Of a stretch of 64,000 bases of DNA, positions 1 to 64,000 are shown in pieces; the first letter of the stretch is position 1, and each line of letters begins with the position of its first letter. This DNA is from Monocercomonoides exilis PA203. Lineage: Eukaryota; Protista; Preaxostyla. The stretch lies in the NCBI GenBank assembly GCA_001643675.2, contig LSRY02000012.1:434001-498000 (forward strand). Reading direction: 5' to 3'. The notes below the pieces were generated by a model, which was given only the letters and a program-made list of their open reading frames with translations, ran no database searches and had not been told where the DNA came from. The position numbers and the translations under genes were made by a program.

Positions 1-2
1 TG

Positions 3-3000
3 GTTAGGCGAGATTCGCAGAACGAGCATGACACGCCGCTGGGGGAGCTGATCAACCCAGTCGTGCTCAACCTGATTGAGGACAGCCTCGACCACACACA
101 AAGACTGGATAACATTCCTCCGCTCGCCTTTGTGGCACCGCCTCCGCAGGACGACAAGAAAACAGAGAAGAGAACGGTCTTTGCGATGCTGGCTTCTCCG
201 CAGCAGTCGGCGTCTACGCAGCCTGTCCTGCAGTTTGTGGGGAGGAAGCCCGAGTGGACATTCAACGACATCCACTTCCTGAAAGTGGTGGCTGTGCTGC
301 GCCCGTCTTCTGCTGCGTTCCTGGCTGCCATTCCAACCATCGCTGATGAAGTGCCTCCGCCTCCCTCAGCACCTTCTTCCACTCCGCCCACACCAGCTAC
401 CAACAAAGCGAAGGGCAAAGAGCAACCGCAGCCACAGGCCCTTCCTGAGTTCAATGGAAGTGTACACTTATTCCACTCGATGTGCATCGATGCGATCCTG
501 CGGAAGGACGAAGCCTCCTTCTTGCCTGACTCCCTTCGTGTCCTGACGCTCCTCTGTCAAATCCCGGACTTCCTGCGGCTCACCCCGCGCTTCAACTACC
601 TCGAGAACCTGTTCGAGCTCTTCGACAGCCTCCCCAAGCTGTCCGTAGACACTCCACTCCTCCCTCTCCACCGTCCTTTGTTTGCCGCTCTCGCCGCGCT
701 GGGGCAGAACAGCGGGATTGCCCACATCGTAGTGCGGCGGACGTGCCACAAGCGCCTGATGCACCTTGTCGATAGCGTCGAAACGTCGCCGAGGCTGCCC
801 AATTCGCCTCTCTTTGACAGCTCCTCTGATCTCACCCAGCTGATCTCCGGTGCGATTGAGTGTGTGGCATCGCTGTGTGTATCTATGCCTGTTCTGCGGG
901 ATGTGATAGACAACTCTCAATTTGTGGTGAAGCTGGCAGAGCTGCTGGCGATGCTGCAGCCGTCTCCACCAGTCGTGACGGCGGCGGTGCGCGCGATGGA
1001 CTCGCTCATCACACGCACCACAGGCGTGGCTGACAGACAGATGCTATTTGACCGTTTCCTCTCAACGACGCAGGAAGGCGCTGTGCTTTTCGACTGCATC
1101 GACGGTGAGAGAGGAAGGAGGATCTTGGAGCACATCCGGTTTGAGGCCGGAGAGAACGGAGGAGACAGCAATGAATACGACGAGTATGAGTCAAGTAACA
1201 GGGGATTTGGTGCTTCTTCTGGGGCGTTTGGCACACTTGGCAGCAGCAGCTACAACAGCACAGCCGACTCGGCAGGCGAGATCTCGTTCAGCACAGTGAC
1301 TTACCCGTCCTTTGTGGAGATGTGTGTCTCTGTGCTGAGTCTAACATCTCACTACATCGAAAAAGCATACCAACACCAGGGGGCACAAACACTGGCAATG
1401 AATGCGGGGGAGACGCTTCTCAATATGTATTCTATGCCCAGTCATAGAGTGAAAATGATGATTCTTGACATCTTCGCGTCGTTCCCTCCGCTCCTCTGCC
1501 ATCCGCACCCGCTCGAGATACTGAAGGCCAGTCTGCATGTCTCCTCTGCCACTGATCTTGTGTCCGGGCGCACGGAGCACATCATCATCAAGTTGCTGCA
1601 CATCTTCACGCAGCTGCTGGTGGACGAGCCCGAAGCGCGGGTGATTGTGCAGTCGCCGCAGTTCGAGCCACTTGTGGGCGCTGTCCTGTCAATCATCGCG
1701 GTGAATGCGTCGCGCGCTGCCGATACCCACACAAACGAGAAGGCGGCGATTTGGGCGGCTGCCATCCTCTTTCTGAAGGCAGTCGATGAGAGCGGATGGG
1801 CTGCAGGTGTTGCTGAGATGCAGAACAGCAGCAAATCTCTCTCGCTGATTGCGCAGAACGAGGTGCGTTTTGGCGAAGAAAGTGGCTGCTGTGTGGAGGA
1901 CACTCACGTTGGAGACGACATCAGCTCCGTCATTGCTGCTTTCTCGACGCTTCCTCCTTCCTCCTTCATCGCCTTCCGCTTCTGCCGCAAGCTAGCGAAG
2001 CTGCTGGAAGAGCCGCACACGCCTCCGCCTGCGCTATCCACTGGGTCTGTCTCAGCTGCGCCGTGGGAGCCGAGGGAGTGGGAAGTGCCACCGACGATGG
2101 CGATCGCAGAGGTGGAGGCAAAGGAGGAGCTGCTGCAGAAGCGGCAGACGGCATTCGTGATGCAGAACGGCATTCGGATGGTGTTGTCCTTTCTGACAGC
2201 ACACGCAGCGCCTGATGGACAGCAGGTGACTGAGATGCCGGTGGGAAGGTGGCAGAGGGAGATTGCAGTAATCACACAGGGCGAGGAGAAGAAGGCGCTG
2301 CAGATGAGTGCGAGGAATGAGATCAGCGAGGCGGCTCTTGCAGCAGCGGCGGAGGCGCTGGGATCGTTCTCAAATGCGCAGATCAATCCACTCTTTGCAG
2401 CGAAGCTAAATATCCCACCGACATTTACACAGCCATCTTCTGAGGTAATGGCAGAAGATGTTGAGATATGTGATACTTCTTCTGCAATGGAAAACGAAGA
2501 AGCAGCACCAGCACCACTTGAGATGGACAGTCAAGAAATACCACCACAATTAGAAAGGTCTCATTCAATAGCATCAACGTCTTCTTCTTCCTCCGCCGCC
2601 TCCTCTTCCTCATCCTCTTCTTCTACTTCTACTTCACAGCTGAACACACCCTTAACACTGCCTGACCCACCCGCACCAGACATCGCTTGGGTCCGCCTCC
2701 AAAAGACATCCCAAAAGCCGTCTCAGTCCGTCTCAAGCGACCCTCTTCCGATCGAAGACGACGTTTTCCACATTGAAGAAGTGTCTTCCTCGTTTGCTCC
2801 TTCGCGGCTGCCTCCAAAAGTATCCGTCTCCCAAATCCGGATGGGAAACAACTATCCACCCGCTGCTTACAGCCCGGACATGATGTCTTCTTCAATGTAC
2901 GGTGGCGTGCAGAATCCATATGACCCTTCAACTTACAACAGGCTCCAGGGAGATCCTTATCTGCTTCAGCCGTCGTCTTCTCCTACGCCACTCCTATCGC

Positions 3001-5663
3001 CAGCGTCATCCACCACTCCTGTGTGGGGCTCTTCTGCTTCGCCAGACTCCATCTCTTCGCATTCTTCTTCCTCTTCCACACCTCCATCACTGCCTCTTCT
3101 CCCACCGGCGCCTTCTTCCTTTGCACCAACCCAGTCCTTCCGTGCTATCACCCTCGATGCAGAAACGGCTGTGCGCTGCTTCCTTGCACTTCTGTGGTAC
3201 GGGCATCCCTCGCTGCAGGCAGGTATACGCGCCCAGCTGCGCACCCTCCAGACGATTTCTATGTTATGCGGCTCTGCTCTCTCATACGGCCTGTTTACGC
3301 TTCACTACGGTGCAAGGATGATCGGCCTGGTGAATGAGATCTACTCACTCAACGCGTCAGAGGCGACAGATGTGAATCCCGATGCGATTGAGATTGCAGA
3401 TATCATCCAGCTGTTTGTCTCGACAATCAGCGATGTGTTCGACTCGCGAATGCACCCGACCACAAACGCCGTCTCTGGCTCTGCTTTCTCCTTGTCTTCC
3501 AACTGCTCTGCCCTTTCCCCTTGCTTCGATCCTTCCTCTCGTTCTTCTTTCGGCTTCGGACCAACTTCATCTGGTGCGGTGCAGCCGGCTGATCCGAACG
3601 GAGCATCGCTCGAAGACCACGAGCCAGACGTTTATGGACTGTGTGGACACACCACAGCCATCTCAAGCTCACAGCTCCTGCTGCTGAACGGGCAGCCTGT
3701 CCGCCCATCCACCGAGAGGTTTGCTGTTGATGACGATTCGCAAAGTGATAGCGCAAAAAATGGTAATTTGAGTAAAGCAGGATCTGCGTATGGCAATCCC
3801 ACGTATCTTGCGCAGAGGTCGTTTGCTTCCTTTGATGAGAGCCACAGCCACGACAACATCGACACGAAATCACCTTCAGCTATCTGGTCGCACGGCGCAC
3901 TCACGCCGAGCTGGAAGACCACGCTCACCGAAGAGCTGCTTCTCTACCACCACACCCAGCTCACCCACACGTTCCTGGAACAGTTCGGCTCGCTCACCTT
4001 TAGCGAAGATCCAGTACTTTCCCTGTCCATCCAGAAGCAGCTGTTTGCTCGCGTGGTTCCCTTCCGTCGCATTGCCACGTTTGTATCTCTGATGTTTCAC
4101 GAGTACTCCCGCCTGAGCCTGGCGCTGACTGATGAGCGCGGAGAGGAGCTACGGAACGTGCTGAACACGCTCTGCTCCATTATCGCTGAGTACGTAGCCA
4201 TCCGCCCAGAAGAGAAGTACCGTCTGCTTGAGCTTCTGGTGCGGGTGGAGAGCGAAAGCGGGCTGGCGCTTGCACCGCCTTTTGTGGATGCGCTGATCTG
4301 CTCCATCGAACTGAGGCTGTTTTCTGTTCGCACTCTGGTGCCGCTCTCGAGAGAGATCACAGCTGGTCACTCTGGCAATATATTCAATAAGCAGGCTTCG
4401 TTGCTTGCCTGCTGCAATTCTTCATCTGATTCGTCTTCTTCATCTTCACTAACTCTGTTACCCTCAACAAGCAAGTGGATCAACGCACATTCAGCTGAGG
4501 AAATGGTAGCGTACTTGTCGCAGCGCGAGGAGCGTGTGGTGTGTTCTGTGATTGGCACCTTCCACTCGATCGAGCTGGTAGACACCTTCCGCTCAATAGT
4601 CGTTCTCACCAGCAATGCCTTGCTCATCTTCCGTGTTTCCGACAGCGATGAAAGAGAAGAGAAGAGACGAGCAAGTGCTGTTGCATCTGGCCAGGCGCTG
4701 GCCTCTACCTCGCTTGCCAGCGCACTTCCCTCTCATTCAGACGCAATCTCCACGAAGCTTCCTGAGCTCAGCTGGGAGCAGGAGCTGTCTGCTTTCAGTG
4801 CATCCGCCTTTGAGAAGCAGCTGGAACAGATCTCCGCCGCCGATGCGCCGTCTGCTGTTGATTCTCACACACTCCAGCTGCCTCTGGTATATCTCGTGCA
4901 GCGACTCTCTCTCTCTGATATCTCCTCTGTCGTCTACTCAGAGTGCGGGCAGCGCTTCGCAGTGGCACACAAAGCACAGATGCCCAGCGGGTTCCGCCTG
5001 AGCTGCTGCTCTGCAGGGCCAGTTAAGCAGATGGTGGAAGGGCTGCGGCGGGCCTCTTTGTTCTTCTCGTTCTCAGTCGCTTCAGAGCTCTCGATGGTGC
5101 TGGCCATCGAGCAGCACTTCCGGACGAGCACCGAGAAGCTGCTGTTTGTTGGGCAGTGCTACCGCGTGCAGAAGCAGACGAAGTACTACCCTCGCTTAGT
5201 GGTGCTCAGCAGCCAGACGCTGTACGAGTTCAGCTTCTCAGACGCCAACTGGATCATCAGCCCAGACAAGTTCCTCGCTCTGCAGAGCGAGCTGGCGCTG
5301 AGTGGCTTCTTTGAACGAGAGAAGAAACTATCACTTCTGTCTGCCCTGTCGTCGATACAGCCGCTGACTCCTTCTCCGTTGGCCGCATTGAAGTCTTCTG
5401 GTTCTTCTTCTGCTGCTTCTGCTTCTGCTGCTGTGTCTTCGCAGTCTTCATCTCACACAATTGCCCACTGCGAGCACCTGTCTCTGTCACCAGACACACT
5501 TCACTCGCTGCGCTTCAATCTGACTGCCGAAACAGGAAAGAAAGGAGAGACACTCACAACCACATTTCAGTTCACCTGTTGGGAGACTGCCCATCGCTTT
5601 GTCGTTGCCTTCCGCAACAACATCGGACGGCTGTGGAGAGAAAAATACGGAGTGTCTGCATAA
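3..5663 (+). CDS. Large uncharacterised protein (>1880 aa, 5'-truncated); helical ARM/HEAT-like body, Ser/Pro-rich linker, possible C-terminal PH-like folds
   Basis: The frame is open from position 3 (the ORF track starts at an internal GTG at 63) to TAA at 5663, with GC-rich codon usage. Leu-rich amphipathic helices dominate; C-terminal segments FRSIVVLTSNALLIFRV and LLFVGQCYRVQKQTKYYPRLVVLSSQTLYEF look like PH-type strands. Function not assignable. Confidence 0.8.
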   Translation, partial: VRRDSQNEHDTPLGELINPVVLNLIEDSLDHTQRLDNIPPLAFVAPPPQDDKKTEKRTVFAMLASPQQSASTQPVLQFVGRKPEWTFNDIHFLKVVAVLRPSSAAFLAAIPTIADEVPPPPSAPSSTPPTPATNKAKGKEQPQPQALPEFNGSVHLFHSMCIDAILRKDEASFLPDSLRVLTLLCQIPDFLRLTPRFNYLENLFELFDSLPKLSVDTPLLPLHRPLFAALAALGQNSGIAHIVVRRTCHKRLMHLVDSVETSPRLPNSPLFDSSSDLTQLISGAIECVASLCVSMPVLRDVIDNSQFVVKLAELLAMLQPSPPVVTAAVRAMDSLITRTTGVADRQMLFDRFLSTTQEGAVLFDCIDGERGRRILEHIRFEAGENGGDSNEYDEYESSNRGFGASSGAFGTLGSSSYNSTADSAGEISFSTVTYPSFVEMCVSVLSLTSHYIEKAYQHQGAQTLAMNAGETLLNMYSMPSHRVKMMILDIFASFPPLLCHPHPLEILKASLHVSSATDLVSGRTEHIIIKLLHIFTQLLVDEPEARVIVQSPQFEPLVGAVLSIIAVNASRAADTHTNEKAAIWAAAILFLKAVDESGWAAGVAEMQNSSKSLSLIAQNEVRFGEESGCCVEDTHVGDDISSVIAAFSTLPPSSFIAFRFCRKLAKLLEEPHTPPPALSTGSVSAAPWEPREWEVPPTMAIAEVEAKEELLQKRQTAFVMQNGIRMVLSFLTAHAAPDGQQVTEMPVGRWQREIAVITQGEEKKALQMSARNEISEAALAAAAEALGSFSNAQINPLFAAKLNIPPTFTQPSSEVMAEDVEICDTSSAMENEEAAPAPLEMDSQEIPPQLERSHSIASTSSSSSAASSSSSSSSTSTSQLNTPLTLPDPPAPDIAWVRLQKTSQKPSQSVSSDPLPIEDDVFHIEEVSSSFAPSRLPPKVSVSQIRMGNNYPPAAYSPDMMSSSMYGGVQNPYDPSTYNRLQGDPYLLQPSSSPTPLLSPASSTTPVWGSSASPDSISSHSSSSSTPPSLPLLPPAPSSFAPTQSFRAITLDAETAVRCFLALLWYGHPSLQAGIRAQLRTLQTISMLCGSALSYGLFTLHYGARMIGLVNEIYSLNASEATDVNPDAIEIADIIQLFVSTISDVFDSRMHPTTNAVSGSAFSLSSNCSALSPCFDPSSRSSFGFGPTSSGAVQPADPNGASLEDHEPDVYGLCGHTTAISSSQLLLLNGQPVRPSTERFAVDDDSQSDSAKNGNLSKAGSAYGNPTYLAQRSFASFDESHSHDNIDTKSPSAIWSHGALTPSWKTTLTEELLLYHHTQLTHTFLEQFGSLTFSEDPVLSLSIQKQLFARVVPFRRIATFVSLMFHEYSRLSLALTDERGEELRNVLNTLCSIIAEYVAIRPEEKYRLLELLVRVESESGLALAPPFVDALICSIELRLFSVRTLVPLSREITAGHSGNIFNKQASLLACCNSSSDSSSSSSLTLLPSTSKWINAHSAEEMVAYLSQREERVVCSVIGTFHSIELVDTFRSIVVLTSNALLIFRVSDSDEREEKRRASAVASGQALASTSLASALPSHSDAISTKLPELSWEQELSAFSASAFEKQLEQISAADAPSAVDSHTLQLPLVYLVQRLSLSDISSVVYSECGQRFAVAHKAQMPSGFRLSCCSAGPVKQMVEGLRRASLFFSFSVASELSMVLAIEQHFRTSTEKLLFVGQCYRVQKQTKYYPRLVVLSSQTLYEFSFSDANWIISPDKFLALQSELALSGFFEREKKLSLLSALSSIQPLTPSPLAALKSSGSSSAASASAAVSSQSSSHTIAHCEHLSLSPDTLHSLRFNLTAETGKKGETLTTTFQFTCWETAHRFVVAFRNNIGRLWREKYGVSA

Positions 5664-6201
5664 AACTTACAGAAAGTGGCTCTTTTGAGACACTTTGTTT
5701 GAATTCAAAACTCTTTCCTTTAAAAATACTCTTTTTCATTCTCCTTTCTTTCAACCTTTCATTTCCCTTAACACTTCATCCGACGCATACCTGTTTTTCA
5801 CTTTGTTTTTTCGTTTGGATAAAAAAAAATTTTTTTTTCATTTGTTTCTGTGTTAAATTTGTGATTTTTTAACTTTTCTGTTTTTGGATTTAAAAAAATT
5901 TGTTTTCAGATTTTTTTCTCAACACGTCATTTTGATCAAAAACAACTGAAATATCTCAAAAAAATGTCTGTATATCAACGACGGCATGTCAAAACTTATT
6001 GCAAAACAACTTGACCGTCAGCTTCTGCGATATAAAATCAATCGTATCGTTGTTTGCAAACATGGTGTCGTTTTATAATACATATTTTAAAGAAGGATAG
6101 CAAAGCTAATCGATTGATTCTGACAGACTCGCATTTTTGTCGATTTTTTTCGATCACCTGTTCAAAGTGCAGTTTAGCATTCATGTGTTTTAGTGGATGT
6201 T

Positions 6202-7250
6202 TCAAACAGGAGGAGGAGAGCTTACAGACGGAGAAGGTGATGGAATTGGGAGAGGAGATGATTGAGGTTCTATTTGCACAGATATGTCATTTTCATCTTC
6301 GTCTTCTTTTTCTGGGTATAGAAGAGTTTTAAATGGTTGAACAGTCTGTGAACCAAAATCAAATTTTTCAAATAAATAAACAGTTAAACCATAACCAATC
6401 TTTTGATAAAATTTTTGTGAATGACAATACCTCTTTGATATTTGAAACATGCTCGCTCATGTCTCTCACAAGTTCCTCCTGTTCTTCAACTTCTTGCTCA
6501 CATTCTGTGAGTTCTGCTTGAAGCCTTTGCTTTTCTTCTACTTTCCTAAATTTTAAACAGTGTGATTTAAAATTTAAAAAAGACAGAAATAAAGGAAAAT
6601 TCAAATCAAAAACCTCCTTCGTTTCAATGTTTCATCACAAATAGCTGCTTCAACAAATGTAAAAATTTCAGAATTCATTGAATGTCGCAGTCCAGAATCA
6701 GTGAATTGTTTATCCAAATAAAACGAGCTTGGTGGATCGAGTCCTAATTCGTTTTCAGGAAAGCTATATATTTATGGAAATGTTTTGATTTAATGTAAAA
6801 ACAATGTTTCAAAAAATCACACTCTAATTCTCTGTGTTGCTTAATACTTCCTAATCTGGAATTGAAAGAATATAACACGTTTTGAAGAGATGCGTTCGCT
6901 TTTTCATGTCTTTTTGTTGTTTCTTCAAGTCGAGATGAAAGTTCCGCATCAAGAGCTTTAGATTGCCTAAAAATTTCACCTATTTGCATCACTAATCTGA
7001 ACTGCTGATTTGTGAACGCCTTTAGCTCGTCCTCATCAATATAAAATAAATGAATAATTTCATGAATTTTTTTTAATGCAAAAGCCAAGATATTTAAAAT
7101 AGAAAAATAAACGTTAAAAAATTGCGAATGTATTTACACCTTATTCGCACCTTTCCGCTTTGCATCAATTAAACCGGAAATAGAATTGAAAAGTTCATTG
7201 AAAGTTTGATCGACTTTATCCATCCCAAATAATACTGATTGATCAAAAAT
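6202..7250 (-). CDS. THO complex subunit 5 (THOC5/FMIP) N-terminal coiled-coil-like region, multi-exon; probably the 3' part of a fusion with ADAT2
   Basis: Spliced translation ...HEKANASLQNVLYSFNSRLGSIKQHRELE/FPENELGLDPPSSFY...AAICDETLKRR/KVEEKQRLQAELTECEQEVEEQEELVRDMSEHVSNIKE/TVQPFKTLLYP parallels recalled THOC5 sequence (LQLQNLLYE...IDLVSLEEFY...RLDWELEQRKRL...LNSIMQASLPVQEYL). Four GT-AG introns; in-frame ATG at 7223; stop at 6202. Confidence 0.65.
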
Positions 7251-7323
7251 CTAATGAAAATAATATTTTTGAAATTTCAAATAAACACATTATAAAAAAA
7301 GCAAAATTATCGCAATATAATAC

Positions 7324-8386
<1,063 letters not shown>

Positions 8387-8805
8387 TTTGCTTGATAAAA
8401 ATAAAAATATAATGTATTTTTATTTTGGTAAGATCAATTTTTCTCGATAAGAAACTCTGTTTGTGTTAAATAATATTAATATTATTATTATTGGTAAGTG
8501 GGCAGATAACGACTGATAAAAAAATTCGATTTATATGTTTTGATTTATTTAAATTTTAATTAATGAATGCAATTATGATATTTTAAAAAATGATTATAAA
8601 ATTAGGTTGATTCAAAACTGTGATAACCTGTCTTTAAGATCCAACAAGAATCTATGTATTGAATGCTTCCTTTCTTAAAATATGAAACACTTTCTTGTTA
8701 ACCAGGTTAAAAGCTTTTGTTAGACGATTCCATAATTATCACATTCACGAAGGAGAAATCTATAATTCTCAAAAAACGAAATGAATTGAAGTGCAAGGCA
8801 CCTTA

Positions 8806-8888
8806 ATTCTTAAGAACAATCGTGATCTACCACACCTCTCTTTTATGGAAGTGAGAGCTCCGTATTAAGGGCTCCGTCGTTCACGAAA
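8806..8888. repeat. Left inverted terminal repeat of the DIRS element
   Basis: attcttaagaacaatcgtgatctaccacacctctcttttatggaagtgagagctccgtattaagggctccgtcgttcacgaaa aligns with the reverse complement of 13775-13849 (shared blocks aagaacaatc, acacctctct, agtgagagc, cgtcgttcac). Confidence 0.8.
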
Positions 8889-9062
8889 TTTGAAACATAT
8901 CCACATTGTTGGAAGAACCTGCATCGGGACTGAGCGGGATATTTTCGCAAAGGAGACCAACAAGCAGTGTGCGCAGCGATCCCCATCTTCAATCCAACTT
9001 CCGCTTAACCCAGTTTAACGTTTTCTTCATCTTCTGCTTCTCAACAAGCTGATGACATCTTT

Positions 9063-9584
9063 ATGATCTCGAGTCCCTCTCCTGCACGTCTTTTGGATGA
9101 AGCCTGCAAGATACTGTTCGGAGATCAGACTTCAAATCCTGTTTTCAATTTCCCTATCAACATCAGTGATCTTGAGCAATCCACCGCAGAGGACGAGTTG
9201 CTCCCGGCTCCACCTTTTATACCCTCAAGGACTCATACAGACTCCCGCTCAAAGAGCTGGTTTACCTACGCACTTAATGAGGGAGCCTGGAAGGTGGAGT
9301 CTTGTCTGCTCCAAACATTGAAGGAAATTGTTCTGGAGGCACAAGACGCAAAGGCAAAAGGCAAACCATCACTAAGTGATGCAATAACCTTCGTCATCGC
9401 TGGGCAACGGGACGCTCGTTACATGAGAATAATCACGAAGTTCGGCCCAACAACAGCGAGATTTCTCAGGAAGAAAAGGAAGACACTCTTATTAGCCGGA
9501 GGCAACTGGAAAGAATCATGCCTCAACTACAAAGCTGACCGCAGACAGGTGGACAAACAACATACACTGCAAGTTGACATGTGA
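9063..9584 (+). pseudogene. gag-like ORF remnant of the DIRS element
   Basis: 173-aa ORF inside the ITRs, directly upstream of and overlapping the RT region. The assignment is positional only. Confidence 0.5.
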
Positions 9585-11500
9585 CTCGATCGACTAGATC
9601 CTTTTCGATCAAGAGAACATTCATCCCGCCGGAGTCCCGTTTTTTTTTCGGAGAAAGTGGGAGACTGGACGCAGGCCTTTGTGCTGGAGGAGGAGGAAAT
9701 AGGAGCAGGAGAGGTTTTATGGAGGGTGTTCGCCCAATTTTGAAGGGCAGGAGTGCGAGGGAACGCCTGAAGAAGGAGAATGGGCAAGGCAGAGGCTTTA
9801 TTGGAGGGAGCAGAGAGGAGCTGGCTTGTGCAGAGTGGATCCGAGAGGGCCTGAGAACGGAAGTCATTCCCAAGCGGAGGGAGGATCAGGTTTGTTGTCT
9901 CAACAATATGTTCTTTATCCCAAAGAATAATGATCGATTCAGAAAGATTCTTGATTGCAGATCCTTGGACTCAGCATTGAAGGTCGCACACTTCAAGATG
10001 GACGACCTTCGTCCAGTCGAGAAGCAGATGCAAAGGAGAGATTGTTCAACTTCATTGAACATATTTCAGGCGAACTTTCTCATTCCGGTGCACAGAGACT
10101 TCACGCCCTATCAGGCCTTTCAGTAAAAAAAAGAGAGTTCTTCGGCTTAAGGGGAATGTTGTTTGGACTTAAGGACGCCCCCAGAGTTTTCGCCAAAATT
10201 ATGATCAAGGTTGCGGCTCGGATATGGAATGGGTGGAATGTGATGTGTGTGAATAATACAGACGATATGCTCTTTCTTCACCAGGATAAAAATTATTTGC
10301 GGGCATGGACACAGGGGATTTTGGAATGGCCAGGGAAGCAAGGGCTGTTGGTCAACATGGAGAAGAGCGAACAACAACCAAAGAGATACTTCGATTACCT
10401 CGGATGGAGATGGGAAAGCGAACAGATGAAGGAAAGATTAGAGGATCAACAACGCAGGAATTAACACCAGAAATGAATGAAATCGATGAAGCAAGTGAAA
10501 CGCAGTGGAACAGTGAATGTAAGGGAATTTTCATCCTTCATCGGGCTTCTCATCACCACTCATTTCGATTTCGAGGATGCCAGTTCAGAGATGAAAAGAT
10601 TGGATGCAACACTCAACATATGCGTGAGAGACTCGTGTTGGAACGGGGATATGAGACTCAAAAACAGTCTAAAAATACAACTGGAGCAATGGTAACAGAT
10701 GTATAAGAAATGCTTTAGCAGAGAGCTGATGGATTTCAGGAGACAAGAAGCTATCCTCGCGATGGATGCTTCCAACCGGGCAGACAAAGCAACTTTGACA
10801 ATTGCGAGCAATACACAACATTTTTCCAGATTTCTCAACAGAACTTTCAGGTGCCGGACATCGGACTGTCGAGAACTATTGGCTGTCCTCCTCTCCTAAA
10901 ACAGATTCCCCTCCAGCCTTGTGCGGCACAATATCCACAACCTCCTACTCCGTTCGGACAACACGTCTGTGGTCCGCAACATCAACAGATGGACAGCGGT
11001 CCCAAACCAAATTATGCTGCTGAAAAATACGAGATCAGTTTGTCAATCGATGACTCTGACCATAAAGACAAATAACACACCAGGAGAGAGAAACATCACA
11101 GCAGGAGATATGACACAGACAGAAGCAGCAGGAGACAACAAGATAAACCCCCAAGCACAAAAGGAAGCCGAACAAGTGTTAAAAGCGATGCCCACTGTCG
11201 GCTCATTCGCAAACAGCAGAAACAGTTGGTGTGTGACCTGGAACTGTCCGGGAAACCCTTGGCTCAACGACTATCTCGCTGCAGTTTGGGGAAAATGAGT
11301 CGTTCTGCTTCATCCTTCGATTCCGCTTATTATCCCGTGTCTGAAGAAAGAAAGTGCGGAGGGAGCGAGGAAGATTATTATTCTTCTGTCACAGAAGAAT
11401 CAGCTCTAGCATCCTCTGCAAGAGGAGATGAAGGCTCGTCAGACACAGTGGAAGGATGTAATGGATGTGCTCATACCAGGTGAAGAGCTAAGAAGGACTG
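9581..11500 (+). pseudogene. Reverse transcriptase - RNase H - adenine methyltransferase-like (pol) remnant, frameshifted
   Basis: RT: FFIPKNNDRFRKILDCRSL...HFKMDDL; STSLNIFQA (motif A, D>N); GMLFGLKDAPRVFAKIM; NTDDML (decayed YxDD); FDYLGWRW. RNase H: LAMDASN, RELLAV, LLLRSDNTSVVRNIN. MT-like: PTVGSFANSRN...VVLLHPSIPLIIPCLKK. Several stops and frameshifts. Confidence 0.9.
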
Positions 11501-11564
11501 GAGCATTTCTCCCACGGGGAAAATACATGGCAGCGCGGCTAAACTGGCTGTAGACGAGGGCGAA

Positions 11565-12540
11565 ATGTGGAAGAACCAAGGTGTGAGACATTGCGGGAAA
11601 CCTGTAAGAATACATGCAGCAGCAAAGAACATCGCGGGGGAGACAACTTGGAAGTTATTTTGCTTTCGACTTAAGCATTTTGGCAAAGCGTGGGTGAGAT
11701 TGAAGCTGGTGTATTTCCCGAAGAAATGTGATGATTGGATTAAAGATTGCGGACAATGCTTCTCTGTCCTAAGCGAGAAAGGCGTTTCCTATTCGTGTAT
11801 GTCTGCCCCACTCTCCGCTTTCTCTCTTTTTCTTATGTTTGTTATGTCAGAGAGATATGTGAAGGTTTTCTTCTTCATCCTCTGTTTTCATGTTCCTCTA
11901 GAAGCCAAGTGTGCAGAAAACCGTATACAGAGATGTGGAAACAGTAATTGGTTTTTCTCTGTTAATGAAATGACTCTTCAAATGATTGACTCCGATTCCT
12001 CGAGCACACAATAAACATCATCCTGTTGGTAATGCTGTTTCAGCTTTCAGATTCCGTGAACTTGTCAAGATCTCGATGAAGGCTTTGATTATCGACACAA
12101 ATATCATTCACATCCAGACGAAACTCCTTAAATAACCGCATATTCCTTTATCACTGAGACTTTTTTCAAAGAACACAGATCAAAGATCTGTCTTACAAGA
12201 ACCATCATTCACATAAGGAATTGTGTTCGAACTGAACACGATGGCCCTGATGTTTTTCTCCTCAACACAAAGGAATTCACGCTGCTGACTGATTAATGAA
12301 TAAGGAAGCTGGCGAGATTTAACATGTCTTGGTTGGATCACATTAACATTTTCGTCCAGACACAATAAAGCATAAAGCAATTTCCTCGCTAATGCTCAAC
12401 AAAGTCCCTGAAACATTGATGGTAAAATACGCAAGACAATCACCAACTGCACACACTCCCTCGAGATTCTGTCTCTCGGAAGACATCTCTTATCAATTGG
12501 CGGACCAACTTATCACATCTTCCAGTGCACAACCTCCAGC
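11565..12540 (+). pseudogene. Tyrosine recombinase (YR) remnant
   Basis: AFRFRELVKI at ~12042 (catalytic Arg box). PDTIKHKAISSLMLNKVPETLMVKYARQSPTAHTPSRFC at ~12356-12472 matches a decayed HxxR...H/W...Y pattern, with the catalytic Tyr apparently replaced by Cys. Confidence 0.75.
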
Positions 12541-13273
12541 CTCTAATAACGAACTTCAGCTGAGAAGATCCAACAACAGGAAAGAGTGGATCCAAAGTTC
12601 ACATAGAAACAACCAACGAGAATTTTCAGGTTCGGCTTGCCTCCTTTCATTTAGTCCATCACCCAAGATTCTCAAATTGCACACTCATCAAGGATATTGG
12701 AACCTGATGACCAGTGAACGGCAATCAACAAAGTACAGTCGAAACGGGATATAATCACATCTCACATAATCACTTATGTTTGCAAATTAACTTTTGAATT
12801 CATGAACAAATTATATTTTTCATTCATTTTCCATTGCATATTATCACAGTGCAAAATATATGAAATCACTATTTTTTTCATAATTGGTGATATTTTCATT
12901 GAAAAATTGACTTTCTTATCAAAATTTTCGACTTTTTGATTTTTCAAAATTATGTTAAAATAAGTCTGAATGATGCAAATTTATGATGAAAATTGATTTC
13001 ACAAGTGAAAAATGAATATTTGTGTATAATTTTCAAAAATAGAATATTTGAATCAAAAATTTTTTATATAGAATTTAATATTTGTTTTTTTCTGTGAAAT
13101 GCAACAACATATTTAATCACAATCAGATATTGACACAAAAAGTTGTTCAAAAACAGATGTGATAAAATCCGGTTTTAACTGAAGAAGGGACTTAGGATAC
13201 AGGCAGCATTCTGAAGATCATGAGTTCCACACGGAGAACTTTTCTAAATAACAGAAAAGCCCAATTCTTAATG

Positions 13274-13373
13274 CTCCCATCAAAGAGAGGTGTCGTGGAC
13301 GACGATTGTTCTTAAGAATCACGTGACTTTTCACTTTTATTCGGAAAGAACAATCAATCAACGACATCCCTCT
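13274..13373. repeat. Internal complementary region (ICR) of the DIRS element
   Basis: 13274-13319 is the reverse complement of the left end 8806-8851 (40/46 identical by eye). 13344-13358 (gaaagaacaatcaat) is the exact reverse complement of 13835-13849 at the right end. Confidence 0.75.
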
Positions 13374-13774
13374 TGCCTTCCCAAAGCTTAACTCTTTGCA
13401 CAACTCAACATAAAGAAGAAACAGGGAAAGAGAGAGCTGTCGTTGAGAAAGGCGTGTCAACTTCAATCAAAACAAGGAGACAAGACATTTGAAATAGCAA
13501 GCCAACGAGAGGATAATAGATCCAGTAACAAGGATCGAAGCATTAACATTTGCCTTCGTAAAAGCTAAAGCCTATGCCTTAACAACACCTGACTCAACAC
13601 ACAAGCTACAGCAACCACCAAACTCAACCGAAGCTACATCAGCACAGCATTCAAATACATATGATCCATCATTCACAATTCCGAACTCAGTGACACCTCA
13701 CTGCGTTTTGCTTTTGCACAATTAATTTATCTAAACAAAACTTTGTTTTATTTTTAACTTCATCCATTATTGTT

Positions 13775-13849
13775 TTTGTGAACGACGAGTTATTAAAATA
13801 GCGCTCTCACTCCCATTACAGAGAGGTGTTGAAAATTGATTGTTCTTTC
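13775..13849. repeat. Right inverted terminal repeat of the DIRS element
   Basis: tttgtgaacgacgagttattaaaatagcgctctcactcccattacagagaggtgttgaaaattgattgttctttc is an inverted, diverged copy of ~8812-8888. Confidence 0.8.
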
Positions 13850-14519
13850 AAAAAATATTTCTTAAAATTATCTTATTGGTATGATCATTAATTTTTGATA
13901 AAAATTACTTGCAAACAACATTAATCTTTCTGTTTTGTAACGAATATTCCTTTTATTTGAGAAATTTTTCATTCGTGAATAAAGTTATTAAAAAGTTTTA
14001 TTATTCTTAAGAACAATATTCTATCCGGTCTCTATGGACCCTCCAACATTATTATTATTCCTACTATTATTGTGACCAACCGACGAATTTTCATATTGTC
14101 CATATTTCGATAGATGAATGAGGGAAAATTCGAAATTTCTAGCTTTTCATGCACTAAGCATGAAAAATTTTGATTCACTCATAACTTTATCAATCATTCT
14201 CAGATTAAAAAATTAATTGGTTTTTGTTATCTGCAAATAGCCATAATAGATGTTATTATAAAAAGTTTTGTGACATTCCACGATTGTCATAAAATGAATC
14301 AATTATAATATAATTATTTAAACGCAAAAAGTTCACTAAAAGCACAAATATTTTTAGTGAAAATGCCTGAAATCAAATATTTTGTCCCATATTAACATTC
14401 GAAACATTTTTGAAAAAAAGGATAAATCTAATTTTCTTTTTATTGAAATCATAAAACCTGACTAATAATGATTTATTAACATTTGTTATTTTCTTATTTG
14501 AATTTGACTTTTTTTGAGA

Positions 14520-15480
14520 ACTCCTTCATCTGATAAAAATTGTGGTTCAACGACAAATCGTACTCAATGTGATATTTTTTTATGCTATTGATCATCATGT
14601 TGAATAAGACACTTTCGTATATTGTTGAAGAAAAGTGTGGCAGAACGAAAAGAACAACCACATAGCCTCTGTTTAACGTTTATTACAGTTTCATCTGCAT
14701 TCATTGATTTCTGTTGGTGATCACAATAAATGTTTTGCAAAATATCATTCTCAATCTAAAAAAATCTTCAGATTTAAATTTTCGTATGCTATGAAAACAA
14801 TTAATATGCTTATAAATATAAAGAAAACGATTGAGAAGAAATCGATGAGGTTATTTTTGAAGAAAAAAATTGATTAAAGGAAATTTTACTGGAATCAAAA
14901 ATCAACTTTTTCGATGATTCTAGTTTTCTCTCACTAATCTGCGAATATTTCACAATCAATTTATCTGACTCAAATTTCAAATGGATGATAGAAGCAAAGA
15001 GAAGCAAACAATTTACTTGGGACAAACGCTGATGCAACAAAAAATTGGATCAAGCTTTGCAGAAGAAAACGGGTGGGAGGACGTGGAAGAAATTGGATCA
15101 AGCGGAAGAATATACGCTACGAATATGTTAATGACAGAGGAAGTGAATATTTTTTTTTAACAAATTCAGGAGGCATTATTATGGATTCGATTCACACAAA
15201 TGAAAAGCTGATTCAAATTATTTGTGATGAAATGAAAACACAATCATACGGGTAATTGCAATCTCAAATTTTATTCGGCAAAACCCAAAGCCAACACTTT
15301 ATCCAATATGAATACGTTTTATTCGTTCTATCCCAAAAATCTAATAAACACATCAAGAATAAAGAACTTCATTTTATTTATAAAAGGCAATGATTTTGAA
15401 ACACAAGAATCTTCTAAATTTGTCCTCATAATTATTTAATCTTTGCGACAAACCGTCAAAATCCATACTCTTCTAAATCT
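14520..15480 (+). pseudogene. Possible decayed fragment of the Cys-rich surface-protein family
   Basis: Broken frames give SDKNCGSTTNRTQC../YAIDHH and ..RRHYYGFD, resembling the D..CG....PC.T...A and FYG.D motifs of the neighbouring 16787-25474 gene. Many stops; weak call. Confidence 0.25.
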
Positions 15481-16786
15481 CTACAGACATGACAATAAAT
15501 CAATTCTGTTTTGATCACATTGTTATAATTTTTCATTGAAAAATGAAATCATGATCATTTTAAAGTATTTTTCCTTTCTGAATTCAAAATGCGCGCATGT
15601 TCAAAAATTTTCATAATGTTGTTGAAAAATTAATGTAAAAGACTGACAAAAAACAATGTAGGTTTTTCTTCATGTCTGGAAAAGATGTGTTTTTTGTGAC
15701 GAGGATTATTATGTCTTTTGAGACAAATAAATTGATAAAGAATGAAAAATAAAATTAGGATTAGAGGCAGTTACCGAATGAACAGAAAAATTGTTTGTCT
15801 TTTTCATCGACTGTATGTTTCCTCTTCATCATAAAATAAATTACATTTTTTTATAATCAAATAAGGCTTAACCAAATATCATCACAGGAAACATAATCAA
15901 CATCAATAATTGTCACAATTAACTACACTTGAATGTTTCCAAACCAAATATCTATTTGTTTTCAATTGTCCATTATCAAAAGTTTTAATTTGCATGGGTG
16001 ATTATTATTGAAATCATAATTTTATCGGGATGATAATATTAATTTTGTTTTTATGTTAGAACCATAAAATATAGTGATAATGAAAAAAGTTCAATTATTG
16101 TTACAAAATGCTATGATTCAGATAACATTTATTTGAAATGAATATTTGGATGACGTTGGAACTTCTCAGTATTCATTTATCGGTATTCAGATTTAATTTT
16201 CAAACTGAAATTTTAGATGGAAAAAATATAGATGCATATTTAATCGCACGTATCAATGGAATAAATTGTCTTTTACAAAATTACGTGTGAACTCACATTA
16301 AATAGCAATATTATTGTTTTCCATTTCATGTCGGTTGAAAGTGTAATTTTATTATTTTTTTTTAATAAACATTATTCCGTTTTAAAAAAAAAAAAAAGAT
16401 TTTCATCTTGATTCATTTCTGATGCATAATTTGCATTAATATTGAAATATTTTTATTTACAGTATTTTTCGAAAGTATTCTGTGAACAGTTATAATAAAA
16501 TATATGTTTACATCAAATTCCGTTTAAATGATTTTTCAAAAATTTTCAGATTCGACTTTTGTTTAAAAAAAATTACCTTTTCTCATTTATTTGTTTTTTC
16601 AACCAAAGAATTGTTCAGCTGACAAAATGAAACATCTTGAATTTAATATTTTATATTTTCAAATTTGAAATAAATATATCTATATTGACAAAATTTTAAT
16701 TGTTGTTTAGTATTTTTTATATTATGATCAGAAACCATCTTATAATTGTTTTATTCATTTATCTTTTGTTATTAATTTGTAGCAAC

Positions 16787-19700
16787 ATGTGGATATTTAA
16801 GGGTTTTAAATTAAAACCCTTATTATCTTTAATTTTTCTTATTTTTAGATGCTTTTGTATGCATTCATTTTATCGTACGAGAAATGATTTTTCGCAAATA
16901 ATTACCACACATTCATTTGATGAACAGAATGAGAATAAATATTTATCTCATCTTTTTAATTTTTCATACATTAATGCTGATAGTTTTATTTTGTATCGAC
17001 GACATTCTATTATTTCTTTTGAGAGTCATAAAAATTCTTTTTTTGAAATACGAAATTCATCTGTTATGATATCAAAAATTTGGTTTCATTTGTCAGACGT
17101 CACTTCAATTTCTTTGCTTGATACATCTTCTTCATCTTCGTATGTAGATTGTCATTTTCTTTTTGAAAAAGAATATCTATCCCCGCTTTTCTCTTCAACG
17201 GGTTCAATCGCATTAAATAATATTAGTTTTGATTTTTCAATTCACTCACAACATAACCTTGCTCCTTTAGCTTATTCACCAACTGCGCAAGGCACTGTTT
17301 CACTCTCAAACACCAATCTTGATTCATTTCAACTTGCTTTGAAACCACTTTGCTCATTTTTATGTGAAAGCGAAAATTATGCAGAGTTCGTCTCATCTTC
17401 TTTCTTTAGCAACATTACAGTTAAAGAAAAACAGCTTGATGGTAAACATCAAATTGTTAAATGCTATGAACGTTTGACGAGATTGGACAATTGTGCGTTT
17501 TCGAATATGGAAAATCCTACACACCGTGGGATAGTGAGAGGAATAACTAAAACATTTCCAGGTCACTCCTTTCATATGAAAAATTGTACGGTTAGTTCTT
17601 GCTTTCGAGTCGCAACACAAGAGGAGTATGCAGCGAACCAAACAGATAGAATTTTCACAACATCTGGAATTTTTATTGATGATACAATCTTCGTTTTTTG
17701 TTCCATTGTATCACCAGATTATCAAACAAATCCAACCGAATTCTGTGGCGGAGGTTTATGCATTAGAGGGCAACCTCAACTTGGCAATTCAACATTACCG
17801 TATCTTCTGATGTCAAGTTCACAATTTGCAAATTGTACATGCAGCGTAGATGGAGGGGGCTTGTACTCGAGAAATTTGGGAACCGTATTTTGCTCTAACG
17901 TGGAGTACCACAACTGTACGGCAGTAAACGGAAAAGGGGGTGGCTTTTGTGTTGGTGACGTGCTTTCAGGTCCTTCATTCTGTGACCATTGGTTTATATC
18001 GTGCAAATCAGGAACAGAAGGTTCTGGAGTGGCCATAGACACATTTTCTCTTGGCGAATGCTTTTGCACTACAGATTCTTGGAGTACAACCGACCGTTTA
18101 GAATATGTGTCCGAGATAAATCAAACAAATATTTCGAATAAGCTTCGATCATCTTTTGATGCAAAGGATTATAGTGCTTTGAATTCTTCGGAAAATTCGT
18201 CGGCAGGTCCGCTCACAAAAAACAAAAGCACTTTGTTTAGAAATGCTTCTTCTATTCCTGAAATCAACATTTTTCATAATTTCTATTTTGTGATGTGCTC
18301 AACTACTTTACAAGGTGTGGGTGCAATGTCTATTTCATACAATTCCAAAATGCAAGTGCCATTAACAGGAACACTCTTTTATGAATGCTATTTTTCAGAT
18401 TGTTCGCAGTATAACGGTCAATATGATATCATAATAAACGATGATCTTTTCTGCTCCCCGATTTCGACGCCTTTTCGGTATTCTTTTTCTTCATCTCCTA
18501 TGCCACTTGTCTTTTTTCCTCGAACAAACACAACAAAGCAAAATTGGATATCATCAGGATTAACTCTATCAAGAAGAATAGTTTCACTCGACGCGACAAT
18601 TATCGACTTTTCGCTCACATGCGGAGCAGCATACTTTAATCCATGCTTACTATTAAGCATGGCGAACGATTACGCTTCTTCAACAAGCACATGCACTTTT
18701 CTCATCCGTGGTAACGAGCCTATTGATTTAGATTTTGTACTTGATACCCTTTCGCGAAACGTCATGATAGATGGAGACACCATAAATTCAACGAAGCTCC
18801 ATGTAACTACTTCGCCAAATCTTGGACAATTTAAAGTTGAAACAGGGACACTTGTTGTCACAAAAACTACATTAGTAATTGATGGCTATGATCCTCAATC
18901 AACTTTGTCTTCTGCTTTGCTCCAGTGCGTTAGTGTTGGTGAATATTATGGATCAGTATTAATTTCTTCAGCAAAAATTGAGCACAAACTGTTTAATAGC
19001 GCATTCAAGTCCCGTTATTTGGTGTATGCAACAAGAGGCATTTTCTCATTTGCTAATGTAGAAATCAAAGATTTTTCTCTTGGAGAATTTCCTCTTTTCT
19101 TGGCCATTAGATCTCCATTAGATGATACTACAAGCGCTTTCGTACAAATTGAAGTTCATAACAGTAACATAACAAACTGCACAGGCAGTACCACTAACTC
19201 AGCCATGCTAGTTGAACTTGGATTTGATGATGATTATATGATTCACCCTCTTTTGACAAAATTAACAATTAGAGATTGCAAATTGGAAAACCTATCTTCA
19301 TTATCTTCTGTCCAAGGAGGTTCGATCTGGCATTGCTGTCAGACTGATTCGAATCTGAATGTGAATAACACGCTAATTTCTAGCTGTCAATCATCGTTCT
19401 CTCAGCCTCCCTCGGCAACTGAAGGAAGAGGAGGATTTGCTTACATTACCTGCAAAATCTCTTTGCCTCTGTTCCAGTTTCAAAAAATTACTTTCACGAA
19501 CAATCTTGCAACATACGGAAGAGATATCTTTATCAATTGCATAGACATAGCATCGACAATCAAGCGACAACTGTTTGACATCAATTTTGATCGGCAGGTT
19601 TTTAACATAACCAACGCGTTTTATGGAGAGGATCTGACTCATCTTATGCCTATTGACTTACTTGATTACATCACATATCGAGATACGATCGTTGTGGTTG

Positions 19701-22700
19701 ATGGGAGGGATGAATCTCAAGGAGGCACCGGCGATGATTGGTTTAATTGCGGAAGCTCATTGTATCCCTGCAGAACGCTTGCTACAACACTCAAGAGAGT
19801 TTCAAATGAAAACGAAACGTCTTTGTTTGTGGTGGAATTAGCCTCAATAGAAAAGGAAGTTATCATAAAAAGGCTTATTCTCGCTTCACTGGGTTTTTCT
19901 AGCATCGCGACATGCGAAATAAATTCTCCAATAGACGGAATGGAAGAATCAGTCATTTCAACAGAACAGATGCTTTTTGTTGCATTTATAAAGTTTAATT
20001 GTCCAGCAAATTTAGATTTAAACAACAGGCATTCACTTTTGTTCACCACTTCAACTGCTGACATTTTCTTCAGTAATGTCATTTTTGCGCCAAAAAGTGA
20101 TTCAATTCGTTCGTTGTCTTATTCTCTGATCAAGGGGCTGAATGGAAAGATTGAATTTTTTTCAGTTAAGGCAGAATTTCCGGCTTTGACATCTTTCGCT
20201 TCTTCTCTTTTTCAAGCTCCATCATTACAATTAACTTCTTTTGTGCCTATAACATGTTATTTGAGTAATTTTACCAACATTTCTGTTGATTCTGGGAGCA
20301 TCTTTCGGGTTATAGAAAGTAGTTCGATAGATGTGCATTCAGTTGTTGTTGTTAATCAATCTCGTTTCAGTAATATTAAATCATCCTCATCTTCCGCGTC
20401 ACTGTTGGACACACTCGGAGATGCTTCTTCAAGCAGTGCGAAAGTTAATTTGCATGTGAATGACTCTTCCTTCAAAGAATGCTCAGCAACATCTTCCGAA
20501 GAAGGAGGCGTCTTCTGCGCTTCATTTTTGCTTCAAGAAGACTTCATTGTTCTCAATAAAACCACCTTCGATTTGTGCTCCTGCGAAACGGCGACGAAAG
20601 GAAGAGGTGGAGTCTTATTTTTGCACTGCGTCAATAACGATGCTAATTTTCTGGTGAACAATACTTTCTTTACTGCAAACAATGCCAAATATGGACGAAA
20701 CATGTTTATAAGCTGTCCTTCTCTTGAAGATGCTATCAAAAAAGAGAAATTTTTGGTTTCCTTTGAACAAGATGTTTTTGATCCCGATAACACATTTTTT
20801 GGCAATGACACAACAGGGAATTATGACGACCCAACGGATGTCCTATATTTCATAAGGTATATTAGCTTTAGTGTTTATATCGACGGACGCTCTGAAAGCG
20901 AAGGAGGCATCGGCAGAGATTGGTTTCTGTGTGGGAACGAGACTTCGCCGTGTAAAACGATCATATATGCAAGCTATCATTTGGAATCCAGCGAGACAAG
21001 ACCGTCTCTCCTCGTACAACAAAAGACATTTCTCGGAACAATCAAGGATTTCTCCAATATTACTTTGAAGGGAATGAACGGGATTGTTGAAATTTTCGTC
21101 AACCAATTCATTTCTGGAACAGGGGAATCGATAATATCAAGTGCGGGATTTATGCTCTTTTCATCGCTGTCATTCAACGTTCCGCAATCATTCACATCGT
21201 CAAGTTCTTCTCCATTGGCGATTACATCTCTTGTTCAATCACAAGGAATCCAACTGATTATCGACACATGCACTTTCACTTCTCAAGCCGGTCCAACTGC
21301 AGCAGTGAACTATGCATTGATTCAAGTATTGGCTGGCATGCTGAATGTGAGCAATATGACTGTGGATTCAATGTCCGTCTCGTCATCAGTTTTTCTATTA
21401 GGTGTGGATGATCTTTCCACTCAAAAAATCAGGAACTGCACGTTCTCAAGTCTGTCCTTCCAAAATGGAGCATTTATAAGCATTCTGCCAACGTCATTCA
21501 CATCTTTGTCATTGTCGAATTCAGATCGTTCGGGGGCTTCCTATTTACCTTCATATATCTCCAGCGATGCGACACAGACAATTCTTCTTGATTCAAATCA
21601 GTTCAGAGACATCTCTCACAAAGCCAATTCGCCGTGTTTGATATCATTTTCCTCGCCAAATATTGCCTCTATTGAGTTTCAGTCAGGCACTGTTGAAAAT
21701 TGCACATCAGATAAAAGTCTTGAAGGTGGCTGCTTTTTTGTAAACATTCCCATTGACTCATCAAACACACTGTTTGTCAACCAGACAGTCTTTAGCTATG
21801 GAAAAGCAAACACAACAGCTGGGAAAGGAGGGATGTTCTTTATCGACGGGAAGGTTCCTGGGATGCCTACCGATGAGATACCGATACATTTTAACTTGCT
21901 TCGCTTCAAGTTTGTTTGTACATCCTTCTTGCTTAACGAAGCTTTCATTGGACGGGATGTCTACGTTCGAGGATACTACTCCCAAAAGGAGCTGCACTCA
22001 TCGAATGTGGAGATCGACTTTACCAACCCGTCTTTCAACGAAACCAACGCCTTTTATGGCGAAGACGCTATTCATCCATCCATCGACTTGCTGGACTTTT
22101 TCAATGTTGCTCTGCTTCCTGTTGTGGTAGTATCTCCAAGCGGAGCAGATTCACGTATTTGTGGTGATGTAAATGCACCATGCTTAACATTCTCTATGGC
22201 TTTGCGCCATATTCTGACTGAAGACACTATATCATCTGAACCTTCTCTGCTTGTTAATTCAACTACAGCTCTGGATATCGAGGTGGAAATTCGGGCAATA
22301 ACTCTTGCCTCATTCAGCGATGCACGGGCAGTGATCGATATGAACCAGACGTGGAGCAAAGTGTTCGCCTCTTCAGCTGGAATACTAGCGACCTCAGATG
22401 ATGTCGAAATAAAGCTGATTTCTTTCCAATTCGGTCAGTCGTTTTCAACGGACCACAATTCGCTTATTTACCAACACAACAGCACACTCACAATCTCCAG
22501 CACATCTTTTGTTGTTCCCTCAGGCTCCAATGGCTACAATGCTGTTCCTCAGCAATCATGCCATTTGATTACAATTGCCAACGGCGAATGCACTCTCGAT
22601 GATTGCAACGTTGCAGGTCTGAACACGACCACGTACTTGATAAGCAGCTTAAAAGGCACCAGTATCATAACCAACCTGTTAGCGATCTCTGATATACAGT

Positions 22701-25474
22701 GTGCAGGAATCGCTGAATTGGGAATCGACGCTTCCTTCGAGATGAACGATGGAAACATCAACATGATTACTTCTTCACAAAGTTGCATCCAGTCAAGTTT
22801 CCTGAATCTTCTTTCTTTCCTCAACACAACTTTTGCAAACATCACTTTGAATGCTGGAAGCTTGTTATCTGTCTCTTCTGCATCGAGTGTTGACCCTTCC
22901 GCAATGTACCATTCGTTTGTCTTGACGGATTCGACGTTCTCAAATATCTCTTCGCTCTCTTCCGAGCCATCAGTGCTCTGCTCTCTTTTTGGAGAAGGAG
23001 TTCCTGAATACGAATCCTTTGGAATATACATGTCCACGTGTATGTTTTTAGACTGCACTTCCTCTTTGGTGCATGGATCAATTATTAAGTCTTCCAACTC
23101 CTCCATGTTTCTTCTCTCATCTTCGACATTCACGACAACTCCAACATCTTCCGCAATAGAATCCACATCATCTAACTCTCGCACATGCGCCCATTCCCAC
23201 ACCCACACTCACAATCACAGTCATCTCACTCCACGCTACACAAGCAATGCAGATGCTTCTGAGTATGATGATGAAGTATGCACTTGGAATGAATCTGCAC
23301 TCTACTTCATCAGCTCCAATATTCAGATCATCGAAGACTCGATGATGAATCTGGGGCAAGGCGCCATCTGCTCAGAAGGAGGCATTCTCTCGCTTGTCGA
23401 TGCACACTTTGCAAACAACACAAAGGCTCTGCACAAGTGCCCCTCTGCACAGCGGAACATTCTATGTCGCAATGATGGAACAGTTTATTATTTCAGCCAG
23501 ATGAACGAGTCAGAAGCCAACGCAAATGAGTCACTGTGGCTGCTGAATGAAGGATGCACCCTTTACGGTGAAGTATTCGAGAGGGCGTCTTCCTTCTTTA
23601 TTCCACGCATTGACTCTGTGGCCATCACTCCGCAGCCAGGCAGATACGACCTCCTGTTTTCTGGAGATTCCATCGCTCCGTGTGACATCTCGTTTGAGGT
23701 GCACCATACTTTCTCTAATGAAACACGCATATTCTCATTCCCATTCACATCCATCGAGAATGACGCTGCTGCAGGTTCAATTCCTCGCTATCTCATTGAC
23801 GACACTGAAGACAGCGACGAGGTCTCTGCATACATTGTATTCTGGAGCACTAATCGTCCTCCAGTCACAGGTAGACAAAGACACAGAAACGATGACGGAG
23901 ACATATTTGAACCGCCTTCAGACGACGAGAATCTACGAGTCCAGAAGCTGTCCAATTCATTCCTGCTTAAGCAAAGAGTAAACACTTCATTCCCCAGCAT
24001 TACGGAGTGCTTGCTCCCGTATACTGAGGAGATGAAGCAAAAGGGGCTCTACATCGATTTCATGACAGGGGCTGATCTTCCGTGTTGCGGCAGCGCTTCT
24101 TCCAAATGCAAAACGATCCAGAAAGTGTGGAGTTTGGCTCAGCAATCGTCATTTGTCTTACATAAGATGACCATCGATGTCGAAGCATCAGTCGATCAGG
24201 AGATTAAACTGAGCCCGCATGGTATGTTTACAGTTGACGGTGATCCCAACAAGCAGAACGTAAGAGGAACTCTTGTGTTCAAACCATCTGGGCTGCTTGT
24301 GTGCAATTCTAAGGATCCTGAAGAGGATGAAGAAGAACCTCAAGTTCATTCTACTGCGAGAGCTGACGAAACGAAATGTCAATGCGAAAAAACACGGTGG
24401 AACTCTCTGAAGAATGGAGTAATGCTTACGTCTGTTCTTTTGTTGTATCCTGGAATTTTCAAGCACAACACGCTAATTCTTCTTCAGGAGGGAGTGTGTT
24501 CACTGCACAATTGCGCTGTTGCATTTCCTCCGACGGTCACTTCAGCGAGTGACTGGGAAGTGCAAGCTTCTGTTCTCCTCTGCTCACCATCTGATGATTG
24601 CAGGGCCGAGATTGATTCATTTGATGGCACACATGCCATGGATGATGGCGTGCAGATGCCTTCTTTAACTTCACTTTTTGTTGTGGAAGACACAACAACA
24701 GCAACAACTTCCTCTTCGTCTTCTTCTTCATCTTCGCGTCACAACGTTTATTTTAGCATTTCTTCGTCTTCATTCAGGGGCTTCCATTCCTCCAGTTCTG
24801 GAAGTATTTTTAGTGCATATAATTCGGACATTACGAATTCTCCTTCTTTATTTGAGCTGTTCGTGAATATCTCTTCCTGCTCTTTTACTTCATGCTCTTC
24901 TGAACGATCTGGCGGTGCTGTGTGCGCGAGCTGCTTTGTTCATCTTTGTATGATTAGTCGTAGCCAGTTCGTTAACTGTGCAGCTGGGGTTGATTGCAAT
25001 GGCACAGCCATTCAAGACACAGAGTTGCAGGACAAGATTTGCGGCGGGGCACTCATGCTTCATTTAAAGTATCTCTTGCACTGGAGCAGGCATTTATCCC
25101 AGCAACGCTGTGTTCCTTTTCAGTCTGTGGATATTGACGGATGCATCTTTGATGGGTGTGCTTCTCCTTCAAGAGGTCGATGCGCACTTCTCTTTTTGGA
25201 TAGAGAATTTAGACATATAATCTTACACTCCATTATTTTTTCAAATGATCCAACCAGTACGGCATCTTCACAAAATCTTCGCTCAAATGATAAAATTCAA
25301 TTCACTTCAAATGGGAATATTGAACAGAAAAACGATGAACCTATTCCAGCAACAGAAAAGGCACCAATTAATATTGTATGGAACAACATTGAGCCAGCTG
25401 TCGAGGATATTGGCATTCAAGACCAAACTAGTATTCATGTTGATTATGAAATGACTTTTGATTATATAAAATAA
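16787..25474 (+). CDS. Giant intronless secreted/surface protein (~2900 aa) with Cys-rich, pectin-lyase/Pmp-like beta-helix repeats (oxymonad-type expanded family)
   Basis: Single 8.7-kb ORF. The likely start is ATG 16787, giving a signal-peptide-like MWIFKGFKLKPLLSLIFLIFRCFC. Repeated units G.D...CG....PC.T...A (5 copies), GRGG..Y/F, N.A..GRD.F/Y and FYG.D. No C-terminal TM helix seen. Confidence 0.85.
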   Translation: MWIFKGFKLKPLLSLIFLIFRCFCMHSFYRTRNDFSQIITTHSFDEQNENKYLSHLFNFSYINADSFILYRRHSIISFESHKNSFFEIRNSSVMISKIWFHLSDVTSISLLDTSSSSSYVDCHFLFEKEYLSPLFSSTGSIALNNISFDFSIHSQHNLAPLAYSPTAQGTVSLSNTNLDSFQLALKPLCSFLCESENYAEFVSSSFFSNITVKEKQLDGKHQIVKCYERLTRLDNCAFSNMENPTHRGIVRGITKTFPGHSFHMKNCTVSSCFRVATQEEYAANQTDRIFTTSGIFIDDTIFVFCSIVSPDYQTNPTEFCGGGLCIRGQPQLGNSTLPYLLMSSSQFANCTCSVDGGGLYSRNLGTVFCSNVEYHNCTAVNGKGGGFCVGDVLSGPSFCDHWFISCKSGTEGSGVAIDTFSLGECFCTTDSWSTTDRLEYVSEINQTNISNKLRSSFDAKDYSALNSSENSSAGPLTKNKSTLFRNASSIPEINIFHNFYFVMCSTTLQGVGAMSISYNSKMQVPLTGTLFYECYFSDCSQYNGQYDIIINDDLFCSPISTPFRYSFSSSPMPLVFFPRTNTTKQNWISSGLTLSRRIVSLDATIIDFSLTCGAAYFNPCLLLSMANDYASSTSTCTFLIRGNEPIDLDFVLDTLSRNVMIDGDTINSTKLHVTTSPNLGQFKVETGTLVVTKTTLVIDGYDPQSTLSSALLQCVSVGEYYGSVLISSAKIEHKLFNSAFKSRYLVYATRGIFSFANVEIKDFSLGEFPLFLAIRSPLDDTTSAFVQIEVHNSNITNCTGSTTNSAMLVELGFDDDYMIHPLLTKLTIRDCKLENLSSLSSVQGGSIWHCCQTDSNLNVNNTLISSCQSSFSQPPSATEGRGGFAYITCKISLPLFQFQKITFTNNLATYGRDIFINCIDIASTIKRQLFDINFDRQVFNITNAFYGEDLTHLMPIDLLDYITYRDTIVVVDGRDESQGGTGDDWFNCGSSLYPCRTLATTLKRVSNENETSLFVVELASIEKEVIIKRLILASLGFSSIATCEINSPIDGMEESVISTEQMLFVAFIKFNCPANLDLNNRHSLLFTTSTADIFFSNVIFAPKSDSIRSLSYSLIKGLNGKIEFFSVKAEFPALTSFASSLFQAPSLQLTSFVPITCYLSNFTNISVDSGSIFRVIESSSIDVHSVVVVNQSRFSNIKSSSSSASLLDTLGDASSSSAKVNLHVNDSSFKECSATSSEEGGVFCASFLLQEDFIVLNKTTFDLCSCETATKGRGGVLFLHCVNNDANFLVNNTFFTANNAKYGRNMFISCPSLEDAIKKEKFLVSFEQDVFDPDNTFFGNDTTGNYDDPTDVLYFIRYISFSVYIDGRSESEGGIGRDWFLCGNETSPCKTIIYASYHLESSETRPSLLVQQKTFLGTIKDFSNITLKGMNGIVEIFVNQFISGTGESIISSAGFMLFSSLSFNVPQSFTSSSSSPLAITSLVQSQGIQLIIDTCTFTSQAGPTAAVNYALIQVLAGMLNVSNMTVDSMSVSSSVFLLGVDDLSTQKIRNCTFSSLSFQNGAFISILPTSFTSLSLSNSDRSGASYLPSYISSDATQTILLDSNQFRDISHKANSPCLISFSSPNIASIEFQSGTVENCTSDKSLEGGCFFVNIPIDSSNTLFVNQTVFSYGKANTTAGKGGMFFIDGKVPGMPTDEIPIHFNLLRFKFVCTSFLLNEAFIGRDVYVRGYYSQKELHSSNVEIDFTNPSFNETNAFYGEDAIHPSIDLLDFFNVALLPVVVVSPSGADSRICGDVNAPCLTFSMALRHILTEDTISSEPSLLVNSTTALDIEVEIRAITLASFSDARAVIDMNQTWSKVFASSAGILATSDDVEIKLISFQFGQSFSTDHNSLIYQHNSTLTISSTSFVVPSGSNGYNAVPQQSCHLITIANGECTLDDCNVAGLNTTTYLISSLKGTSIITNLLAISDIQCAGIAELGIDASFEMNDGNINMITSSQSCIQSSFLNLLSFLNTTFANITLNAGSLLSVSSASSVDPSAMYHSFVLTDSTFSNISSLSSEPSVLCSLFGEGVPEYESFGIYMSTCMFLDCTSSLVHGSIIKSSNSSMFLLSSSTFTTTPTSSAIESTSSNSRTCAHSHTHTHNHSHLTPRYTSNADASEYDDEVCTWNESALYFISSNIQIIEDSMMNLGQGAICSEGGILSLVDAHFANNTKALHKCPSAQRNILCRNDGTVYYFSQMNESEANANESLWLLNEGCTLYGEVFERASSFFIPRIDSVAITPQPGRYDLLFSGDSIAPCDISFEVHHTFSNETRIFSFPFTSIENDAAAGSIPRYLIDDTEDSDEVSAYIVFWSTNRPPVTGRQRHRNDDGDIFEPPSDDENLRVQKLSNSFLLKQRVNTSFPSITECLLPYTEEMKQKGLYIDFMTGADLPCCGSASSKCKTIQKVWSLAQQSSFVLHKMTIDVEASVDQEIKLSPHGMFTVDGDPNKQNVRGTLVFKPSGLLVCNSKDPEEDEEEPQVHSTARADETKCQCEKTRWNSLKNGVMLTSVLLLYPGIFKHNTLILLQEGVCSLHNCAVAFPPTVTSASDWEVQASVLLCSPSDDCRAEIDSFDGTHAMDDGVQMPSLTSLFVVEDTTTATTSSSSSSSSSRHNVYFSISSSSFRGFHSSSSGSIFSAYNSDITNSPSLFELFVNISSCSFTSCSSERSGGAVCASCFVHLCMISRSQFVNCAAGVDCNGTAIQDTELQDKICGGALMLHLKYLLHWSRHLSQQRCVPFQSVDIDGCIFDGCASPSRGRCALLFLDREFRHIILHSIIFSNDPTSTASSQNLRSNDKIQFTSNGNIEQKNDEPIPATEKAPINIVWNNIEPAVEDIGIQDQTSIHVDYEMTFDYIK

Positions 25475-25791
25475 TGTTATGTTTGATTTTTTTCCTTTGA
25501 TTTGAATTAGATTTAACCTGAATATATGTAATTATTTTTTTTTCCTTTCCTTTTCTTTCTTTTATTTTTGAAAAAGACGATAATATTTATTATAAAGATT
25601 CCGCAAACATTCCACATCTTCGAAACAATGTGTAAAACAATTAAAAATAAAATCTTTAAAAAATAAAATTACACTAATACAAACAAAGATTGTGGACAAA
25701 TAAAAATTGCTAAAACAAAACATAAATTAATAAAAATTAAAATTCACAAAAGAAATGCTTTATTTAGCATGTAAATATAAAAGTAAAAAAC

Positions 25792-26313
25792 TTAAGGAGG
25801 GCAATCGAATGAAGAAAGACTATCAGGATACGCAGGAAGAACTTTTTCTTCGAAACCCGAACTGGCTGTAGAAGGTGCTACTGAAGATTTTGCATTAAAT
25901 ACAGTTGGTGGCTCCGCAGAATATGACTGAATTGGACATCCTTGCGAAGGAGCAGAATATTGCATTGACGGCTGATATGCATATTGTGTAGATGGTTGAG
26001 AAGGATATACTTGGGGGGTGCAGGGATATGCAACTTGAGGAGGACAAAATCCAGGCGAAGGAGGAATACAGTGATAGGAAGAAGGAATAGGAGGGCGAAT
26101 CTGAGGTTGAGCAAAAATTGGCGGAGCAAATGTCCTTGAAATTGGGTTTGACATTGTGAACATCATTCTTTCCATGCGAGTAATTGTCCTTCGTGGTTCA
26201 TCAAAAATGTCGTGGCGGTGATGATGGAAAAAAGGCGGCGGATGTTGCCTTGGCGGACTATGATAACGTGGCCCACTTTCAAATAATATATCAAATCCAG
26301 GACCAGAAAACAT
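25792..26313 (-). CDS. Pro/Tyr/Gln-rich hypothetical protein (173 aa)
   Basis: ATG-to-TAA ORF that is GC-richer than its AT-rich flanks; low-complexity composition and no recognisable domain. Confidence 0.65.
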   Translation of the reverse strand: MFSGPGFDILFESGPRYHSPPRQHPPPFFHHHRHDIFDEPRRTITRMERMMFTMSNPISRTFAPPIFAQPQIRPPIPSSYHCIPPSPGFCPPQVAYPCTPQVYPSQPSTQYAYQPSMQYSAPSQGCPIQSYSAEPPTVFNAKSSVAPSTASSGFEEKVLPAYPDSLSSFDCPP

Positions 26314-26560
26314 TTATATAATCAGAAATACGGATAAATATAAAAACAGAGTTTAATATGGGAAGATTGAAAAAATCGTATAACCATACCAAAATAGTTT
26401 TGATCAAATGTTTAAAACAAAGACTTAAATTTTCAGTATATCCTTTGGATAATAAAATAATGCTTGTAAACAATGAAAATTTTGTAAAAGAGAAATGAGT
26501 ATTAATGCCTTTTTTTATTTGTGAGATGAAAGAATATTTCAAAAGAAAACAGAAAAATTT

Positions 26561-27312
26561 TTAGATCATATCATCCATTGGCAAAGGAAGTGCAGCTGCT
26601 TCCGCAACCTCTTGTTGGATTTGAAGTGCAAGAGTTGGATCCATTTGGATTTCTGGTGGCATTAACGCCATTTGTTCCACCAAGGAAACTGATGGATCTC
26701 CGAGAAGTTTTGACAAAAGCATCAAATATGGCTTTTCGATGTTGTAGTTCGATTTTGCTGAAATTTCAACATATTGCAAGTTCTTCTTGCGATGGAAAGA
26801 TACTTGTTTTGTTTTAACTTGTCTGTCTTTCACATCAACTTTGTTTGCAACGAGAACGATGGGAATGTTTTCACAAACACGAGTAAGATCTCTGTACCAT
26901 TTCTCAACGTTGTTGTATGTTGCACGTGAAGTCACATCGAACATAAGAATTGCGCAATGTGCTTGAATGTAATATCCATCTCTCAATCCACCAAACACTT
27001 CCTGTCCAGCTGTATCCCAGTTGCAGAAAGTGATCGGTCCGTGGTTTGTGTGAAGAGTGAGGTTTGTCACATCAACACCAACTGAATTAAAAATTTCAAA
27101 ATTCACATAGGACACCATATAAATAACCAAGTTCACAAACTTGTGGCAATATATCTCTTTTCGAATTCTCCAGTTCTGTGACGTGTCACAAATGTTGTTT
27201 TTCCAGTTCCACCATCACCAACAAGAACAAGTTTAAAAGTTGGAACTGATGGGGCTGCAACCGGTGCAGAAGTCATTGCGGGAGCAGGAGCAGGAGCGCC
27301 AAAAATTGACAT
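26561..27312 (-). CDS. RAN: Ran GTPase (2 exons; intron 27082-27140)
   Basis: [17 protein letters not shown]...[16 protein letters not shown]...[17 protein letters not shown]...[16 protein letters not shown]...[14 protein letters not shown]. The 59-nt GT-AG intron keeps the frame. Confidence 0.97.
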
Positions 27313-27401
27313 TCGATCTTCAGATATACGACAAAAGGGTTAAAATACCAGTTGAGGAAATATAGATCGTTGAAGACCCAGTATAAATTATGAAATTGTG
27401 A
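27313..27401. promoter_or_regulatory. Putative compact bidirectional promoter between Ran and the YbaK-domain gene
   Basis: Only 89 bp separate two divergent start codons (27312 minus, 27402 plus). A tataaa lies at 27382-27387. Confidence 0.45.
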
Positions 27402-28378
27402 ATGGAATTGGAAAAAATAGAAGAAAAACTCAAACGTATGATTAAGAACTAAATTACTGTCACTGTGATGAATAGCTAACGAATGATAAATGCATTTGGC
27501 TGTATTGCAACGTTAGGTCTTGAGGAACGCATTCACAAATTTGATCATTATCCAATTATTTCTCCAAGTGAAGTTCGATGCAGAAATGGTTGCAAATCAT
27601 TACAGATGAGATCTGCAGTATTTAAGCATGTAGATTTGCTATATCGCACGCAGACTCTTTCTCAAAGAAGGTTGAAATTGTATTTTTATGTAATTGAAAT
27701 CAATATAATACGAAAATATCTTCAGAATACAATTGGATGCTCCATCAAAATACCATTTGTGCAAGAGCATTCTTATGAAGAATTCTAAGTGTTCAAGATC
27801 AGATTGTAAAGATCCAAATAATTCGAAATACTATTTGGTTATGCTTCAATATATGGCAAAATTGGATTGCCAAAAACTGTACCATGTAGTGAGAGATTTT
27901 ACTGGTGGATTAAAAAAGTATTATAATTTCCACGTCGCTCCAGGAATAGTATGATTGGAATTTAAAAAAGAAATTTTTTGTAAATTTTTTTTTTAATTTC
28001 TAAAGGAATCTGAACAACTGACGGGATTTCTTCATAACGGAGTATCGCCATTTGGAACGCTCACATCCATTCCTGTAATTATTGATAAAGGAATTGCTTC
28101 TCTAAAACCAGCATTTTTTTATTTTGGTGGAGGTGATATTGATACGAAACTTGGTTGCTCGGTTTGGCTTTTATAATTTTCATAAGCTTTCTTTGAATGA
28201 TCTTTATTTGATTTGCTTGATGAAGGTCGAAGAATTTCTCCAAAAAACCGGTGCTCGAGTTGCAGATGTAGCTAATCCACGTGATGGAGACTACGAAGGA
28301 AAAGATACGAAATTGGATGATGACGAAGATGATGACGAAGATGATGTTTGCGAAAAAGAGTCAATTGAAGAAAAGTAG
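27402..28378 (+). CDS. YbaK/aminoacyl-tRNA-editing-associated domain protein (eukaryotic type), ~5 exons
   Basis: Spliced: MELEKIEEKLK/RLEERIH...QRR/IQLDAPSKYHLCKSILMKN...DCKDPNNSKYYLVMLQY...NFHVAP/ESEQLTGFLHNGVSPFGTLTSIPVIIDKGIASLKPAFFYFGGGDIDTKLG/VEEFL, then an acidic tail. LCKS, TG..NGV.P.G and GGG..D.KLG are YbaK-fold motifs. Confidence 0.85.
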
Positions 28379-28709
28379 TCAAGCAATTTATTTATTGTCT
28401 TTTCGTTGAAGCACTTTTGATGTTTGTTTTTGCAATAATTCAAAAATGTGTTTTCTTTTTGAATAAAAAAAGATAAATATTCAATTTTTTAACAGAGCAA
28501 ATTCTTTTAATTATGTTTTAAGGTTTTGGCTTTATTTTAGCCAAAAGAAACAAATAAAACAACCATAAATTAAAAATAAAAGTCGAAAAAAAGGAAAAAT
28601 GAAAACACTTTTCCTTTATAAAAGAATAACACCAAAATATTAAAGAAGTGAAAGCATCGTCTCTTTAAAGAAGTCCGACGCGAAGCAAAAGACGAATATC
28701 GTGCTCACC

Positions 28710-30792
28710 CTACTCGTGATAATAGGGGAACACTTCGAAATCATTGTACAGTACTCTACCTTCGAAATCATAGTGAAGCGGGCGGTAGCAATGTTCACAG
28801 AAAAAGAATGGATCTTCAGTTGCCATTCTGTCCCGATATGTGACATAACTAGAATTAAAGAATATGAAGGACAACCATATGAAATAAAATAATATAAAGT
28901 TAGTTCATAAATTTCTTTTTAAAATAAAGAAAAAAAAATTACAAACCGAGCAGGGAAGATATCACAGATTTTGCATTTCCTTCTTCTAATCTTTGCTTGG
29001 AAGATATGACGTGGATAAGACGAATATGTTTGGACGTCCATGTGTGTGGCAATTCTAACTTCAGTGAAAACGATATTATGTTCGCAAGAACCCTGATGAA
29101 CGTATAAATATGGATGACCAATCTTAATGGTTAAATCTAAAAAGGTGGTATCTTCCATTCGCTTGGAGCTATACATTCCGACAGAAGGAATGGTGTATCG
29201 TGCTTTGTCGCTGACCCAATCTGTAATGAATTTTGAATAATCCATGTTCTCAGGAAGACGCATATCATTATAAAAAGTATTTTCAATAAGGAAAAATCCA
29301 GATTTTGTTTGCTGCCCATCCATAAGATAATCCGCAAGACAATATAAACGATCTCTAAGTGCGGTAAGCGATTGAGAGCCAAGTACTTGAAATTCTTGCT
29401 GTTTAAGTAATTTTAAGGGATGGTAGAGGGCAACTGTTATGATAACTTCATTTGGATCTATTGTACGTTCTTCTGGAGCATGAGTTGGCTCCTTCATCAT
29501 TGATGCAATGTAGTTGATTTGTTTATGAGATCTTGTTAATTTGATATCTTGTGCTGTTCTGTATTTTTTTTAGAAAAAATAATTAATTTCAAAATGAACA
29601 TAGAAATTGAACAGTCAATCATAAAAATATATCGAAAATATTGAAAATCAAAATAATGAACCAAATATTTAAAAATATCAAACCTGTTTTTGCATAGCCA
29701 GTATGATTTAAGTCTGCATGGTTTGGGGTCAACTTGGCACTCTCGCTTGGCAATCTCAACATCTTCCAGTCCCTCAGCTGATATATATGTTTCATATATT
29801 GAAATGTTTAATAAAGTTTCATTCAAAATCAGATAAATGAAAATTTCGTCAAGATCATTAACAAGCAATGGGTTGAAAGTAAAATTAAAAAACATGGGTT
29901 ACAAAAACAAAAAAATCATACCACTCTCTTGTTTGATGCCCATTTCTGCCTCCTTGCGGATAATTTTGTCTATAGCTTCATCTATGACCTCTTTTTGTGG
30001 CTTCTGCTTGATATCGGAGCAGCTGTGATGAAAAAAGTTTTTGAATTTCGAATATGATATAATGAAGGTTAATCATCAAAAGAATATAACGATTTCATAA
30101 GTGACGATAAAATATCAAACTCCAAATCCACTTGGTCACGCGACCATCCTTCTGGAATGAAGTCCTCTTCAAATTTTGTAATTTTTCCGCAAACTGTTGA
30201 TTGAAAGTGTCTTAATGATATTAGCCGTTGTCCAAAAGCTGCCATATATTGCAGTTATAGTGGTAAAAATAACACAAAAAATTTGTGTGCTAAGAACCAA
30301 CACAGAAAAAAATTGAACTGGCAAAGTGGGAATATCATGGGTTGATCGCGCATGATCGTACACTCTGTCAACAGTGAATTTTGTAACATTAAAATGTAAA
30401 ATTACATCATCATTGGTTCTATACTCAAAAAAGTGAACAACGAAACAAAACTTTTTGATAACTTTTCGTGTTCGATGAAATATCTTATCAAAAAGAGTTG
30501 CGAACTTTGAAAGTTATTTCAATAAATTTAATGATACTATTTCATCAAAACTACAGAGTAGTTTTATCATTTTTATAATTGTATTCAAACATGCACTTTA
30601 ATATACATATAGACTAACTATTTGCAGAAATCATCATCTTTTTTACTCTTCTTGACAAAGCACTTTCATAAGCATTTGTCTTCAGTGATATTTAAAAAAT
30701 CAAGATGACATTTCACCTAAACATTAACCATTGCACGTTATTTCTCCGATTTCCAGAACTACTGACGAAATCCTCATTTTTGGACATTTCAT
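28710..30792 (-). CDS. SNAPC3: snRNA-activating protein complex subunit 3 (SNAP50), multi-exon; 5' exons uncertain
   Basis: QEFQVLGSQSLTALRDRLYC...SGFFLIENTFYNDMR...DYS...MEDTTFLDL...GHPYLYVHQGSCEH...CKIC...[intron]...DPFFFCEHCYRPLHYD...FEVFPYYHE* is the zf-SNAP50_C signature. Stop TAG at 28710-28712; the start coordinate is a guess. Confidence 0.88.
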
Positions 30793-30829
30793 TGCTCTTT
30801 GCTATTAAATTAAACTTATGTTGATTTTT

Positions 30830-31800
30830 GAGAGCATCAAGCGAAATACATGAAGTAATCCTGTCATTTAGCGAAGAATATGCCCTTCAGCTACATTCAA
30901 TTGCATCATCTAATTGCACAGATAGAGAAAGAAAAACAACAAATCAATATTAAAGATTATATATGAAGAAATTACCACATCTTCAAAAGCGCTGTTCAAC
31001 ATATCGATTCCAACAACACTTTACATGGAATTGGAATAAAGCTGTTTATAAAAGCGAGGAAAATAAGACCATCGCAGATTGAAGTGATAGAGGAAAATGG
31101 ACTGTCTGTGAATCTGCCTCTACATCACTCTTTAAACAAGAAATGGTTGCACCAAGATCAGTTCAGTTCCAACTGGAAGATTTAAAGAGCTTCAGAAGTG
31201 TACGAAACTGAGGAGAGCATATATCTTGGGGGCTTGAAACTTCAATCAACAGTTTTACAAAAAAATCGCAAATCGAGACACGCATTCAGAAACTATGAAA
31301 GCAAAGCTAGTTGCTTCTTGGATTCGGATCTAAAGAACAGAATGCAGCATTGTCATACAGAGATGAAGAGGAGCAAAACTTCAAAGAGGTTTGCTTTGAT
31401 GCATCGTTGATCGAAGTCAGTGTACCTTGGAAGGAACTAGCCTGCTTTTCAGAACAAAAGCAACACTCTTTTCATTCCAAGCATTTGTTGCTGAAATTAG
31501 TGCGACTTTGTACTATCCTTAACTATAGTCTGTCAGTCTTTATGTTTACCCACATGTTCAATACAACGTGAAGGAGAGAATTATTTAATTGGTTCGAAAC
31601 GAAGGAAATGGAGAAACATCCGTTTATGAATGATTTATCTAATCCGAAACAGAATCGATCAATTCCCTGAACAAAGATATTTGCGATTTCTGTGGCTTAA
31701 CATTGGAGCGTGAGAACTGAAGTTATCTAATTATGAAGTCCTTTGCGTTAAGGTAAGCGGAAAAGCTGCCTTTTGTTCAGATGGGAATTCAGATTAGGAA
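30830..31800 (+). pseudogene. Possible decayed protein-kinase pseudogene
   Basis: Fragments across frames come in kinase order: VCESASTSLF (hinge-like), YLGGLKLQS, IANRDTHSETM (HRD loop-like, ~31265) and LLLGFGS (DFG-like, ~31311). No intact ORF. Confidence 0.3.
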
Positions 31801-32086
31801 AAGTCAGTGCTCAGATAATAATAAAGTTTGAGTCTTATATTTTGTTTTTCAGCAAAGAGGCTCTTTCGCAATGATACGTAATTGGATCGATGCGACTTTG
31901 TATGTAGCAAAGCTAATAATCAAATTAAGTTTGTTGAGCACGTAAAAAATACAAAAGTCGGATTATTTTTTTGATTTTCAGAAAAATCAATTGATTTTTA
32001 TACGATTGTATTGCCTTATTTTTTGAAATAACCAGAATTTTCGTTTTGCATCTCAAATAAAGAAATAATCAACTGTGTTTTTGCTT

Positions 32087-32087
<1 letters not shown>

Positions 32088-32152
<65 letters not shown>
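32088..32152. repeat. 65-nt poly(T) homopolymer (poly(A) on the minus strand)
   Basis: Counted directly from the sequence. Confidence 0.95.
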
Positions 32153-32156
<4 letters not shown>

Positions 32157-32474
32157 CATTTTTTTATCCAGGAGTGTTTCAACAAAAAAGACTTCAAATA
32201 ACAGTTTTTTAACGCCTTGCCTTATTCAAACAGAATAAACAAGAAAAAAGAAATGTAAATAATACAGACAAGTGGAATAATAAAGCTATAACGATTTCGC
32301 GTAACAAATACCTGCGAATCACCTTCAAACAAAAACAACAAAAAAAGATAGGAAAAAAAAAAAACATAAAAACAGATAAAAATAAATACATAAAAAGACG
32401 CACAAAAACAAAATAAATGTGAAAGCGAAATAAAATAATGAAATTTTTCTTTCTTTTCTTTCTAAAAATAAGAT

Positions 32475-35400
32475 TTATTGAGTTTTTTGATGCTTCCTGT
32501 GCTTCCTTTTCTTCTTTCGCTCGTGTTTAGCTGACGATCTGAGCTCCTTCTCAATGTAGTCCTTCACATACAGCTCTGTAAAATCGCTCTTAAACAAGAA
32601 CCCTACAAACCGCCCTTCATACGTGACGAGGCAGTGATCCAGCGCGAGCAGGTGGAAAAGCGCATGCGCTTTTGACAGAGGCGTTTTGACAGACATGTTG
32701 AACGGCGTCGGATCAATCATCACAAATGAAGATGTCAGATCGATCTCAGCCAACTCGCTGTCGTCGAAGGGTTCCCGCTTTCCAAGCGGCTGGGGAATGA
32801 AAAGAGAGCGCGAATGGCTCAAAACAGGGGCTGGCTCATGTTCTTCCTGTGGATGCTGCTGAAAGCCCTCGTTCAGTCTAGCTTGACTGTTGTTGTTCTG
32901 TGTTGGTTGAGATGTGGCGGCATTGCTTTCATCTGAAGTTGCAATATTTGAAGTAAAACTAGTTGTATCGAAAGTGGCAGATGAACTGCTCAGAAGATTG
33001 CCATCAATTTTTGACTGATGAAGAGGCTGCGAAAGATCATAAGAAAACGAAAGAGACGCAGAAGCCCTGTTGCTTGGCGGCACGAAAAAGGCGGAGCCAT
33101 CTGCTCCTTTGCTAATTGTATTGGATGAATTATTGGGAGTGTAAACTTGGAACGAAGGAGACTGAGCTGGCAGTTGCGACACAGCAGATGTTATCAGATG
33201 AACATCTTCTAAAGATAACCCCCGCTTATCCCGCTTATCCTTCCTGCCATTCCCTTGCTGATACTTGCTGAAAATGACCCGCGCCAAATACAGCCGCTTC
33301 AGGCGCATGATCTTCACCCACTCAGAAAGCACATCGTCAGTCACGTTCAGATTTGTCTGGATCGGAATGTGTGGAATGAAGCGGTGCTGCACAATGTGGC
33401 GGATGAGCGCCAGAGACGGTGCGTGTGCCTGCGTCTGTGCTTGTGAGTGCGTTGGTGAATATGAATGTGAATGCGTTGGAGATTGTGATTGTGTTTGTGA
33501 CTGCATCTGTGTCTGCATCTCATTCGAAAGCGAAGATAAGAACTGCATCTGCCTGGGTGTGAGCAATAGAGTTGGTACAAGAGAAGACGAAGAGACCGCA
33601 ATCTGTGAATTGAGCATGATGTTCTTTGAAGACGCGGTGTGGGAGTGAGGTAAAGGCGAGGCAGGCGTTGCTGGCCGGGTTGTGCGACTGCGCAATCCCA
33701 TTCCGTCTGTCTGAGCAGCAGCTGGAGGTTGAACGAAAGAAGCATCAAAACTCGAGGAAGGAAACGCAAACAATGTCCGCTCTTTGAACGCAAAAATGAA
33801 AGATGAAGTGAATATCCTAAATGCACAGCTATGTGTATCAACAGAAAACGGGGAAGAGTGTTGATTAGAAACAGAACTCCCAGACGCGCTCAACAGCACA
33901 GCGGGATCAAAATATTCGCTGTCCTGGAACACAAGAGGCCGAGGCAGGCCAGCGGAGATCTCTTTGGCTTTGGACTGGCCCACTTCAAACGCAAAAAACA
34001 AAGTTTGTGAAGGATCATACGTATCGCATGGATTGGAATGGCGCGACTGTAGCTGTGTCTGCTCCTCGAAAATGTCCTGCTCGCCCAGGAAAGCCAGCTG
34101 GTTCAATGAAGAACTCCCGAATGATGCAGACTCTGAAAGGTCTGACTCTGACTCGCTGTCGGCTGAGGCATCGTGCTGTGTCTGTTGTGTCTGTTGTGCT
34201 TGTTGTGCAGCCTCGTCAGCTGGGGGAACATAAAGCGAGTTCAGCACACGCGCCTCAATGTCGTTGGAGCCTGTCGACTCGACTGAGCTGGTAGAGTCAA
34301 CCAAGCGGCGAGGCTGGTTTGACAGCTTGTGGTGGCTTTTGGAATGGATATTGAATAAATGCATAGTCAAAGGCAGCTGCACCGAGGAAGAGACGGAAGA
34401 GATGGAGGAAGTTGTGGAAGAGGAGCTTTCTGAAGACTCTGAATAGACAGAGCGGGGCGTGTCGCCATCCTGCGAATAAGAGGAGGTGATGAGATGAGGC
34501 ATCGACGGCACTTTTTGGTCTGACTGCAGCTGCTGCTGAGACTTGCTGTTGCTTAAAGGAGGATCTTTCCTGTTGCTGCTTGGTGACTGTTCGGTTGAGA
34601 AATCATCAGAAGCAGCAGCCGAAGAGGAAGCAATCAAGTCGGTTGATCGTAGCGGAGTCAGTAAATCATCCATCGAATCTGCATTGTTCATCTGATCTGA
34701 GTAAGAAGACGTGTCAGAAAGAGGTTGTTGTAGTCGTTGCTGTTGTTGCATCTGGCTTTCCTTCTCACTTTCCGCATTTCTTTGAGTTGCCACTTCTTTG
34801 GAGCCCTCAAAATCCAAAGCTGTTGCAGCAACCTCTGGCAAAAGCGAGGAAGGCGAGCGAGACGCAAAGGCAGCGGCAGACATGTAGTTCTCGTGAACTG
34901 GAGAAGGAGAGTAGCTGTCAGCGTCGCATATAGTGAAAGAGTTATTGCGTGAGTGATTGTGATTGCGCTGACGATGATGGAGACGATGGTGCAGCGGACT
35001 GTTCTCAGTTGAGCGTGGAGAGCGCAAAGCAGACTGCCCCACTGCATTGTTAGTCGCATCTGCTCTGTACAGCTGCGGAGTCCATTCGTGTTCCGATTCG
35101 CTGCTCGATGGGTAAGTGTGCTGCAATGCCGATGTGAACGAGATGGTCTGCGACGATCGCAGAACTGACGGGACGCGCGAGTGATGGCGGTAATGAGTTT
35201 TTTTTGCTTCTGACTGAACTGAATATGGAGAGCCAGCATCTGTTTGTGTAACATTCTGTGAAGGAAGCAACAATAAATTTCTGTATTGTCTCAGAAGCGG
35301 CAGTGACAGTGAGTCGTTTGCGCCTGTTGTGCTGGTTGTGATTGTAGATGTGCTTGTCATTGAGGAGACTGTTCCCATTGACGACAAGCGTGCAATTGAC

Positions 35401-38400
35401 TGTCCATATTGACCGTATTGCCCATACTGCCCTCCATTCTGCTCAGAAGGAATGCTCCGCTTTACATCGTACTGATGCTGCTGTGTCTGTGGGTTGAATG
35501 AGTAGACACTTGAATAGTTCGCTCCAATCACTGGCTCTTGTTGCCTCTGTATCTGCTGTTGTTGATGATGTTGTTGATATTGATGTTTATGATAGGACTG
35601 AGGTTTCAGAGAAGTAGCCCAATATAATGAAGAACCAGAGGAAGAGGTGTGTGACACTGAGGCCTGTGAAGGGAGCGAAGGAGAAGGTGACGGAAAGATA
35701 GCAAAATTCTGCTGGTGGAGGCTTGCAATGGAAGGGGAGCGTGATACATGTGTATAGAACTGGCGGGTGTCTGGTTGGGACAAGCCAAAAGGATAGCTGA
35801 ACTGGGGCGTGTGGAAGGAAGAGTTGCGAAAGATGGATGTGGTGGGCTTCAGTTCATTTGAGTGCAGTGTGAATGTCAGAATCTTCACTTCCTTTTCGGT
35901 GTTTTTCGGCTCAATTCTTTGACAGTTGCTGCGCGAAAGTGTTTCTCTTTGCGTGTGGCTGTGTGGAATTTGTGGCGTCTGCTTCCGTTCTGTTCTTTCT
36001 ACTCGTTCGGACTGTGGCGAAAAATGAAACTCGCTGATTGTTCTTCTTCGCAGCCTCCCGACTGATTCTGTGTTCATTGGACCGTCTTCTTCTTTCATTT
36101 CATCAAATTCGCTTCTTTTTTCATTTTGACTTCTTCCTTCTTCCTCTTCCTCTTCAAAGTTTCTAACTTCTTCTTCCTCCTCTTCTCTTTCCGCCTCTTC
36201 TTCCTCTTCCTCTTCATCATCATCTTCTTCTTCCACTTCGCTTTCCGAAACAATCACATGTGCCATCTTCAGCCTTCTCACAACCTCTTCGTGTGCCAGT
36301 CTGTCTCTCTCTTGTTGTGTTAGACTTTCCCACTCCTCCAGTGGAAGCAGTGAAGAAGGAGCAGGTATCGAACTGCTTCCAGCGAGTGAAGAAGTTGATG
36401 ATGATGAGGCAGATGTTGATGATGATGAAGAAGCTAAAGGTGAAATTGATGCACACGACGAAGACAACGATGAAACTGAAGAAGTGGAATTAATATTCTT
36501 CTGTTTCAGTCTTTTTCTGCTTGAATAAGTCCCATCTGTACTCTTATTGCTGCTATCTTCCCTTTCAAAGGCAACAGCAGGCGAATGCACACGAGAACTG
36601 GGCTGTGAGGACAGTATAGACATCACAGACTTTATCCTGTTCTTGGGCTCTCTGTAAGGCACAGAAAGCGTCCGCCACAGGCTTTCCTTCCGTTCTTTCC
36701 TCAGCTCTTTCCTCATTTTCTCGGCGTCTTTCTTCTTCTGCCGTCTCTCTTTCTCTGCTTTCCTCTGCAACTGCTCGTTGTACTTCCTCTTCTTCGCCTC
36801 TATCCCTGCTTTGACTTCGTCTCTAAACACTGCATGATGATACCCGACACACAAAGGAGCACAGTTTATGCTCTGCACAATTGCTGACTCGAGCAGATGC
36901 GCATTCGACAGCATGTGCTCCAGCGACTCCACACGCACTGCGCCCAGAAGAACTGGGTCGCTCTCACTGCGCACCAGCGGAATGGCCTCCACGCCCATCC
37001 ACTTCGCTTTTGACACCGCTTTCCTGATGGCAGCCAGCGTCGAGCGTGGAAAGAGGAAGATCTTGTGGTGCTTCATCAGATCGCCAGCTGTCAGGAACTC
37101 CGCAGCAACAGACGAAGGCAGCCGCGCAGAGAGCATCGGGATGCGCCGCAGCCGGGCGACGATGTCGTAGAAGGAGTCTCCGAAGCCCCTGCCCACGTAG
37201 CAAGCAGCAATCGTCCCAAACACCACAGGCAGATGCACATTAGGCAGGTTCGTCATCTCCATCACGATCAGTGCGGGGGACACAGCTTGTGTGGATGAAG
37301 CAAGAAAGGCTGCTCCGCCCACTGCGGCGTATGTGGCAGGGGAAGGAAACAGCTCAGGTGCTAAATGATACAGCCCTTCGCCCAAAATACGACCCATCAA
37401 GCCGCCAAGCAGCAGAGAAGACATCACAGCTCCCGATGGCACTGGAAGCTGCAGGCAGAGCGGGCAGAGGATGAACTTGATGACAAACACAACAAGCAGC
37501 GGGAGCATAGGCGTGCTGCGCTCTTCGGGAGAGAAGCTGATGAGCTCATCGAGGCTGTCTGGTGACCCCAGCATCGAATAGAGCAGCGCCCCTGTTCCTG
37601 TGCCGGCAAAGGAGAAGATCGAATAAGGGATTGTGAGGAATCCATTGAGCAAGGCGACTGCACAGACAAGAATGTACCGACGAGAGTAGCGGCTGAAGTG
37701 GCTCAGCATTCGCGTGGCAAGAGACGGCTTGTGGGCAGCTTGGTGGGCGTTTGGTTGTCCGGCTGCAGTGTTATTGTTTGGAGGGGCAGCGATGTTCGCC
37801 ATGGAGATGTCACGGATAACGATTGGGGGGCGAGGCGATTTGGGTTTGTTGACACTACATTGTTTAGCTCCAGCTGATCCTGCTGCTGTTAATGTTGCTG
37901 ATGCTGATGTTGCTTCTTCATTTGGATCGAATGGCGAGTGAGAAGTCTGTTTTCCGTCAAAATGAGGAGAAGATGAAGAGAACTCTTCATCGGCTCTATG
38001 CTCTGCGGAATGAAGCTGAAAAGTGTTTGTTTCTTGAATGCTGCTGATTCCATCTGGCGAGCTTCTGAATGGAGCAGCAGAGGAATCCAATGGCGGTGAG
38101 ACTGACGGAGAGCCGCCCTGTGAAGGAGGAGAATGCTGTGAGCTCTTCTTGTTACACCGGGCAAGCAGCTTCGAAGGGAGGTTGGTGATGCTGAGCGGGT
38201 GATGGCCATATGTGGAATGATACGGTGTTGTGGATCTGGCCAATGGAGAAGTCGATGTGGAGACACGAGACAGAGACAATGGTAGATGCTCTTCTGCTGC
38301 TGCATTTGGAGATAAAGAAGAAGAAATGGAAGGAGATTGCTGCTCCGTTCTTTCATTCTGTACTGCCATTCCCACCAAGTTGTCGTGGCGTGCTGTGTCA

Positions 38401-40508
38401 ATTGAGAAGTCTTCTTCGGCAGACGAGTCAAAAGGGAAGTTTATGTCGCTGTGTGACGAGCGCGCCACGGGACGAGTAACTGCCGAGCTCTCTGATCTTT
38501 GCATTTCTGCTTGTTCACCATCCTTTTCAGCCTCCAATTGCAGCCTGTGAGTGCTTGCCCTCTGGCAAGCAGCAGTCAGCTTCGCGTGCTTCTCCAGGCG
38601 GAATGCCTCGCTTTTGTGCGGATTGGAAGCAGTTGCGTCAGACGTGGCCCCGACGAATGTGACAGGGATGGTGCGCTCCTTCAGCCTCCGCTTGTGCCGC
38701 GGGAGTGATGGCGCTGTGAACCAGGAAGAATCAATGGCATTGTAGCGGGTCATGTACTGCGTGCTCCCTCTCCCTGTCAGGCTGTCGCTGTCCTGCTCCT
38801 CTTCTTCCTCGTCCTCGTATGTGCTGTCTGTGTCTGCAGAGCGCTCAGCAGGCGATTCGTCATAGTCTGACAAGTCGGTGGAAGACGAGGTGATGTCAAA
38901 CAGCGAGTCAATGGAAGAAGATGTTTCTGTTGAGGACAGCTCATTCTCATCCTTGCTGTTTGCTTGGTCTTCGTGGTTGTTAACTCCAGCTGAGTCTCCT
39001 TCTTCCTTTTTGCGGATCTTCTTCTGCATTTCGATCTTTTTGGCGGCTTCTCGCTTTTTGCGCCGCTCCAACTTCTGCTTTCTTCTCGTCCGTTTGTCTT
39101 CCCTCAATTTCTGGATGTCAGTTTTCTCCTTCTTCGTGAGATGCTTCCACGCCTCTTTCCTTCTCCGCCTCTTTTCTTTTTTTTCTTTGATCTTCATTTC
39201 CTTCTTTCTCTTGTTTTCTCTCTCTTTTGCCTTGCGCATCAATTCCTGCTCCTCCTGCTTGCGCATCAATGCGCTCTTCTTCTTGTCCTTCTTCTGCGCC
39301 GTCGACTTCGCCTCCCACCAGCGGTAGATGAGTGCTGTGTAGTACGCCATCTTCACCATTGCCTGCGCAACAAAACCGACAACCACGCCAAACGCAATAA
39401 ACACCAGCCACTCGTGGAACTGCGCTGGCGGAGGCGTGTCTTGGTGCGGCTTCGAGAATGGCGAGTACTCCAGGTACTGCAGGAGGCGCCAGAAAAGCGA
39501 GGCGAACCCGGACGCAAAGAACAGTCGCGCATAATTCTGCGTCAGAAACACGTCGCTCATTAGCTCGATGGAAAACAGCACCCCGCCAATGGGCGACCCG
39601 GTGACTACTGCCAATCCCATCGCCACTGCAAACGAATACATATTCCGCCGCAATGACTCGGTTTCTTTGAAATTTCGGAAAAAAGGAATAAAGGTCATGT
39701 ACAAATGTGTTGCGATAACGGTGTTGCATAATAAAGGACCTCCACGTTCACAGAATAATCCAGATGAAACAATAAACAGAGATGTGAGTAGCTTCCCTAA
39801 CATTGTACGAAATGTCATAAATTGAGGGAAATGGATCCCACTTAAAATGGCTCGTATATCTGGAATTCCAGAGCCCGCCCCAGCATCAGGTGAAATATTT
39901 AGACAAAGACACGTTCCAATTAATGAAAAGACAACTGTCCAAATTATATGAACAACGATTTTTAAATGAATTTGTGGAATTCTCTCAAGTAACTCGTGAC
40001 GGGCCATTGGAAGTAAGTATTGTGCAAGTCCATCTTGTAAAAAGGAAAGAGCAATTCCGGTGATAGCAACAAGAAGAATGAAGCATGCATTTTGAAATAA
40101 CGGATGTCGAATAAAAAAAGCATAAAATTTTGAGAATCTTGACTCACGCACGTGATCGGTTTCTAATTCTGTTGGTTTTTTCTCGACTTCAGATGGTTCT
40201 TTTGATAGCTTATAATTTGTTTTTTGTTCTTTTGCAAGCTTATTTGCTCGCTTCATAGCCATTTCTTGGAATTTTTTGAGTTTTGCATCATGCATGTTTT
40301 GCTGTTTTCTGACATATTTTTGCGTTAAAGAATATTCTGCATAATCTTCTGGAATAAATGAAGAAAGGATGGGGATATCTGAACACTGAAAAAGAATTTC
40401 ATTGAAATATTTTAAAATTAATTATAATAAATTATAGTGAAAATAACAAGCCATCGACCCAACCACGAGATTTCCTTGCTGATGTGCAAAACGAGCATCT
40501 ATACTCAT
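32475..40508 (-). CDS. CLC-family chloride channel (ClC-1/2-like) with two CBS domains and very large low-complexity insertions (>2600 aa)
   Basis: Motifs GSGIPD, SGLFCERGGP, GSPIGGVLFSIE, PVPSG, YAAVGGAAF...EMT and SFYD; CBS1 LTAGDLM...IPLV; CBS2 IDPTPF...VT.EGRFVG. The ORF runs 32475-40295 and stays open upstream to about 40385; a short first exon from ATG 40508 is probable but unverified. Confidence 0.92.
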
Positions 40509-41025
40509 AAATATATTTATATTGGGTAACATGAATACTTCTCGATGCCAGTTCAAATTTCGTTTTCTTTAAGGTTATATTTATATATATAGTGCGTATG
40601 TTTGCGTGTATATTTTATTTGCTTTTGTTATGCTTTGCCTTTAAAAATTAATATCATTTTCTTTCATTCTTCTTGTGGCAAAAAATAAGAAAGATTTTTC
40701 TTTTTTGTTTTCCATCAGCCTTGTGCATCATTCAACTTTCTCAATTTTTAAAATGTATTTTGAATTAGAATAAAACAGTGGTTTTGTCACTTGAAGTTGA
40801 TTTTCTTCGAAATGAGTCAAAAAGCACTCATAAATTTCTTATTATTTTGTATATTCTGTGCATCATTCATTATTGTTTTGAATGAACATTGATCTGAAGT
40901 CGTCAAATGCAAAAGCATTCTGTCTTGAATTATTTTCGAATAATGAACAAAATATCTCCGAAATGAAAATATTATAAGATATCGATCGGTTATTTTTCTC
41001 TAAAATACATTTTAACCGTCATTCG

Positions 41026-42678
41026 ATGGAGTCTTCAGTAAGATTCATTAATGTAGTTGGATTTGGGATTTTGTTTTTACTAATTTATGGAGTTCTACTA
41101 TTTTATCCAACTTTTCGAGTATTGTTTTGGCTTATTTCTCCGTTTTCTGAAGGTCATTTTAACTGTATTCCACTAGCTATCGCACTTGGAGTAGTCATGC
41201 CACTTATAGCATTGTGCTTTATGGCTTTGAACAATTTTAGCAAAATTACTCATCTTAGCATTTTACAACACATTAGCATTGATTATATGATTTCGTGCGC
41301 AATACTTCTTCCATTATGCTTAATATTTGAAATAATTTATGGAACATATCCACCATCTCGACCATATTCATACATATTTTCTGCTGTTACACTTGGAGTT
41401 ATCATTCTTTATATTTTGTTTGGTACACTTCTTGGGATGTTCGTAACTGTGAAAGATATTCCTGTTCATTCAAACGGAGCACAACTAAAGCTTGTTCATA
41501 TATCTGATGTTCATATTGGATCTCGTAGCTCTTCATTTCTTCGAATGATTGTAAACAAAGTGACAAATCTTAAACCGGATGTTGTGGTGATTACCGGTGA
41601 TTTATTTGATTCTCGATCTGTTGTACAATTAGTAAGCTCAGACGCTAAAAATTCATCTCATCTTAAAAATACTTCCCATCCGCATGAATCTCCATTAGAC
41701 GTTCTACAGCCTCTTGAAGATCTAAAAGCAAAATATGGTGTTTATTTTGTAATGGTATTCAATTTTTGTATTGTTTTGTTTTGTTTAAAATGTTTTTAAT
41801 TACATTGCTTTCTCTTCATGTTATAATATCAAAAGGGTAATCATGACATGATGAGTGGAGAAGATTCTGTTAAGGCTGTTTTGAGCTATTTTCCTCACAT
41901 CACCATTCTGGAATGTGATTATGTTGATATAACAATTTCATCCCAAAAAAGTGATAATAATAAAGTTAGGATAATAGGAATAAAAGACGGTAGCCAGAAC
42001 TTCTTTGTGCAATCAGCGGAGGAGCTTCGCGATAAGCTCAACAGCAAGAAGACATCATCATCTCCTTCTTCAAATCACAAGGATATTCACATGAGCTCTT
42101 CTTCAAGCCCACAAGTGGCTTCCAGTCTTTTAGCTCCTGATACGTCTTCATCAACATCTGATTCTGTCTGTGAATCATCATCATCTTCTTCTTCTTCACA
42201 TCCCTCTGAATATCAATCCTCATCCCCCTCAGCATCCACCCATCCATTCACTGTTCTGCTGCATCACCGTCCGCACAGCCGCGCGTGGAAGAATGTGATG
42301 AAAATGCTCGATGCTGATCTCTTCCTCGCTGGGCACACCCACAAAGGCCAGCTCGTCCCCATTTTCCCCTTGGTGAATCTTGCTTTTTCTCCTTCGTATG
42401 GACTTGCTCCTTTTTCTTCGCCTTTTGCGCCTCGTGAAGAGTCTCATCCTACGTCTCCAACACCAACCACGAAGCTTCTTTCTTCTTCTGAGCCGACCTC
42501 TTCTTCTTCTTCTTCTTCTTCCATTTCAGCAGCTTCTAACTCTTCAGACACAGTGCATAATTCAAAAAAACAGGGGCATTCTCGTTTTATGTACATAAAT
42601 CCGGGAACAGGGACGTGGGGTACGCTGATGAGAACAACGTCGTTTGGGGAAATAACTCAGTTTTCTGTGTCTTCTTGA
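41026..42678 (+). CDS. Membrane-anchored calcineurin-like metallophosphoesterase (YkuE/TMPPE-like); intron 41755-41835
   Basis: About four N-terminal TM segments, then HISDVHIG, VVITGDLFD, VM/GNHD (restored by splicing), LLHHRP, LAGHTHKGQ and GTGTWGTLMR. Confidence 0.9.
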
Positions 42679-43419
42679 AAGAAATTTCTGTTATCTGTTT
42701 GTTTCAAACTATTTTTTTTAATCTCATTTTATAAATGATTATGATTGTTTATGCGTTGAATGTGAATTTTAACTTCGACTACGTTCATAGATTTAATAAA
42801 AGCAACTTCATTTTATTTTTTTTTAATAATGTGAATTTCATTATAAGTATGATGGCGAGTGATTAAAATGCAACAATTTCATGAACTTCTTTTTTTTAAA
42901 GGTAATTTTTTGGATAATTTTCTTTAATCATCATGATTATTGCATATATATATATTTTTTTTTTTTGCATTTGCGTTGTATTTGTTATTTCTTTCTTCAA
43001 ATTAACATTACACAAATATATCAAGCATTATATATTCTTTTATCTGTTGGATGTTCATTTGGATTCGTTTGCTGGGCTCGAAACTTTATTGTGAACGCTG
43101 GATTGATGGATGCAAAAATACATGTTTCAATGTTTCGTTCTTACAACCTGTCCGTAATTAAAGCTAAAGTGTTCAAAAGTGATGTTGAACAAACATTCAA
43201 TTGTATTATTTTCAAAAATCATTAATTACAGATAATTATTCTCATAAACATTCAAAATATGCAATATTCCAAAAAGAAGAAGAAGAAGAAAGAAAGAAAA
43301 AAGAAAAGAAAGAAAGAAAAAAGAAAAGAAAGAAAGGAAAGGGAAAAAAAAAAAACAATCACATTCAATGGAACACAGTTTTGTTTGTGAATAATCTCGT
43401 GGCAAAAATTTTATGAGAA

Positions 43420-46400
43420 ATGCCCATATTTTATAAATATCACAGAATTGAAAAAATATTCTCTAGAGGAGCAATGCTGACTATTTTGATTTATTGCCTG
43501 TTATGTCGTCATGCAATGGAACTTGATAATCCAAGTTATCAATTGCCAAAAAACATTAACGAATGCAATGAAGAAGACAATCAATTTATTGTTTCTGACA
43601 AAGAATTAAAATCTCTATTGCATCCAAGTGCAGATCCAAGTGAACAAATGAATGCAACGAAGAAAGGAAAAGAATGTATCGAAAGTGCTGCAATGACTGA
43701 AACGTTGAAGTCCGCAATTGAAAAATCATCAGATTATTCAGAAAAAAATGATCATGACTCGGAAATAATAACCAAATTCCGCGAAGATGTTCTGCATAAA
43801 GATGATCCAATAAGTGGCAGTACTCAAATGAATGATGATTTGTTGAATGAGGATGAAAAAGAGGAAATTTTCATTAATGGAAAAAATGGAAATGATAATG
43901 CAGAATGCGGAAAATCAGAATCGAAACCATGCAAAACAATAAAAAGAGCGGTCGAGAAATGCATTCAAAAAAAATCAATAATTTTATGTACGACTGAGGA
44001 AAGCAACAATTATGATTCTGAGCCTATCACAATTGAAGATCGGGGAATTGAAATCAAAAACCGTGACGACTTCTTCATTACAATTATCACTGCTTTAGAT
44101 GAATCAAAGGTTCAACAGGGTGATGCTCTACTAAATATTAAGCAGAACGGAAGTCTTTCTCTGGAAAAAGCATTTGTTCATGTGAATTCTTCACGAGACA
44201 GTGGCTGTAATCAGGGTTTGGTTATTGTTGAAGGAAATAACGCAACATTTGAAGCTAGTAAAACACATATATTAATCACTGATTCCGAAAAAATGCTGAA
44301 TTGTGTTTTATTTGAATGCAAATTAGGTTCATTACATTTTTTTGAAGCAGAAATTTCGCGCTTTCGATCTTCTTTCGCCTTAATACATGCAGAAGTATCA
44401 GATACAGTTATTTTCTATTCTTCAACGTTGAATGGACTCACAACAACAAGTACAACACAATCAGTTATAACAATTATGAGTGGATGCAAGCTCCTGGCTT
44501 TGTTAAAGTCAAATTTTTCGGATTGTAGCTCAACAGAGCATAAACTTGGAGGAGTATTATATTGGGAAATCGGAAACGGAAATGACTATCATGAAATAGA
44601 AAATTCAAACTTTTGTAAATGCTCTTGTAAGAACAAGGAAGCTAACGAGCATCAAAATGAAGAATCAAAAGGTGGAGCAATGTATATTCGTGGAAATGAT
44701 GGAGTTGTAAATGCATTGAAATTTTCTTTGAAAAGTGTTACATTCTCCGATTGTTCAGCTGACAAAGGAGAACATATGTTTATGTCTTTGGCATCTGGGC
44801 GAGAACAAATACAGGAAGACAAATTTTCATTTGATATGGAAGAGATTTACGGGAAGCCAAATTTCATTTTATTGGAAGAAAGGAAAGATGGGATTGGCAA
44901 CATTATTGACCTTTTGAACGATGAGACAAAAAGGCTTCCGTATTCTTCACGAAAGATCTATGTTGGGGGAGAGGCATCCAGCCAGGAAAAGACTTGCGGA
45001 AGAAAAGAAGAACCTTGCGATTTGTTGAAAACAGGCAAAAATCATTTGGTCAAAGATGGCAACGCTGTGATGTTTGTAACAGGAAGAGTTACTGTTGATG
45101 AACCATTTGTATTTGATAAAGGTGTTATATTGTCATCTGCCATAAATGACTACTCAATATTATCCCATGAAAATGAACAAAAACGTGGAATTTTACGTGT
45201 TGGAGCGAAGGTTGAAGCTAAAGAATCAAAAGCTGTTTTTGAGATTAAAAATTATGATTCAAAAATTGAGCATATCGATGTTGAATATCCTGATGCCATT
45301 GAAGGAGATGTATTAGATATAATTTATGATGAATGTATGTTAAAAATAACTGATGTGGTATTCAGACCTTGGAAGACTGAGTTGAAAGGAGAAAATGTTC
45401 TTGGTGGAGAAGGAAAGTCTTTGCCATATAAGCTCATTGTTTTTGAACAGTCAATAATCAATGTTACCAGGTTGGTTATCCATGGAAGAAATCGCAATGA
45501 TAAGGGGAAAAGTCGTCAAAACAACTATCAAATGGAAAATTTTATAAAACTAAGTGAAATGGAAGAAATCAAACCAAATTCCGGAATCGTTGAAGAAGTC
45601 GGAGAAAATGACAATCCATTGTGTTCTTGGGATTCTGGACTTATATTCATAAATCAGGGTTATTATTCACAAATAAACGACAGTTCATTTATCAATATCA
45701 ACGAGGGCGCTATTTTTGTGAATTCATCTAATTTGAATATGAACAATTGCAGCTTTGAAAATAATCATCCGATTAACGGGGATTGGAAGAAATTTCCTTC
45801 TCTGCATCACAACATCCGTGTAAAGGGGAAGAATACTGATATGTTCATTAATATTAATTCATTGAAAAAAGGAAGTGATGGGACAGAAGGAAAGCCATTG
45901 GGAATGATTTCTTCTGTTAATGTTAACGGATCTGCTATATATAACACAAGCTCACTTTTTTTCATTCCTGTTTTATTGAATGTATCTCTGGAAAAAGAAT
46001 TTCAGAGGAATGCAAATGGAATGGTTTATCAAACAAATGGCGAATATGTCATTGCAGTTGTGAGCGGAGAATATTTATTTCCCTGCGGTTTGACGTTTGA
46101 AGCATCAAAGAAAAGAAAGGACCAAGAACTGAAATGGATTGATTGCCCTATTTCCGAATATGTTAACGAAACAAAAATGAATGTTAAGATCCCGAAATCA
46201 GTTCTTGATGTTGATGATTATACATCGGTTGTTTGCCGCTTATCTTATCCAAATGGTGTGATCAACGAAGAAAAGAGCAAATCACAGGAATTTGTTTTCG
46301 TGAAGCCAAAGAAAGAAGAAACTGCAAATGACGAACCTAAAGACAAGAAATCTCAAATTATTATAATCGCTGTCGTCGTGAGCATTTTTGTTGTTGTGGT

Positions 46401-46488
46401 GGCAGTGGTCACAGCTATTGTCGCAGTTTACATAATGAAAATAAAGAAGCGTAATCGGTACAAGGCAATTAACGATATAACTAAATAA
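43420..46488 (+). CDS. Type I membrane surface protein of the same Cys-rich beta-helix-like family (1022 aa)
   Basis: Signal-like MLTILIYCLLCRHA (alternative start 43474); GNDNAECGKSESKPCKTI and TCGRKEEPCD repeats; GGAMYI; C-terminal TM IIIIAVVVSIFVVVVAVVTAIVAVYIM; short tail KIKKRNRYKAINDITK. Confidence 0.88.
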   Translation: MPIFYKYHRIEKIFSRGAMLTILIYCLLCRHAMELDNPSYQLPKNINECNEEDNQFIVSDKELKSLLHPSADPSEQMNATKKGKECIESAAMTETLKSAIEKSSDYSEKNDHDSEIITKFREDVLHKDDPISGSTQMNDDLLNEDEKEEIFINGKNGNDNAECGKSESKPCKTIKRAVEKCIQKKSIILCTTEESNNYDSEPITIEDRGIEIKNRDDFFITIITALDESKVQQGDALLNIKQNGSLSLEKAFVHVNSSRDSGCNQGLVIVEGNNATFEASKTHILITDSEKMLNCVLFECKLGSLHFFEAEISRFRSSFALIHAEVSDTVIFYSSTLNGLTTTSTTQSVITIMSGCKLLALLKSNFSDCSSTEHKLGGVLYWEIGNGNDYHEIENSNFCKCSCKNKEANEHQNEESKGGAMYIRGNDGVVNALKFSLKSVTFSDCSADKGEHMFMSLASGREQIQEDKFSFDMEEIYGKPNFILLEERKDGIGNIIDLLNDETKRLPYSSRKIYVGGEASSQEKTCGRKEEPCDLLKTGKNHLVKDGNAVMFVTGRVTVDEPFVFDKGVILSSAINDYSILSHENEQKRGILRVGAKVEAKESKAVFEIKNYDSKIEHIDVEYPDAIEGDVLDIIYDECMLKITDVVFRPWKTELKGENVLGGEGKSLPYKLIVFEQSIINVTRLVIHGRNRNDKGKSRQNNYQMENFIKLSEMEEIKPNSGIVEEVGENDNPLCSWDSGLIFINQGYYSQINDSSFININEGAIFVNSSNLNMNNCSFENNHPINGDWKKFPSLHHNIRVKGKNTDMFININSLKKGSDGTEGKPLGMISSVNVNGSAIYNTSSLFFIPVLLNVSLEKEFQRNANGMVYQTNGEYVIAVVSGEYLFPCGLTFEASKKRKDQELKWIDCPISEYVNETKMNVKIPKSVLDVDDYTSVVCRLSYPNGVINEEKSKSQEFVFVKPKKEETANDEPKDKKSQIIIIAVVVSIFVVVVAVVTAIVAVYIMKIKKRNRYKAINDITK

Positions 46489-47230
46489 AAAAGGAAGTGA
46501 GAAAGAAATTGAAAATGAAATATACATAATTTTTTATAAATATCGGGATTGCATTTCTTTTTGTTAAGTTTATAAATTTTGTATGATTTTTATTACTTAA
46601 AAAATTAGTTTTTCTTTTTTCTTTTTCTTTTTTTTTTTTTTTTCTTTGATGGTTGTGACTTTGATAGTTATGATTCTGATAGTTATGAATCATATTTATG
46701 TTTTTAACATTATATTTTGAGATTAAGTATAAATTGCTTTTGGTATTTCCTATTTTTTACAGATCAATCCGTTCAAACGTGGATATTCGTTGAAGATTTG
46801 TTTTAAACATTAAACTGTTTTCAGCGAAAATTTTTGTTGCAAACGGATTCTTTTGGTGTTTCCACTTTTTTTCTCATTTTGCACGTGAATAATTAAAAAT
46901 GAATTAGAATTGTTTAATTTATTTATTTGTTTTAAATTTTTTCTTTTCTTTTCTTTTCTTTTCTTTTCTTTTATTTTATTTTATTTTATTTTTTCTGAAT
47001 GTTCATCCATCGATTATTACAAGCATGATTTGCCTCTTTTTATAAAGTCAAATACTGATTTTCATAAAGATCTTGATATCAATTTTCCTTTGAATGAACT
47101 TTATTGACAATTTTAAACTCAAACCAGACGCAAATATTCCATTTAACTCAAATAAACAGTTAAAAAAGCCTTCTCAATCTGTGAAAAACTATCCAATGAA
47201 TTAATAAGCAAACAAAAAAAACGTTAAACT

Positions 47231-48633
47231 TTAAATTATAATAAAATAAAGCGAGGGGCATGTGGATAAAAAGAGAGAATATTTCTGTTTCATCAAAGTT
47301 CCAATGAAGCTGATTACGACATCTTCATATCCTTCTTCCTCCAGCCTTGAAGATAACTCTCTTTTAACTTTGTTGCCTTCTTCCCCATCGCTTGCTTTGC
47401 CTATCTTTAAGTTTAATCTTGTTGAAACAGTAGAAAAGATGCTCAAACAATATTCTACGATTTCATCAGCAAGCGTTGATTGAACAAGTTCTTCGAGACA
47501 TGCATCAAAAACTCGACCTTTCAGCAAAGAACTTTCATTTATTGTCATTGAATACTTCATTCTTTCAAAGAGCAAAATGCATTTTTTCGAAAATTCATCA
47601 TAATTCTCTTTTGCAAGTTTGAAAATCCTAATAATAGATGAAATTAACCTGTCGTATTCATCCCCTTGCAATGCTCTGAGATAAAAAACCGAATACTGTG
47701 CATTAAACCATCTCGCTAAAATCCACAGACTATTCATCATTTTCAAGTCTCTATCTTTTCTCTTCCAATTCACACTTCTTTCCAGCTTTTCCAGTTCTTT
47801 TGTTTCCTCTCTCACAAAATGCAATTCACTTATAATAAGAGGCTTCAATTCCTGGCTTCGAGTAAATCGACCAATTAAAAAAGACCAAGCCGACTGATAT
47901 GCCAAATGTGTCAAATTGTTATGCTGCTGGTGATATTTGATAATTTCCACAATACTTTCCAAATATAATTCTTTTTGTATTTTCTGTTGAGAACCAATAA
48001 ATTTCATTGACCATCAAATTAAAAAATATTAAAAACTGGCAAACATGATAAATGTTGATGTTACTTATGGCAAGCAAAGCCATTTCAACTTTTAAGTGTG
48101 TTTCCTCAATTTCCTGCTTGGATAATGCCGCCTTTAGAAGACAAGACACACAAATGGAAAGTAATTCTTTTGGAAAAGTGGTATCACTTCTGCTCAATGA
48201 AAGATAGCATTCACAAAGATCAATTAATAACTCTTCACTCTTCCCTTCTTTTTTCTTATCTTCTTCAATTATCATCTTCTCAAATCTTTCACTCAATGAA
48301 GATTCACTAAAACCAAAAATAGTCATATCCTTCAGTACTTTGCAATATCCAACTTTCTTCAATAGCAAAAGTGCATTATCCATTGGCATTTTCATTTCTT
48401 CGATCATTTTGTCAATTTCATTGAGTTTTTCTTTTGTGCAAATAGACTGTAGCGCAGCTTTATCAGTGGTGTCAATAAAGTCACTTATTTCTTTTATTCG
48501 TAAAACCTGATCGTATGCTGAGTAGTTTTTTAATCTGGAAAGTGAATCTGCAAAGAAAAAAAAAAGAAAGAAAATGACATCCGAAAACAGAAAATGAATA
48601 TCAACCTAATAAGTTTGTTTCACAATTTAACAT
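47231..48633 (-). CDS. Uncharacterised helical protein, probably of a lineage-expanded family; 3 exons
   Basis: Exons 48633-48606, ~48547-48045 and 47983-47231 join in frame via GT-AG introns. Motifs LLKKVGYCKVLK, LLIDLCECYL, VEMALLAISNI, YHQQHNNLTHLAYQSAW and LEEEGYED are recalled from a large Monocercomonoides hypothetical family. Confidence 0.75.
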
Positions 48634-49110
48634 CTGTGATTCACGAAGATTCAGAAATAAAATGAAAAGAAAAATTAAAAGAGTGAAATATTTATAACAA
48701 AATCATAACATCTAACAAATAATTCAATCAGCATAATTGAAGATATCAAACTTCTTTTGATTCGCTTGTAATTGATTGAAGTTTACCAAGTTGTTTTAAA
48801 AACTTTATTATATACGCCCAACATTTTTTAAATTTGAAATTTTTTCAAGGAAGAATATGAAAAACCAACAACCGAAGAAATGAAACATTTCAGAAATAAA
48901 GACAAACCAGAATACATTTGTCAGCTTCGAAAAGCATCACGATTAAATCTTCTTCATTATGGATGTTTCATTATCGTTTGATTTTTCCAAAATTTTCATC
49001 CGGATGTGATTTTTCTAAATTTTTCGTAATATACGAAAACTCGAAAAACTTTTTCCTGTATTTCCAACAAATAAGGTTTAGATCAAAAGTTTTTTGTTTT
49101 ATTTTTAAAA

Positions 49111-49921
49111 ATGGAGAGGAAACAGACGAATAATAAGAGAGAGAAGGTATATAGAAAAAGAATAGTTATTTTTATGGAAATTTTATAAATGAATTTTATC
49201 ATGATTCGAAAAATTTATTTGAATATGTTTTTAATGATTATAATTCTCCGAAGAATGTTTTATTGTTTTGAGTTGATGATTATTTTTTTTTTGCACATTT
49301 TTATTTTCAAATTGCTTGTTCTTATACTCATGATAGAAGAAAAAGATACGACTGATTTCTTTGAATATTCCAACAGTGTTGACTCTTTTACGCATTGCCT
49401 TAATGCCTATGTTCATAATTGTATTTTATAGTGGAAAAGGCATTGGGGGAATATGGAGTGGAGTTATATTTGGAATTGCAGCAATTACAGACTTTTTCGA
49501 TGGATATTTAGCGAGAAAACTCAATGAACGCACAAAATTTGGACAATTTCTTGATCCTGTTGCAGATAAGTTGCTTGTATGCTCAGCATTAGTTATAATT
49601 GCGGGGAAGTACAACAACATGATCATTAGTATCTGTGGTTCAATTCTTGTTGGAAGAGAAATCGTAATATGCGGACTACGCGAATGGATGGCAGGTTTAG
49701 GACAACAAAAAACTGTTGCAGTTGCATTCATAGGAAAATTAAAAACTGCTGTTGAAATGATGAGTGTTTGCGGTTTAGTTGTTGGGATTGATGATAATAT
49801 AATCCGTTGGTCAACCTATGGATTGGAAGTCTCAGTGATACTTACGCTTTGGTCAATGTTTGGATATTTGTATGCAGGACTGTCTGAACTTTCCTCCATA
49901 TCAGAGTGGTGGGATGAGTGA
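49111..49921 (+). CDS. pgsA: CDP-diacylglycerol--glycerol-3-phosphate 3-phosphatidyltransferase, bacterial type; intron 49147-49336
   Basis: LNIPTVLTLLRI...AAITDFFDGYLARK...TKFGQFLDPVADK...GREIVICGLREWMA...VAVAFIGKLKT...LTLWSM carries the CDP-alcohol phosphotransferase motif DxxDGxxAR...GxxxDxxxD and PgsA-typical flanks. Exon 1 encodes MERKQTNNKREK and splices in phase 0. Confidence 0.9.
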
Positions 49922-50499
49922 GAAAGAATAAACGAAGTTTTTACAATTGTAGCTTTATCAAAAAATTTGAAATCATAAATAGCAAAAAATATTTTTTTTT
50001 TTTTTTTATTTTTTAATTACAATTAGAACAATTCTAACAATTTATCCATCGTTTTTGAATATTTGTGTTTTTGGGTGTTTTGTATTCTTTATGTAATTTG
50101 AATTTGAGATCTGAATAGAAGGAATTGTTTTATTTTAAAAATTCAATTTTTTAACAAATAATATTCTTTATATTTATTCATTTATGGATATTTCTTATCT
50201 TTTTGATAAAATTTTGTCGTATTTATTTTTCCATTTCTTTATTTATAAATATTTATTCGATATCTTTCAAAACATTTTAAAGAATCATTGAATTTGCAAT
50301 AATTTAAAAACTTGAAAATAAACATGAAAATATTCAATTGGATTTCAATTTTATGTTTATGAACTCAGATTTGAAAAGTGAAATGGAGATCGATATTCAA
50401 ATTATTTTATGGTTTTGAAAGATCAACCATAACAAATTTAATTTGTCGTTTTAATCGTTACAACTATTTGATTTATCCGTTTTTTTCTTTGCATTTTTT

Positions 50500-53400
50500 A
50501 TGACTGTATTTATTGGTTAATTTGCCAAAGTTTACCTATATATATGCTGTTTTCTCCATAACTTTTGTTTATTTTAGTATCGTTTGAAAATTCCAAGTTA
50601 TGTAATTGATGCTTTGAATAGAAATAATGAAATTTTGCCATTTCCGTGGAACGAGCAACCAAAGCAATTTGCTTCTTATAAAAATTGGAAAATGATTCGG
50701 GATTTACTGCAAAAACCAATGAAAAATGATGAACAATTTAATGTTTGTATCTGGAATACGTTTTACAAATCACGAAATTTTCCGAACACATTTTTTCCAA
50801 AACATTATCTGTGCTATTAATAACAGGAAATGTTTTATTTTTTATCAAATCAAGATGTTCTTTTTGCAAACAAAACTGACGCATGTGAAAAAGCATTTTC
50901 TGAAGAAATGAAAATAGGAAATGAACGAAAAATACCAATTGTCACTGACAGTTTCCGATGCTTTTTGCGTGATTTTTGTACTGTTGAAGAGTCAAAGTTT
51001 ATTCGATTGAAACTATTACCATTAATGGCACATTCCTCTCTTTCGCTTCCTTTATCACTTGAAGCAATGAAAAAGCAAATAACCTACTATAAATGGTGTT
51101 TTCACGCAGCTGATTCGCATGATCAATCACTTTCTTTTTTAATTGAGAACAAGCTGTTGAGAAAGGTAGATATTGAAGATTGTGAAGTTACTGAAGATGG
51201 GAAAGTAATTTCTATCCCAAAACTTCCTCTTTTACGCCAATTTCCAATACAATTTAAATGTGAAAACGAAAATTCACCATTTTTTGAAAAAAAAGACGAA
51301 ACAATCAAAGCCAATTCTAGAAGCAGTGTTTGTGATTCAGAAGAATTAGACTTTGAGCAAATCTTCAATGAGGCACAATCTTCAACCACCACTTCACCTG
51401 CGTCTTCATCTTTGATTCCACCACCGAATAAATCTGGGCTTACCGATCAAAGCAGCGTACCTGTATTTGCAACCACTAGTCTCCAAATCCCGCGCAAGCT
51501 GGGTCTCCATTTGCTCTCCTTTTTCTTCTTCTCGCTTTATCCAGGGCGCGAAAGCATAAACACACAGAAGTTTCCTGCTTTCTCCACGATACAGTTTATG
51601 GACGGGTGCATGTTCCAGCAGTGTGCTATTGAGAAGAAGGAGAACCGATTCAAGCGGATGAAGCGTGTGAAGCAGGAGCGGTCTGACAGGGAGAAAGGGA
51701 TGACTGAGGAAGAAATCCAAAAGCAGAGAGCAGAAAAGGCAGAGGAGCAGAAACAGTTGAGCTATGAAGAGAAAATGAAGAGAACAGTCCCGCTGTTCAA
51801 AAGCTTTTTGATTTCAGAAGAAGATTTCTTGGGAATACGGAAGCGCAAAAGCCGAGTTGGCAGGAATTCAAAGAAAGAAAAAGTGGAAGAAACAAAAGAA
51901 CAACAAGAAGAAAGTGATAAAAAAGGAATAGTCGATACAGTCGCCGAGGATTCTCGCGTTGGTGCGGATGCAGACAATGAAGCAAAAGTGGGCGAATGTT
52001 CATCTTTTGATATCTTTTCACAAGCAGAGAATGATGCAACACAATTAAGCGAGCTAAAAGATAAGAATGAGAACAAGAACGAAACAGAAGCCAACAAAGA
52101 AGAAGCAGAGAAAGACGATGTTTCCTGTTCAGACAGCGACTACCATGAATCTCCACATCGTGTGGATGTGTATGACAGAAGAACAAAGATCCACACAAAC
52201 TGCTCTGAAGTGAAAGCCACAAAGTTGAGATGCATTCTGAATTACTTTGCAAGATGCTACCACAGCGCCTGCAGCTCCTTGTCAGATGATGCTTTGGAAG
52301 AGGAAGCAACCTCATCATCTACACCTTCATCATCATCTTCTTCTTCGTCTTCACCATCTTCTGCTTCACTGAAGCCTTCTATGCATTTATCTCCTTCGCT
52401 TCTCAGCACAGCTCCAATTCCATTTTTGAACGGATCGCTGAGATTTTCTCGGCGCTGTCTGTTGAATCCATACTGCTGGGAAGCATCAACTGTGAAGTTA
52501 TGCCCGCTCGCAGTGCATCTGACTGCCAAAGTCGAAGATTTGTATGTTGATCATTGCTTTGCATTTCTTTGCGATTTTTGTGAATTGTTAAATGAAAATG
52601 TATTTTGATACTGACACGAATTTAATTCTTTGCTTTGAACTTTTCCTTTTATTTCTATAATTCATCTCTATACGATTTTTTATTCCTTCAAAATCCTCCT
52701 CATATTCGCTGCATCAGTCCAAGTGACTGCTACAAAGTCGACTTTGCAAACAAATTCCCTGGCGGAGGCGTGCTGAATGCAGTTTGTGACTTTTATATGG
52801 ATTTGCATAAAATTCATTATTTTTTATTTTTATCCATTTTCCCCATCAATTTTTGGGTTTGCAAAAATTAAATTGCTCATATTTTATTTTGTTTTTACAA
52901 ACAGGGTGCGGTCCAAGAAGAGATTCTGTTCACAATTTATCCAGAGCTTCTTCTTTCAATGCTCTTCTGTGCTTGCATGAAGCCGAACGAGGCTATTCTT
53001 GTAGAAGGAGCCGAGAAAGTTGCAGAGTACAAAGGATATTCCAGAACATTCAGGTTCAAATGTGCAGCAGAGCAGACAAATGAAAGAAGGTTTGATTTTG
53101 TTTTGATGTTATCATCTTCTTTTTTTGAAACTCAATTTTCTTTTTTTTTCGAACATGAATATCAACAATTGCATAACTTATTAATTTCTGTCACTTTTTT
53201 TTCCCCAAGCCCTTCAGAAGAGACAATCCCAACGCCATTTATTGTGATGGACGCGTTGCACTTTGGCAGACACAACGTTGCTTCAGATGAGTCAGAGCAC
53301 AACCAGTTTAGCAAAACAGCTATTGATAGGGAATTGAATAAAGTATGACGAATGATGAAGGGAAAATGGTTTTTGAAATGTTTTATTTTGGAGAAGAAGG

Positions 53401-54331
53401 CGAAAAGAGAAATTTTAAGTGTTAGCGAAGTTGTTGAATGAGCTTTAGTCAATTATTTCACAAGTTATTTTCTGACTTACAATTCTTGCTGATTCTTATT
53501 ATTGACTGTATTTATTATTTATTCCATTTCTTTGAATATGCTATGTTCATAATAATCCTTTTATAAAATCAAACTTCTCAGAGCTTCACCGGATTTTCCT
53601 TTGTTCCCAGAGGGAACTGTGTTGCATCTGGCCACTGGGGCTGCGGGGCATACAACGGAGACAAAGTTCTGAAGATGCTTATCCAGTGGATGTCAGCCAG
53701 TGTGTGTGGTGTGAAGGAAGTGAAGTATTGTTCAATGGGAGAGAATGAATTTATTGAGAACGCAAAGACAATATTCCAAGCAATTGGAAGTAATACAGCA
53801 AGGATTGTGGATGATAAGGCTGTTGGAAACGAGAAAATGAATGATATTTCTGAGCAGCCGAGCAGTTCTTCTACTTCAGCTTCATCTGCTGGATGTGATT
53901 TGACTGTGGGTCAGCTGTATTCGATTCTTTTGGATTATTCTAAACATCTGCTTCAGCAGGAATTAAAAGAAGATAAAAAGGAGGAGCTTCAAAAGCCTGG
54001 AAATACAAAAAATGAAGAAAAAGACGATATTGTGGAGAAGAAAGAGGAAGAAAGACAAGAATCGAAGGAAGAAGAGAAAGAAAAGACAAATCAAAAAGAA
54101 AAAGATGAAGAAAGTGAAGATGAAAATGAACATTCAGCAAATGAAAACGAAGTAGAAGAAGAACAAGAAAAATGCAACAATTCACAAAAGAATAAAAAAT
54201 CCAAAGGAAAAGGAGAAAAACGAAGATTCGGACCTCACCCAAGATTTAATCAAAGAGGAGGGAAAGATCTTACAACATTTTTGGTAAACAATATTCTAAA
54301 TCAATCAAGTGGTACAAAGGATATGAATTAA
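50500..54331 (+). CDS. PARG: Poly(ADP-ribose) glycohydrolase, multi-exon; start uncertain
   Basis: KLRCILNYF; VDFANKFPGGGVLNA/GAVQEEILF (GGG-x6-QEE catalytic loop, split by an intron); YKGYSRTF; VMDAL; RELNK; ASGHWGCGAYNGDKVLKMLIQW. Confidence 0.92.
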
Positions 54332-54582
54332 CAGATAAAAAATATGCAAATCAAATATTGTTGAGGATTTATTTATTTTACAAAACAACAAAATTATCTT
54401 TCATGTTTCTTTTCAAATGTGTTCCCAATTTCAAGAATCGCGTTTAAAAGATAAATCTTTAACCATTCACTTTCTTTCTTGCTTTCTTATAAAAACTCAG
54501 TGAAAAGCATTTGTTTGAATATCTTGATTCATTCACATAAAAAATGATCGCAACCATCATTAAATACTTTATTGACTTTTCT

Positions 54583-57040
54583 ATGCCTCCAAAGCCAAGC
54601 AATGTACAGAAACGATTTATGTCAAGTGCAGTTAATCTAGATGAAGATAGTGAAGAAGAGTCAGAGGATATTGGATCGGACAGCAGCGAAAATATTGAAA
54701 TAAGTGATAATGAAGAAGATGATATCGCTTATGATGATGAGGAGGAAGATAGCGAAGTGATCGATGAAGATGAAGGCGAAGATTTAAAAATCAACGATGA
54801 TGAAGTTGAAGATATCGTGACAAAAGCAATGGCTGAACTGACTATATCCGATCAAAAAGAAAAGAAAGCCAGAAAAGAAAGCGAGAAGATTTTCATCCCT
54901 GGAGATCCTCTGGAAGATGGAATGGTATGAATACAAATTTGTTTTGTTTGTTATTGTTTTTCTACGATCTTCTAGACATTGGACTATGAGCCAAAGGAAT
55001 TCGACATTATTCATTTTCTTGATTTGGATTGGCCAGCATTATCTTTTGATTATCTGCGAACGGGTCCGATTGCGCAACCTTTAGATAAAATAAAATATCC
55101 ATTGACATTATATGTTGCAATTGGAACTCAAGCTCAAAAAAAGAAAGATAACAGAATTAATTTACTTCAAGCAAAGCAATTGTGTAAAACAAAACATGAT
55201 CGTGATGATGAGGACGAAAGTGATGATGAAGATGATGACGATGACGATGACGATGACGACGAAGACGTTGATCCTATTTGCAGTGTATTTAGCATTCCTC
55301 ACTATGGCTCAGTGAATCGAGTTCGTTGTTTCCCATTTGATTCGACAAAATGTGTTGCGTGGTCAGAAGAGAAAATGCTTTCATTATATGATTTTCGACC
55401 AATGATGAGTTATTGGCAATCTCTGGATGAGGAAGAAGAGAAAATGAATGAAAAAGCAATTAAAGAGATGGAAAGCTCGGGAATTGGAAAGCCACCTGCT
55501 GGAAATCTTATGCCTTCTGCTCGAATTAAAGAAAAATTTGTCAGAAAGCCCAACGAAAGGGAAGTGAAACCGTTTGTTGTTTACAGAGGCCACTCGAACG
55601 AAGGATATGCTGTAGATTTTTCGACCTCAGATCAAATGAAGTATGATCATATCTGACTTAATGCCTAAAAGAAGAGCGCAATCACAAAATTAAAAGCAAA
55701 TTACATATAAAAATTATTTTTTTTCGATTAGACATTTTTCTTTATGAATTCGTTATTCACATTTACTTCTTTGTTTTATTATCATTTCGGCAAACTAATT
55801 ATTTTTTTTTCCTGTTATTTCTCAACAGTATTATTTCAGGTGATTGTGATGGAGACATTCACCTGTGGCATCCAACCTCTTCAATCGGCACTCCATCTTC
55901 CTCTTCAATGGGCTTTTCATCATCTTCTTCCTCCTCCTCCTCTTCTTCTTCTTCTTCTTCCTCTCTCTTCAACTACACCGTTCTGAAAGGCGCACATGGC
56001 TCGTCTGTAGAAGATGTGAAGTGGTCTCCCTTTGACCCAAATATCTTTATGTCTTGCTCTTCTGATGGGTCTATCAAAATATGGGACGTCAGAGAGGCAC
56101 AAGGCGCAGCATATGGGCAGAGCCGCGCGGCTGCTGGAGAAGGAAGACAGAGAGGAGTGGCTTTGTCTGTGTTCGATGCGCATTCACTGAACCCGTCGCC
56201 GTATCTTCAGAGCGGGTTCAGAGGAAGGAAGAGCGATGCTATCGACGTGAATGTGGTTGATTGGAACAAGTTTGGACTTTATTTACTTTTTACTAAATTG
56301 CATATTCATACTGATTACTTTTTCTTTATTTCGCTTTTGAATGCTTTTCATTGAAAAAAATCAAACACTAAACAAAAAATCTCTTCAATTTCACTTCCAT
56401 TGAACATTATCCCCTCTCAACTCTCCATTCAATCGTTATTCCCAACAGACATCACAGCAACTTGTTTGCCAGTGGAGGAGACGATGGCGTTGTGCGTGTT
56501 TGGGATGTGCGTACTCTGTCATCAGCACCTGCCTCTTCCTCATCTGCCTCCTCTGCCCAGTCAGCCGTCTCTGCTGTTTCTCCTTTCCTGCCTTCTTCTT
56601 CAGCCACTCCTCAGATGACATCATCATCATCATCCACATTCCGGTCTGATATGGTCATCAAGTGGCACAAGGCGCAGATCACTTCTGTCTCCTTCTCCTT
56701 CCACGACGAGACACTCATGCTCATTGCCGGCGCCGACGGGCAGATCAGCTGCTGGGACATCTCTATGCAGAAGGAGGTCGAAGGAATGGACGGGGAAGAA
56801 GAAGTGGCAATGACCAGGAAGCAGAAAAAGGATGCGAAGGAAAAGAAAATGGAGGCAGATGACGCAGCAACAGCAGCAGCGCCCTCACGTCTTGATGAAA
56901 TCCCAGTGACTTTCTTGAACACTCATCTTGGAGAGCCAAACCCGAAGGAGGCCCAATGGCATTCACAATACCCCGGATTGATCATGGGAGCAGGAGAACG
57001 ATTTCATATTTTCAAATTTGCAAATGTCACTTTCACTTAA
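54583..57040 (+). CDS. GRWD1: Glutamate-rich WD40 ribosome-assembly protein (GRWD1/Rrb1), 4 exons
   Basis: Acidic N-terminus, then LDYEP...LDWPALSFD...YPLTLYVAIGTQA...N.I...LCKT, HYGSVNRVR, GHSNEGYAVDFS, SVEDVKWSP, DVNVVDWN, ASGGDDG, WHKAQITSV and WHSQYPG. An alternative in-frame ATG lies at 54544. Confidence 0.9.
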
Positions 57041-57216
57041 ATTTGGCAAACAACAGAAAATTGATTTAGAATTGATCATGCACTTCACCTATTTCCGATA
57101 ATGTCACTTCGAAAAATATCACTAATAGCTCGTATTTAAAATTTTTGATGAAGCTTCCTAATGCGCATGAAATCTCAGCAGAAATTCTATTTCCGGAAAA
57201 ATAAATTGATTTGAGA

Positions 57217-58929
57217 ATGAATCCCATAACAGTTTTAATAATGTCCTTGAAGCAAATATCGGCTGCATATACCGCGGGAACCATGGCGGCTATTTCGCCA
57301 TGCGTTATAATTTTGGTTCCGATGTTATTGTCTAAAGTTAATGGCATGAAAGGGAAGAAGGCAATACAAATACCTCTGCTTTTATTAGGATTTTTGACGT
57401 GCTTCGTGATCATCGGCTTTTTCTTGAAGCAGTTGATGGAAAGCTCATTTCAAAGCGGTTTTAGACTCGGACTTGGACTGATATTTGTTGCACTAGGATG
57501 CCAAAGTTTCTTTGGCAAAGTTGGGTCATTGACTTTTCCTCTTTTTGATAATCCTTTTCTCATGGGTGGTGTATTTGCAGTTCTGGTGTGCATTACAGTT
57601 TTTCATTAGTACTATCTTTTTCAATTTATTTTGCTTTTATTCCCGCTTCCTTTTATAATTCTATTGATAAAAATCTCAAGGTTTCATATAACCCCTGCAC
57701 TATTCCATACCTTGGAATGCTCGTATCTTTATTTGCTGGTCCAACTTTAATCCCAATGATGTTGGTGTTTGCATTTGGGATGATAACCCCATCTTTTCTT
57801 TTTGCTCTTTTTGGATCAGGAATTCTTAACTATATTCAAAACAAAACATCAGGAGCATTTCATTGGATTAACAAAGTCATGGCCCTTGTAAATATTGGAT
57901 CAGGATTATATTTATCTTTTTCAATACATTCTTTAACATATGTTGACATTGCTGTTGCTGGTGTTTTACTTGCTGCTTCTTTTGGCCTTCTTTTCAGGGT
58001 TTGTTCAATATCGCAAAAAAGTTTTTATTATTTAAACAATTGACTGTGCCCATTTAATATTTATAGAGCTACTTCAGGAAGGAAAATCTTCTCCCAAGGA
58101 AAAAAGTGTCTTCGGAACCATTGCCTGAACTGAGCGAATACGAAAAGAAAGAGAGAAGAAATACAATGCTCATTGTTATTATTTTTACTTTGCTTGTTGG
58201 CTTGGCTTGCGCAGTCTCTGTAATGGGTGTTTGCAAAAGAGATGACTGGTTTATGAGCAAGGAAGAAAAAGAACTCATGGTTTGAATATTCAACTGCCAT
58301 TTTTATTTTAACATTATTCGTTTTGCAATTATTTGTAATCTTATTGTGTTTTCTAGGAATTTGTCAAATCACAAGCAGCAGAGAGAGAGGCCAATAAAGA
58401 GAACGACGAAGAGGATGATATCAAAGATGATGATGATGAAGGACCTACAGACGATGACTCTGAAGACAGTTTATCGGAAATTAACGAAGACGAGGAGGAT
58501 TCGAGTGCCAGTTCTGAAAGTAAAGAAAAAGACGACGAAGAGAAAGAGAAGGAAATGCCTTCAGCACTTCCATGCAAAGTGCTCCCACCGTGCCCTCAGT
58601 GCAAGCTGTGCTTCATTGCATTTTTAGTTGCCTTCTGCACGGGATTTGGCTCGACTCTGCTGTTGGCCACGAAGAAAGAAGACTTTTCGGGTGTTGTGGG
58701 CGATGTGTGCACCGTCCCGAAGTTCCGCAGAGCAGCTGCGCCAAAGCCGCAACAGAAGCAGCCGGAGAAATCTTCTGCTCCAGCAGCGAAAGAAGCGAAG
58801 GCAGCGCCTGTGGTTGTTGCTCAGGTGGAGCAAGTGAAGGAGACGGGTGCTGAAAAGAAAGCAGAGGCAAAAGCAGGAAAGGGGAAATCGAAAAGCACTT
58901 CATCGGAAAAGAAGCAGAAGAGTAAGTAA
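57217..58929 (+). CDS. CcdA/DsbD-beta-like transmembrane disulfide-reductant transporter with a C-terminal extension (~490 aa, 4 exons)
   Basis: Exons 57217-57585, 57681-57998, 58067-58279 and 58357-58929 are joined by phase-0 GT-AG introns. The two pseudo-symmetric Pro-Cys boxes are AYTAGTMAAISPCVIILVP and FLMGGVFAVLVSYNPCTIPYL, followed by FAFGMITP and WINKVMALVNIGSGLYL, as in 6-TM CcdA. Confidence 0.82.
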
Positions 58930-59944
58930 GAAAATTTATAGAAAGCAATCAGAAGATGACATTTTGTTAATTATACTCATTCTGGTTGTTTTTTCAGCAG
59001 AAATTGAGTTTTGAAAACAAAAATTTTCTCTGAAATTTGAATTAATAGGAAAGTTACTTGTTTTTTCTATTCTTTTGCTTTCTTTGTTGTTTTGTTTTTA
59101 TTTTATAGTACTTCTTTTATCCACTTTATTGCGTCTTGACACTTCTCTTCTATTTTGCACTTGTGCATAATTGCAGAGAATAATACTAAGTATTGCGTGT
59201 TATCATGAATCACAATTGGAAGATTAAAGATAGTGAAAAAAATGAATGGATTAATAATGAAATCATAACTATCACGAAATAAACAAAAAGAGAAGGGCTA
59301 AGAGGAAACTGCAATACTAAGCAATTGTTGAATGGCAACAATAAAAAAGAAATGGTGAAAGCAAACAAAAAATTATTGAAAAAAAAGAGCGTTTTAAATA
59401 AACAAGGAGAAAAAAGAGAATTCATTGAATCATTTTGGGGTAAAATGAAAAGTTATAACAATAAAACATTTTTTTTCTGCGGTCTTTATCAAAAAAATAA
59501 TAAAACACTTTGTGATGAAACAGGCAAAATAGCAATGGATCAGAAAAAATGAACTGTTCAATCAAGCAACCAAAGAAAGAGAGAAAGAAAAGATAAAAAC
59601 TTAGTCTGAACTCTAAGAGATTAACAGTATCAACATGTGAAATGAAGCGTTGCTTGATTGAGATAATTTCAATGCAAAAGATAAACACGGTGAAAGAACA
59701 GCTTTCAAAAACACTACGCGAATGAAAGGACTTTATTTTTCAAACAGAGAAATAAGATTGAAATTACACAAGTGGAAGTGATAAAAAGTAACACATATTT
59801 GGTACTAATGCACACACGCTCGAACTCAAATAAATTATATAACAGAAAAAAAAAGAGAGAGATAAGAAGGAGAATGAAAGAAAAAGAGAAAGAAAAAGAC
59901 GATTCTATTTGCATTTCCCATTCCAACAATATCACACACCATCA

Positions 59945-62900
59945 TTAAACATGAGGAATAAACGATCCTTGGTTCTGCCACATCTCCATCATCATCAGCC
60001 ACTGCTGCGGATCAGCCATCGCAAACCCGTCCCCCATCGGCAGACTGGGGCAGAACTGTGCTGTATGGCCCAGCTGCCCACACAGAGTGCACTGCACAGG
60101 CACAAAAGGCATGCCCATCGGTAGCATTGCTCCGTGTGAGGGGCTGCTGTTGCTGTTGTATCCACCTTTGTGGTGATGATGGTAGGAGTGTTGTTGATTC
60201 TGCTTGTTGGGCGATGTTTCTACTTTGCCTTTTGTGAGTGTGGTTTTATCTTCAGCGGAATTTTCCGATTTTTGTTTGTTTTGTTCTTTGTTGCTATTTT
60301 GCAGTGCAGAGGCCTTTGAAGAATCATTCTTCTCCTTCCCAGAACCTGTTTTTTCTGTCGCATGCTCGTTTTCCTTTTTTTTCTTTCCTTCTCTTTCATC
60401 GTTCTTCACTCCTTGCTGGCTTTCATCATTTGGTTTTTTGCTTAAATCTGTTGTTTTTTGATTGTCTTTATTTCTTTCGTCTGCATCGTTCGTTTTTTCT
60501 TTTATTGTATTTCCTGTTTCTTCCTCTTTCTTTTCAGTACCTCTATCAGTTTTTTCCTGTTCTTTACTCTCTGATTCCTTCTCGTTAGCGCAAATTTCCT
60601 CTTCTTTTCCCTTTTCTTTTCCTCCCTCTCCCTCCTTCTGTTTTTGCGCATCTTCCTTTGTTTCTCCCTTTTTCCCTGTTTTGTTCTTCCACATCGGACA
60701 CTTTGAAGAAGAATGCTCCGTAGAGCTACAAAACGCACAGCGGTTGTTCTTTCTCAGAAACGGCATTGGCGATCCAGGAAACGGGAAAGGCGCAAAATAC
60801 TCCATCGGATCAGGCTCAAAAGGCGGGATTCCCATTGGCATGAAGGGCATCCCAGTCATTCCATTCATTCCAGACATCATCATCTCCATCTGCTCAGGCG
60901 AGAAATCATCTCCTTTCCCCATCTGCATCGAGTCTGCTCCTTCCTCCTCTGCACTTTTTGTATAGTCTGTAGGAAGCTCCATCGGAAGAGGCATGCCCTG
61001 AAGAGGAGCTTGAGGCATATCTCCCATCAGCGGCGGCTGAGGATAAGGAAACTCTGGCTGCATGAACATTGCTCCTCCAGCCGGGTATGAATCAGTTGTG
61101 CTGTGATGTTGCGGATTGTGATATGGTGCTTGCTGTGAGTGATGGTGAGCAGTCACAAAAATAGTATTATTCTGTCCATTAAACTGTTCTGCCTTTGCAT
61201 TTCTGTCAAACACTTGTTCTGATTTCGAATGGCTTGAATGCTTCTTTTTGTCCTTTGTATTTTCTTCGAGATTCAGTCGAACATGGTGATGTGGCTGGCT
61301 CTGCTGTGATGAATGCTGATAAGGCTGTGCAGATGGTTGATTATGTTTGTGCTTCTGACTTTCGTTTTCCTGTGGAGAAAGCTTCAGTGTTTGGAAAGTT
61401 ATCTGCTCAGGCTGAAACACACCAATTGGACTAAGACTCTTTTTGGAGATGAACGGCTTCTCTTCATTCGGTTGTAAGTTATCATTTGTTGTCTTTATTT
61501 CGGATGCTGCGGACTTCTGCAATTCCTGTTGAATTTCAAGTGTGTTTATTCCTGAGCCCAAAGAAAGCGGAGATACTGACTGTGATGAACCCTTCTTCTT
61601 CTGGTGCGGGCGGTACATCACATGGAACAGCGGATCCTCTTCAAATGATTCGCTTTTCTCTGAAGAAGAAGAAGCAGACGTTGCTGAGAGTGCATTCTGA
61701 CTGTAATCAGCTGGATTTGGAATTTGTGGAGGAGGAGGTGGTGGTGGCGGTGGGGCATGATCCTGCTTCTTACTACCTTCTTTTGTGTTGAACGACTTCT
61801 GTGAGAATATCGATCTGACAGCAGAAGACGAATGCTGATTGTCACGATGCGTTCCGCGCCCAGATCTTGTTCCACCGCGGAATGCGCCTCTGCTTCTTTG
61901 AGCCGTTGGAAAGATACTTGAGTCATTAAACTCACTTTGAAAGTTTTGAATCTTCTCCTTTGTATTCTGTTTGTTTTGTGGGATTTGGTGTGGCTGCCTG
62001 CGCGAATATGGCGGCTGGCGTGGCGCTGTCCTGCTTCCATAGCTTTGTGCTGTCTTTGTTGTTGGTATCGATGATGAATGGTTTGTTGCTGCAGAAGTGC
62101 GAGAAAACGGAGCATTTCTTGTAGGCAATTCAAATAATGGCTTTTTTATAACACTTGTCTGCGATTCAACAGTTGGTACAGATGCAGACGCTGCTGAAGA
62201 GCCAGGAAAGCGGGGATTGCGCTGAAAGCCTTCGGCAGCCTTCACTTGTGCAGAGGTCATGAAAAGAGGCACAGTCGAAGAAGATGCCTGGTTTGCTGGG
62301 GCAGAGTAAGGCGGATAGTTGTAGCCATTGTGAATAGGAGGAGGGTAATATGACTGGGGTGCCTGTGCAGCGGGGGAATAAGGAGGGTACTGTGGATAAG
62401 GTGCGTATGGATACATTGAGTTAGGCGGCTGAACTGCTGGTTGGGCACGAAGAGCCTTTGGTATTGACAACGTAGGAACGCTGTTGGATGTGGCAGGGGG
62501 TGGAATTGTAGTGTCGAGTCTGGGGATTGACGAAGCTGTTGATGGGGCATAAGGAAAATAGCTGTCGGAATTCAAATTTGCAGCTGAATTTGACGTGTGT
62601 GAAGAATGTTGTGAAGTGGAGGGATCAAAAGACCCAGTCAGCAGAGCAGAGGCACTAAGTTCTGCAATTGGCATAGAATTGACTGGAGCGTGTTTCTTTT
62701 TTGGAGGAGAGAAAGGCACAGCCGATATCGCCTGCACATCCAGCTCGACTTCTGCCTTCTCGACATCCGGCGGAGTTGGAGGCAGAGACGGAAGAGTCTC
62801 CTCCTCATCAGATTTCTTCTGTTGCATCTTTTTCTTTTTCTTTTTGTGCACCAGCTGCCTGGCGATCCTGTCGAGCGAAGAGTCATCGCACTGTGAGGGC

Positions 62901-64000
62901 AGCACGACAGACATGTCAGAGATCGACAGATGCGTCAGCACGCTAACTGGCGTCTGAGGCATCGATAGAGAAGAAGGAGGCCCCGTCAATGAGACGCTGG
63001 ATGAATAAGACCGCGATGAGTACACAGACGACGAATCAGAGCTTTCGGTGGTTAGTGCTCCTGCGCCTGTGCTTGCCCCTGCCCCTATTCCTGTTCCTGC
63101 TCCTATAGTTGGTGTGTATTCAGAATCTGTGGATGATAATGAGCTCACAGAGTATGTCTTTCGTAGGTTGTGCCTGCCTTTATCTGGGCGATAATTCTCT
63201 CTTGAGGTGGATGAAAGTCTTTTTGCATAAGCTAGTTTCTTCTTCTTTTTCTTCTTTTTCTTCTTTCCTTTCTTTCCTTTTGATTTTTCTTCTTGATTAT
63301 CTTCATCAAAGCAAACACTTCCAGAATTCTTTTTCTTTTTCTTTTTCTTTCTAACTTTTTCACCATTTTGCAATTCATCTTGTTGCTTACTAACAAATAA
63401 ACCCGTACTGTCAGTTATATCTGTATCAGAGGGCAAAAGAAAAGGAGAAATCGATATAATCTCTGATGATATTGGAGATGACATTGATGGAGAAGGAGTC
63501 TCACGAGTTAGACCTGGAGGTGGGTGTAATGAAGATAAAGATGATGTTTCATCATCGATTAAAGGTTGAACATTATGCAAAGGAATAGGCGGCAAATCAG
63601 GAAAAGTATTCACGCTGTTGGAAGAAGCCTTTTCAGGCAATAAATTTTCCAAAGCTCCTAAAAATTTTGTACCTTCACATAAAATTAGATCTGATGTATG
63701 AAATTGCAAACTTTGATTAGAAATATTGTCGTTGATTAATCCAGTTGAGCTGTTATATGAAGAAGAACGTTTGACTGCTTCAAGCAGTAACGTTTCAATT
63801 GGTTTTTCAACTTCTTAATTTTCATAATATTTGATAACAAAGAAAAAATATGTGTTAAAAATATAGAGCACAAACACGAAACAATAATTAAAAATGCATA
63901 CGAGTAGTTTCCATTTGATGACCTTCTGTGGCAGTTTTCTCCAATGAAATATTATCTGGATTAAAATTCACTATAAAAAATTTTTTCATTGTTCGTTTCA
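59945..64000 (-). CDS. Large low-complexity protein with two CCHC zinc knuckles (5'-truncated)
   Basis: The long exon spans ~63815-59945, with a further exon at ~63902-63955, and the gene probably continues past the window edge. CAFCSSTEHSSSKC and CTLCGQLGHTAQFC fit C-x2-C-x4-H-x4-C. Poly-Lys tracts and an RG-rich patch (RGAFRGGTRSGRG) are present. Confidence 0.8.

What the first reader, a model, noticed from the sequence alone, without database searches (positions are those of the whole stretch)
57217..58929. Intron-containing CcdA/DsbD-type electron transporter with a KxKxx tail: a candidate cytosol-to-ER reducing pathway
Seen: a 4-exon gene whose first ~210 aa carry both CcdA/DsbD-beta redox cysteines (SPC at 57301, NPC at 57696) in the expected hydrophobic pattern; the protein ends ...EKKQKSK*, with Lys at -3 and -5. 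Established: CcdA/DsbD-beta carries electrons from cytosolic thioredoxin across prokaryotic and thylakoid membranes, and eukaryotic copies are best known from plastids. KxKxx is a COPI ER-retrieval signal, and the membrane step bringing cytosolic reductant into the ER lumen is poorly defined. Inference: in a host that probably lacks mitochondria, plastids and cytochrome c, this prokaryote-type transporter may have been repurposed to supply reductant to the ER. That would suit the very Cys-rich surface proteins also encoded here.
Basis: partly seen in the sequence, partly recalled or inferred. Interest (0 to 1): 0.88.

Follow-up and report, generated by a model that had tools for sequence, protein, structure and literature searches.

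The report
Nine-helix CcdA-like disulfide carrier, oxymonad
A protist without mitochondria makes a spliced membrane protein related to the bacterial carriers that move reducing power across membranes; it belongs to an undescribed subfamily also found in tiny archaea and in oxygen-using protists, and it probably reduces disulfides inside the secretory pathway, but its location and direction are untested.

Summary
The gene is real. It is MONOS_632 of Monocercomonoides exilis, with four exons; all three introns appear in RNA contigs. Pfam misses it, but its family profile matches Thermus CcdA (5VKV, E=3.6e-14) with both Pro-Cys motifs aligned and essentially invariant. It is not a classic CcdA: three extra helices carry a conserved C..CxxCxxC cluster on the predicted non-cytosolic side. 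This nine-helix subfamily forms its own clade (100/100) in DPANN archaea, CPR bacteria and one eukaryotic clade (93/92). That clade includes aerobic protists with mitochondria (Thecamonas, Paulinella), so it is not an adaptation to losing mitochondria. The KxKxx tail is present but uninformative: the paralog lacks it, only 2/18 eukaryotic members have a dilysine tail, and 20/83 prokaryotic members do. Best reading (0.6): thioredoxin-driven export of electrons to the lumen or cell surface through a built-in cysteine relay; ER specifically about 0.4. Running in reverse as an oxidant is not excluded, but an early VKOR anti-correlation faded (p=0.13). I found no paper describing the subfamily. This scan found it before on the intronless paralog (s1-471177).

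The parts
57217..57585 (+). Exon 1: helices 1-3 and start of helix 4 of the CcdA-like core; first Pro-Cys motif (Cys codon 57301). Probable start Met at 57241.
   Evidence: hhalign of this exon to classic CcdA 93.7%, E=1.9e-7; ESM Atlas CcdA/DsbD_TM 0.95
57586..57680 (+). Intron 1, 95 nt, GT-AG, phase 0
   Evidence: 4 RNA runs; paralog is continuous here
57681..57998 (+). Exon 2: second Pro-Cys motif (Cys codon 57696), helices 4-6 and extra helix 7
57999..58066 (+). Intron 2, 68 nt, GT-AG
58067..58279 (+). Exon 3: basic cytosolic loop, helix 8, and a Cys at its outer end (58232) that co-varies with the last Cys of the cluster
58280..58356 (+). Intron 3, 77 nt, GT-AG
58357..58572 (+). Acidic low-complexity linker, predicted non-cytosolic and disordered
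   Evidence: 38 D/E in the helix 8-9 loop; pLDDT below 50
58573..58611 (+). Conserved C-x5-CxxCxxC cluster at the outer start of helix 9 (codons 58573, 58591, 58600, 58609)
   Evidence: first Cys 101/101 aligned members; CxxC 91/99 and 93/99; last Cys 80/98
58612..58737 (+). Helix 9, then a short cytosolic motif with a Cys (58708) shared by all four oxymonad proteins
58738..58929 (+). Lys/Ala-rich tail ending KxKxx; not conserved

Best explanation
A nine-helix member of the DsbD/CcdA superfamily that carries disulfide-reducing equivalents from cytosolic thioredoxin across a secretory-pathway membrane. Shown: homology, the invariant membrane Pro-Cys pair, the conserved extra Cys cluster, expression, and presence of cytosolic WCGPC thioredoxins and thioredoxin reductase in the host. 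Inferred from charge alternation: the cluster faces the lumen or outside and the C-terminus is cytosolic. Inferred by analogy with CcdA: thioredoxin reduces the membrane disulfide, which then faces outward and reduces the built-in relay. In that relay an invariant loop Cys and a CxxC at the start of helix 9 replace the thioredoxin-fold partner, and the two remaining Cys form a structural bond tying helices 8 and 9. The relay would then reduce PDI-like or surface proteins. ER specifically about 0.4; Golgi, endosome or plasma membrane about 0.2.
For: Family profile vs 5VKV E=3.6e-14 with both motifs aligned; hhalign vs classic CcdA 99.1%; 18/57 members hit PF02683; Atlas structure search returns DsbD/CcdA clusters first, TM 0.51-0.56. 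Pro-Cys Cys 100/101 and 102/102. K/R-rich loops alternate as expected. Outer Cys pair co-lost, Fisher p=6e-5 on related sequences. Signal-less thioredoxin or MsrA genes lie next to the gene in about four independent prokaryotic lineages. Archaeal carriers keep TrxB-like genes 5/5, 3 over the cut-off. The host has TrxR, Trx and PDI-like proteins. Eukaryotic members start at helix 1 with no transit peptide.
Against: No localisation, partner or direction has been measured. The only ER marker is uninformative. The structural match to the NMR structure is modest (Foldseek E=0.72, prob 0.84; VIA Z 4.7-6.9). The prokaryotic redox neighbours are cytosolic, and no exported acceptor is linked. Most prokaryotic loci have no redox neighbour.
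Confidence: 0.6

Rival explanations
1. Same chemistry, opposite direction: the protein removes electrons from lumenal dithiols and passes them to oxidised cytosolic thioredoxin, forming disulfides without oxygen or quinone.
For: No Ero1, Erv/QSOX or VKOR found in the host (the Ero1 and Erv controls are uninformative) despite many PDI-like proteins. A CxxC at the outer start of a membrane helix recalls DsbB/VKOR (own knowledge). Neighbouring MsrA is a cytosolic electron sink. VKOR found in 0/10 carriers in the first sample.
Against: Within the right order, VKOR is in 1/14 carriers vs 111/387 others, p=0.13; pooled 3/18, p=0.42. Carriers and host keep thioredoxin reductase, which holds thioredoxin reduced. 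All characterised superfamily members export electrons (PMC3322552). Aerobic protists also carry the gene.
Confidence: 0.13
2. The outer cysteines bind a metal or metalloid (Cu, Zn, As, Hg), and the protein is a metal-thiol transporter, reductase or redox sensor rather than a general disulfide reductase.
For: After the co-varying pair is removed, three cysteines remain, an odd number; His precedes the helix-8 Cys in 46/67 DPANN-type members. One CPR locus has a heavy-metal ATPase and a cupredoxin nearby.
Against: The His is lost in oxymonads. The CxxC is lost in six CPR members while the loop Cys stays, which suits a nucleophile more than a metal site. No consistent metal-resistance neighbours.
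Confidence: 0.12
3. The core is a redox carrier, but in this host it serves one dedicated client (for example a lumenal or surface peroxiredoxin or Msr), with the outer cysteines purely structural.
For: Up to five outer Cys could form two structural disulfides; ScsB and CcdA feed envelope peroxiredoxins and Msr (PMC3322552).
Against: The loop Cys is invariant even when its possible partners are lost.
Confidence: 0.11
4. An ordinary cytochrome c biogenesis or plastid CcdA, a bacterial contaminant, or a non-redox LysE-superfamily transporter.
For: Automatic names call relatives 'cytochrome c biogenesis protein'.
Against: Spliced, expressed and conserved across Preaxostyla. No CcsA/CcmC/CcmF in the host or in 11 archaeal carriers, with controls positive. 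Cysteines invariant. Long 100/100 branch from classic CcdA.
Confidence: 0.04

Closest known systems
CcdA (PF02683; Thermus thermophilus CcdA, PDB 5VKV)
   Same: Six-helix core with two Pro-Cys motifs in equivalent places.
   Different: Three more helices and a tethered Cys cluster; window protein not detected by PF02683; separate clade. Classic DPANN ccdA genes sit beside exported thioredoxins (14/20 loci); this family does not.
DsbD and ScsB (eight-helix beta domain plus alpha and gamma domains; PMC3322552)
   Same: Extra helices after the core bring a C-terminal redox module to the outer side (inferred).
   Different: No alpha domain and no thioredoxin-fold gamma domain; the module is a short Cys cluster anchored by a ninth helix, with no Pfam or PDB match.
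Plastid CcdA (thylakoid)
   Same: A eukaryotic, nuclear-encoded CcdA homologue.
   Different: No transit peptide, host has no plastid, and nearest relatives are DPANN/CPR proteins. Plastid sequences were not in my tree.
Unidentified mammalian ER membrane reductant carrier (PMC7197872; review PMC12781119, LMF1 as candidate)
   Same: The proposed job: cytosolic thioredoxin to lumenal disulfides.
   Different: No named animal, fungal or land-plant member appeared in my searches, so this cannot be claimed as the mammalian protein.
VKOR / DsbB
   Same: A CxxC at the outer start of a membrane helix with a loop Cys nearby (resemblance from memory).
   Different: No sequence or fold match.

Membership tests
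DsbD/CcdA superfamily | Sequence homology of the membrane domain | tested here: met
   E=3.6e-14; 99.1%
DsbD/CcdA superfamily | Two similarly placed redox Cys in Pro-Cys motifs of helices 1 and 4 | tested here: met
   100/101 and 102/102; aligned to 5VKV
DsbD/CcdA superfamily | CcdA-type fold | tested here: inconclusive
   5VKV aligns over 169-200 residues but Z 4.7-6.9 and E=0.72; Atlas top five rows are DsbD/CcdA clusters
DsbD/CcdA superfamily | Electron transfer from cytosolic thioredoxin to an extracytoplasmic acceptor | not testable with these tools
   Donor system present in host; activity unmeasured
CcdA class | Consists only of the membrane-embedded domain | tested here: not met
   Nine helices plus Cys cluster
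CcdA class | PF02683 above its gathering cut-off; clusters with classic CcdA | tested here: not met
   separate clade 100/100
DsbD or ScsB class | N-terminal alpha domain and thioredoxin-fold gamma domain | tested here: not met
   Protein starts at helix 1; no Pfam/NCBIfam thioredoxin hit
Cytochrome c maturation system I/II | Co-occurring heme-handling CcsA/CcmC/CcmF | tested here: not met
   (controls ring in 9-10 of 14 genomes)
COPI-retrieved ER membrane protein | Cytosolic C-terminal KKxx/KxKxx | tested here: met
   Motif present; predicted cytosolic
COPI-retrieved ER membrane protein | Motif conserved in homologues or above chance | tested here: not met
   2/18 eukaryotic vs 20/83 prokaryotic; chance about 0.26 from tail composition
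COPI-retrieved ER membrane protein | ER localisation | not testable with these tools
   needs imaging
Non-redox LysE/NicO/SfLAP relatives | Cysteines not conserved; better match to these families | tested here: not met
   Cys invariant; best profile hits are CcdA/DsbD

The most novel reading that the evidence does not exclude
An old, unrecognised eukaryotic family of DsbD-type carriers, related to DPANN proteins, works in the ER membrane; in this anaerobe, where no Ero1, Erv/QSOX or VKOR was found, it runs in reverse and forms secretory disulfides without oxygen by passing electrons to cytosolic thioredoxin.
Probability: 0.12. Interest if true: 0.9.

Novelty: new variant of a known kind. Interest (0 to 1): 0.64.

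Why it matters
A 2025 review (PMC12781119) still lists the ER membrane protein that links cytosolic thioredoxin to the lumen as unknown and expects something DsbD-like. Here is a DsbD/CcdA homologue in eukaryotes with no plastid targeting, kept in metamonads, an apusomonad and a cercozoan. It can be tested directly in E. coli dsb mutants, yeast microsomes or liposomes. It also suggests a fourth architecture in the superfamily, with a miniature Cys relay in place of a thioredoxin domain. Limits: it was not found in animals, fungi or plants, so it does not solve the mammalian question, and function is inferred only.

Tried and rejected
Pfam and NCBIfam on each exon and on the paralog gave no DsbD hit; only family profiles reach CcdA. 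KxKxx as ER evidence: rejected (I first binned two CPR-type proteins, P0114 and P0115, as eukaryotic, and the corrected counts are 2/18 and 20/83). Electron import because TrxB is missing: rejected. Mutual exclusion with VKOR: striking at phylum level (0/10 vs 108/241, p=0.006), but not significant within the order. Transfer from inside DPANN: the free tree nests eukaryotes there, but DPANN monophyly is not rejected (AU p=0.36). No relatives in viral contigs. The C-terminal extension has no Pfam, PDB or Atlas match. Literature searches found no description of the family; the library omits most subscription journals, and one review (PMC7485265) was not held. I searched exon by exon by reference and otherwise used the tool-supplied database protein P0082 (which lacks the first 14-22 residues) and the intronless paralog.

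Full report
Host and gene. The genome has 82.3 Mb in 101 contigs, the Monocercomonoides exilis assembly (PMC8767320), and the database names the gene MONOS_632. Three-frame translation gives four exons, 57217-57585, 57681-57998, 58067-58279 and 58357-58929, separated by phase-0 GT-AG introns. RNA contigs from four runs of one study skip exactly 95, 68 and 77 nt at these places. They begin at 57242-57246, and the Blattamonas orthologue starts at the equivalent of the Met at 57241, so that Met is the likelier start. The genome holds one intronless paralog on contig 8, which this scan examined before (s1-471177). I did not send any joined spliced sequence of my own to a search tool; I used exon references, the paralog and the tool-supplied protein P0082.

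Homology. Pfam and NCBIfam do not call DsbD on the exons or the paralog. Exon 1 finds 80 relatives among cluster representatives. A profile of these matches Thermus CcdA (5VKV) at E=3.6e-14 with both Pro-Cys motifs aligned, and matches classic DPANN CcdA at 99.1% by hhalign. Exon 1 alone gives 93.7%. Eighteen of 57 members hit PF02683 at E up to 0.1. Predicted models have pLDDT 74 and 87. They align with 5VKV over 169-200 residues, but only at Z 4.7-6.9, while the Atlas shape search lists DsbD/CcdA clusters first. The case for homology rests on sequence; the fold result is compatible but not decisive.

After the six-helix core come helices 7 and 8, a linker, a Cys cluster and helix 9. In about 100 members the two core Cys are present in 100/101 and 102/102, the loop Cys in 101/101, the CxxC in 91/99 and 93/99, and the last Cys in 80/98. 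The last Cys and a Cys at the end of helix 8 are kept or lost together (p=6e-5 on non-independent sequences), as expected for a structural disulfide. The CxxC is lost as a pair in six CPR members that keep the loop Cys. Loops 1-2, 3-4, 5-6, 7-8 and the tail are K/R-rich, while the others are neutral or acidic. By the positive-inside rule the cluster is non-cytosolic and the C-terminus cytosolic (inference). The extension matches nothing in Pfam, PDB or the Atlas. By the class definitions in PMC3322552, CcdA is the membrane domain alone, and DsbD and ScsB have alpha and gamma domains; this protein fits none of the three.

Distribution. Named members come from Woesearchaeota/Nanobdellota, Micrarchaeota, Dojkabacteria and Doudnabacteria, and from Blattamonas (2), Paratrimastix, Paulinella micropora and Thecamonas trahens. 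Unnamed members sit on eukaryotic contigs beside Tom22-like or complex I genes. The family is patchy: 10 of 251 sampled Nanobdellota genomes. In a mixture-model tree it is separated from classic CcdA by a long 100/100 branch, and the 19 eukaryotic sequences form one clade (93/92), with Preaxostyla sister to the rest. The free tree places eukaryotes among DPANN-type sequences, but DPANN monophyly is not rejected (p-AU 0.36), so donor and direction are open. The group labels for unnamed sequences are my inference from motifs and context. Asgard archaea and plastid CcdA were not tested. Since aerobic protists with mitochondria carry it, the gene is not a response to losing mitochondria.

The tail. 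KxKxx is present and predicted cytosolic, so it could act. But the paralog lacks it, the Blattamonas orthologue has only RxKxx, and strict dilysine tails occur in 2/18 eukaryotic and 20/83 prokaryotic members. Tail composition alone gives a chance of about 0.26. Some eukaryotic C-termini from metagenomes may be miscalled. The better argument for the secretory pathway is that eukaryotic members begin directly at helix 1 with no transit peptide.

Context. Neither the host nor 11 archaeal carriers have CcsA/CcmC/CcmF-type genes. The host has two thioredoxin reductase genes with an in-frame TGA, WCGPC thioredoxins and many PDI-like proteins, so donor and acceptor candidates exist. In prokaryotes the gene adjoins a signal-less CPHC thioredoxin in six genomes (two lineages) and a cytosolic MsrA at three loci (two lineages); most other loci show no redox neighbour. 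Classic ccdA in the same phylum adjoins exported thioredoxins in 14 of 20 loci. This contrast fits a protein that carries its own outer acceptor.

Direction. I considered reverse flow because Ero1, Erv/QSOX and VKOR were not found in the host (only the VKOR control is informative). Carriers first appeared to lack VKOR (0/10 vs 108/241). With the order as the comparison group and more carriers, the effect was not significant (1/14 vs 111/387, p=0.13; pooled p=0.42), and carriers keep TrxB-like genes. Forward transfer, as in every characterised member, remains the best reading (0.6); reverse is 0.13.

Verdict. This is a new architectural variant of the DsbD/CcdA superfamily with a non-plastid eukaryotic branch. 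I found no paper on it in the held library, though databases auto-annotate some members as cytochrome c biogenesis proteins. The ER carrier question is still described as open (PMC7197872, PMC12781119), and this protein makes a DsbD-type answer testable in protists, but nothing here shows ER location or activity. Interest 0.64.

Noticed in passing
L004:3832-5817 (-) = G000 contig 8: Intronless paralog of 661 aa. Its database model (MONOS_4215, 581 aa) starts 80 residues late and omits the first catalytic Cys; MONOS_632 is also N-truncated.
   Followed up: yes
window 58669-58737: A short cytosolic motif after helix 9, containing a Cys, is conserved in all four oxymonad proteins but not in other members; it could be a sorting signal or an extra thiol.
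   Followed up: no
window 54544-57040 (+): Multi-exon WD40 gene with a CAF1C_H4-bd domain (GRWD1/Rrb1-like by inference) ends 177 nt upstream of the finding.
   Followed up: partly
window 59945-63709 (-): 1254-aa low-complexity ORF with two CCHC-like knuckles; RNA contigs from 59199-59204 onward abut the 3' end of the finding's transcript.
   Followed up: no
G000:C23:567112-568572 and C49:577020-578480: Two near-identical large thioredoxin reductase genes, each with one in-frame TGA (likely selenocysteine).
   Followed up: partly
L055, L059, L061, L062: PDI-like proteins with unusual active sites (CHKC, CEKC, CDKC) and HDEL-like tails; candidate lumenal partners.
   Followed up: no
G000 whole genome: No Ero1, Erv/QSOX or VKOR detected despite about 45 thioredoxin-fold matches; how this anaerobe oxidises its PDIs is unexplained (controls weak).
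   Followed up: partly
P0136 (Thecamonas trahens AMSG_12154): The family member is joined to an MFS transporter in an 835-aa model; possibly two genes merged by the annotation.
   Followed up: no
Nanobdellota sample: VKOR homologues occur in 43% of sampled Nanobdellota genomes (28% in the order of G004), archaea not thought to make quinones.
   Followed up: no
L011, L018: Records titled 'uncultured Methanosarcinales' fall among the order of a Woesearchaeota genome in this collection (G148, G256); the titles look wrong.
   Followed up: no
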